DNA of 57,710 bases. Origin: Dimargaris cristalligena (lineage: Eukaryota). The position numbers and the translations under genes were made by a program. The stretch spans positions 1 to 57,710 of the forward strand of contig ML002251.1 of the NCBI GenBank assembly GCA_003614675.1. The letters run 5' to 3'. Below, piece by piece: positions 1 to 57,710 of the stretch (within the stretch, counting starts at the first letter, position 1; every line of letters begins with the position of its first letter). The notes under the pieces were generated by a model. That model had not been told where the DNA came from. It ran no database searches and saw nothing but the letters and a program-made list of their open reading frames with translations.

Positions 1-339
1 TTGCCGCTGGGGGGACGGTGCGCCATTGACCCGACGGGGGGCCAAATCCCCACCGTCATCAGCGTTAGCTACGAATCACCCGTCAAGACCATGTCGGGCG
101 CAGGTAGCCCCCAGGTGGTGGTGACGGGGCAAGTAAACCCCGAGCACCCCAAGGGCGTCCGTTTAAGTCGCAACTTGTCGGAGGCTATCAAAGCCATGCA
201 GGAGCCGGGATCCATTGCCCGGCAGGTCTTGGGGGATGCCTTCGTCGAGCATTATGTGCAGACTCGCATCCACGAATGGCGTCAGTTTGAACAGGCGATT
301 ACCAGCTGGGAGCTCTCGCGTTATCTCGAGGTTATTTAA
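1..339 (+). CDS. Glutamine synthetase (GSI / gamma-glutamyl ligase-like) catalytic domain, 3' end only
   Basis: C-terminus LSRNLSEAIKAM...ARQVLGDAFVEHYVQTRIHEWRQFEQAITSWELSRYLEVI matches the GSI-family terminal helices. The gene begins upstream of the window. Confidence 0.8.
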   Translation: MPLGGRCAIDPTGGQIPTVISVSYESPVKTMSGAGSPQVVVTGQVNPEHPKGVRLSRNLSEAIKAMQEPGSIARQVLGDAFVEHYVQTRIHEWRQFEQAITSWELSRYLEVI

Positions 340-966
340 ACCAATAGTGTAGATCGTCGATATGTGATGAGGAATGGTTCATAACTATTTTTCGAAAGGA
401 ATATGCCCCTAATTATTAATAGCGTAGCTGATAGTAAGCAAGATTGATAATTTAAAACATTTAGGGAAGTCTGTAATAAATAATATGATAACTCACTCAA
501 GGCGTCGGCTTTGTCCAATCGATAATAATTACAATGTAGTTGTACGGTTTAGAAGTGATCATATGCTCCCATTCACATTCAGAAGCCTATCGGCAATATA
601 GAGCACTGATATCCGGGCGGCGGCGGGTGGTAGATGGTTATTAAAGGTAACCTGGGTATGGACTAGCAGGCTCATCACGTCTGGTGGGAGACAAGTATGC
701 ATGTCCAGTGTGGTGAGAGGTCTCATTTGGCCCAGTGGGTGCGGTGCCGAATGTATGATTCAGTGTAGAAACTGCAAGGCTGGATAGCTGTTAGTATATA
801 TCGGATGGGAAATACTTGGAAAAGGGCCTTGTTACCAATACCATTGAAAGCAGCTATATAAGCCCACCCCCTAGTCAGCGACACTGAATCAATACTTCCT
901 ATCACTCTATCACTTTTCTACTTTAGCCACGGCGGTAAACACAAACCGTCAGCTGTGACTATCACA

Positions 967-2388
967 ATGGGGACTTCTCTAACTATTAGTCGATCTAAAT
1001 ATCTCGCAACTAGTCCTACTGGTCCGGGCCTCACGCTTCTGCTCGGATTATTCGACCTGGGCAACAGTCACCTAGGACAGGGTGTCATCCGCCACCTCGA
1101 CAACCGCGACCAGCTCCATCTAGCGGCCGTTTGCCCCCTTCTCCGCAACCGGGTGATGCCCTTCTGCTCACTTTCATTTGGATTCAGCAATGATCGGGAG
1201 TTGACTGATCTATACACGTTGTTCATTAACCGCCACCACCCTTTTATTCGGCGACTATACTTAAAAATTGACGCCGGCTTCGGTTTACTTCGGCATTTAT
1301 TCCAAAGCGACTTTCAGAATGTGGCGGCCTCGTCCTGCCCAGTCAGCCATCTGCACATTGATATACAAAGTCTGTTGTATTGGAATATCGTTCCCCACTA
1401 TCTAGGCCAGCTCATGCAACCGCCCCGAATGCTGACCTTGGCGTTTACACCGGATATTGTCAACCTTGGTGAGTTCAGCCAGGGACTCGTCGATGGAACC
1501 TGGCCGGCTGAAATAAGGCATCATCTGAGCTCAGTTCGGGTGCTCCGACTCTACCCCTGGCGAGACAGTCAAGTTAATACTGATATTGTCCGGGTAATTC
1601 TGGAGCCCTTTACTGGGTTGAGGCGCCTGGATCTCAATCTGATCGACGTGGACAATCAATTGTGCCAAATGTTGGTGAATGACTTCTTCCTTGTATCCCA
1701 CCTTCGACTAACAGGTGGGCCATGGGATGTCGCTTCGCTTTTCCACTCTCCGGTTCCTACCTTTTGCAATCTCGTGTCTCTCACTCTTGAATGTGGACGA
1801 CAAGTCACTAATGTAGACCATCTGGGCACCATCCTAGCCACTGACTATCCTTTACTGAGACGCCTATCGCTTAGTTTTACACAACCAAGGTACCAGGTTC
1901 AAACCGACCCGGAAGTTTGGGGCGGCCTATTACAACTGTTTGATCAGCTCTGGCCAAACATTATATTTCTTGGTCTTTACAGATGCTCCTTGGGTAGCAA
2001 CCTGCCCCAACTCATCGCTACCAATTTTCCTAGTCTCTGTATAGTCAAATTCGGGGAATGTTTTGACGGTGACTTAACTTTCTCCGCACTACTATCAGGT
2101 TGCCATCGGCTGAGCTTCTTATACGCGGATTTTTTGCTTGATGGGGGGGATCTTGAACGATTATCTCGGATGTTCTACAATCCCAACATCGCCACTCTGT
2201 GCATCAGGCAAATCACCTGCGATCCAATAGTACTGCAGCAAATAGTTTCGCGATTACCTAATCTCCAGGAATTGGGAGTGTGGCTATCTACACCTGACTC
2301 CATTTATAGTCTCCAAGCCAGATATCCAGATATTCGTATTACAAACCATGCCAAATTAGTGAAGGAACCGTTTGGGCATCAGTCTTAA
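967..2388 (+). CDS. F-box/leucine-rich-repeat (RNI-like) protein, single exon
   Basis: F-box-like segment VIRHLDNRDQLHLAAVCPLLR followed by repeated LxxLxL motifs (LRRLDL, LVSLTL, LRRLSL, LQELGV). First ATG at 967. Confidence 0.65.
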   Translation: MGTSLTISRSKYLATSPTGPGLTLLLGLFDLGNSHLGQGVIRHLDNRDQLHLAAVCPLLRNRVMPFCSLSFGFSNDRELTDLYTLFINRHHPFIRRLYLKIDAGFGLLRHLFQSDFQNVAASSCPVSHLHIDIQSLLYWNIVPHYLGQLMQPPRMLTLAFTPDIVNLGEFSQGLVDGTWPAEIRHHLSSVRVLRLYPWRDSQVNTDIVRVILEPFTGLRRLDLNLIDVDNQLCQMLVNDFFLVSHLRLTGGPWDVASLFHSPVPTFCNLVSLTLECGRQVTNVDHLGTILATDYPLLRRLSLSFTQPRYQVQTDPEVWGGLLQLFDQLWPNIIFLGLYRCSLGSNLPQLIATNFPSLCIVKFGECFDGDLTFSALLSGCHRLSFLYADFLLDGGDLERLSRMFYNPNIATLCIRQITCDPIVLQQIVSRLPNLQELGVWLSTPDSIYSLQARYPDIRITNHAKLVKEPFGHQS

Positions 2389-2425
2389 AAAATACCCACA
2401 AATACATAAAGGAGATATTTAACTA

Positions 2426-2811
2426 GGCTGTATAACGAAAAATCCGTTGGATGAGGCAAATATTATGGGTTAAAAATGAATCCCTCGCCTATTTTCCTAT
2501 ACATATATAATTAAAAACTTTATACAAATGGGCCGAATTTCACCCAGATTAAAGCCGCCCTACTGGCTGTTGCTGCCTGTAGCACTAGACCCATCCTCCA
2601 TCTGCTCCACAAGGTATATCTCTCTTGCCAATAAATCGTTCCTATTACATCCACTCAACCCCATTTCTATTCAGCAAAAGGCTACCCTATCAATATTCTT
2701 GGTAATGGATATTTCAGTTCCGTGCTTATCAGTCGGAATATATGGCCCGTTCTTTCCTCGCCTCCTAAAACATTACAATTGTATATGTGACACTGCTTTA
2801 TTCGGTTAAGC
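2426..2811 (+). mobile_element. MITE-like dispersed repeat, copy 1
   Basis: GGCTGTATAACGAAAAATCCGTTGGATGAGG...GGGCCGAATTTCACCC is shared with copies at 29623 and 50160 (reverse). It ends TTCGGTTAAGC, an imperfect inverted repeat of the start, and is flanked by TA on both sides. Confidence 0.6.
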
Positions 2812-2912
2812 TATAGTAATACTATTCTAAGGCCGCCTATCAGTTTGGGTCAAACCACTGGGTTATAAATAAAACACGGGTTTACAGTTTACGATTCAAA
2901 GATACACGCCCT

Positions 2913-3816
2913 TTAAGCCACATTGGCCTTCTTGAGGATTTCCTCGACCATGGGCGATCCCGGGCTGCGCATACCCTTGGGTACGGCAGGGCGGGCCAGG
3001 ATGCGCTTCATCCACGCCTGAACATTTGGTAGGTCCGAAATATCAATTTCAGCGTACCCGTGGCACGCAACCCAGCTAAAGTTGATGATGTCGGCCAAAC
3101 TGTACTGGTTGTTGACCAAGTAGTCCTGGTTAGCCAGGCGCCGCTCGAGCACACCGTACAGGCGGCGGGTCTCATTGGTGTAGCGGGTGATGCCGTATTC
3201 GTTTACTTCGGGTGCGGAGCGTCGGAAATGACCGGCCTGACCCTGCATGGGTCCAATTCCGCCCATCTGAAACATGATCCACTGGGTCACTTCGGACTGG
3301 AGTTTAGGGTCAGCGGGCCACAGCTTGTGCTCCGGGTCGTAGTGTTCACCCAACCAGAGCAGAATGGCCCCAGACTCAAAGATGGGGAAGTCGCCGTGCT
3401 TGTGATCAATAATGGCGGGAATGCGTCCGTTGGGGTTGATCTTGAGGAACCACTCCTCTTTCTGCACGTTGGTACTAATGTCAAGGGATTTGAGCTCATA
3501 GGGGATTCCGAGCTCTTCCAGGGCGATGGTCACCTTCCATCCATTGGGGGTGGCTGCATGGTTTTAGGAATAGCAAGGATAAATTCCACGCAGAAGATGC
3601 GATTGGGGCTCAGCATTAGCAATTGGTTATAATGGAATAGTATATCACTCTCAACTGTGGCCAGAGCGGATACAAGTACCTGTAGTCTGGCATGGGCACC
3701 TTGATAAGAGAGGGTCGATTGCATTTGCTAAAATCGAACTACGACGGGGATATCATCCCTACAAACTTACCGGCGGTGTAGAGAGTAATGGGGGCTTTGG
3801 AAGTGGACGAAGACAT
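2913..3816 (-). CDS. Glutathione S-transferase (Ure2p/YfcG-like), 2 exons: 3816-3771 and 3553-2913
   Basis: Splicing the GT-AG intron 3770-3554 gives MSSSTSKAPITLYTAATPNGWKVTIALEELG. Motifs INPNGRIPAI, FESGAIL and YSLADI are present. Confidence 0.93.
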
Positions 3817-4737
3817 GGTTGCGTACGACTTAGAGCAGGGAGATGAAAGGGTGTAGTAGGTAAAGTATTTCGGATGTAGTTGAAGACTGGTGAAAAGTGA
3901 TGGCGAATATATTGGTTGATTTCTGGAAGACGGGCGACCATGTTTTTATACGCATTGTACAGAGACAGGCTACAGGGCTCATCATGATAGGACGGCCTAT
4001 AGGGTAGAGTGTAGCGTTCCAGATGATGATAATCTTGGTCTCACACCCATTCGTACCACTAAATCAAGGTGGTCGATTGCGTATGCAAACACATTGTGTT
4101 TAGGTATTATTAATCGATGGGGTCCATTACTAATCTCCCGCGCGACATGGCCAGAAAATCCATTGGATGACCAATTCATCCTTGATTTTGTATTCAACTT
4201 CAATTATTGGAAAGGAACGGCGTACTACTTGGTGACTATGGCCCACGTCGGTGCGACCTAAAAGATATGGCTTGGGGAGGGATATTAGTAAGCTTTCGGC
4301 TTACGAATGCATCATTTAATAGTCAGTATTCTATGTAGAACTAGACGATATGACAACATAATCTTACTAAGCTGACGTGCATATTGGGGAAATAATTTTA
4401 TAGAATTTCTAGGTTTTCAAAAATATCTGGCATGGTTTTTTCTATTTTTCTCGGACAAGCACAGAACCTTAAATTTCCGTCAAAAATGGTAAAACTCCGA
4501 TGGATAATGTCGAGTGAAAAGAAACACTTATGTGCACATAGTTTCCCTGCATAATATGGTCCCCAACGGAAATACTGCGCTTCCATTTAGTAAGGCTAAA
4601 ACCACATAAGCATCCTGGTGTAAAATACCTCTAGAAACAGACCCAATGTTTTGTATGGAACCAAGGGCGTCATAAATTATATATACCTATAAAACTAAAA
4701 TAGAATAGAATAAAACCAGATGGTTCATCCCAGCCAT

Positions 4738-5350
4738 TTAGAAATTGGATTTTTATTTTTTGATCTCAGCCATGACATTTTGAATACCAACGGGCCGTTG
4801 ATTAGGCCGGCTGGCTCCGGGGCCCGCGACCGTTTTGTTTGGTAAAGCGACGATCAATAAGGGGGTATAGTCCTTTATAAGACAGATTCAGCTGCCCCAG
4901 AACATTATGCAAAATGTGGATATTGTTTTCCAAGTTGGAGAAGTTTCAGATTGCTACCGCATTGATGTTGGCCAACCTGCCGCGGAAATTGGCGCTGAAC
5001 TCGGCGATGACTTTATCGAATTGGTCCACACTAATTTCAGAGGCATTGCCGCCCTATCACCGTGGCCTTCGCCCAAGTCAGTGTACGACTCGGCCCCGAT
5101 TACAAAGGACTTGAGGTAGCCGAAGTAGGTGTTGAGTTGCTCTTCCACATATTCGCTAACACAGGTCGTTCTGCATCGGGTGAAATAATCGACCTCTTCA
5201 TCACCGACCCCTTCGATCCTGTTTTCGTTAAGAATCGTGAGAACCAAATCAGAGTTGTTGATGAAAACAATCAAAATAGTCACCCGGTCATTTAAGTATT
5301 TACTGATGTGTAGGAGCATTGCTTCGAGTTTGTTGTGAAGCCGGTGTACA
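4738..5350 (-). pseudogene. VPS52: Degenerate 3' fragment of VPS52 (GARP/EARP subunit)
   Basis: Stitched frames read VFINNSDLVLTILNE...EYVEEQLNTYFGYLKSFV...FDKVIAEFSANFRGRLANINAVAI*NFSNLENNIHILHNVLGQL...PVGIQNVMAEIKK*KSNF*, matching the Vps52 C-terminus. Contains frameshifts plus premature TGA (4946-4948) and TAA (4753-4755). Confidence 0.75.
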
Positions 5351-6639
5351 CTAAAATAATGTGGAAGGCCAATGGAGCAGATTAGGTGATTTTTTGAGAG
5401 TAGATTGGTTCTGATAATTGGCATAGTTATTGAGATGGGCTGTCACCCTGGTCAATTAACTTTGACCTGATACTGCCCCGTAAACTCCCCTGACAATCCC
5501 AGGTGACTTCCAACACCCCCATGCCGTCGATAGAAACAACTGACATAACTGATATGCTCTTAACCTATTTACCTATTTATCTGCCTACTATTTACTTAAT
5601 GACTGTCAGACGGCCATCCCATCCTACGCCATCCGCGTATACGGTTCTCCTTTATAGGAGTGGCCCAGCGCATAAAACGAGGGGCACTTAGTTCTCTTAC
5701 CTCCTTAGCTCAGTTACGTTTATTTATGATACAATATACCCGTTATGCCCCTCTCTCCCATCCGAGCCAGTAAACCTATTTGTGACATCCCCTGATTGCT
5801 ATCACCTTGTTAAAAAATATGTCCCGACGGGCATTTTATCCTATCCTATATCTGCCAATTATGTTAGCTTATTTAGTTATCATAATGCCACTCATTTTAA
5901 TCATTTATAATTCGCCCCACCGATTATACTATTCAATAAAACTAGCCGCCTAAAGCCACCTACCGTCCTCCAGACGCTTTCTTCCTTTACTTACAGTTTA
6001 ATTACTTCGTTTCTGTATTCCAACATATTTAATAGAATGCATACTAATTAGGAGAATTCTGGGAAGTCCTGTTGGCGAATCGACCTAGAAGTTAACCATT
6101 TTAATATCGGGACATATTTCATGAAGTTGGGTATCCGAAGAGGACAAATCCAGGGGGTCTCTTTTATGGTATTTATCGGTGGTTGGCATTTATGAACTGA
6201 ATTATAAATATATGATGACCTAAGGGTGGTGTTCTAACCGGAGGCGGGTGCCAATGGGTTTATTGACGTAAACTAACAGGAAATAAGTTGATGAATCCCA
6301 TGTCGAAACCCTCGAGGGAGTATTTATATGTGAGGATGACACGTGGTGGTTTATCTGGGAATGGTGGTAGTGGCACTAGACATTACCCGCTACTATATAC
6401 TAAGATCTGATAGGAACTAGAGGAGCCTTTAGAATAATTATAAGGACATGATGGAGAAATCTTTTAGGTATCAACTAGGAATGAATAAGTGGGCATTATG
6501 GAACTGGATGTTGCCTTGGGGAAATTGCTGTTACAATAATGATTTATTCGAGTTTCAACTAAGGCAAGGGGGCTAGGTATAATAGCAAGATTGTAAAATA
6601 GAAATAATGAAGAGATTCAATAATTCAAACTGGTTTACT

Positions 6640-7685
6640 TTAGCAGGAAATTGAGAGTGTATTAAGGTTGCAATACTTTATCCAAAACTCCGTACGTCTT
6701 TCATTTGATTTCTTCACATGCTTATCTACAAATTTTCTGATGTCTTCAATAGCATTCCTCATGAGAATCTTACGAATAGTTAGGTATAGTGAACCCCGTC
6801 TAAGAAGCTGAAACAGGTCTTCGCAGCGGTAGCCATTTTCGTCGGTCAAATCCTGAATCGTACTGGTCTGGTAGCTGGTATCCCAATCCAACGTGTACAT
6901 AAAGTGGGGCCTCGGTGGCTCTTCTGTAATATCAATATACACCCGGGTAGTTTTGCTTGCTGAGTATTTTCGCATGGCTGCTGTATTCCCTCTACCAATA
7001 GCTGAAAGAACATCTTTAAATAGTTTCATTATATGGTCACTTAAGACCGACAGCATTGGGCTTTTGCTATTATATAAGGGAACACCCTTCATAAGGTTCA
7101 GCGGGAATACCAGCTTTGATTGAGTTTGGCAGTCCTCAAAGACCTTGGTGATGATTTCTTGTTCCCAGTGGTCTAAAGGCCTAGAGGTTCCGGGCTACAC
7201 TTGGAATGCAGAAGGCCTCCTGGTCGTGAAAATTGATTTTCCCAGGTTGAAATTCGGAAGGTTGAGTTGCTGAGCTGGGGCTGACTGGTAACTGGACACT
7301 GTTCGGAATTGAAGCTGCCACTTTGGAATAGGCCTTGGGTTTGAAGGTAGGCTAAAGTAGCATTCCAATCGAGATTGTAAGGGTCCACGTGACTATCATC
7401 AGCGAACTCTGAGCCGTCAGTAACAATTGCCGGGTTTTGTCACCAATTGATATAGTCAGGGCCAGGGTGACCAACATTGGCAAGTTCCGGGATACTGTAA
7501 AGATCCGTCACAATAATTAGCCATTTTTCATCAACCATTTCACTTTGACTACCAGTGTTATGTGGTGGGTTTGGCAATAAGCTATTAGACTGGCTAGATA
7601 ACAGGGTGTCCATAGCTGACAACAAGGAACTGACCATTAGGTATGCCATTGCCCAGCCAGTTTTACCAATGATTATTTTGGACAT
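6640..7685 (-). pseudogene. Disrupted lineage-specific gene, possibly secreted
   Basis: ORFs 7440-7685 and 7173-7388 share a frame and are separated by one TGA. A shifted frame is open from ~7194 to 6643. The N-terminus is hydrophobic (WAMAYLMVSSLLSA). Confidence 0.45.
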
Positions 7686-9514
7686 TGCTATTGGATAATT
7701 GGAAAGTTGAGACTAGGTGGAATGGAGATAATACACATGTAAGGTGATATACCAAAAATAAGGATGTAAATCCTGTTGAAGGTGTGGTGGGGAAACTTAC
7801 AAATATGACTAAGGTACAGTAGAAATGAAAAATAATAGAAAAGAATAGAATAGTGAGTTTCTTAGATAAAAGGTAAAAGTATTTTATCCGCCTTTTATTA
7901 TTACTTGGCAGGCATAAAGTGTAAATACTATTTGACCCTATGCATAAACCTGCTATTGTTTCAGTGGAAAGGTTGCATGGTTCAAGTGGTATAGACCCAT
8001 TTCAACTAATGTGGCTTTTGAGATAAATACATAAATGTATATAAATAATAGACATTAGTAAATATATATTAGTAATTTTATCCCTTGTTACCCAGGTTAA
8101 TCACTCTTAGTCCATCAAGAGTCCTGAGGATAGGCTTCTAATAGTAGGCAAGGCTTAGGCTCAGCCAGGTGGGCTACTAGCATCAGGTACAGGCACAATA
8201 CTAACTAATAAAGGCTACAGTAGGTATATACAAGGGATGTACAGTGGGCACACTTATTAGTCAATATAAGGGGAGTGAGTATATATAAAGTTTATTAGGG
8301 GTAAGCTAGGGGTAAGAAGTAAGCTAAGGAATTTAACTGGTCCCAATGGGGCCTAATTATATATATGTAGGGATAACTCTAGAGTGAGGTCCCAAGGGAA
8401 GGATACTACTAAGACTAAGGTATAGATAAATGGGCCAACCAGATAGTCATAGGTATCCAGAAGAGTCTTTGGATCAGTACTTGAGTGATTAGTATGAATA
8501 GGTAGAGTCTGGAAGAGGGAGGGTTATATGATAAGTGATAATCCTATAGTGCTGGGGGTAACTATAGGAAGGTTAATATGGTGCTATACAGCCTAATATA
8601 GTTAGATGTCTAAGCTGGCCTGATTAGGATGGATTAGATGGTCCAATACCCCTATCCTAGATTCAAAATATACAAATTTGATGGGGAGAGGGTCTTAAGT
8701 GGAAAGGAACTATTGTACCTAGCTACAACCAGTTTTAATTTAAGCTGCAGCATTTTACAACTTGAGTTTGTCAGTATCAGATTCCAACATATTAGGCCTC
8801 TCTAAATTTACATTGCACTTAGATAAACACTTGTTATCTTTAGAGTTGGGGAGGTGGGGTGGAGTATACAGCTTTCTATTGACAAAGCCCTATAATCAAA
8901 GTGCTCATTGTCCCCTGTTGGCCCTCCTCCACATAAAACTATGCATGCTAATGGCCACCTCCCATTCATGTAACACACAGTCCTGCTCTAAGCCCTCTTC
9001 TCCTTGCTGTTCACTGGGGGCTCTTCTCAACTCTCCCACTCTAATATACAGTCCCTTTCTTCTAGGTTTTCATCATGTTATACTGGTGGGTTTTACTAGG
9101 TCCTTGCCCTTTTTTTTCTTTAGTCACTCAACATCTGATATTATTCCTGCAAGTCCCATTCATTGGGACTAGTATGTTTTTGAGCTGTAGCATCCCATCA
9201 GTTTAATATACTTATCATGGTGTATTAGTATAATATGCTCAGATAGTGATTTTAGCAATAATTTTAAATCAGCCAATGTTCACTGAGGCATACTACTCTA
9301 GATTAGGCCAATTTTGACATTTATAATAGATAAGCGCATAGTCTGTAGTAAATGGCTACAAAGTGCCCTAGTTTACTAGTAACCTGCTGGAAGGATTGGG
9401 TAAAACTAGTAATAAATTTAAATATTGCATTATAATTGCTATATAACTCTAGAATGGCTGATTAGCCCACTGACTAAGTCTGGCTCTTTGTCCCTTTATT
9501 TCTAATATTATATA
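7508..9514. other. AT-rich, CpG-depleted, TpA-rich decayed tract
   Basis: By eye only two CpG (7889, 9335) in ~2 kb and none in 7891-9334. No credible ORF. Confidence 0.8.
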
Positions 9515-10906
9515 CGTATATATAAATGGAAAAATAGGCAGTATATTCATTTGTAACAAGTGGTTTTGTCTTACCCAACTGCTTACTCGTTATCTAGTCT
9601 GTTAGAATCTCACACATATATATTATATTCAGACCTTCCGCGTAGTGCGTGTATTTTGCGATACATGTTCCTAGGTACAAGGACCTATCGTTACTAACCA
9701 CTTGGATTTGTATCTCTTCATAATTCCTTTGATTCCGTCTACTATATTGGAGCCGGGGTTTAACGGAACTATTTGCAGCAGCATACAAATTGGTATAGTC
9801 CCCTCCTCCCATGCTTATCCGTATACTACTGTTATTATATTCCAAACTACTCTCCAGGTACATCTATCCTAGTCAACTTGAACATAGCTGCAATCTATGA
9901 TGATGAGCTAATGAAGTATGCGACTAGCTGATTCATGGTATTGCAGTGTGAATGGATTTACAATTTCCTTTAGTTTTATAGGAGATTTGAATGGAACAGC
10001 ATTCATTTCAATTGAGTTTCTACTGCTGGTGGACATCTAGAGTTAGAAACCTGGTCGATATTATTTATGAATGACCAGTCGCCCTGACAGTGATAATGAG
10101 TGAGGGCCCTAGCAGTAATACCAGTGGAGGAATACATCCGTAAAATATTCCAGCTTGAAATCGGGAGAGAGAAGTTGGGGGAAGGGGTATACTATAAATG
10201 GGCCGCCTTTTTTTCATTTCCTTTGCATTGGAATGAGGTGGTGTTGGTAAATAATGCAGCATCCACCCCACTGACTTACTCCGAGCTGTGTACACGGGTG
10301 TGGTTTATACGTAGAGTGAGGAGCACCACGAGGCCTAGGACTGTAGAAGCTGGAACGGCTTCACATTGTTTTACCCGGTTCGCAGGAAAAATAAGGCGCG
10401 TCGCTCACTGGATTGGGCTCTTTGCCCTGGCTGGTCCATCCCAAAGGGGTTAATCCAGCTATAACATACCTTCTGTTCGTTCACTGGCTTGTTCGTTCCT
10501 CTTTGACCTTGCCCCCTTCCTCTCTTCTGTATATTCGCTTGAAGGTGAAGATAACTCCGAGCTCACCGTATATATATATTGGAGACTCGACATAGAACCC
10601 TACAGCCCTGCCAAGTGGCGGTTTTCTCCTTTGCTCAAAATATGTATTATTTAAAATATTCATGTTCTAAAGCTTCGCACCAATTGTTAGCGATTATTCT
10701 TATCGGTTGTATGACTCTTTGACAGCGGTCACTCCTGTTTCATTGCCGTCTCTTCCCCTTTCTCACTGCTGTTCCTTGACTTCCCATACTCCAATCTTTA
10801 TAGGCTCCCGTAAAAACAAACAATAGTCGCGATATTATCTACTACATCCCTTAATATCTCATTATACCCGTTTGGTGGGCCGCAACCGCGTCGTATTTCG
10901 ATAAGT

Positions 10907-12223
10907 ATGAGTAGTGGTTACTCGGGTAGCAGCGGCCATACTATAAGTACACTGGACTTGGCGGATACGCTGCCGCAAACTCAGGGATCCTCCGCCGTCA
11001 GCACGACGTATAGTAGCCCCAGTAAGACGAAACCTAATGGCCTCGGTCTGCGCCTGCCCCAACTAGACATCATCAAATCGTCGCGGACGACTTCGTCCCA
11101 GAACTGCCAAGGCAGTGACAGCCATGTCCCTCATCGTAGTGTGAACGATCCCAACGGCTCGGCCGTTGCCTTGCCCTGGGTGCTGGATACGCCACTCAGC
11201 CCCCTCGACCCTTGTGTGGGGGGGGCCATTTACATTGACGATACTTGTCCCTGGGATTGTTCCCGCGGTACCCTTGACCCGTGTCCATCGAATGGAAACG
11301 GCAGTGCGATTGGTAATAGCAGCAGTAATATCCATCCCTCCTCTATGGACCACTTCTTGAGTTACTCCAGGGACATGGCCGAAATATCGGAGATCCTCCA
11401 CGACACCTCTCGCTACTCGCACTATTCGATCTTCGGGAATGAAACATCCATGGAATGGTGTCGGCCTAGTATCGGAACCGCTGCCCCCTCGGGCGCTGAA
11501 AAAGGGACGAGCACGGCCCGGAACAATCCAGTGGAGAGGGGGGCATCGGCCACAGATTGCACAAAGCGACCCTTTTCCTGGACTAGCCCAGACCCGGACG
11601 GTAGACGTCAATCGGCCCGTGGGCCCGGTGAGGAAACCGGCGGGGAAAACGGGAATCGCCATTCGGTAGGCTGGGAGAAACTGATGAAGCAGTTATCCAC
11701 CCACGATTATCATAATCCCGACTGGTCGGAGCGATGGGGACCTCCGCCACCGCCCTGTACCCACCGTCTGAATCGGCGTGGTTCGACCCGGCGCAGTCAC
11801 ATGCCTGATGCGATTTCCCGGTGCTGTCCTCCAACGCCCGGACCACGCTCGCCAACCACTTCCGCTGCCGCTGCTGGCTTGGGCCACCTACCCGCCCCCA
11901 GGGCTCCCTTGCTGGTGACCTTTAGAAACTGGTATTGGCAGCGCCACCCTCTCTTCTGGATTGTTTTATTAGGTCTCGTCGTCTCATTTATTTCAATTGC
12001 AATAGTTACGTGGTCTGAAACGCGAAGTTACGTTTGCCAGCGCAATCCGAGCCCTGAAGACGGCCAACAGGCCCCCATTTGCCAGGCTATTATTGCCGCA
12101 CAGTGCCAAACAGTTCGAGAGTGTGCTCACGGCGGGATTCCGTATATCACCTTAACCGGAAACTGTGCATGTGCCTGTTCCATGGGTTACACCGGGAGGT
12201 ACTGCCATTCACCCCTTTACTAA
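10907..12223 (+). CDS. Single-pass membrane protein with disordered N-terminus and C-terminal EGF-like module
   Basis: 438-aa ORF with TM helix LFWIVLLGLVVSFISIAIVTW. C-terminus ECAHGG...CACACSMGYTGRYC fits the EGF CxCxxGYxGxxC motif. Confidence 0.7.
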   Translation: MSSGYSGSSGHTISTLDLADTLPQTQGSSAVSTTYSSPSKTKPNGLGLRLPQLDIIKSSRTTSSQNCQGSDSHVPHRSVNDPNGSAVALPWVLDTPLSPLDPCVGGAIYIDDTCPWDCSRGTLDPCPSNGNGSAIGNSSSNIHPSSMDHFLSYSRDMAEISEILHDTSRYSHYSIFGNETSMEWCRPSIGTAAPSGAEKGTSTARNNPVERGASATDCTKRPFSWTSPDPDGRRQSARGPGEETGGENGNRHSVGWEKLMKQLSTHDYHNPDWSERWGPPPPPCTHRLNRRGSTRRSHMPDAISRCCPPTPGPRSPTTSAAAAGLGHLPAPRAPLLVTFRNWYWQRHPLFWIVLLGLVVSFISIAIVTWSETRSYVCQRNPSPEDGQQAPICQAIIAAQCQTVRECAHGGIPYITLTGNCACACSMGYTGRYCHSPLY

Positions 12224-12540
12224 ATTGCCTAATTAAATGCCAGTGCTCCAATGGAATATCGTAAAGGGAGTTGGGATATTGACTGAATGGGTTCAAAACC
12301 CCTCTTTAAAACAATCACGTATTACGTTATCCGCCTTTACTAATTATTGTACCGAGTTGGTTGGATCAAAATCGCTCGACCGAAGAACCCCCAGGCAAGG
12401 GAATAAATGGGTAGTATTTCTCACCCCACTACTATAACGCAGGGGTGGCCGATGGTAACTATTCGAAAACTTACTATAAAGTTGGTAGTAGTGAATCGAA
12501 CACCGTCACTAAAAACTAGAGGAATGTATCGTTAGTCCGT

Positions 12541-14478
12541 CTATTCGAGGGTCATTGCACGGTATTCAACGACAGGTTCCCCAATGTCCTTCTTACTCTT
12601 GATCAGTTGGAGCTCACAGTGACGCACCAGACTCGAAGGTCGTTGGGAGCGGGGTAGATTGGGTTGGTACACCACCCCTGCGATCTGCTGGGCCTGCAGA
12701 GTACGGCGCATGACCGCCGCCATGGTCGCAATAGCCATTTCACATGCTCGCGCGAGACTATCGGGGCTGGAGATTGGTACAGCCGCCTGGGGGCCGGTCA
12801 GACGAGCCAAAAGCAAGGCACAGAAAAGGTCACCAGTACCGGTAAAATAGCCATCGAGTTTAGGAAAGTCAATCTGGAAACGACGGTAAACGGGTTCGGG
12901 GTCGTCTGGGTTGGAGCTGGGGCACCGCTGACTGCCGAATAAATGAAGTCGCTTGCGATCGGTATCTGGGGAATACTCTCCAAGGTCGCAACTAGTAATT
13001 ACAACGTTTGGTACGCCGAGATTATGAATAATATCCATCGCCTTTTGGGCGTCGGCCTTGTTAGAGATTTTGGTTTCAGTCAGGAGTCTAAGTTAGCCGG
13101 AGGGTATAAGTATGATTGGAGTACAATAGACGCATAAATTAGGAAGGGGGTGGCTGAAGGTACATAAGTTGGGACAGTGATCAGCAAATCGGACTAACTA
13201 AGCCAGGGATGGAGCGTATTTAGCAGCCAGTCGATGACGCTCGGTTGAGTACTTACTCGATTTCGAATTGATTGGGCGTGACCAGGTTGGCAAGGGGCAG
13301 AAGCTGGGTCCGGTAGAGCGGGATCATCTCCTCGGGGACATATAAATTTCCATCATCTCCTAACACGGGGTCCAGAACTGGTGGTGGCGGTCGAGCGATT
13401 TGGGTTGGTGCGGGGGTTTAATCGGAGGATGAAAAAGCTCATTTTAGTCCAAATCAATTAAATAAACCGAGCCATTTACCCAGGCCGCAATTTGGTACTA
13501 CACACCCGGGTCGTTGTGCTGACGGACAAATCTAACCGCCAAGGATTAAATACGTACCGTAAAAGATTTCCGGATTCTTGGCGCGAAGCTGGTCGAGGAT
13601 AGTACGGGTTACATTGATTGAATCAGCATTGCCCATATAGCCTAGATTTTCGATACCAAGACAGGATATCAGAAAGTGGAGTATGAGGGGGTCAGGGTGG
13701 AGCCAAGAAGATTAACTGACTGGCCTCTTTGGGGGAGCCACCCTTTCATTTTTGGCACGGCGATCCATATCTCCATGAGGAGGGACGACTAACGGGGAGA
13801 AAACAGGGAACCTATCCAGCAACCGCTAGGGTGACCGTACTTCCCAAAGACAAAGTCGGCACCTGGCCTAAAATAATTAGGGAGCGGTCGAATCCGTCGC
13901 AGATAAGCGAACTTACCGGTAAGTAAATGCGAATAGTCGTCCAGCCCGTTAAGCCTTAGCCCTTCGAACAGCTCCAAAACCGTTTGCGGATCGGTCCGCT
14001 CGCCCTTCCATACATTGAACCCTGGTGCATGGGACAGCGCAGTTGATTTGCAGGGGAAGAGGGGAGCCTTAAATGCGCATTAGGGTGGATATGAAGTGGC
14101 CGGGATATTCAGAATCACCCTTTTCACACCCTTTGTCGGTGGCGTGAAAAAGACGATAGTGTATGATTGATTAGATATAGGCTGAGGACAAAAATACCTG
14201 TATGGTTAGAGAACTGAACGGTGTTGATGGCATCGACATCGAAGTCTAGGAGCTGGAGGGGAAACGTGGCGGCCTTGTTCCCTACGATAGAGGACGTGGA
14301 AGGTTAGGGTGGGGAAGCAGACAGATCCAAATAGCAATAAGTCGAGGCTAAGTTAGATTCGCTGGAACAACTATGGGGAAGTGAATGCCCTGGTGTTTGG
14401 AAGAAAGTGCCGAGCGGGGAGGACTTTACCTACGTAGCCTGAAACGACATGCGATTGAATAGAAAGAATGCGAGGCAT
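12541..14478 (-). CDS. pdxK: Pyridoxal kinase (PdxK/Bud16 family), 6 exons
   Basis: Spliced product [26 protein letters not shown]...[11 protein letters not shown]...LLTGYMG...LDPVLGDDG...VTPNQFE...FTGTGDLF with canonical GT-AG introns. Confidence 0.95.
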
Positions 14479-16007
14479 TACTGCACTTTAGGAGCTAGAA
14501 TGGGGAGGGCTTCCAGGTTGGACCAAACGGAGGTATATGGGTGGACTGAAGGTTCGGAGGATCCTGGAAAAGGCAATGCCAAAGACAGTAAATAAGCCAC
14601 GCTCCTTGGGGATGGGGGGAAGAGGCATCTGCCTGATCAAGTTAGTCGTGTGACAGGCCCACCAGCGCAAGTAATGACGCTGGGTTTATTACCAGCAAGG
14701 TGCTTCTTCGGAGCAGGGTTTATCAAGAGGCCTGGTCCCAGAAAGGCACAGTTCCTCTGGATTGTTCCCGCGACCACTGCGCCCCAAACACGTGGCCGAT
14801 TAAGTAAAGCTGAGTTGTTATCTACTTTGCAACCCGGTAATCGGATATCTCTAGGGTCGTTTGGACTTAATGGTTTTTGCCCTAAAAGGAGAGCCTTGGC
14901 AGTGACGTGATGGTGCAGTGGAGGACAGTGGGGATTAGCCAGGAGACTATTTTTGTAGAGGAGTGGGGAACCAAGGAGTAAGGGAAGGGAAGGGAACGGG
15001 GTGTTTAATGATGGCCTGACTCCGTGTTTATGGTTGGCTATCAAGGCAGCCAAGTCTTACCCAATGGTCTCAATTGGGAGACTGTGATATACTTGGCAAT
15101 AAATCCAAGGATGAACCCCACCAATAACAGCAAATACTGCTGGCTAAGGGAAATCTCACCCATGAGGTAGATACAATACATACACTACACTCCGCTGGTG
15201 CCGGAGTAGGAGAAACGGCCTAACTCCGACGACCCATCGGCCGAACGAACTGAACGGACTGCTAGGGTAAGGGTCCACGGCCGGCTACTTTCCGGTGAAT
15301 GCCACCACCATTGTTACGGGGCATGCAAAGCGTACGAGGGTCACACTAAGGCAGGTAGAACCGCTGCTGTTAGTCATTGACTCAGCCTCGGTGGTGAACA
15401 CTAGATTAAATGTGCCACCAAAACCCCCTTCGACTACTCTCTCTCTCTGTGTGTCTGGTATTTCATTAGGTAGCTGCGAGGGCGTGGTTTACTTTTATTT
15501 CCCATTTTTCAGCCACCCCTTTGTATGCCCCTATTCTCACTGAAGGTCGTCCCGTTCGAAGGATTCCTTATTACTCTTCGTCTTCCCTCCCTCTCTCTCT
15601 TTCTCTTCTATTCCATCTGTATCGGCTGTTTCTTTATCTATCCCCTTTAGCTACTATCTCTATTTAGTCCGTTCGTTCAACCATCTTTCCGAAGTTGTCT
15701 TTTTGTTTCAGTCTCTCTAAACTAATTAGCCAAACTACACACCAGAGCCCCGCGTAAAGCCCACATTTTGGAGCCGTCTTTCCCTCGAACCGCCTTCGCC
15801 CCTCTCCATATGTCCATGCCCTAACCCGCGCGACAGGCCCATTATTACAGTCCCTGTTTTCTTTATGCTTTGTTTTCAGCCCTTACCCCGGCTTACCCCC
15901 GCATATACTTTGACCTGCTCCCAGGCCACCCCGCGCCGTTTCCTTTTAACCACCGCTCCGCCTAATACCCCCGCTATTTTACACGCCACTAGTCCCGCCG
16001 CCGCCCA

Positions 16008-18557
16008 ATGGCCACCCTCGACAACGCGCAATACGAGCGGGACCTGGTCGGAGTGGGCACCCAATTCGGGGTGGCAAGTGTCATTATGGTCACTTGTTTC
16101 CACCTCTTCGAAGTCCTCCGAAAGCGCCCCCGCTTCCAGCACCTTTTCACCGCCCGCTGTCGCCTTATCCGAAATCCCACCCCGGCGATTCCCTCCGGCA
16201 TATACTCTTGGCTTCCCGCCGTGTGGAAGCTCGACGAAAAGTTTTACTACACGCACGTCGGACTTGACGCCGTTATGCACCTTCGGTTTCTGCGTATGGT
16301 CGTCAAAATCTTCATCTTTACCTGCGTCTTCATTTTCACCGTCATTTTTCCCGTAAACTATCTGGTCCATAAGATGGGCGACGGCAAAGAAGTGAGCCAG
16401 TTCTCCGTATCCAATATCCCAGAAGGTTCCAACAACTTATGGGTGCATTTGACCTCCATGTACGTCTTTTGCATCTTTATCCTATACCAGTTTCACCGGA
16501 ATAGCCTCGATTATATCAAAATGTTCAGCGACACTTTGGTCCTGAAGGTCCGGTCTGGCTCGGTGGTGCCCCGGTCGGTTCTCGTTTCCCGCATCCCACG
16601 CCACCTCCGTTCCGACGTAACTCTCAAGGCCTACTTTGAGGGGTTGGGCCTGGGCCCCATCGATACCGCCACCATTCTCAGGAACTATACTAAACTTAGC
16701 CGCAAGGTGACCCAGCGCAAAGCAACCCTACAGGCCCTCGAGCAATCCCACCTCGACCTTGCCCGAAGCTTTGTTCGACGGGCCCAGAGCGACCCCGACC
16801 TACTTGCCCCACTACCGGACGAATATGCGGACCGCGCCCCGTTTCATAACCAGGCTTGCGAAGACATGCAGCGCTATCTTTCCCTAATCAAACGCGGGCG
16901 GAAGGGCCATCGGGACCTCGAGGAACTTTTCCGCCAGGTGCCCCATTTCTTCTGGCGGGCCTTGGCTAATCTCCACCGCCCAGTCCTGGACGTGGCGCAG
17001 CCCAAAATCCGGGTCAAGAATATCGCCGAACACGACTGGGACCCCGCCATCGATACCGATTTATTTAAATTGGCCAAACTCGAACGCCGCGTTCGCGCCC
17101 TGCGCCGCTCCGCCCGTGTGGCCGAGAATTTCAAGCCCACCCACTACGGCGTGGTGACTTTCCAAAACTACAACTCGGCCCAGGCCTGTATGCGGCTGCA
17201 GGTGTCTGGCCAGCTCCATTGCCTAGAGACCACCGTCTGCCCTGAACCGCGCGAGCTCCTGTGGTCCAATTTCCTAATGGATGAGCGCCAGAAATTCCTT
17301 CGCTCCGTTCTGGTCAACGCCGGCGTCTGGACCCTCATTATTATCTGGCTCATCCCCATGACCTCCTTCCTGGGTTTGGCCTCGCTGGATAAATTGAGTC
17401 AGCTGCTGCCCTTCCTCAAGAATCTCACCGTGAGTAACCTGTGGCTGGAGAATATCATCAAGCGCAACGTACCGTCGATGCTTGTTAGCCTGGCCATGGT
17501 GGTCTTACCCTTTATCGTGTTTACCATCTCGCGTATGCAGTATTTCCCATCGTACTCCGCCCTGGAGCAGATCGCCATCCAGCGGAATTTCTTCTTCGCC
17601 ATTTTCAACGTGCTCATCTTTTTCTGCATCGGTCCGCCCCTCATTGAATCCATCCGCAACTGGATTTTGGACCCCGTCGCCATCGTACGCCGTTTAGTCG
17701 AGTCGCTGGTCCAACAGGGCGACGCCTTCTTTATCAATTACGTCATTCTAACCTCATGTTCCCATTATCTTGAGCTGGCCCAGATCGGCGTGCCCCTCTT
17801 CAGCACCATCATTGCTGATAACCGCTGGCTCTTGTGCACCCCGCGCAAGGCCCAGCGGTATCGGTCGCCGTGGTCCTTCCCCTACTTTTACTACCTGCCT
17901 ACCCATTTGCTGATCTTCGTCATTACCATCACCTTCGCCGTCTTGTCCCCCTTCATAATTCCCTTCTCCCTGTTTTACTTCATGTCGGCCTATATGGTGT
18001 ACAAGCACCAGTTCGCCTACGCCTACGTAAAGCAATACGAGGCCAATGGTCGGTTCTGGATCGATATCATGAACTTTGGCATGTTTGGCGTTACCTTTGC
18101 CGTGCTCATGTTCGGCATCGTTATGGCCCTGAAGAAGTCCATTGCGATTGCCATCACCACTCTACCGCTATTTGTACTATGTATCTTTTTTGCCGTCTAC
18201 ATGCGACAGCATCTCTTCCCTCGTATGAAGTGCGTACCATTGGATCGGGTGCCTCAAGCCACCGGCTTCAATTCCGGGCTAGGCAAACCACCCGCCAATT
18301 TAACCGTTACCGACCCCGAGGGTCGACTCCAGCGCCACCTGTCGCCACTGGCCCCTAATTCCATTGCCCGACCGAACAGTCATCTGGGGGCCCAGCCCTT
18401 TACTAAGGCCAAGAACCGGCGCTCCACCCTGTCCCACTTCCCACCCCCTGATGTTGCCACACTAATGTCTTCATCGTTTGATCCCCGCTCGCCCGCTCTT
18501 CCGAGTACACTGCCCCCCCCCTGCCTCCTCCCAGTGTGCCGAAACGGATACCATTGA
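16008..18557 (+). CDS. CSC1: CSC1/OSCA/TMEM63 (Rsn1/Phm7-like) stress-gated cation channel, core ORF
   Basis: GLDAVMHLRFLR, SNIPEGSNNLWVHL, PEPRELLWSN, FFINYVIL and YVKQYEANGRFW motifs with about 11 hydrophobic segments. Confidence 0.93.
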   Translation: MATLDNAQYERDLVGVGTQFGVASVIMVTCFHLFEVLRKRPRFQHLFTARCRLIRNPTPAIPSGIYSWLPAVWKLDEKFYYTHVGLDAVMHLRFLRMVVKIFIFTCVFIFTVIFPVNYLVHKMGDGKEVSQFSVSNIPEGSNNLWVHLTSMYVFCIFILYQFHRNSLDYIKMFSDTLVLKVRSGSVVPRSVLVSRIPRHLRSDVTLKAYFEGLGLGPIDTATILRNYTKLSRKVTQRKATLQALEQSHLDLARSFVRRAQSDPDLLAPLPDEYADRAPFHNQACEDMQRYLSLIKRGRKGHRDLEELFRQVPHFFWRALANLHRPVLDVAQPKIRVKNIAEHDWDPAIDTDLFKLAKLERRVRALRRSARVAENFKPTHYGVVTFQNYNSAQACMRLQVSGQLHCLETTVCPEPRELLWSNFLMDERQKFLRSVLVNAGVWTLIIIWLIPMTSFLGLASLDKLSQLLPFLKNLTVSNLWLENIIKRNVPSMLVSLAMVVLPFIVFTISRMQYFPSYSALEQIAIQRNFFFAIFNVLIFFCIGPPLIESIRNWILDPVAIVRRLVESLVQQGDAFFINYVILTSCSHYLELAQIGVPLFSTIIADNRWLLCTPRKAQRYRSPWSFPYFYYLPTHLLIFVITITFAVLSPFIIPFSLFYFMSAYMVYKHQFAYAYVKQYEANGRFWIDIMNFGMFGVTFAVLMFGIVMALKKSIAIAITTLPLFVLCIFFAVYMRQHLFPRMKCVPLDRVPQATGFNSGLGKPPANLTVTDPEGRLQRHLSPLAPNSIARPNSHLGAQPFTKAKNRRSTLSHFPPPDVATLMSSSFDPRSPALPSTLPPPCLLPVCRNGYH

Positions 18558-20985
18558 TACCGCCGCCTCCATGACCGAGGCCAGTCAGGGTACGCACAAC
18601 GAAGGGCTTCCCCAATGGTACCGTCCCTGGATGGGCCGACTGCGCATCGATGTGGTCCACCGTCACTGGGTGCGTTTCCTCCGTACCCTCTTCATCTCGA
18701 ATGTGGATTATACTACCAGTGATGCCACCATCGTACAAATGTATCGCGGTATACGGCCCCGATTGGATCAACCTTCCGGACCAGGGGCTGCGGGTTACCG
18801 GGGCTCCTATCGACGCAATACTATAGATCGCTTGCGCTACTTGGAAGAGGGTGCTCTCGCCGCGGAAAGCCTGGCTATCCCCCGCGCTTTCGGTGACCGA
18901 GACCATGCCAATTCCACCCCTTCCCTGGCAGCTATGCCCTGGCCTATGCCAGCCGCGACTTCCGCTTCTGGACCTCGGCTGATGCACGCATCCACTCTGC
19001 CCGCGGGAGGGGCCACTGGGTCTCTGTCCAGTAGTGGTAGAGGCCCTTCGCCCACCCTACTCCCCCACAATGCAGGGTCTCGCGCCGCACTGCGGGCCAG
19101 TCGACCCCTTTCAGCTGTCTCCCTGTCCGATAGCGAAATGTCCCACAATGACGTATCTGTCTCCAATCTCAAATATTGCCAGGATCTGTGTACCCCTCTG
19201 GAGTCGTACCTGCACCCACGGCTTATCAAACCCCTGTCCCGCCGGCTGTGGCTTCCGGCCAACCCGCTCCAGCGGCTGTACAAGAATCTGGAGAAGGAGT
19301 GCGTTGAGCTTGACTGCGCTTTGGTCACCGCCGCCCTATTAGCAACCAACCCGAATGCGGGCCGCCTGCGATCCACCCACAAAGTGTCCGACCAGAACGA
19401 TTGGTCAGCCTCCAAAAAATCCCTCCTCAACCACATCCCTTACCTATACCGCACCTACGAGAAGATTAACCGCACCGCCAAGGACCTGTCCGCTGGTACC
19501 CACCGTATTTTTGGCGACCATGGATCTAGGTCCAAGGAAAGTGTGCATGCCGACTCGGGGAGCAAGAATGAGGTTGAGAGCCATTCGGCACCCCTTACCC
19601 GCGCCAGTGATACCTAAGAACGATCCCGGCCCCGCCTCGAGGAGCAAGACCGTACCCTGTGGCCGTTCCCCTTTCGCACCAAGCCCAGTAGTACCAAAGC
19701 CAGTCGGTCTGACATCGGCTCTCTGTTTGGGGCCATTCGCCTATCCCTTTCCCTCTCTGATCGCGCGGATAATCAGTCTTTGAACAGTCCCCCGTCCCCT
19801 GCCCGGGCTCATATCGATCGGGAGGCCTCCACTTCGGGCGATGATGACCTGGCCTACGAGATGGATTCGCGCTCGACCAATCCGATGATGGATAGGCGGC
19901 CTAGTAAGTTAAGCAGAGCTACGGGTGACGAGGACCACTGCTTAACTAAATCACCGAGGCTCCCCTCAGGGGGGCGAGTCGATAGTCCATTGGATCAAAC
20001 CCTGGCTTCCGAGGCTACCCTGGTCCATGAACAATCCCGAGTCAAATTAGCATCCAGGCTTTCGGGTGACTCGGATATCTCCGCATGTGCCGTCCCTCGC
20101 GATTCATCTTCCACGGCCACTTCCGCCAATGAGCCAGCCCTGGCCATTGATACCCGTGGCCATAACACGAAGTCGGACTCCACGGCCCAACCTCCCTGTC
20201 CCATTATTGCCCAAGGTGATCCCCTCGATGCTCGAAGTATTTCGTTGACCAACAATGAGGCTCAGCGTAGCCTACGTCGTTCCCGGTCCAATCAGTCGGT
20301 TCGCCGCCACTCGTTAGGCCATTCGTCGCAGTTCTCGACATCCACCATCGAGTTCTTCCCCCACTCCCCCGAAATGGGGACAAGATCGTCGTCGTCCCAG
20401 CAGCCCGGGGGCTCGGCAGGCTGGAACCCATTAAACCGGGCCCTGCGTAAACAGGGATCACGGTCCGAATCTCGTCCCCTAATTATCGGCAGTCCAGTCC
20501 CTGACGAGATCCAACCCCACCCTAACGCCACATTGTTCGAAAGCCATACCAGTGGTGACTATGGCCACAATTCCTCCAGCCGCCAGCCCTGCCTGCTCCA
20601 CTCCGATGACATTGAAGAAGCGGCCACTATGGATTGGTCCCATTCTTCACCCCGACGCTCCCACCCCGGCCCCGTGGTGCATTTCGCCCCATCGCCCCCC
20701 CATTGTACAGTTATCGCCATGGAGAACCAAAGACATTACCCCCTGGACCGTACCAACGACTCCCTCTCTCCCACTCGAGCCGAAGGTATCGGATCGAGTG
20801 ATGGTAGTGGTGCGACCCATAATTTCCAACGGCGGGCTATTTCAACTAGTCAATCCACCGGTGGGTCGGACGAACTCGATATCCTGTCCGACGCCTTGTC
20901 CCACGATACGGACTCGGACGATTATAGTACTGATCAGGAGCACGATCGACCGGAGATTCGGGAGCTGTATGAGGAAGATTGGTAA
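18521..20985 (+). CDS. Probable C-terminal extension of the OSCA channel, beyond a C9 frameshift and across one in-frame TAA (19615-19617)
   Basis: This frame contains the PHM7_ext-like motif ESYLHPRLIKPLSRRLWLPANP. ORFs 18478-19617 and 19780-20985 are in the same frame and 19618-19779 has no stop. Confidence 0.55.
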
Positions 20986-22057
20986 AATACTACCTGGCCT
21001 CCTTTTGTTGATAAGCGAAGTTGTGATACCAATAGATTTCCCGACTAGGATTCCCTAAGGGGATCAATTTGCACCCACTATACCCTTAATATGATATTGG
21101 CTACTTAACCACATGCTTGCTTACCCTCACACATCGAAAACGCAGCTCCGCTGAGTGTAAATACAGGCTATTTTTAGTGGCATTATATTCTACCCACCGT
21201 AATGGACCTGCATTATTATTATTTTTAACTCTGACTTGACACTCAAGACTAGGGCGCTGATCATGTAGTGGTCCGGCTATCTGTACCCCTCTTATTCAAT
21301 TACCTTCAAAAACTTACCCATTACTGAAGCCAGTCGCTGGTCGTACTCATATTACCCCGATGGCTTTATTTGGATCTACGGCCTGGGGAACATTCTATTC
21401 CATCACTTTCGTATACTATTCCGCCCCCTTCACTTAACTTCAATTTCTGATCGTTTGTTTTTTAGACTAAGTCTCGATTTATTATGTCCCTCCATTATCT
21501 TTGTACTTCTACACTTTAATTTTAAGTAATCCTTGGTTACGTACCGTTGGTGTGCATCCTTCCTAAATGAACGGATATTAGATTTTGTACACACACTGTT
21601 CCCCCATTTCCCACTTTATTATGTATGTTCCTGGCATCTAGAAACAAGATCAAATAAACTGGCCTGCATTTTCTGGATACTAATTTGTTGCTCATTGATT
21701 TTTGAAATAGGACGTTGGTTATCACTGTACATGCCTCAGCTATTAAGAAATCGATGGGCTGACGGCCAATTACATCTTCATGGGCGTTGCCTAGATTTCC
21801 TGGGACTACTAAGAAACTGTTCCAAGGTTTGGATTCCCATTCCCATCCCACAGTCCAAACGTGCAACACATTCGCTATTTCAAGTTTCAGAAGATGTATC
21901 ACCGTAACACTCTTTCTGATTGTAATTGGGCTTACGACTATTACTAGTGGCAGCCATTCGCCGTGGTCTATTCTTAAGACCTCTAGGTTTATTTTTCCAT
22001 TTTTGTTTTACATTACTCTTCTACCCGACCATCCCCCACCCATTACTTCCAAGTACC

Positions 22058-23395
22058 ATGTCTGAATATCCTGCTTACGGCATGGCCGGCCTTTGTAAGT
22101 AGCACTCGCCTACCTACTATATATCACCCCATTTCCCCCTTCTTCCCCACAAGTCCACGCACTTGCCATTCCCGGCCCCCCCTTTTTTAATATATATATA
22201 TAGGTATTGAACCCGAGGCTCCGCTGCCTACGGCCGTTTCCCGCATTTCAAGGAGGGAAAGTTAACTCTAACGTGAGTGGGTGTGCTGGAATGAAGGAGG
22301 GAGGGGGAGAGAAGGGAGTATGGGGTAGAGATTCCACATTTACCCCACTTTAACCATGGGCTCGTTTTACATAGGTTGACTCATTATTGTACATTGTTGA
22401 TGGGGCCGGTTATTCCTCTATATTATACCGGGCGGGGTGATATGGACGGATGACATACCCTCTCTCTCTCTCTCTCTCTCTGGCCTGGCTTACGTTCTTT
22501 GGATAATAATCATTCTTAGGTATCACGGGGGGTTTCATTGGATTCCTCAAGGCGCGTTCGCGGGCTTCGCTCATCGCGGGCTCAGCTATTGGAGCGACCT
22601 ATGCCGCTTGCGGGTAAGTGTACTTTGAATTGGCCCGTACGGTATATATATAGTTGGCCTTGATTGTGGATAAAAAATACCAAATATTAGGGCATCGAAG
22701 ATGCCTCCCATCTAAAAACGACTTCTACCGGCCCATTCCAGTCTTTTTAGCCGGACCACCGAGAGAGGGTCATCCACTCGAATTTCTACGATGGACATGA
22801 ATTGACATACTATACGCAATGTATTGAATACACACACACATATATATATATATTTAAAACTACACACTTTCCAATTTCATTGTAACTCACTTATTTTCAC
22901 AGGTATATGGTATCGCAAAATCATCAATGGGGCGATGCTGCTGCAGCGGGTAAGTATTCAGTTTTAAATGCCTATTCGTAATCATTGGCCACCTTTGAGC
23001 TGTGAGTACCTTCATCGCCAAGGCAACTTCCCCCCTACCACCACCACCCGCCACCTCATTTCCAACGCTCTTCCCACTACAATCAATCATACAAAGGCTT
23101 GTGGATAAGGCCTCCACCATTTTGATCACTATAACAATAACCATACCCCGATCCATTTTTTGCTGGATGTTCCACTCACCTATCCCCACCCTTTGAACTG
23201 CTCCTCCTTATCGGTATTTTTATGGCGAGCGCAGCCACCTCCGCCCTGGTGATTGTCACCAATTTACCGCGTGGGCTTCGTACCCGTAAAGCCCCGCCCA
23301 TGATGCTTAGCACCGCCGCTATTTTGACCCTGGGGTACTACGCCCGGGCCTGGAACGAAAAGCAAGCAGTGTCACCAAAGCCCCGCACAGAGTAA
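22058..23395 (+). CDS. TMEM14: TMEM14-family small membrane protein, 4 exons: 22058-22094, 22520-22613, 22903-22949, 23235-23395
   Basis: Spliced: MSEYPAYGMAGLCITGGFIGFLKARSRASLIAGSAIGATYAACGYMVSQNHQWGDAAAAATSALVIVTNLPRGLRTRKAPPMMLSTAAILTLGYYARAW. All donors are GTAAGT and phases agree. Absent from the ORF track. Confidence 0.9.
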
Positions 23396-24410
23396 TTTTA
23401 TTTATTTATTATAGTGGCGTTTGCTTATACATCCATCTCTATATAAACATTACCATGAACATGATAAAGACTACGCATATTGGCTCTCTCTAGAATTCGA
23501 AAATCGGCCGTGGGCAACACCAACTTAAATTGGCCACCACCATTTTTGAACTATCCTGATTCCCCGGGTTGAGCAATATATCGGGTATGTAAACTTGGGC
23601 TAACAAAGAAAAATCATAATAAAAGCACCACGTACTACCCCTTTGCCGCTTTTCTGATAAGTAGCGAAATAATACTATACTCCATGGTTATCCCCAATTT
23701 GAGTAGTCGTACGGTACTCGATATTTTTTTTGGTAAGGTCAAGACTACTTTTAATTTTCCGCCAGTTAATTTAATTATCCGTTTACTCGAGAAATCCGAC
23801 TTCCGATAACTGAATGCCACACACATAAATAGGAATAAGCCTAACCAATCAAGGATCTACTTGGAAATGGGGCAGTGTATTAAAAAAGATTAAAAAGGCA
23901 TTACCAGCTAAAGAATTGAATGCGGAAATTAGAGAAAAACAAGGAAATCAGATAAAAAATTATGACCAGACATATCATTATTGGCCTTGGGCCGAACTAA
24001 AAATTTAGGGAGGAGGGTGACCCGACGATGCAAGGTAGAAGGGGGTGGGTGTACATGCACGCACGCATACATATTTGCACCAACACAAACAACCGGGACA
24101 AGCATGACAAGACAACGACGAATAATACGAATAGTAAATAGAGGGAAAATGCGTGAAATAGAGGGTAGAATAAGGGGTGATGGAAAATGGCGATATCAAC
24201 TCAACCACCGGCATTCAAGAAGAAAATCCGAACAACACAATAAGTTTCCGGGATTATGGAGTTTAAAGTGAAGAACAGCCGAGTGATGGAGTGACCGAGA
24301 CCTTTACGGAATGATGGGCAGGTAGGTAAGAAGGGGGATATGCGTTAATCCGGGTTTTTACTATTGAGAAGAAAGAAGTAGGGAGGGGGGACGCAACATT
24401 AGTAGGCTGT

Positions 24411-25388
24411 TTACTGGAAAGGGGCGGCGGTCTTGCTCTTCTTGCACTTGCAGCGCTTCTTGCATTGACGAGTGGACTTCTTGCACTGACCCTTGGGAGG
24501 TGTCGTGGTAGTGGCTGGGGGAGTAACAGTATCGGTAGGGGTAGTGGTAGCGGCGGGCGGGGTGGCGACGTCGGTGTTAGCGGGGGCAGGGGTGGAGGTG
24601 GCGGCCACGGGAGTGGAGGAGGCGGGAGCGGCAGGGGTAGTAGAACCAGCGGGGGCAACGGGGGTGGTGATTTCGGCGACCGGCGCGGCAGCAGTAGTAG
24701 AAGTAGCTACAGCAGCGGGAGTGGAGCTGGCGGAAGCGACCGGGGCAGGGGTAGTGGTACCGGCGACGACGGGAGTGGAGGTCGAGGTGGTATTGACGGG
24801 CTGGGCAACCATCCGGTCCAATCCGGTGGCGCTCGCGGGAGCGGAAGCGCCCTTGGACTGTACCTTCAGGCCGTACTCGGTGTAGACGGAGCTACAGTCG
24901 GGGTAGTAAGCACCTTTGAGGTCACCGTCGTCCTTCTCGACCAGGAAAATGTTGGACCAGTAGTAGGGCTTACCACCGGTGTTACCGGAACCACACACCA
25001 TTTCGGCGTCGGTCATCATGGCTTCGTGGTGGGGTGGCGATTCGAACCACGCCTTGACCATCTCCTTGGCATTGTCGTATTGCTCACCGATGTTCTCCTT
25101 GCCGTTCTTCCACTCGGGCAAGTCCGTGGCGGACTGGAGACGGGCGAGGAGGCCGGGGGTACCGGTATCGTCACCTCCGTGGGTCATCCGACCCACCTTG
25201 GCTTGGACACCGGCTTGGTACTTCGAGACCGTGGAGATGCTCGGGTGGTACCGCAGCTCCGAACGTCCGTTCATGAGCCGGTAGGCGCTGTCATGACAAC
25301 ACACGGTGATGGGGTCCAGGTCGGAGTAGGCTTCGGTATTGCGGGCGGCCAACAAGGTACCAACTAAAGAGAGAGCAAACAACTTCAT
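24411..25388 (-). CDS. Secreted CAP/SCP-domain protein with Thr/Ala/Pro-rich stalk and Cys/Lys-rich tail
   Basis: Signal peptide MKLFALSLVGTLLAA; CAP motifs ENIG, MVKAWFESPPHHEAMM and YYWSNIF; TPAP-rich linker; tail CKKSTRQCKKRCKCKK. Confidence 0.85.
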   Translation of the reverse strand: MKLFALSLVGTLLAARNTEAYSDLDPITVCCHDSAYRLMNGRSELRYHPSISTVSKYQAGVQAKVGRMTHGGDDTGTPGLLARLQSATDLPEWKNGKENIGEQYDNAKEMVKAWFESPPHHEAMMTDAEMVCGSGNTGGKPYYWSNIFLVEKDDGDLKGAYYPDCSSVYTEYGLKVQSKGASAPASATGLDRMVAQPVNTTSTSTPVVAGTTTPAPVASASSTPAAVATSTTAAAPVAEITTPVAPAGSTTPAAPASSTPVAATSTPAPANTDVATPPAATTTPTDTVTPPATTTTPPKGQCKKSTRQCKKRCKCKKSKTAAPFQ

Positions 25389-28300
25389 CTTGTGTATATA
25401 TGTATATATCTGGGGTGACTATAAGGGGGGTGTAATGCCTGGAAAATGAAGGAGTCGTAAAAGAATTGTTCGTGGGTGACACAAAGTACTACACTACACT
25501 GCCGATAATAATAGAAAATATGAATGTATTAAGGGTTGGAATCGTAACGAAATGCCAGAGATAGTGGTTCAACACTAAATTAATACTCGTGATCGTGCGT
25601 CTTGGAGTATCGGTCTGTCGGGCTTGGACAGTTAAAGTGACTAGGGAGTGAATGGCGCGGAATAATAGTGTCAAACTAAGTATGGGCTTTTATCAACCGG
25701 GGATGCGAAAGCACAACGAGACGGTAATAGATAATGAGATATAAAATAGAATTGGAAGCAACTGAAGCTAATGGAGCAACAGGCACAAATCTGGGAAGGA
25801 GGAGGAAAGTAACGGGTGGTGGAAGAGGGGAGGGGGAGGATAGGCACAGCCTTATATTGTATCAAAATCCAAGGCTCTATCAAAGAGGATGGACAAGACG
25901 AATGGGAGACGAAGGGAGGAATGAAAGAAGGAAGGAGAGAGGTCGAGAGAAAGTGGGCAATCCGCTGGACAATGATGGACAACAACAGTCTATCACACAC
26001 GTAAATGGAAGTGAAGGCGGTGGTGGTCAAATAACTAATACACACGTTCACAAACTAGGTGAAGGGATAGAGAGGGGGGAATGGCAGTAGTAGCGGTAAA
26101 GACAACCGGACGAGGGGGAGGCAGCGAACAAGGTGGCCTATATAGTCGTATCCGCCCCGGCTGAATGAGGGAGGAGGGCACCGTGCTGGCTTGGGCAGAT
26201 CGGTCACTGTAGTGCGAATGAAACGGGGATGTGCAAAGGACTAGAAGGGGCGGGTGAAGAGAAGGGAATATAGGAGAGAGAGAGAGAGAGACAAGAGGGG
26301 GGCTCGGGTAGCGGAACGGGAACGGGGATGTACAAAGTGCTCTCGACAAGCCTCAGCCTGCTTGCCGCCCTCCTCCTTCCCGTGGGGGATACGACTATTG
26401 GCCCAGTAGCCGTCGCCCTATTTTCCAGCCCCCTCCCTTCTATCGCTCTCCTTGGGCCACCAATTTAATTGCCCTAATTAGGTGGCTGGCTAGGGGGACC
26501 CTCTCGCCAAATAGCACCACCCTCCCCCTTTAACCACGGGATCGCTGCACCGTACATTCGATCCGAACCCGCATCAATCTATGGCCATGGACTAGCTTAT
26601 CAACTACAGAAATCCCGGCGGAGTATTAATTCACAGCCCAGCCATCACCTCACATTCGACCGGCTGTGTACCACTGGATCTAGATAATTATGCAAGGGCA
26701 CCAAGTCTAGCGGCGGCGGCGGTCTGAACATTGGACCTTCCGCTCGGGAGTATGTCTGCAGGGGGTGGTGAAAGTGGGACTGCCTAGAGAAAGAGTCGGT
26801 CGGCTGAGCACCGCGGCGGAAAAGGGGGGGGGGGCGCTCCCCCAGCAGCACCATTAACTGATAGACATTGTTGGAACTGACTTCATCCCGTCCTAATCTT
26901 TGTTTAGTTCCTTCTATCCTAGCCACAAACCCCCCACTAGCGCCTATCCTAAACATCTCGGGCGTTGTTTTACGAATACTCTGAGTGACGGTATAAATAA
27001 AGAGATGGGAGGATGGGCAAACGCGGGAGTAACGCAGGACAAATGGTTGACAACCGTAGAATCATAAGGGTGCTCAACTACAACCTGATATTGGGTCACC
27101 AATCAACCAACTTGGCTAATACAGCTCTCCAAACATAATCCAGGAGATCATGCCTAATTACCAACATGGCCAATAGTCCACGGCAAGTGTTACCCCACCA
27201 ACATTCCGAGGAAAACGAACCCACCAGTTGGTATACTATAATAGCATTCGCTTCGTTGGCCAATTTCCGGCTAACCCCATCGCCGGCACTGTGACCATCA
27301 CTACCACCCATCGGCTTCACGAGCTCATGCCCAGTATGTGCATTTGTAAGAATTCTACGTAACATGTGAGCCTGCCAGATCAATACATTACCAAGGTTAC
27401 TCGTCTGCCCACCCCACCCCACCCCAATCCCATCAGTCATCGGAATTATAACTTCATTCGGTAGTGTCAAAACTCCCACAGCAGACGCCAGCTAGGCAAT
27501 GCTTCACAATAACATACCAGTAGCCCTTCTAAATGGTTAGTGGCGGCTCACACCCACTTCATTCAGCCATCTGGGGTGCAAGGTATTGGCTGTTTATCAA
27601 TACCATAGCTACCATCACAATGTACTTGGAGTGCCAGCTTGCACCTATAGTACAGTGAGAACTATGATCGTCAGCAAGCGATCGTCCGGGGGGGGAGAGG
27701 CAATCGCTCACGACTGACTTCACTCACAGGGCGAGCTGTTCATTGGCTTAGGCGGGTAATTGGATGGGAGCCATAGTAATCCATACAAGGCAATTGTGGG
27801 TGGTATGGGAGGGGGGATGATGATTACTTACACTACAACCGCAATATAGACTCTGTGTGCTCCATTTCCGCCCTGACTGCCCCTAACACACCCAATATAC
27901 GCTTCATGTCACCAACTAAAATACCGAATTTTACTTGACTGCTGGAGTATAGATAATGCCTTTTTCTCTTTGTAAAGCGGTGTACCGCCAAGTCCTACCC
28001 GGCTCCACGTTGCCCCTTTCGGAGGTTGCGCCTTATCCTCTGCTTCACAAGACCACGTAATGTTTTTAGTTGGGCATCAGCTCCTCTGCTTCGCTTTTCC
28101 CACTGCGCGGCTCTCTTCAGCGCTTAGTCATGGCGAGGATGTATTCCGGCTAATTCATTGGCCACGATTGGCCACATCCCCCTCCTAAAGATTTACTCCT
28201 TTAAATAGCAACTCATTGGCCATAGTAGACCAGCGGAAGCATTGGGTTCCCGCTTATTCAAACTCAGTTTTGGCGTATTGCCGCTGCCTTACCCCAATCC

Positions 28301-29622
28301 AGTTGGTATCAGCTGCTCAATTTCAATACTAACGGGTGAGAAAAATCCAGGCGAGCCTTGGTTCTTGTTGGGCGATGCTCACGTAGTGTTGCCGCTCCCC
28401 AAAACCCATATACCTATTGTTGTTCGCATCAAAAATATATATATATATACCCAAACACCCCCTTCCCCCCTATACAGCACCACAGCCTACGATTACCCCC
28501 GCTTGTATCTGCCAGTCAATGAATGACAAGATAGACCCATTTTCATGGAACCTTTCATTATTGGCGGTGGCCTTACAAAACCCGTATTTTGCACAGCGCA
28601 GGTCCTTCTGCCTGTGCAGCCTAACTTTTTGGCAATAAGTCAAATTCGACTAAAACTACCGCAACTGCTACCAGCAATCCTTGCCCCCATGGGCTCTTTC
28701 AATTTGGTATAGTGGCCATTAGGAAAAGGCCCAAAGTGGCATAGGCTATATTATTTATCCGAAATCAGCCGCAAGGCAGCCTCCGACTAAATAAGGGCTC
28801 TCATCAGACAATAGTCCAAGTGATAGGGATTTGTCAAGGCGTAAATCCAATCGGTGTTATACTCAGCGGTAGCTATCAATTTCTACATTAAAGCCGCCAT
28901 TAATCTAAACCTGGACTGGGATCTCTAAATCAAGGGGCCGAGAGCAAACGGGAAAGCGAGGGAGAGTGTGTATATATGTGGGTATGGGTGCGTAATAATA
29001 ATGTTAATGGTAGATATATTCAGCCGTGGTCCTCCGGGTTCCGGCCCCGCCCAGCCGCCCTTTTCCTGTCGGCTTCATGTAAGGGTGCGTGGTCTGGGCA
29101 CCCGCTGGTTATGCCATTACACCGTCTGGAACATCTAAGCCGACCCTTCCATCTAGCCCAGTCTGCGATTGTAGGCGTCCGCACCTAGACCCTGGGTTTT
29201 CTCTGTTCGGTGTTCATAATCCACCAAGTCCGTGGTCCCGATAGACGCCCGCCAATTCCGTGGAATATCTGGGAGAGGATCCTCCGGGTTCAGCTCTGCT
29301 ATCACCACCACCTATCGGATTTAGCAATACCAATTGCAAGATGGAGAGGGGATCCACGCCAAGCTATGATGAGCAGAATGGCTTAGGAATGTAGCGGTGT
29401 TGTACTTTGAAGGCAGCGGATCCCAACCGCCTGAACATCCGGCTCAACGATGGCCCCTACTGTTCACTAACTGGTATAGGGTGGCTCGTCTAGTTTACGT
29501 ATAGCAAGCAGCCCACTGGACTCCTAACACTCAACCACCGGTTACTCCGGCTATTCAAGAACCCACTCCATCACCCGTTTCAAGGCATTGGGCTCAGGTA
29601 CAATAAGAGAAAGGTCCAACTA

Positions 29623-30058
29623 GGCTGTATACCGAACTATCCGTTGGATGAGGTAATCGTTTCCGGTTAAAATGGAATCATTCGTCTAATCCCTCATACA
29701 CATATCATTTAAACCCTTATACAGCCAGGTCGAACCCCACCCATATTATTTCACGAGACCAACTCCATCTCCGAAAACTGGACCAAGGTGGCCTACAGCG
29801 CCACCGTGTGTGTGTGTGTGTGTGTGCGCTCACTCTGCTCTCGGTATTATCCCCCCTGCTCTAAGTCCATTTCACTATACCCCATTAGGCATCCATACCT
29901 TGCTTTCTGTAAGCCCATCGTTGATTGTTTGTCTGCGCATCCTTTCTTCAATATCGCCGTGTTATCAGGATTCGCCGCTTTCCATGGGTCACTCCTGATG
30001 GACCAACAAAGAATCAAGGGTTAGGGAACGCCGTTCCATATTCTTCGAGTGGGCTATA
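29623..30058 (+). mobile_element. MITE-like dispersed repeat, copy 2 (right end uncertain)
   Basis: TAGGCTGTATACCGAACTATCCGTTGGATGAGG...CATACACATATCATTTAAACCCTTATACA aligns with copy 1. The end TTCGAGTGGGCTATAGT resembles copy 1 TTCGGTTAAGCTATAGT. Confidence 0.55.
29806..29826. repeat. (GT)n microsatellite
   Basis: Read directly from the sequence. Confidence 0.9.
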
Positions 30059-30061
30059 GTG

Positions 30062-30083
30062 ATAATAATAATAATAATAATAA
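30062..30083. repeat. (ATA)n microsatellite
   Basis: Read directly from the sequence. Confidence 0.9.
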
Positions 30084-30282
30084 CAGTGGGCGGGTCTTCA
30101 CAGAGGGCATGAAGAAGAAGACGCTAGTCAGTTAAGTGGTCCTTAATCAATTACGCGGGCCGGCAAAATCACCCTGGTAAGCCGACCAACTGTATGCGTG
30201 CATACATGCATATAGGCATGGGTCTTGTAATCCCATTTCGGGCATTAAAGAGCCATTAGTGTAGAGGGTCAGGCCATCAGCT

Positions 30283-32587
30283 ATGTTGACTCCACTAGTC
30301 GCCATTTTACACTTCATTAATCATATACGTCACGTAAGTACGCCCGTATCGGTGATTGTCACTTCTTGTGCTATTTCATTCTAGACCGTCCGAACAATGT
30401 CCGCCCAAATCCATACATTTTGGCCTTGCCGACGTTGGAATGGCCGAACTCGGGCGAAGTCACAATCGCATGGCCTCGATGCCATTCAGCTAAGGGTCAC
30501 GGTTGAGCAAGACCCCTGCTTCTTGACTCCTATTGACTCGACTGGCACCGACCTCTGCTGGAACGGGGCGGCCCCGAGTGAAGGTCCCGAGTTCCCAAAG
30601 GGCTCGGCATTAGATAAGAGGGCCCATTCTGCCCCTCTAGCTGTTTCATCGACCCCATCTTCGGCTACCGCATTGCCCATCGGCTTATCCGCCTTTCCGG
30701 TACATCCATTCCCAGTGTACATTCAGTAAGTCAGTCAAGTCTCACTGCTATAAATCCGTCGGTCCCACACTGGGTACTTTAAGCCAGCCTGAATGTCCGT
30801 TATACCCCCTTCTGGACTGGCTGAATGACTGTATGAGATATCTATGGAGTATCCCTCCACCTACCTTTCGGTCAGAGTTTTATATTCACCATTACCCATG
30901 CTTTACCTCCCATCCCACTTCCTCACGCACCCGTAGCTCCCCGAGTGTACTCCAACTACTCCTTGAACAGCCCGATTTCCTTGCGGATTGGTATCGGGTA
31001 AGTACTGTTCCATAATGACGTCGTTGGACGCTCAGCCTAGCAAGAGTTGATGCTTACATATGGTGTCCCTGGTTTTTATGCGTTTGAAATGGGTAGGTTT
31101 GGGCCGAACTTGGATTTAAACTTCTCGAGCTAAACCCCGTAACCCCCTCCGAAGATCCGCGTAAGTATTGGAAAGATGCGCCAATGCGCTTAGTCAATAC
31201 TGTTTTAAAATGCCGCATCTAGAGAGCCCAGACAGCTGCGTAATAGCAGATAGTTACGACTATTCCTCAGCCGACCTGTATGTAAACTACCCGCGCAGCC
31301 ACAGCCACTGCAACCTACCACTAAATTATATATGTTCGTGCATCTACTTTAAATCTCCCACTTACAAGACTGCCGCTTAAGTTGCCTCTTCCCCACTCAT
31401 CTGCCTGATCGTATCAGGCGACATGTGCACCAGCTTGAAGCCCTGCATCTAGAGCTATTGGAACCACAGGGTGAGCATTTCAATGTATAAGGGGTATTAT
31501 TTATTTGGAACTCAGGTCGAATGATTCGAAAATCCTACATTATTTATCTTAGTACTCATACGTCTGCTTTTTATTTGCATTACCAGGTGGAATTGGAGAT
31601 GGACATTCTATATTTTCATACCTATCCGATGCAGGATCGGTCTGGCTATCTGTAGTACAATCTCTTCCTCGGAACCTCCCCACCTTATTTGCCAAGGATT
31701 TTTGGTCCAGGTATTTGAACTCGATATCTCTAGGCCGACCTTTTGAGGTACCGGTCCCTTTTCTCGAAACCCCTATTCGTCAGGGGTGGATCGGTATAAG
31801 TGGTTACACAGGATTTAACGACCTAAACAGGGACTAAATTAACACATTCCAGTCGGGTCTCCCTATCGTCTATGGCCCATCCGTAGGTTTACGTCGGCCG
31901 TGGGCGTTATCCCCAGCATCGCGGATAGCTTAACTAGATTCGCCCGACGGACGCAATCCCCAGCGGCCCAGAGCAGGGTACTGCCAGACCATCAGGTAAG
32001 GCTCGTAGCGTTCTGGGTATTTTTTTTACAAACCGTCGGTGCGACGTAATTTCTCAAGAGTGCTAAACGCGTGGTAAAACTGGATCCCTATCATCAGAAA
32101 CAGGACACATCGGTATTTAGTTCCAATCAGAATTTTATGTGTCAGAATTGATATCACCCTGTCTACCTTGTTTTTTTTTTACTTTGTAAAATCAACCAGG
32201 TCCTAACTCTGACTCTCGAGCGACAACTTGTTTACCGTCTAGCCGAAAAATATAGCGCGGTGGCCGGAAAGGTGGGTTAATTCGGTGGTCTTCTGGGAAA
32301 TAGGGGGCCACATACTGTCAACTGATTGCCGGCCTGACAGTCTAGTTAGACCACACTACTCCTTACCATACTTTAAGCGCATTTATTTGATACATTGGGC
32401 GTGTTTTTAATATATTGGGGCCAATTAATGCCGGACGACCAAACTCGGGGCTGACCAGAGGGCTCGGAAAGTAAAGCAGCCCATCCGACCGGTCCTCGTG
32501 GCTTGCGAGGATCCGGAAGAGCCGACACCCACTGATTGGGGAAGCAGCCAGGCCGGGGACACTGATGATATGGACTGGGATATCTAA
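30283..32587 (+). CDS. Multi-exon hypothetical protein, tentatively TopoVIB-like; exons 30283-30333, 30385-30725, 30937-30997, 31097-31160, 31271-31277, 31418-31470, 31587-31710, 31887-31995, 32200-32271, terminal exon uncertain (stop at 32280 or 32587)
   Basis: Nine consecutive GT-AG-bounded exons join with consistent phases and no stop: ...VYIHSPSVLQLLLEQPDFLADWYRVWAELGFKLLELNPVTPSEDPPDLRHVHQLEALHLELL...SVWLSVVQSLPRNLPTLFAKDFWSRFTSAVGVIPSIADSLTRFARRTQSP...LTLERQLVYRLAEKY. The gene is better supported than the family assignment. Confidence 0.6.
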
Positions 32588-34059
32588 CTAGAGAAGCAGG
32601 AGAGGGAATCCGTCTAAAATGTTCATCTTTGAAAAAAATAGCAGGCCAATACCCAAATTACCCCCTTACATTATCTGTTTACTATCGTCTACATAGCAAC
32701 AAGCAACCGCCTCGTTCTCTCTCTTTCCAAACTCGGCTCTTCTTCCAACAGTGGGAAACCCATACGAGGGGTATACATTGAATGTGCCTATATTTTTTCA
32801 GCCCCGCTTAATACTGTCGCAGCTTTCCATCTATAAATGGTGTATGGAAGTCTCCCCTGATGATAAAAAGATGCATCCGCGACCCATAGTCGCTGGGCTG
32901 GAATGTACCCCGTAGCAACCCCGTGTGGGTCGAAATCCCCTCCGTTTTGTCATGTGCGTTGATATAGGGGCAGTATCTATCGCGCGCAAGCCGACTAACG
33001 ACGAAGGTTACTTGGGGAAGTGTTGGCCACTGTTTATATCCGCCTTACCTGCCCATTGGTTTATTTTCGTGGACAATGGTATAGAAAGATTTTTTAAAAA
33101 AAAACCGCGAATGGTGGCGAACAGGAGGGGGGATTCCACACAACACACACACACACACCCCGCTAAACCAGCGGACTATATGTATGGGCAAATAGGTGGG
33201 GTGGTTATCTATCTATACCCACTGTCCTCTCCCCTTGCTATTCAATGGGCCAATCCGCTCCCATGGTTGGCAAACCTGCAGAACATGGACTTTAGAAAAC
33301 ATGTATCATTTAACAGAAAATCCTTTCTAAACCCTTGGCGGTATCCCTTTTCGCCTCTCTTTCCTTTTTCACTAGTAACTCTTACAGTATAGCTTTAGAA
33401 GCTTGTCAACCAGGCGCTAGAGTAAAACTCCCCTCCTTTCCGAAACCGAAGCCTTGCGTATGTGTGTAATATTTAGCCCGTTTTGCTTTCTCTCCCACTC
33501 CTTGGGGTTTTAGATTCGAACCTTGGGCGTGTTTTGTCTTTGTACAGACGTAGTTTGTTTTGCGATTGGCTTCTCTTCTTGGGCCTCGGTCAGTAGTCCA
33601 GTGCTTTTGTGTGTGTGTAACTTAGTGATTGGCGTTTGGCTCTACTTCTCTCTGTGTGTTCTTGCATTCTCGTGTATAGATTATCGACTTTCCGTTAAAT
33701 GTAGCCATAGCAATATCAATAGATAGATATATCTCTATATATGCACCAGCCCCCTCCTCTCTCCCCTTTCTGTAACCTTCCTGTTATTTGCCCCGGAAGC
33801 CTTTCCAACCGCTGGTTTTTAGCTTGCCCATAGGTGATAGCTAGTTTATCTGTATTTCTTCGTTCTTATTGGGTTTCGCGATTCATCCTGGCGTTGGCGT
33901 TCTCCTGACCTACAACGCATACACACTCCCCCTTGCTTTCATTCGCTTTATTTATTTTTGGTACTTGTTCTATAACCTGACGCTTCTTTTGTATTTCTGC
34001 AAACCCCACGCAGCATTTCCCGCTCCCACTTCCCTAATAGCCCACGCCGTTCTCCAGTG

Positions 34060-36312
34060 ATGGCCGCATTCGTATCGTTTGGCGGTCAGCGCTGCTCCTG
34101 GGGGTCCTTCGGGGACGACGACAGCGAGCACGGGTCAGTGGAAGCGTCCAGTCCCCCTAGCAACCTTCCCCGCCAGTCCCCGCTAACCTCAAGCCACTCG
34201 CGTCGGTCTACCCAGTCTAGGTCCGACCGCCACTACATGTCCCGGGCCTCAGCCTCCCCACAGCGTAGGCGAGTACAGCCGCCTTCCTTTATGCACTCGG
34301 CCGTTACCCAGTTCGAGGAAGATGGGCTAACCCTGGACTCCGTCATGTCCTCGCCGGGGTTGCCAAGTCAGCAGCAGTCAAAACAACAACAACAACAGCA
34401 GCACCCGTTTTATTCCATCGCCCCGGGTAATGTAAGCGCCCTCGACTGGAGTGCCCTGGGTGGCCCCAATGATAACATATCCTTCGGCGGTGCCGCTAGT
34501 GAATATTCGCTGCCACCGGAATTCGGCGACGGGGCCCGTTATCGCCACGATAGTCGTAGTTCCTGGGACACGCTCGACCGCGGCAGTATTCACTCGGATG
34601 CATCTTTTTTTGGAGCAGCTGCATCCAAAGGAAGCGGCGGGTTTATTGTCACCGACGAAGTGACAGGGTCACTATGGGGCAAAGGCCAACCCTCCAGCGT
34701 GAAAAATACCGCCACCGCCACCACTGGTGGTGTCTATACTCGCGCTCGCGCCCTCTCGTCCGGTCGCGTATCGTACGGTTCGGCCGAGCGAGATTCCCAA
34801 GTAGACTGGTCAGATAAACAACCCACCGCGCGGTCTTCGGCCGACCAAGTCACGCCGGGGCTTATGGAGTATCCCACCACTACCCAACTCCCCTTACCAA
34901 CATTGGGCCCTAGGTCCAAGAGCCAGTCGGGCCCTAGTAGGCAAAGTAAGCCGACCGCTCCCGATGGTTTGAACTTGGCGTCGTTCCTATCAGAAGTGGT
35001 GGGGCCCGACTCCGACGCTAGCCGGCGCCAACTGGTGGCCCTTGGCCAGCAATTGGATAAGCCCCAGGCCTATTTTCGGACGCGGTCCCATTTGCCCTGG
35101 GGCCAGCTCTTTCCTTTCGATATCCTTGATGACACCGCTGGCGGTAGTCTCCTTGACAGTGACGGCGATAGAGACCTTGTGGACCAGAATGAGCACTTTT
35201 CAGACGAGGCTAATCCGCCGGCCACCCATGTTATCACTCTTGAGGAAAGTCAACCGGAACTTATGCCCTCTGAGTCGCACAATTCCCGAGCGGATCATAA
35301 TCGACTGAGCAGTACTACAGGTACACGGGAGCGGCGCACCCAGGTGAGCGGCCTAGCCTCCCTCCGACCATCCGCCAACACCCTCCCCCCTCCGCCCCTA
35401 CCTACCACTCGGGCCTCAAAACCCGTGGCGTCCGCGGTGCCGTCGCGCCTGCGTCACTCGTCCACCCGTAGCCGACCCGACGGCTCCACGTCCCATCTCA
35501 TTCCGCTTCATACAACCCCAGGACAGTCCCTATCTGGCTTATTCCCCCCGCTTCGCTCGTCACGGAGTTTGCCCCGGTTACGCGAAGCGGCGGACCGACC
35601 GCCCTCCATACCGCACCGGTCGTCCCGCTCCGTAGAAAAGGATATCCCTACGGCACGTTCGTCAGGGTCAAAATCCACCACTACAAACCACCACCACCTG
35701 ACCTCTCGGCCATGCTCTTCAGCCACTCCCACGCTTAGCGGCTATTCGTCAGCGTCGTCTTCCACCGCGGCCGGTTCCGAATCCCGGGACCGTTCCAAGA
35801 ACCAAATCCACTCCAGCTCACCCTTCCCATGCGGTCTCATTCGCCTGCTACCACCCCAAATCACCCTGCATATGTCCAGCCCCCTGTGCATTGACCCCCA
35901 GTCACATGCCCGCTTCTTTCGCATCGACAGCACCGTCCTTAATCTATCCCGCTACCCGGTTCAGCTCCAACTTATCCCCTGTTTCAACGCCACGATTATT
36001 TCGGCGGCCTCGGGAACTTCCCTAAGCCCTGGTGGGTTGGCCGACCTTTCCTTTGTCATTGCTTTTGACGCGAGTTTGTTTGGCCCCACCGGTAAACCGA
36101 CGTCGAATACCCTGGCGTCCTCCCAAACCTCCCGCCGGTCGCGACGGGGACCTTCGTCAACGACGGCTAATGCTTCCCAAACCACTTTGGGCCACCGGTC
36201 GCTGGGTCACCACCAATCAGGAGGGACGTTGCGTCATCACGCTCCGGAATACGAGATTCAAATCGCTGTACAAGGCCGGGTCCAAACGAGTCTCTTTCTT
36301 CGGCTGATTTGA
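34060..36312 (+). CDS. Ser/Pro-rich disordered protein with a C-terminal beta-sandwich (ASH/MSP/PapD-like) domain
   Basis: 750-aa ORF. C-terminal LLPPQITL...TVLNLSRYPVQLQL...GTSLSPGGLADLSFVIAF...YEIQIAV has an Ig-like pattern. Confidence 0.6.
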   Translation: MAAFVSFGGQRCSWGSFGDDDSEHGSVEASSPPSNLPRQSPLTSSHSRRSTQSRSDRHYMSRASASPQRRRVQPPSFMHSAVTQFEEDGLTLDSVMSSPGLPSQQQSKQQQQQQHPFYSIAPGNVSALDWSALGGPNDNISFGGAASEYSLPPEFGDGARYRHDSRSSWDTLDRGSIHSDASFFGAAASKGSGGFIVTDEVTGSLWGKGQPSSVKNTATATTGGVYTRARALSSGRVSYGSAERDSQVDWSDKQPTARSSADQVTPGLMEYPTTTQLPLPTLGPRSKSQSGPSRQSKPTAPDGLNLASFLSEVVGPDSDASRRQLVALGQQLDKPQAYFRTRSHLPWGQLFPFDILDDTAGGSLLDSDGDRDLVDQNEHFSDEANPPATHVITLEESQPELMPSESHNSRADHNRLSSTTGTRERRTQVSGLASLRPSANTLPPPPLPTTRASKPVASAVPSRLRHSSTRSRPDGSTSHLIPLHTTPGQSLSGLFPPLRSSRSLPRLREAADRPPSIPHRSSRSVEKDIPTARSSGSKSTTTNHHHLTSRPCSSATPTLSGYSSASSSTAAGSESRDRSKNQIHSSSPFPCGLIRLLPPQITLHMSSPLCIDPQSHARFFRIDSTVLNLSRYPVQLQLIPCFNATIISAASGTSLSPGGLADLSFVIAFDASLFGPTGKPTSNTLASSQTSRRSRRGPSSTTANASQTTLGHRSLGHHQSGGTLRHHAPEYEIQIAVQGRVQTSLFLRLI

Positions 36313-38664
36313 ATGAGTTCTATGGGCACCGGGGTGTTGCAATGGATTGAATTGAAGGAGATGCGGCATAGATAATAAATGTGCCCTCCCGTCCCCATTA
36401 TTTCTTCATAATTACATTATCCACCTCTCTCCCCCCTCCACATGCACACATACATACGCACACGCAATTGCCATCTCCCCTTTGCCAGACTCTTGTGCGG
36501 TTGTTAATTTTTGTATTTTTATATTATTACCGTTTCAACGATTACCCGTGTTACAGACCACCACTGGTTTACCTTCTCTTTTTTTATTACTGCCCCCCCC
36601 ACTCCTATCATATTGTAAACATCATGAGATATCAATGAAACGATTATTGCATATAAATATCTAATCAATAGTATCATGGCATTTCCTTTTATTTGACCCA
36701 GAGGATTAAGCCAGAGGCGATGGATTTCGAATTTATGAGATAACAGGTGGGTTGGTCTAATGCGAGAGCCGTGGGCATATTGTTTGAAGCCGCAGCTATC
36801 GAGTTCGATTGTCGTGTAATGTGCGGTTATCTGGGGCCCATTTTATTATACATAGTCGAATCCCTAGTTTTATGGCTATAACAAAAAAAATACCATCGTT
36901 TATTATCTAGTGGACATTGTCTCAGAACCCCCGTTAGTACCCCATCCAATACTCACTGGATACGGAAAACGTTTATTCTAGTTGGATATTGCTAATCAAT
37001 TTTTCCTATATTGGGCGCTTCCAGTAAACAGCCAGATACTCGCCTTTTTTATTACCATTTACATATATACATTACGCAAAGATGGCTGTTTTAGATGTCA
37101 AGCGGGGGCTCCTGTCCAGACTCACGAGAATAATGAGAGGGGGGGTGGTAAGTGGGATTATTACATGGTAGTTGATCAGGATTATCTTACCATTTTCTTG
37201 GAATTCGACCCTCAGGACCAGTAGTTAGTTAGATACTTTTGTGGTCCTAGAGGTGGATGGGATAGTTCATAGATGCCGGAGTAGGAAGGCCCATTTATTA
37301 ATCGTCACCAGAAACTTCTACCTGATTTTTCACGGTGGATGTGGGGGGCCGTTGAGGTTATAAATAACAGGGACCGATGAGGGTGAGGTATTGCAGGGGC
37401 AGAAACGACCATATTTACCGGGCGCCTGTGTGTGATGTTCGTTCATCCAGTCTTCATTGCTGTGGTGCAATTACCGTTCTCCGTGACCGACCTACCCACC
37501 TGCTTACGGGGCCCCCTAACCCGCGGAAGAGGAAGAAGGGTGACGATAATGATGGGTGGGGTGGGTTTCGGACCTAGGTTGGGCCAACTCGCCCATCAAC
37601 TTACTGGGGGTGTACGATGTTTCTTATTAGGCTCTTAAATCCCCTGCCTGGACTTTTCCCGGCTTGTTTAATGAATGGTTGCAATGGGTGGTCTCGTTGA
37701 TTAATTTAGGGGTATGCTGCTATAATATTGTTTTACTCCCGCGGTCTATTTGTTATTATTGGCGAGCGCACTAGTAGCACCTAATTCGGCTGGATGGGTG
37801 GTGGGTGATATCTATATATTGCGCAGTTTGTATGGGCATATGCCATCTGGGGGGAGTGCTGTTGGGCCCTTTCTCTCTCTCTCTTTCTACTCAAAGGAAA
37901 CGCACAGCGTGGCTTGCACCAGTAGGGGAATATAGAGTGTCTGCTGTGTGTGGAGATGGGGGAAGTGTGGGAAATGGCGAATGGATGTGTTGTGTGTGTG
38001 TGATTTTTCTGGTAGCAAGAAGAGGAGTAATAATGAATGAATATATTATTATATATATTATATGGTGGTGGTGAAGCCATTCTAAGCAGTGTTCTGGGAG
38101 CATTGTGAAAGCGACCAATCCTTTTGCCCGCTATTTTACACGCGACCCTGGGGGGTGTTTCACTTTGCCTACCTGACATGATGTATCAATGGCCCAGTTG
38201 CAATGATAATTTACGGGCTGATTGATTTGTTACGGCATCCATAATATAATATAATATAATATAGTATATATAAAGATATCTCGTCTCAAACGAAGTCGCT
38301 AAATTCCGGTTGCTGGTCTTGCACTCCTCTAAGTCGTCTTGTTTTATCGAATCACACGGCCTGTGCATTGATTCTGTCATTTTCCACCACTACCTTCGCA
38401 CGAACTATATGCGGTGGGGTCTCATATAACGTACATGCGGTGCGCAGGCCTATTTTCCCTTTACGCTGTTGGCAGTGCATATACCCATCCCCTCCCCATC
38501 CGCCCACACTATCCCCCCTTCTCTCTCTCCTCTCTCTCTTACACACACACACATCCCCTCACCTTTTCCCCGCGGGACCCATCTCTCTCGTCTTCCTTTA
38601 AACCACCCCTATCCTTATAGCTTTAGCCTTATTCGCTTCTCCACCTCTCTTACTTATTGGCTAC

Positions 38665-38667
<3 letters not shown>

Positions 38668-38695
<28 letters not shown>
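38668..38695. repeat. (CT)n microsatellite upstream of endosulfine
   Basis: Read directly from the sequence. Confidence 0.9.
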
Positions 38696-38700
<5 letters not shown>

Positions 38701-39541
38701 TACTTACCTTCTTTGGACCCTATTCAAGTCTTCCTCCATTTCTCCACTTATATTATTATCTTGCTGGTTAACTCAGGCCCCTTAAGACAGCGTCCCGTTT
38801 ATTACATCTTCGGCCAGTGTCACCTCGCCACCGCTCCTCGTAACTTGACTTTCGGAGCTGTCGTTCGTACCGTAAGTGTATATATATGCATATGGAGTCT
38901 TCATCTCGGCTGAACTTGACCCGTGCCTAGAACCCATAAGACTGGAATGTCTATTGCAGAATTGTGCCCTTTTGTTCTCTAGCTCCCTATATGCTATTAG
39001 GATACTCCGAGAGAAAGAGAGAAATAGAGGGTGAGCGGGAGAGAGCAGGCATGACCGGAAAGATATTGCGGGAGAGAGCCCCTTGGGGGAATCCCCCCGA
39101 TCGATGACCATCTGTTCATCGTCAACCCCACCCCAAGGCTTTTTCTCTCTACTACTACCACGTCACTTGTGCGGGCAAGCGCTCCGCCTCCACATTGTGA
39201 CACCCGTAACCTGTTTTGGTTCCACTACCTCTAATTATACCTCCCTAGAACCCTGTAGTCCATTCAAGCTCCTCCTTCTTCCTTTTCTCTTATTTCCTTC
39301 TATTCGTATTTTTTTCTCCTCTCCTTGCGTCGGTTCAGTCATCCTCCCAGCCGCACCGCATTTCTTTATTACAGGTCGGACCTAACCCACCTCTACCCTA
39401 ATTGTCTGCCTCATCTCTTTCTACTGGTCTACTGGGAACTGCCATTCGGCCCAACCTCGTTGGACCTTTCAGTCCTTTACCACACCCCCTCTACAGGTCA
39501 GAGCACCCCCACTCTCGCATACTCACTAGCCATCGGTCACC

Positions 39542-40437
39542 ATGATTCCCGCCAAACAGCAGAAAATCGATATCAGCGTAAGTTATATTGACCATTCAGG
39601 CTGCCTGTCATCGCCATACTACTTCGTCCTGTGCTCCAGAAAACGTCATCGCGGGTTTCCTATATCCCAATAAACGGGTATTGGTGTACCCGTAGGCCAG
39701 TATCCACAGGCTGCTTTTATGGTGTTTAGTACCCACCCCGACTCTCAACAATTCATTCGCCAAATTACCTGACCACGTATTCTTTACTCCACTAGAAAAT
39801 GAACGAAGAGGAGAAGAAGCTCTTCCGTCTCTACGGAAAAGTGCCCAGTCGCAAGGATCTGCTGACTCACAAGCCCAAGGTGAGTGTTACGAATACGCCT
39901 CTAAAATAATGGATTGCTAACTCAACCTTCCGGATATTCCGCCCTCTCACCCCTGGCTTCTTTGCACTACTTTCCGATTCACTTCGGAGTATTTATGGCC
40001 ATGTTCACTCATGTATACCTTTTCCTATGATCTTCTCCTTGGCCATCTATCTACCATTACACTCCTGCGCGTTGCCTATACCGTTAATACCGGTGATTTA
40101 GGAGCGCAAATACTTTGACAGTGGTGACTATGCCCTCTCCAAGGCGGGCAAGAATAATCAGCCCGTAGGCGAGCAGCACCCTTCACCTGACAACATCCCC
40201 CACCAGAATCCCGCCCTGATGCCTGTCCCCTCCCCTGCTGAAAAATTGGCCTGCTCGCCAGTCAAGGAAACCATGCAGTCGCGCGAGGCCCTGTCGGGTG
40301 ATTTGCCCAGTCCCAACAAGATTAGCCCATCTGCCGCCCCCTTTGAGAAGACCGAGCCCGGTACTGAATTTAAGGCCCCCGTTACCGCACCCCAGCCAGT
40401 GGCCATCAATACCGGGAATGACGGCACTCAGTCGTAG
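39542..40437 (+). CDS. IGO1: Endosulfine/ARPP-19 (Igo1/Igo2-like PP2A inhibitor), exons 39542-39577, 39796-39879, 40102-40437
   Basis: Spliced MIPAKQQKIDISKMNEEEKKLFRLYGKVPSRKDLLTHKPKERKYFDSGDYALSKAG contains the invariant FDSGDY Greatwall/Rim15 site. Confidence 0.93.
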
Positions 40438-41663
40438 ATGGCCGGAAAAACACCAACTTGCCCCTTACCACACCGCCCTTCACTTTCAGTCCTCTCCTTT
40501 GTTCCATGTCTCCACCTCTTCCCCAGCACGATCCCGCCGGTGTACTTCAGTTTGTGTGTGTTAACCTAACATCGCTTCGAGGCCGAAAGCCTTATACTGA
40601 CTCCCTGCCTCGCCTGTATCGTGTCCCTACCGCTACTACTTAGTAGTCCGCTTTGCTGATCTTAACTAGTAATGGAAATGGAAGCAGGTGGAAATAGCTT
40701 AGGTTTAGGAACATAATCAAATCACTATTCTTTCCTTCGAATTTGGTTTCAATATTTTTTCGCTTATTTCATTGGTTTCCCTTCTCTTCCTCCCCGTCGC
40801 CAGCTATCTAGAATTTCACCCTTTCTCCAAGGGTATTCCCGTTTTCTTCTTTCTTATCACTCACTCTCTCTCCCCTCGCCGACTACACACACACACTTAC
40901 TTTTATTGTCATGTCCTGTCTTTTTCCACCCTTTCTCTGTCTGTTTGCTTACTATCCTTTTCGTATTCCCTCGATTTGTCTTTCCCCAGACTCTCTTTCT
41001 GCCCACAGCCCCCTTCACCGATACTCCCTGACTATACGGAGATTTACTCTTTCACGTGCTAATGGTCAGCGCTTCGATTACACTCCCGTAACTGACTTCT
41101 TGCGTGACCGTTTGGAAGAGAGTCTATATCTGTTGAGGGTTATCTGATTTCGGGTTATCTAATTTTCTCTTTCTTTGTACTAGTATATCCCTTGCTAGAT
41201 CCTCCGGCTCTGAATCCCCTCTAACTTTACCCAACTCCCTTCTCCGTCTGCCTTGGCTTTTGCTAGGCCTTTCATGTCCCTTTTCCCCCCTTAACGTTGG
41301 TATTTATTTTTCATGTCTGCGTGTGTGTGCCTTAGTATATTTTCCGCGCTTTTTTTAGTCATTGGTTTATATTTTCTCCACCTATTTGGCTTCCTCAACT
41401 ATAACTACAATACCTTCAATAAAACCTCCTCATTGGGATTCCTTGGTGCTTCGCATCCCCACGGTCCTTTTCTTGGTGCCTCTTGCCAGACCTCCCTCCA
41501 CTTTCTCTGACCAGCTTTTGAACACATTCCCCCATTCTTCTGCATGACATTGCTTCTTTAGCCCCTCGCCTAATTAACCCCGTCCCGTTAAACACCCCCC
41601 CTTTTCTCGGCAACTACGTGGGCTCATTCTACACTGTAAAGAAGTTGGGAAGTATTTTGTCGG

Positions 41664-44142
41664 ATGAGTCGCCCATTTCCCTTGCTGGTCCCAATTAAGG
41701 CTGACCTTACCGAATATAGGGGTTTTATCACCTTAGGGGTAAGCATTTCTTTTTTTATACTGGCTTTATATAGCGGGTAAACTAAGGGCCTTGGGTCCAG
41801 GGAGGGTCGTCATTCCCGTTGGAGGCTCGAAGTAGCAATCGTTTTACCGTGGCTTCTCCCCTAGTGGGTTTAGTACAGTCCGTCCACCCGGCGGGGTACC
41901 TCCTGTTTTCCCAACCCCATGTCTTTTCCCCAGCCTTACCAGGCAACCTGGCTCTAGTTGTGTTAACGGTGCTATAACTAGCATCCATAGCGAGTATTTT
42001 ACCCCACGATTCACACCGTCTCGCTCTAGCCCTTCGAGGTGTATAGCACTGGAGCCAGCCCACATCTCTCTACTACACTTCTGCATTGGCCTGATCGTAA
42101 AATCCCAAGGCACTACTAAATGGTTCTCTCAGGAATTACTGCTGCGTTACTTGTGTATATCTTAATACCAACCTCACTAATTAGAATGAACGGTACTTGG
42201 CCCACGTGGTCGTTCCGGGGGGTCGCCTGGCGGATCTTATCATTCGTTCCGACAGGAAATTGGGGACCTTGCTTGCTGACCATAAAGCCCTGATTAAACA
42301 GCGCTTAACTCAATGTAAAAACCTGGAAGCCTTTTGGATCGACTTACGTGATATTCTGGTAGGTTTCCCCCCAAAAAATCAAAAGTGAAATGGGGGGAAT
42401 AGTGGCAATGCATAGGCTTAAAATGGTGTTTATTGATACACTTTTGGGGCCATCTATATACCCAGGAGCTCACTTCCATTATCCCTGAGGGTTACGTCCT
42501 AAATAAGGTGTTCAGTAAACTAATGTGATTTACACTTACTTTATTCATGCATACCCTTATTAGGAGAAGGCTAAGCCGGCTGGGGCAGTCGCAGATTCGG
42601 GTAGTAAAGCTATTGATCCTGCTCGGCTAGAGACCATTATGGCCAATATGGACCACATTGGATGGGATTCGCTAGTGGAAATTGACCAAGAATTCACTCG
42701 CTTGACTTTACAATTTAGGTAAGTGTGCCTTTTATCAATACAAGCTCCTTAAGGATATATTTGTAGGTGTTGAAAATATCTTACAAATTAGCTACTGTAG
42801 ATGGTAACATACTTTTGGTTGGGATCTCTTGCTATTTATATAAATATATATGCATTTGATGAAATAATCGGGAAATCTCGGTTGATAAAGAGATACACGG
42901 GAACGGAGTCATTTGGTTCACATTACTATCTCGTCCGATTTTCCAGCACAGCCTCCATCGTTCCAAACCGAATTACCCGAGTCCTTCCTTATTAGCGAGA
43001 GTCAGCCGGATCAGTGGTTCGCTAACATACTTCGTGGTGTTCAGGAGGTAGGTCAAGATATGTACTCAGAATCTGTTTTGCCGGCCCCTCAGTATAAACA
43101 AATACGATGGGTCAATCGACAATACTTAAAAAAGGCTGGGCTCACTTGAGCCTCAGTACTTTCGACACCATTTCCCAGGTTGTTAACGCATCATGCCTCA
43201 CATTCGAACCGAGGCCGTATATCCCATTTCCGGCAATTCCTTTTCTTTATGCGCGATTTGACATGGCTGACTAGATCACGGTCCGTTACCAGGATGCGTG
43301 GGATGTGCTGGATGATATTGATCGCGATTTATGGGTCTTAGAACCCCGAGATCAACTTTATGGCACCATGACCCGCCGAATTGCCTTGGAGCAACTCTGT
43401 TCCTTGGAACTTACAATTGATCCCCAGGCCCCACTCGACCGCCCCCGCCTGCGTCTCTACGGGACGGATGTATACCTCCAGCCCCTGCGCCAGCGACTGC
43501 GCAACCCCGCCCCCACCACTATGACCGGTACCCCGGTCGGAACAGGAAGAAACGAATGGGGAGATGGGAGTAAATCGGACAAGGCGGAGTTCAGTCTACG
43601 CCGTAATCTCGAATGTCTATTGGGGATTAAGCTACCCTCCAAACGGAGTGGCAACGCAACCGAGGCCGGGGACCTTGGCGAAACCGAGGAGTTCAGTACC
43701 GAGTGTGGAATTTGCTACAGCTACGAAGTAAAAGGAGTGGTCCCGGATCAGTTGTGCCAAAACCCCAAATGCCACCGGCCATTTCATCACCAATGCTTGG
43801 TGGATTGGCTGCGGGCGGACCCGTCGTCACGCCAGAGTTTCAGTATTATATTCGGAGACTGTCCATACTGTAGTGAAGTAAGTATAGTCACTAGGGCTTT
43901 TCTGACACTATGCTGTGCATATTAGGATAGATGGTCGAATCTGGGGCTATTTAATGTATCTAATACCACCACCACTGGCACGCTTTCTATGTCTGTCTTT
44001 CCCAATTTACCCTACTCTGACCGTACATCAGTTGATGGATGAGCCTCTCAGTGTATTTTAACCCTGGCTTTACAATGATGTTTTTCCGTTGGGACTATTA
44101 CACTTTAACTAGGAAATGTCGGTTTCCATGATGCTGACCTAA
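41664..44142 (+). CDS. FANCL: FANCL E3 ubiquitin ligase, exons 41664-41738, 42185-42358, 42564-42718, 42891-43047, 43275-43877, 44113-44142
   Basis: N-terminal FPLLVP...YRGFI; ELF/URD segments IKQRLTQC, IGWDSLVEID and WDVLDDIDRDLWVLEP; RING CGICYSY...PDQLCQNPKCHRPFHHQCLVDWLR...SRQSFSIIFGDCPYC. Confidence 0.93.
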
Positions 44143-46653
44143 TGGCCAAGATAAAGAAAGTCCATGGTATTTTACCGGCGTCCAGCGTTTTAATTACTAC
44201 TTTCGCTTCGAGGAACTCCCATCCGGGGGTGGGATTCACATGTATCACAATACCATTCTTTCAATTAGGGGTTTTCTTTTGTGGATTGATTGGACCCGGT
44301 TATGAAGGGGTTAATGACATGCGAGAGTACCTTAGCAGACGGATAAGCAGGACAGTTGTCAAACCGCATTATTTTATATATATATATATTTTTGCATTTG
44401 AAACCTTATTTTTAATTACCAGCGGCGCCAGGGCCATCATTACATTACATGCGTTGCTGACCAACATTAGCCCATCATTTAGAGGAATGGGGCCATCCGT
44501 ATAGACACCCCCAACGTTATAAACCACGGGTGATCTATGCCTAATCTGGGCCCAGATTCCATCACGAGGTCAAATAGCTGGGGCCCAATCTCCATAATCC
44601 TAGATTCCCGCATAATAATAATCCAATGGCGCATCCGGCATCTTCCCCCAACGGGTTGGGTCTCAGGGTCAGAGGAGATTGAGTACTGTGTTGGGTTGGG
44701 TTGGGTTGGGTAGATGAAAATGGTGGTGTGTGGGTGTGTGAAAACGACCAGGGGTGGAACCATGCAGAGAATACATGGCAGTGTGGGTTCGAATGAATGA
44801 AACGTATTTATAATTAGGTAGCGGCTACTATTGAAATGCCCAAATTATACGGAACACCATTGACGTGACGATGAGATTGTAATTCTGCTGGCCGGGTTTA
44901 GGGTTACAGCAACGGGGGAATAGCCAAACCTCATCTAATAGCCGGGTGATACATGCGCCCTGACTTTGCCATGGGGAGGTGAGGTAAGCAATGGTGATGG
45001 CGAAGCCCGATACATTGCCAATGCCAAGTTTAAAACCTTGGGAATAGGCCTCGAAGTGAATAAGGACGGGCGGTATTCAGTGGCAGCGGTATAGTTGAGG
45101 GCAGGAGGTTGCCCAGCCATATACACACCATAGACCTGGGCAACTATGCTGTTTTCCTCAAGATCATGGCATTATAAATGGGGGTCTAGGCAAGGTCTAT
45201 TTTTATTTTATTTTATTTTCATTTTCCAGGACTAAAAATTATTTATCGCCCTGCATCAGTCTGTCACTGCCATTTTGGAATTGTCGACATTTATCAATAC
45301 TGGTGTATCAGTCGGTGGGCCTCACATAATCGGATAGCCTGTCCTTTGGCAGAGAGATAGTTGCAGTATTAAACACGCGTATAATACTTTATGTCTATAT
45401 TTATATATCTATGACCTATATGTATATAGATGGATTTGAGGAAAGACTAGGTGATGGTTCGGTTTGATAAAGCCCCGCCTCTTCCACACCCCGGCTCACC
45501 TGGATTACTACTAGGCGGGATCTATTCCAGTTCAAGTATAGAAATATCCCACATTCGACTCTCCGCTAGGCCCTCTATGCATACACCCTGTATCCTCTCT
45601 ATATGCTGGCGGGGGTCTCTCCTTCTCTTCCATGGTTCCCTTGGATTACCCAATAATTGAATAGAGCGCCCCTCCCTACCCTTGCCCTTTAGCTTTTTGA
45701 ACCTCCGCCAGCCACGTCAGTCGTCCTCTTTCCTCTTTACTTTACTTTTCCTTACTTTACATTTTCATTCCCTGTTCTCTCCCCTATTTTTGGTCATTGT
45801 GGTACAAGCCCATCTTCAGTAAAATACCTATTACTAAAGTGTCTATAATCTCTCGTTCTTCACTTCCATTCATCCAGTCCATTCTATCTATTTCCAAAGG
45901 TGAGTAGAGTTCCCTCGACCAGTCACCGAAGCAGGGTATAACATGGCAAGGCCTCCCCCACCCCATCCTGCCAGTATTTGCGCAGGGCCTGTATGCGGCT
46001 GGCAGCGTCGTGTATGCTTTCAGGCCCTTACACATACGCTACATAAAAGCTCTATAGGGTAGGGAGGGGTGCGAATGAAGAAGCCTCGACGAGAGGGGGT
46101 CGCTTTGTGCAACCGGCTCTTGGGGTCATATCGGTGCCTGGGGTAGGGGGGGAGAGGAGGGTCCTGCGGAAAGGGGTTTCGTTGGGCATATGAAACCGAT
46201 ACGAGCTTCTCCTCCCCTTCTGTTCCACTACTGTGGCCATCCTGACGTGTGGTAAAATACTGCCGAAGAAGGTGGGGCGGTGGTTGGTAATAGGTCCCAC
46301 ACCAGGCCCGGGAAACCCCTCCCCCCCCTCTTCCCCAACTTGGGTAGGAAATATTCAGCCCCCTCCCCTTCGCCATCGGCAGCTGACTTAGCCTTGACTA
46401 AGCTTGGTCGGTGCATTGGCTTTGGACACTTTGGTGCCTTCTTTTTCCTATTGTATTGTTTCATCTATTTTCGCATATTCGTTTTTCTCCATTCCCCCAA
46501 CTCGGTTTGCTTCCCAACTGAACTCGTCTAACCCGAACCCCCACTTTACTATTCTTGGACTCCACCGCATTCCCCGCCCATCTTACTCGCCTTGGCCCCT
46601 CCCACTTTCACCACCACCTCCTCTCCTCTCCCCCAGTCTAGCATTCCGACACC

Positions 46654-48472
46654 ATGTCGCTGGTCATTGAACCCACCACCCATTTGACGTTTAAGCGTAA
46701 GTGCATCCCATTCTCACTCTTCGACTAAATCGGGCCAATGGTTGTTGGCTCCGGTTCCAGCCGTGTATGCCGCCCTAGGTCACACACTCCAACACTCCTC
46801 TTTACCATGGCCTCTGGTTAGCCCGCTAGGTCATTGGGGGGTAATCCCCTCCCCTCCTTGGCAATGAGGGAGAGTCTCTTGTGGCCCCGTTAGTTAGTTT
46901 GCGAGCCTCTATCGACGATATCCCATTGCACCCGTACTTACCCGGTTTTCGTCCCCGTCCTACGGCCCCACTCTTGCACCATCTTTCTATCTACCTATAG
47001 GTCCCTTTGACGCTCAAACCGAGGACATTTTGGTGCTCCGCAACCAAACCTCGTTCCCCATTGCCTTCAAGGTGAAGACTACCGCCCCTAAGCAATACTG
47101 CGTGCGCCCCAATTCCGGCCGCATCGAGCCCGGCCTAGAGATAGACATTCAAGGTGGGTGATTAATCTAAGTGATTGCAGTGCAGGTGCTTTATTGATGA
47201 CATCATGGAGTACCATGGTCACCTTATTCTATACCCCCTATAGTATTTGGAAATGTCGGGGACACCCATTAAGTTTTTGGATAACCCTAATTCTCACCCA
47301 CCGTTGTCCATTTTTATCCATATTCCATTACCCCGGTGTTTACTTTCGCGACGTCAACCTCCTGGGCATTATTAGTGGCCCTCCAGCCCGTCAGGGACGA
47401 CCTACCGGCCAACTACAAGTGCAAAGACAAGTTCCTTATCCAGAGTATCGAAGTTACCCCTGAACTGGAGACTCTTTCGCTTAATGACTTGGTAAGCGGG
47501 CTTAGAATGGTGTGGCGTTGTATCATCATTTGACTTGGCCAGTGATATGTCATTGATTCCCGAACATAGGCTAACCCTTCGTACCTGATCTATACACTGC
47601 ACCTTATTATACGTCCTCTTAACCAGTGGCCCACGGTGGAAAAGACCGACAAGACCCTCATCCATGAGCGCAAATTGCGGTGCCAGTACCTAGCCGCTGA
47701 CCCAGGCCATGACGCCTCCGTTCCATCTCCCTTAAAGGTAATTAAGCATGGGTTCATCTTAGTTGCCCATGGCTCGGTTTTATTTAGCGACCCTGAATCT
47801 CCCATGCCCTTCCGTACGTTGGGGTGTGGTCCCATACCGGCTATTTTTCATGGTCTATAATCTACCTCTCCGTACTCATACCCATGACTGCAAATGCACT
47901 TCATTTCCTCCCCCCCCCAACAGATGGCCACAAACGTGACCAATAGCAGCAACGAAGAGGTTCAGCCCTCCACCCCCCTTCGGTCCGCAGGCCCCGTGGG
48001 CATGGCGGGTTTCGGCGCTGCCCCAGCTGTAGACATGTCGTCTCCCCAGGTCCACGAACAATTCGCCTCGCCTATTCCCGCCGCGGCTCCTTTACCGATG
48101 GTTGCCCAGCCCGTGGCTCCCATGTCCCAGCCCGCCATGGACACCCCCACTCGGGAGTCCTCAACGACTCACTACAACAGTATGGATTCCAATCTGCGGA
48201 GTCAGCTGGATGCGGCCGAAGGTGCCATTAAGCAACTGCAGCGGGAGACATCCGGCTATAAATCCGAGATTGGATCGATGCGCTCCCTGCTCAAAGAAAC
48301 GCAGGACCAGCTCCAAAACGAAAAGACCAATGCGCTCCGCACTGCCACCAGTACCCCGCGGAACCCGACCTCGACTACGACGCTGGTAGCCCAGGAGGTG
48401 GATGGTTTCTCGCCCCAGGTGCTCGCTCTGGTCGGTGTGATTGCTTTTTTAATGGGCTACCTCTTCTTTTAA
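46654..48472 (+). CDS. SCS2: VAMP-associated protein (VAP/Scs2): MSP domain, coiled coil, C-terminal TM anchor, 5 exons
   Basis: FKVKTTAPKQYCVRPNSGRIEPG and CKDKFLIQS motifs; tail VLALVGVIAFLMGYLFF. Confidence 0.95.
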
Positions 48473-49935
48473 ACCACGAACTTATTTTTATTGTCACCTC
48501 CCCCCTTACCTCTACCGATAAGTTCCCTCGATTGCATTTCCCATTGCTGCTTTTGTTGACTCTGTTTATTGACCAAGGTTCCCTTAATCCAACCGCCAGT
48601 TCTCTCTCTCCCCACACATACGCGCTTCTCCCAATCTAATTGGCTCTCTACTCTAGTGGTTTCCAATGCTGTTTTCGACTGTTTCATATTTTTAATTCTC
48701 TAGGTGTTTTAGTAGAGAATTCCCCTTCTCAGGGCTAGGGAAGTCCTGGTCTGGTGCATTCGAATGGTGTGACTAACCCCGGTGGTTTCCTTCAGTGCCC
48801 CGTGACCTGTCGGGCGTGGTTATCATTTCCATTTGGAATTGCATCCGTATCTTTTACCCTATACGCATTTTATATCTTTGTGAAACTCCGTTGGACCCTC
48901 TGAACAACGCCCAGGGTTTCAATCCTCTAAGATTGGGAAATCCTTTATTTCTTCGCATTAAAACAGTACTAAACCACCTGCTCGATTTATGGATAGCATA
49001 TCAATGTGAGATTGCACGCGCATTTCCGTACTCCCATTGCACATAGGTCTGGTAAGAAGGAAGGCAACCACTGGAATACTCTCTTCACACACCAGTGATC
49101 TTATTTGGAGTTGATCAACCCAGTTATGGGAATACGGATATTCCAATGCAGGAATTGGGAACTGGTGTCTCATTATTTTATGAATGATATCACTCATTAA
49201 TGCGGAAGGACCATTGATGAAGGGAGGTTAGTTTACCCAAGCGTCGCATCCACCAAGTTGGGATCGACAAATCATCTGGGAAGACGGATAGTCAAGTCGG
49301 CGGTATTAGCATTGCGAGGACGGAGTTTTTAATTATTAATTATTGCAGGTTCTTTCCATATATATATATACACACGTACACACATACACCCTCATTTTCC
49401 CCTCGTTTCCTGTAGTTCATTGGCCAAATGATCAGTGACTAGCGCTAGAGATGGGAATAAAAAAGGGATTCCCTATATTAATATAGAATGCCTTCCAAAT
49501 ACTGTCAGCATAGTCGTAGGCGTGCGGAGTCTTCCGAATTAGAACATTTCCCGGGCCAGTGCCAGGGTCCACTAGACTAGATTCCTATTCCAATTACTAT
49601 TCCTAATCGAGGCGTCAGGTGGGGCGGAATGGGGGGCAGTGTGACCCCCCCAATGGTACAAGCGTTATGGTAATTTTTAATGAATGGGAAAGGCGGGATA
49701 AACCGGACACATATTCGCATTTAAGCGGCATAAGCCAACGCAGCTAAACGACATTCCAACGGGATATTCGTTGCCGAGGTGGACCGACTTATATAGCATT
49801 TTTTTTACGACCCAAGCACGATATTCTCCGCTAGTTGAGAATCAAGTCGTAAACAAGCCGACCCCGTCCGGCCTTCCCACCCACCCAACGGGGAAAAGGG
49901 GCTTGGTTTCCCATAACATGGTTTATTAGATTATA

Positions 49936-50160
49936 GGCTATAGCCGAATGGTCCCGAAAGACGGCCAGGACAAATAAAATGAAAAACTCGAAGTAGGGAT
50001 AGGGGTATAGGGGAAGAATAGAGGGGATTGGAGTAGAAATGGGTGAAATTCGGCCCAGCTATATCAGGGCTTACATTATACGTGTATGGGAAAATAGATG
50101 GGAAATGTATTTTTAACTAGTAATATTGGCCGAATCTAATGGATTTTTCGTTATACAGCT
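49936..50160 (-). mobile_element. MITE-like dispersed repeat, copy 3 (shorter, reversed)
   Basis: Reverse complement AGCTGTATAACGAAAAATCCATTAG...GGGCCGAATTTCACCC matches copy 1. The other end TA|GGCTATAGCCGAA is an imperfect inverted repeat. Confidence 0.6.
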
Positions 50161-51081
50161 TGGATGAACTTCTCCCAAATTGAATCCAGCATAGCGGCAG
50201 AGTCAGGTGGATGTATATGTGTAAATCGACCTATTTTGGGACCCGCCATCATATCGCCCTTGGGTGTTGCTTAGGCATGGCTAATTGGATTCAAGCCTTC
50301 ATTAGCGTAACTGTATCGGTAATAAGCGGGGGCCCAGGCTTCTCGGTTTGGTACGCCATTGGAAGGAAGGCTTATTGAACATTCTCGTTATTAATCTTCC
50401 AGCTTGAGAGATTCGGTCCAACAGTAGAATTTAATCCTCCCTACGCGGACTCTTAGTAATACCAGTTAGTCGAACTGAGTAAGCCCTGCCTCCCTTTCCG
50501 GTGGAAATGCCTTGCGCCGGTCGACCCTATCAAGTCCGGACTGGGAAGCCTCGACCGCATTTTTCCCGTTGATGGTTCGGTAGCCAATGCTACCGTTTTA
50601 GACCAACTAAATGGCAGATCAGCGCAAACACCCTCCGAATTTACTCCCCAGCCCTTCCCAGATATCAGGGCCATGTGCACTTAATTGGAACCCTCCCCCT
50701 TCCTAATCGAAAGAAGGGTGTGGGTAGTATGGAATATAATAGTATACGAGTTTGGTTCCGATGGCCACGAATAGCATGGCTTTGTTTTCTAGGGGATACT
50801 AACAAAACCCATTAATAAAAAAAACCCTTAAAAACATGAGGAGGAGGGTCGTGGGGAGAATGCGTAGTGGCCATGGAAAAGCCGAATCCCAAAGGGGAAT
50901 CATGGGCTGTTCCGATGGCCTTATTTTGACAAGCGGATACGGCGAGGAATTCCACTGAATCGCAATGCGAATCCCCACGCCAATCGTCAGACGCACAAAA
51001 ATCCAACTGTCCCGATTTTGTATTTATACCCAGGGTCACCCCGCCATATTGGCCGAATTCTATTGAGAAGGTCATATTCTC

Positions 51082-51110
51082 CTTGTCTTGTCTTGTCTTG
51101 TCTTGTCTTG
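51082..51110. repeat. (CTTGT)n pentanucleotide repeat
   Basis: Read directly from the sequence. Confidence 0.85.
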
Positions 51111-51416
51111 CCTTGTATCTATCTATCTATCTATATATCCAACCCGGTGTGATACTAAACTATATTTCACACTCATTAGTCGTATTAATAGCTATCCTCG
51201 TCCATTGCTCTAGATGTGGACACTCTTAATTCACCTACTCTTGCGCTATCATATTCAGCCCGTGCTTGGTGGGTCACTTGATATTACCTAATTTTAGATT
51301 TGGGAAATACCCCTGCCCCTTCTCCTCTAGTTAAGTATTGGCACTTGGCAGTTCCCTCCGCCCATCTCCACAGCCTCCTTGCTTGCTCTATACTGGCCCC
51401 ACCTAAGACGGCAGCC

Positions 51417-53186
51417 ATGAATCCATCACAGACATCCCAAGTACATATTACTGTCAATCCAATCGGCCGTGGTTTCCGTCGAGGTTTTCGTTGGCGTCAG
51501 CCAACTTGTGAAATATCCGTTCATATCCAGTCCAATACCCCGGCCCGGGACATTCTATCACCACCCCCCACGCTCTATTATCCCACCCCCCTCAACTCAT
51601 TTGCATCGTCGGATTGTACCACCGCGGTGGGCTCAGCATCATATCCCCCTTCATTACACGGCCTCATCGACTTGAGAGGTAAAGAGGCTGCCCCCACTGC
51701 TCCTCCCAAGGTCCCCGCTCCCCAGCAGTATCAGCACCATGCTTCTCCCTTATACCACATTCCTTCGGCGTGTCGTCCCCCGGGAGATGCGGAGAGTTTC
51801 GGGGTTCCGGTCTGGAATCGGGACCACTCCCCGGGCACGGACAAGGTCCGGACGGATGAGTTTGCCATTGATGCGTCCACCACGGCCACGATCAAGGTGT
51901 GTAAGACCCCTGCTTTGACTAGGTCGTCCCGGTCGAGCTTTACTCGGCCCTCTAAGCGATCGAAGGGCAGTCTCTTGCGGTGGATTCAACGGAGTTGGGC
52001 CCGATATCGACGGAAAAATCGATCAGTGGCCTCGTTAATTATCCCCCAACCCGATTTTGGGATGATGGGGCCATCCGTGGTCAATGCCGACCACCAAGGT
52101 ACTCACCACAGTGACTTGACGAGTCAAGAATGGAAAGGAAAGAGCACCACGACGGTACTTGACAACCCTGGCAGAGTGGACGACCATGGCCTCCTACCCG
52201 CCGACCCATTCCCGCACATGCCTGTCCCAATGTCGTTTGATCATGAGAAGAAAGTCCGACATCAGGAAACGGACCGTCGGCCTGATATTCCGGGACCTCC
52301 ACCCCCTCATCCCACGGATAATTACCGTCCTTCTTCAGCCAAGACCTCATCTAAAAGCCCGGAGTGGTGGGAACGCTCACCATCACCCCCCTTCACAGGG
52401 CCCTTATCGTCGAAATATGGCGATACGTCAATTATATCCATGGTCCGCGTTGATGAGACCTCACGGGCGTCCCAGGTGGAGCCTCATTATCAGCCCCAGT
52501 ATCCCCCCACGCTGTCCTCCACCCGTACCGTTGTCGGGGACCCCTCCATTCGGTCGATTCCCAAATCGACCGCATCGGTATTGTCCGGCAGGGCCCCACG
52601 AAGGGGGGACACCTCGGAATATTCGGGCTGTCTGAACGAGTCTTCAGCAACGGCCCACTGTTCCCACGTCCCATCCGGATATGGTGCGGAGGTGGACTTT
52701 TTTGATAGGCCAGCCTACCCAGGTCCTAAAGAACTGGCTTATTCGACATTCTTTTGGCCGAAAAAGGACACTCCTCCACAATCTGTATCCTCCTCCGCGG
52801 TGTCGCTAGCGGAGTCCCGCTCATCATCGGCATCGTCATCGTCATCATCGTCGTCGTTTGCCTGGGCTTTGTCACAGTTGATGGAGTCATCCCCACATCA
52901 ACCAGCCCATCGGCGACCCATTCAATCGGCGCCCACGTCGTTCAACCGACGGAGTTCCAAGGCCGCGCATGGATCTAACCCTACCACAGCAGCAGTCGCT
53001 TGCATGGACCGAATCCCCAAGTCACTGGAGCATCCCCCCAGGCGGATTCAAGTACTTTCGACCGGGGCCTCTATACCACCGCCGGCTACGCCCCAACTCA
53101 AACCCCAGCGGGAATGGGCTCGGCGTCCGGTAGCATCGGTGGTGGAAATCAAGAGGAATCAAAGGGAGAAGGTGGGCAGACTGTAA
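51417..53186 (+). CDS. Hypothetical Ser/Pro-rich low-complexity protein
   Basis: Long open frame with first ATG at 51417. No recognisable domain. Confidence 0.6.
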   Translation: MNPSQTSQVHITVNPIGRGFRRGFRWRQPTCEISVHIQSNTPARDILSPPPTLYYPTPLNSFASSDCTTAVGSASYPPSLHGLIDLRGKEAAPTAPPKVPAPQQYQHHASPLYHIPSACRPPGDAESFGVPVWNRDHSPGTDKVRTDEFAIDASTTATIKVCKTPALTRSSRSSFTRPSKRSKGSLLRWIQRSWARYRRKNRSVASLIIPQPDFGMMGPSVVNADHQGTHHSDLTSQEWKGKSTTTVLDNPGRVDDHGLLPADPFPHMPVPMSFDHEKKVRHQETDRRPDIPGPPPPHPTDNYRPSSAKTSSKSPEWWERSPSPPFTGPLSSKYGDTSIISMVRVDETSRASQVEPHYQPQYPPTLSSTRTVVGDPSIRSIPKSTASVLSGRAPRRGDTSEYSGCLNESSATAHCSHVPSGYGAEVDFFDRPAYPGPKELAYSTFFWPKKDTPPQSVSSSAVSLAESRSSSASSSSSSSSFAWALSQLMESSPHQPAHRRPIQSAPTSFNRRSSKAAHGSNPTTAAVACMDRIPKSLEHPPRRIQVLSTGASIPPPATPQLKPQREWARRPVASVVEIKRNQREKVGRL

Positions 53187-54707
53187 GTCGGACCTTACTT
53201 AGCCGAAGGACTGGGGATTCGGCTTTATTCATTTTTGAATGCCACTCATAAGACCGATTTCCCCCCTCTTATTGATACTGTGGTCGTTGGATGATATTTT
53301 TTTCCTGGTCCGTTATGATAATTATTATAAGATTTAATGATCAATTCTAACTGAGTGCTCCCCCTCCTTAGATTTCCACGTAGTTTGGCTTGGTCAGTTT
53401 ATTATATTATTCCTTTATTCAATGAAATTCATGTAAATTAAGTCAATGACTAGCCAAAAATAAAGCAAACTAAGCCAAGCCTTAGCCAGTACAATCATAC
53501 AAGGTTATAAGCCACTCTTCCTTGGGGATTCAGAACTAAGATACATCTGCGGAACAAAGTGATGGGTGTTGTGGAATTGTTAGCCAAGGCTCCCACATCG
53601 GCTGGGGCTGAAACAGCCAGATTAGGAGTTTTGACCTTCATTTGTTAATAAACAATGCAAGGTGGATTGTGTGGAGCACGGTTGAAATACAAATAGCCAG
53701 GTCATGTAAATAAAGGAATTCCAGGCGTATACAACACAGCCCTCATTTGGTCCAATCATACCTTGTTGTGGCAGTTGAGTCTTTATATATATATATGTAG
53801 AGAAATACAGGCCGTTGAAGGGGAGAGATTCTACACTACACTGGTCCACATATAGGTGGGGCACTCAGCGACACGGGAATGTTTATTAAAAAGGGGGAAA
53901 GGCCTATGCCCCCCTGATCCAAGGGGAATGGGTGGAGATGATGCCCAGGGTCCTCACCGCTCTACCGGGTCAACGTTTTTGCATAAAGACAGTCTTGGTG
54001 GGCACTTCACTCTTCTTCCCCACACGTGTAGTGTACTCCTTGGCAATGGATAATAATAGGGAAACGGTCTCTATAACGCTGAATGTGGGCTGGCACCAAG
54101 GATTATTGGAGCGCTTGAAAAGGTGAGAGGAATCGGCTTTTATAGCGCAAGTCCAGCCCAATTCTCTCTCTCACCTTTCCACTGTATATGGTGTAGTTGA
54201 AGCTTGGACAAATAAAAGCGCTCTGTCGTTCCTTGACTCTATTGAATTGTTAACTCCAACACCCCTTAAACTCGCTTATTCTTGTTCTTTCCCCTTACCA
54301 CTTATTTAACAAAGGGCAACTGTATTCTTCGTACCAGCCAGTTTGGCGGCCTGTACCTCTCTATTCCAGTATTCACAGCTCCTCTGAGGTTGAGTGGTTT
54401 ATTCTAGCCCTGGCTATATTATCCAAGGTGCCTGCCAACCCTGTCACCCAAGCCCTCTCTTGTTCTTCCGTCTGTTGCTAATTGCTTAGCCTTGGTGTGA
54501 ATTGCCGCCCTTTTCCTTTATACTACCTATCCAGTGCGTATTGACCTTCAATGTTCGACTCTCTCTCATCTACCAACTAACCCCCTCATTCAGTGGATTG
54601 GCGTCTCTCCGGGTTTCTATTAGGTCCCCCCTCTCTCTATTGTTCTTTATTTTATTACTATTTTTCTTGGCTTATTCCCCGCGTCCCACGTTGCCTGTCC
54701 CGCATCC

Positions 54708-57700
54708 ATGGCGACTTCCGCCAACTATTCATTGCCCTCCGACCCCAATGTCAGCTCCAGACCCGGGTTCGCTGAGCTGACCCGCTATACCGCCGACCAA
54801 TTCGGTCAGTTAAACGACTGGCGGACTTCGTTTCTAACCGGCGACTATGCGAGTCAATCGTAAGTAACTAAACCTGGCCCCCATTTTCTTTTCAGGCGGA
54901 CCCATATAGAGGGTATGTCCCGCCGGGAATGGGCCAGAAAGTCCCAGGGGGAAGGGAAGGTCGGTCTATTGCCTAGCCCGGGTCATCTGTGGCTGAAGGT
55001 TAAAGTGTCGTCCGTGAAGTGGGTCCGGATGCGCCTGGCTATACGGGAAACGTATTTATAGGATTCTTCGTTAATACGGCTCACCAGCAGTCGTTTGGCC
55101 GTGTATCAGCCCGCAATTGGGGACCCACTTGATTCTATAGACCCACCCACTTACTTGAATGTAACTCCCTTTAATTGATCCGTTATCTCGTACTAGCGAG
55201 CTAAAATCCGCCCAGCTAACTCTTCCCGACAAGGCCCAGTTTGCGACATGCATGGCTCCGTCGCAGGTAAGTAAACCGCCCCATATACGAATACTGACCA
55301 TGTCATTCGAACCCCTTCCCCAGCCTACCCGCATTACCATCGTTAATGGCGAACAGCCATATGAATCGCTTCGCTTATTTATCCAACCCCCCTCTGACCT
55401 CTATCTATCTAAATCCCCCCTTACAGACTGCGCCACTACTAGCGGTTGGTTCAGGCGGCCCAGGCCCGAACCTCTTCGTTTTGAAGGCCCATACCGCATC
55501 GTTAGAAAGCGACGATGAATCACTGCCCACCATGGAGGTACGGTATAGTTATAATTGGGCTACCCCCTTGTCTAAATAAACCCGTATATGTCTATAGTTG
55601 GCCATAGGTCCAGGTCACATTGGGATTAACCCCTCAGTGACGACCATTCCATCAACCAAATATTAGCATTGCTGCACCTACTACCTTGGTTCACCCCAGG
55701 TATGTCCCGAATCCCAAAACTAACCCGATCAATTAATCCAATGTCCTACCAATTCACTCTTATTTACTGCTGAATACCTGCCATATTCCTAACACCGGTT
55801 TTCACAGCTCCGGGCCCAGACGTCGTCACGGCACCCCATCCATAGTATATCTTTTTCGGATCGTCAAATCATTACCGGAAATGACCGGGGAATTAATATG
55901 TTATACACCGTCGATACGGAAGCTGTCATGGGCGCGGGTACCGGTGGCCATTCGGAGGCCGGCAGTGGATTGAAGGCAGCTGCCACTTTTCGCAATAAAT
56001 TGAGTCGGGTAAGTAGTACAGCCAAGCATGCGCATTCTACTTGGCCCAGCCTGGTTTTCCTTGTATTGCCGACATTCTAGTGTTTAATAGGGAATATCAG
56101 TTGCTGCCTCCCTCTGAGTATTATTCTTTCTGGAGCTAAACTCTTGGATCGCCAGTACCAGCATAGGTCGGCTTACACTATATCCTCTAATCCCCGATTT
56201 AGTTTGGTATTCCTCGCTGTATTCCATCCAATAGGCCCCAGAGGTTCCGGTGCCCGGTAAATATATAAGTTCACGGCGGGTTCTCCATACCGATTTTGAG
56301 CCCGTGTCGGGTCAACAGGGGGCCGGAAGTTCAAATACCTCGGGCCTTCGTTTTCTCTCGGCCGTCGGCCATTTAGTTCACGTTTGGGATGTCAATGATT
56401 CCAAAGCGCCAATCCGGGATGATCGTGTAAGTCAAGATGACCCCCACTTTCACTAGTGGCCAGTCAATACCAAACCAGTATTGCTATAATTATAGTTCAT
56501 TTTTGATAGCGAATATCCCAATTTATGATTTGCTTACACCCTTCCATATCCATTGATACGATCTCTCCCCCTCTCACCGCAATGTTACCATATCGGGTTC
56601 ATCAGGTATCCAATTCCCGACTGAGTGCGGCGGTCTGGCATCCCTATCCCTTTTCCCAGCTGATTGCGACCGGTAGCATCGATAAGTCGATATCTATTCT
56701 GGATATCCGCAAAAGGGGTAAACCAGTCGTCTGGAAGACGCGGAATGGGCACCAGGCCCCCATTAACGATATTCAATGGAGCCCATTTGTTCCGTATTGG
56801 TTGGCTTCGGCGGGGGATGACTGCAATACCAATATCTGGGATTTACGGTACTTGTCAGGCCCGGCCTATACTATCCAGCAGCACCAGCAACGCTTTACTT
56901 CGGTAAGTGACTAATACATTGCTCCACCCGATTCAATGACTATCTAGATAGAACTACCTTCTGAACTATAGCCCCATTATACTATTATAATACGAATAGA
57001 AAAATACTATATTGTTTTAGAAGGATGGTATTGTGGGGTATAAACAGCCGCTGTATTCCTAATCCAATATACCCTTTTTGTAATATTCATCAATTTGCTT
57101 GATTTAGATTTGTTGGTCGAATACTCATTGCGACATGATCACCACCGGATCAGCTGACAATCACTGGCGCCTCTGGGCCCTGCGCGCAGGCAGTCCAAGT
57201 GAACCATCGGCTACCCAGAATGTGGGAGGGTCGGAACCGCGGACAGCCCTTGCGCCCGTAACTTCTAGCCTTATCGCCAATTACTCCAAAGGCATTTCAG
57301 GCTCTATTGAGAGTATTTGCTGTCCCCCGGTATTCGACAACACCTATTTTACCTGCTCGAGCAAAGGGGTGCTTACGTCTTTCCAATTGACCGAAGAGGC
57401 CTACGGGGCGGTGGCCATCCATCGGTTCGGGGCCTCTACCCATCCGAACCAATACGAAATCGAACAACTGGTTTACCAGCGGGACTACGGTGACGCGATA
57501 TCCGGCTTTAACGGCCTGGTCAAAGGGGTGGACCGCCAACCCAACGGTGCCACTGAGCTGGTGCAACTCTCCAAGGCGCTCTTGCCCAAAGACCCCATCA
57601 CCTGGGATGGCTGGTCCCTACCAGCCATGCCTAATGGCTCGAGTAGTAGCGGTAGCAGTAGCCTTTCGTCCCGCCTCCGAATGCCCAAGTCGGACATTGA

Positions 57701-57710
57701 AGCCGGAATG
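54708..57710 (+). CDS. WD40-repeat protein, at least 7 exons, 3' end outside the window
   Basis: IATGSIDKSISILDIR, GHQAPINDIQWSPFVPYWLASAGDDCNTNIWDLR and ICWSNTHCDMITTGSADNHWRLW in GT-AG-linked exons. Confidence 0.85.

Follow-up and report, generated by a model that had tools for sequence, protein, structure and literature searches.

Introduction

The repeat decay described here most resembles that of fungi with a DNMT1/Masc2-type cytosine methyltransferase (Microbotryum, Melampsora and Puccinia), where CpG is likewise the main target and mutation is confined to repeats and their surroundings (PMC4352252; like the other papers cited by PMC number, represented here by excerpts). According to those excerpts, a CpG signature goes with Masc2-type DNMT1 and is the only signature of DNMT1-only species, while a CpA signature occurs only in species with RID/Masc1. 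RIP in Neurospora crassa follows two pathways, with RID acting inside repeats and DIM-2 in their flanks (PMC12543289), and in Zymoseptoria tritici it is Dim2 that drives the mutation of CA to TA in mitosis (PMC8016269). Around older Alu elements, CpG loss spreads into the flanks (PMC7431005).

Among early-diverging fungi, Zoopagomycota are described as 5mC-poor, and almost all 5mC lies in repeats in both Phycomyces and Linderina, the latter from the same subphylum as Dimargaris (PMC11258239). Entomophthorales show RIP-like indices, with caveats (PMC11105155), and D. cristalligena itself has been scored no_rip, at a BUSCO completeness of 79.5% (PMC12543289 supplement). Our search, which had most subscription journals outside its reach, found no literature on repeat decay in Dimargaris. 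Clutterbuck reportedly published on CG deficiency in basidiomycetes and lower fungi, as the title of that paper indicates.

Results

A 2-kb tract nearly free of CpG

The window, meaning the whole stretch of DNA that was analysed, comprises 57,710 nucleotides of Dimargaris cristalligena. Within it, the tract at 7508-9514 (2007 bp) holds two CpG, at 7889 and 9335, where base composition predicts 69, and the stretch 7891-9334 holds none. CpG o/e is 0.03 in the tract and 0.81 in the window, across which the next-lowest 2007-bp segment reaches 0.57 and the longest CpG-free gap outside the tract is 171 bp. The original prediction, made by eye, of a near-absence of CpG in DNA where G and C remain common and TAG words are frequent was borne out, with GpC o/e at 1.03, GC content at 37% and TAG at 30.9 per kb versus 15.3 in AT-rich control stretches (about 2-fold). 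The RIP indices it proposed are weak in the tract (TpA/ApT 1.20; (CpA+TpG)/(ApC+GpT) 1.14); we do not use them as evidence because young, CpG-rich copies of the repeat described below are already skewed (TpA o/e 1.64, CpA+TpG o/e 0.79).

In three public runs, which come from two studies and one of which may be the window's own source, single long contigs span both flanks within the tract. At the flanks two of these contig sets are identical to the window and the third, X5, differs by scattered SNPs only. This continuous coverage indicates that the tract is real sequence and not an assembly artefact.

A putative solo LTR at the tract centre

8086..8648, + strand as drawn: solo-LTR-like high-copy repeat, 563 bp, no CpG (ends from copy alignment)
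8081..8085, + strand: left target-site duplication, 5 bp (4/5 bases match the right copy)
8649..8653, + strand: right target-site duplication, 5 bp (4/5 in the window)

A search for other copies of the tract returned at least 56 matches in its own genome, 77-85% identical, from the 40 of 856 candidates that were scored, and all non-self matches were confined to window positions 8085-8650. The flanks are not high-copy, which excludes the whole tract as a repeat. The proposal of a hypermutated repeat therefore stands for the 563 bp that are repetitive and bear C-to-T changes, and fails for the rest of the 2007 bp, which is host DNA.

The repeat starts with TG and ends with TA in the window copy and with CA in 15 of the 23 scored copies; its 5-bp duplication, imperfect in the window, becomes 5/5 in run X5, which has T at 8649. 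TG...CA ends with a 4-6 bp duplication characterise solo LTRs, and from these ends, the duplication and an empty site in a paralogue we call the repeat a solo LTR. A duplication matching at 4/5 or better was found in only 6 of the 23 copies with both ends scored, the other 17 lacking one. LTR copies often form inverted pairs 200-600 bp apart (L003, L004, L013, L015 and L017); with the missing duplications, these pairs possibly reflect ectopic recombination or nested insertion. Since such pairs occur on several contigs, we also weighed a terminal inverted repeat element, which the single window copy with its target duplication rules out. We found no parent gag-pol element with PBS and PPT in 20 of the 80 reverse-transcriptase loci, read with 1.5-kb flanks, nor beside the LTR copies read.

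CpG-rich copies of the repeat exist in the genome. Nearly all of these young copies (L054-L083) lie at contig ends, which makes both recent activity and under-assembly of the family probable. One LTR copy (L075:1501-2062) sits within DNA free of CpG, with a protease-like frame after it, and is apparently nested in another retroelement; elsewhere, a CpG-poor C2H2 zinc-finger frame adjoins a truncated copy (L038:270-797).

Host flanks and an empty-site paralogue

7508..8080, no strand: left flank, host DNA, CpG gone except 7889 (65-68% identical to paralogues C238, C9 and C1969)
8654..9514, no strand: right flank, host DNA, CpG gone except 9335 (paralogue alignment)
6640..7685, - strand: broken lineage-specific, probably secreted protein gene (tblastn with the intact C238 paralogue)

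The left flank holds the 5' end of a member of a secreted-protein gene family, together with the region upstream of that gene. The C238 paralogue (~65% identity) runs through the insertion point without the element, and positions 8685-9176 carry the alignment on past the empty site; two further paralogues match the left side only, and no match was found for 9177-9514. None of the paralogue's CpGs is kept in either flank (0/23 left, 0/11 right), and 22 of these 34 positions are now TG, CA or TA in the window. The gene body outside the tract keeps 16/52 (p=1.3e-4 against 0/34) and is itself somewhat CpG-depleted, with 26 window CpGs to 52 paralogue CpGs over aligned columns. The gene, whose first ~180 bp fall in the tract, is interrupted by one in-frame stop (7440-7442), changes frame twice in the region from about 7170 to about 7300, and gave no Pfam family.

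Run X5 comes from another study and probably represents another isolate. It differs from the window by at least 7 transitions in the flanks, 4 of them at CpA (CpA makes up 36% of flank cytosines), and outside the flanks by at least 9, 4 at CpG and 0 at CpA; these numbers are small. Positions 8820-8821 are CG in the paralogue, TG in X5 and TA in the window, a two-step change of which X5 shows the intermediate stage. The locus is useful because the empty-site paralogue and the second isolate let mutations be polarised.

CpG loss around other LTR copies

We measured CpG around 11 isolated old copies, drawn from 17 larger loci. Flank CpG o/e rose from 0.03-0.10 in the first 200 bp to about 0.3 at 200-400 bp, about 0.5 at 400-800 bp and 0.8 past 1 kb. 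Within 200 bp, old copies had 7 CpG in 3957 bp versus 78 in 3591 bp for 19 young copies, and old and young flanks were equal at 1-1.5 kb. These 19 young copies, whose flanks show a shallow CpG dip, are those of 30 that lie in CpG-rich surroundings; the 11 in CpG-poor DNA were left out of the comparison. CpG loss is confined to repeats and their flanks and graded by distance and age; none of the 11 other old copies has a zone as wide as the window's. A gradient that deepens with element age, also seen by empty-site comparison, is likewise reported for Alu (PMC7431005, excerpts); the Dimargaris zone is sharp and nearly complete, unlike that of Alu, because the fungal background is unmethylated.

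CpA change reaches less far. With increasing distance, TpA/(CpA+TpG), a compositional measure, falls through 1.40, 0.99, 0.77 and 0.64 in old flanks, and takes values of 0.79, 0.68, 0.60 and 0.67 in young ones, a CpA zone narrower than the CpG zone and nested within it. In the window's left flank, polarised changes show no significant CpA excess (CpA 11/44 vs CpC/CpT 10/51, p=0.62).

A dispersed repeat of ~140 bp, whose copies are ~75% identical to one another, occurs in the window at 2411-2551, 29618-29748 and 50040-50175, with a related piece at 5865-6026. Its copies hold 4-6 CpG each and have normal flanks; it seems that CpG loss spares short repeats.

Mutation spectrum inside the LTR

Allowing at most one mismatch, we found ninety copies with a CpG-bearing start motif, most of them at contig ends. 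We grouped copies as young (28), intermediate (20, from 19 loci chosen among 56 one-mismatch matches) and old (41), using CpG content or likeness to the CpG-free window copy; because this choice used CpG, the age series is partly circular for CpG, but not for CpA or the flanks. The reference was one young copy, restricted to sites common to a second copy, with 24 subfamily-like sites dropped. Our search found no CpG-rich 3' LTR ends, so the spectrum is well controlled over the first ~330 bp.

CpG was kept at 159/183 sites (87%) in young, 70/189 (37%) in intermediate and 9/349 (3%) in old copies, while CpA had become TpA at 3/278 (1%), 39/293 (13%) and 170/599 (28%), respectively. Old copies were mutated at 80/1292 CpC and 77/1313 CpT (about 6%); per-site medians were 0.27-0.31 for CpA and 0.03-0.05 for CpC/CpT, and pooled p-values are overstated because the counts share sites and ancestry. 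Ancestral CG in old copies (n=221) is now TG 74 times, CA 70, TA 58 and CG 8, so that CpG turns into both TpG and CpA, at a level that other contexts do not approach. CpG falls first: copies that have lost half their CpG show almost no CpA change.

Hidden ancestral CpG or a subfamily artefact does not account for the CpA excess, as removing such sites left CpA>TpA at 184/753 and 213/933 (23-24%), 4-6 fold over CpC/CpT. The terminal dinucleotides of an LTR have their starting state set by integration, and at the termini of old copies TG had become TA in 12/36 and CA had become TA in 6/16. Compared with one full-length reference, itself partly decayed, the window copy is changed at 16/44 CpA, 6/60 CpC and 8/54 CpT. 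CpA changes fall on both strands (0.33 vs 0.38), which rules out APOBEC-like or reverse-transcription editing, and intermediate copies also carry mutations on both strands. CpA was mutated in all contexts, and CpG decay showed no TpCpG preference (TCG 0.43 vs ACG 0.72 and GCG 0.62). Ti/Tv between LTR copies was 3.5. Among 40 old copies we detected neither strand coordination (chi2 20.7, 39 df; a weak test in saturated copies) nor CpA overdispersion (p=0.27).

Unpolarised CpA values were 0.54 vs 0.15-0.17 in the LTR family, and the excess was slight in pol regions (0.17 vs 0.10-0.16 in 10 pairwise alignments of coding, younger sequence); the stronger effect in the LTR could reflect dependence on copy number or pairing. 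With LTR references L072 and L075, CTG was mutated at 0.14-0.19 versus 0.02-0.07 for other CpT, and CAG more than CAA/CAC, at 2-4 sites each, which gives a weak hint of CWG methylation.

The methyltransferase complement

The genome encodes a DNMT1/Masc2-type gene with RFD, BAH and methylase domains (L023:6480-9770, contig C729). It is closest to the DNMT1s of Dispira, Dimargaris and Tieghemiomyces (75-79%), a similarity that places the host in Dimargaritales, Zoopagomycota, in line with the suggestion of an early-diverging fungus. The gene runs off the end of C729, and no other part of the assembly yielded its last ~435 residues. Searches of the fragmented assembly with PF00145, TIGR00675 and two DNMT1-class protein queries found neither RID nor DIM-2; their sole loci were DNMT1 and one short methylase, which from its size and motifs we take to be DNMT2-like. 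The proteome check set by the original prediction thus yielded DNMT1, while with these queries DIM-2 and RID did not appear.

Discussion

Our best reading is that methylation spread from a silenced LTR and that gradual 5mC deamination followed; the mutation pattern is read directly from the alignments, and from it and the gene content we infer the enzyme and the chemistry. An LTR retrotransposon would have landed 400 bp upstream of a host gene and later shrunk to a solo LTR, which may then have become a methylation centre for the DNMT1/Masc2-type enzyme whose gene is present. Methylation would have reached the flanks at falling density, with 5mC deaminating to T across many generations. As a strong target saturating even at low dose, CpG would be lost over 0.6-0.9 kb; CpA, an at least 5x weaker target, would change late, and no farther than 200-400 bp from the LTR or within it. 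A single gradient of methylation, acting strongly on CpG and less so on CpA, would explain the temporal order, the spatial nesting and the lack of bursts, and we put its probability at roughly 70%.

CpG erasure is most likely an established process, seen here in a lineage that has had little study. Like the DNMT1/Masc2 fungi, Dimargaris has an RFD-BAH-methylase gene, and its LTR Ti/Tv of 3.5 agrees with theirs; it differs in lacking a TpCpG preference and in belonging to Zoopagomycota. Of the two origins first offered, RIP-like or methylation-driven, the methylation branch holds, with gradual CpG decay dominant, and classical RIP is not supported. The locus shares with Neurospora RIP both-strand C-to-T change, a CpA-to-TpA excess in repeats (28% vs 6%) and leakage into flanks. 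It departs from it in that CpG dominates over CpA (9/349 kept, against 170/599 mutated), decay is gradual, clustered strand-coordinated bursts are not seen in the 40 old copies (where saturation limits power), RID was not found and young repeats survive. As to a homology trigger, the duplicated gene body keeps CpG at only ~67% identity and the 140-bp repeat escapes at ~75%. Both identities lie below usual RIP thresholds.

The sole unusual part is the CpA component without a detected RID. It occurs here although the excerpted survey ties a CpA signature to RID/Masc1 species, among them Tuber melanosporum, which has CpG plus CpA and RID (PMC4352252). If RID and DIM-2 are truly absent, the CpA class would break that reported link (PMC4352252) and offer a test case for the origin of RIP from methylation. 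The suggestion of a poorly described genome defence survives for this part alone, repeat-restricted 5mC being already reported in Linderina (PMC11258239, excerpts). On our best reading, the tract is also indirect evidence for heavy repeat methylation in Dimargaritales, though Zoopagomycota are called 5mC-poor (PMC11258239). What the locus contributes is an empty-site control, a second isolate and a nested CpA zone. Screens for RIP by k-mer enrichment miss such decay.

Two processes might instead be superimposed, a homology-dependent, RIP-like CpA mutation in high-copy repeats over ordinary CpG methylation decay in the repeat and flanks, a division that would parallel RID in repeats and DIM-2 in flanks of Neurospora. 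The CpA excess at sites without hidden CpG, on both strands and at the termini, fits this, as does its absence from the window's left flank, and the intact CpGs of the 140-bp repeat would suit a length threshold. We nevertheless consider it unlikely: CpG loss exceeds CpA change throughout, with almost no CpA change in copies that have lost half their CpG; strand clustering and overdispersion are lacking; the excess of TpA tapers off into flanks that are single-copy; the genome still holds intact reverse-transcriptase frames and repeat pairs of 90-98% identity; RID was not found, in a fragmented assembly; and the kingdom survey, as excerpted, scores the species no_rip (PMC12543289). Equally doubtful is a DNMT1-only Zoopagomycota fungus with a RID-independent, repeat-directed CpA mutator strongest on the highest-copy repeat. 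Such a mutator, if real, would be a RIP-like activity outside Dikarya and would place RIP chemistry in an ancestral DNMT1-type enzyme.

Somewhat less probable again is a DIM-2-like second methyltransferase missing from the assembly, or enzymatic deamination, adding a mitotic CpA class to DNMT1-driven CpG decay. Zymoseptoria offers the precedent of Dim2-promoted CA>TA in repeats without need of RID or meiosis (PMC8016269, excerpts), DIM-2 is reported from some early-diverging fungi (PMC7862722, PMC11258239; excerpts), and the assembly misses even the end of DNMT1. Against it, two profile searches and two protein queries returned DNMT1 and the one DNMT2-like locus only, and in Zymoseptoria, where Dim2 is present, CpG is spared, whereas here CpG is the main target and is erased, with DIM-2 not found. 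That the LTR landed in already CpG-poor DNA and did not cause the tract is very improbable: although 11 of 30 young copies have such surroundings, 9177-9514 has no paralogue and the zone is unusually wide, the paralogue retains CpG in the matching sequence, the LTR lies at the centre of the zone, which cuts across the duplicated segment, and old copies generally show the same gradient.

Other genes in the window

An exact look-up of three window frames gave no match. The window also carries genes for a glutathione S-transferase (2913-3563, - strand), an RSN1/TMEM63 channel (16008-18557, + strand) and FANCL (43275-43925, + strand). An ORF at 24411-25388 (- strand) encodes a signal peptide, a domain that by eye resembles CAP, a tail rich in Thr/Ala/Pro and an end rich in Cys/Lys.
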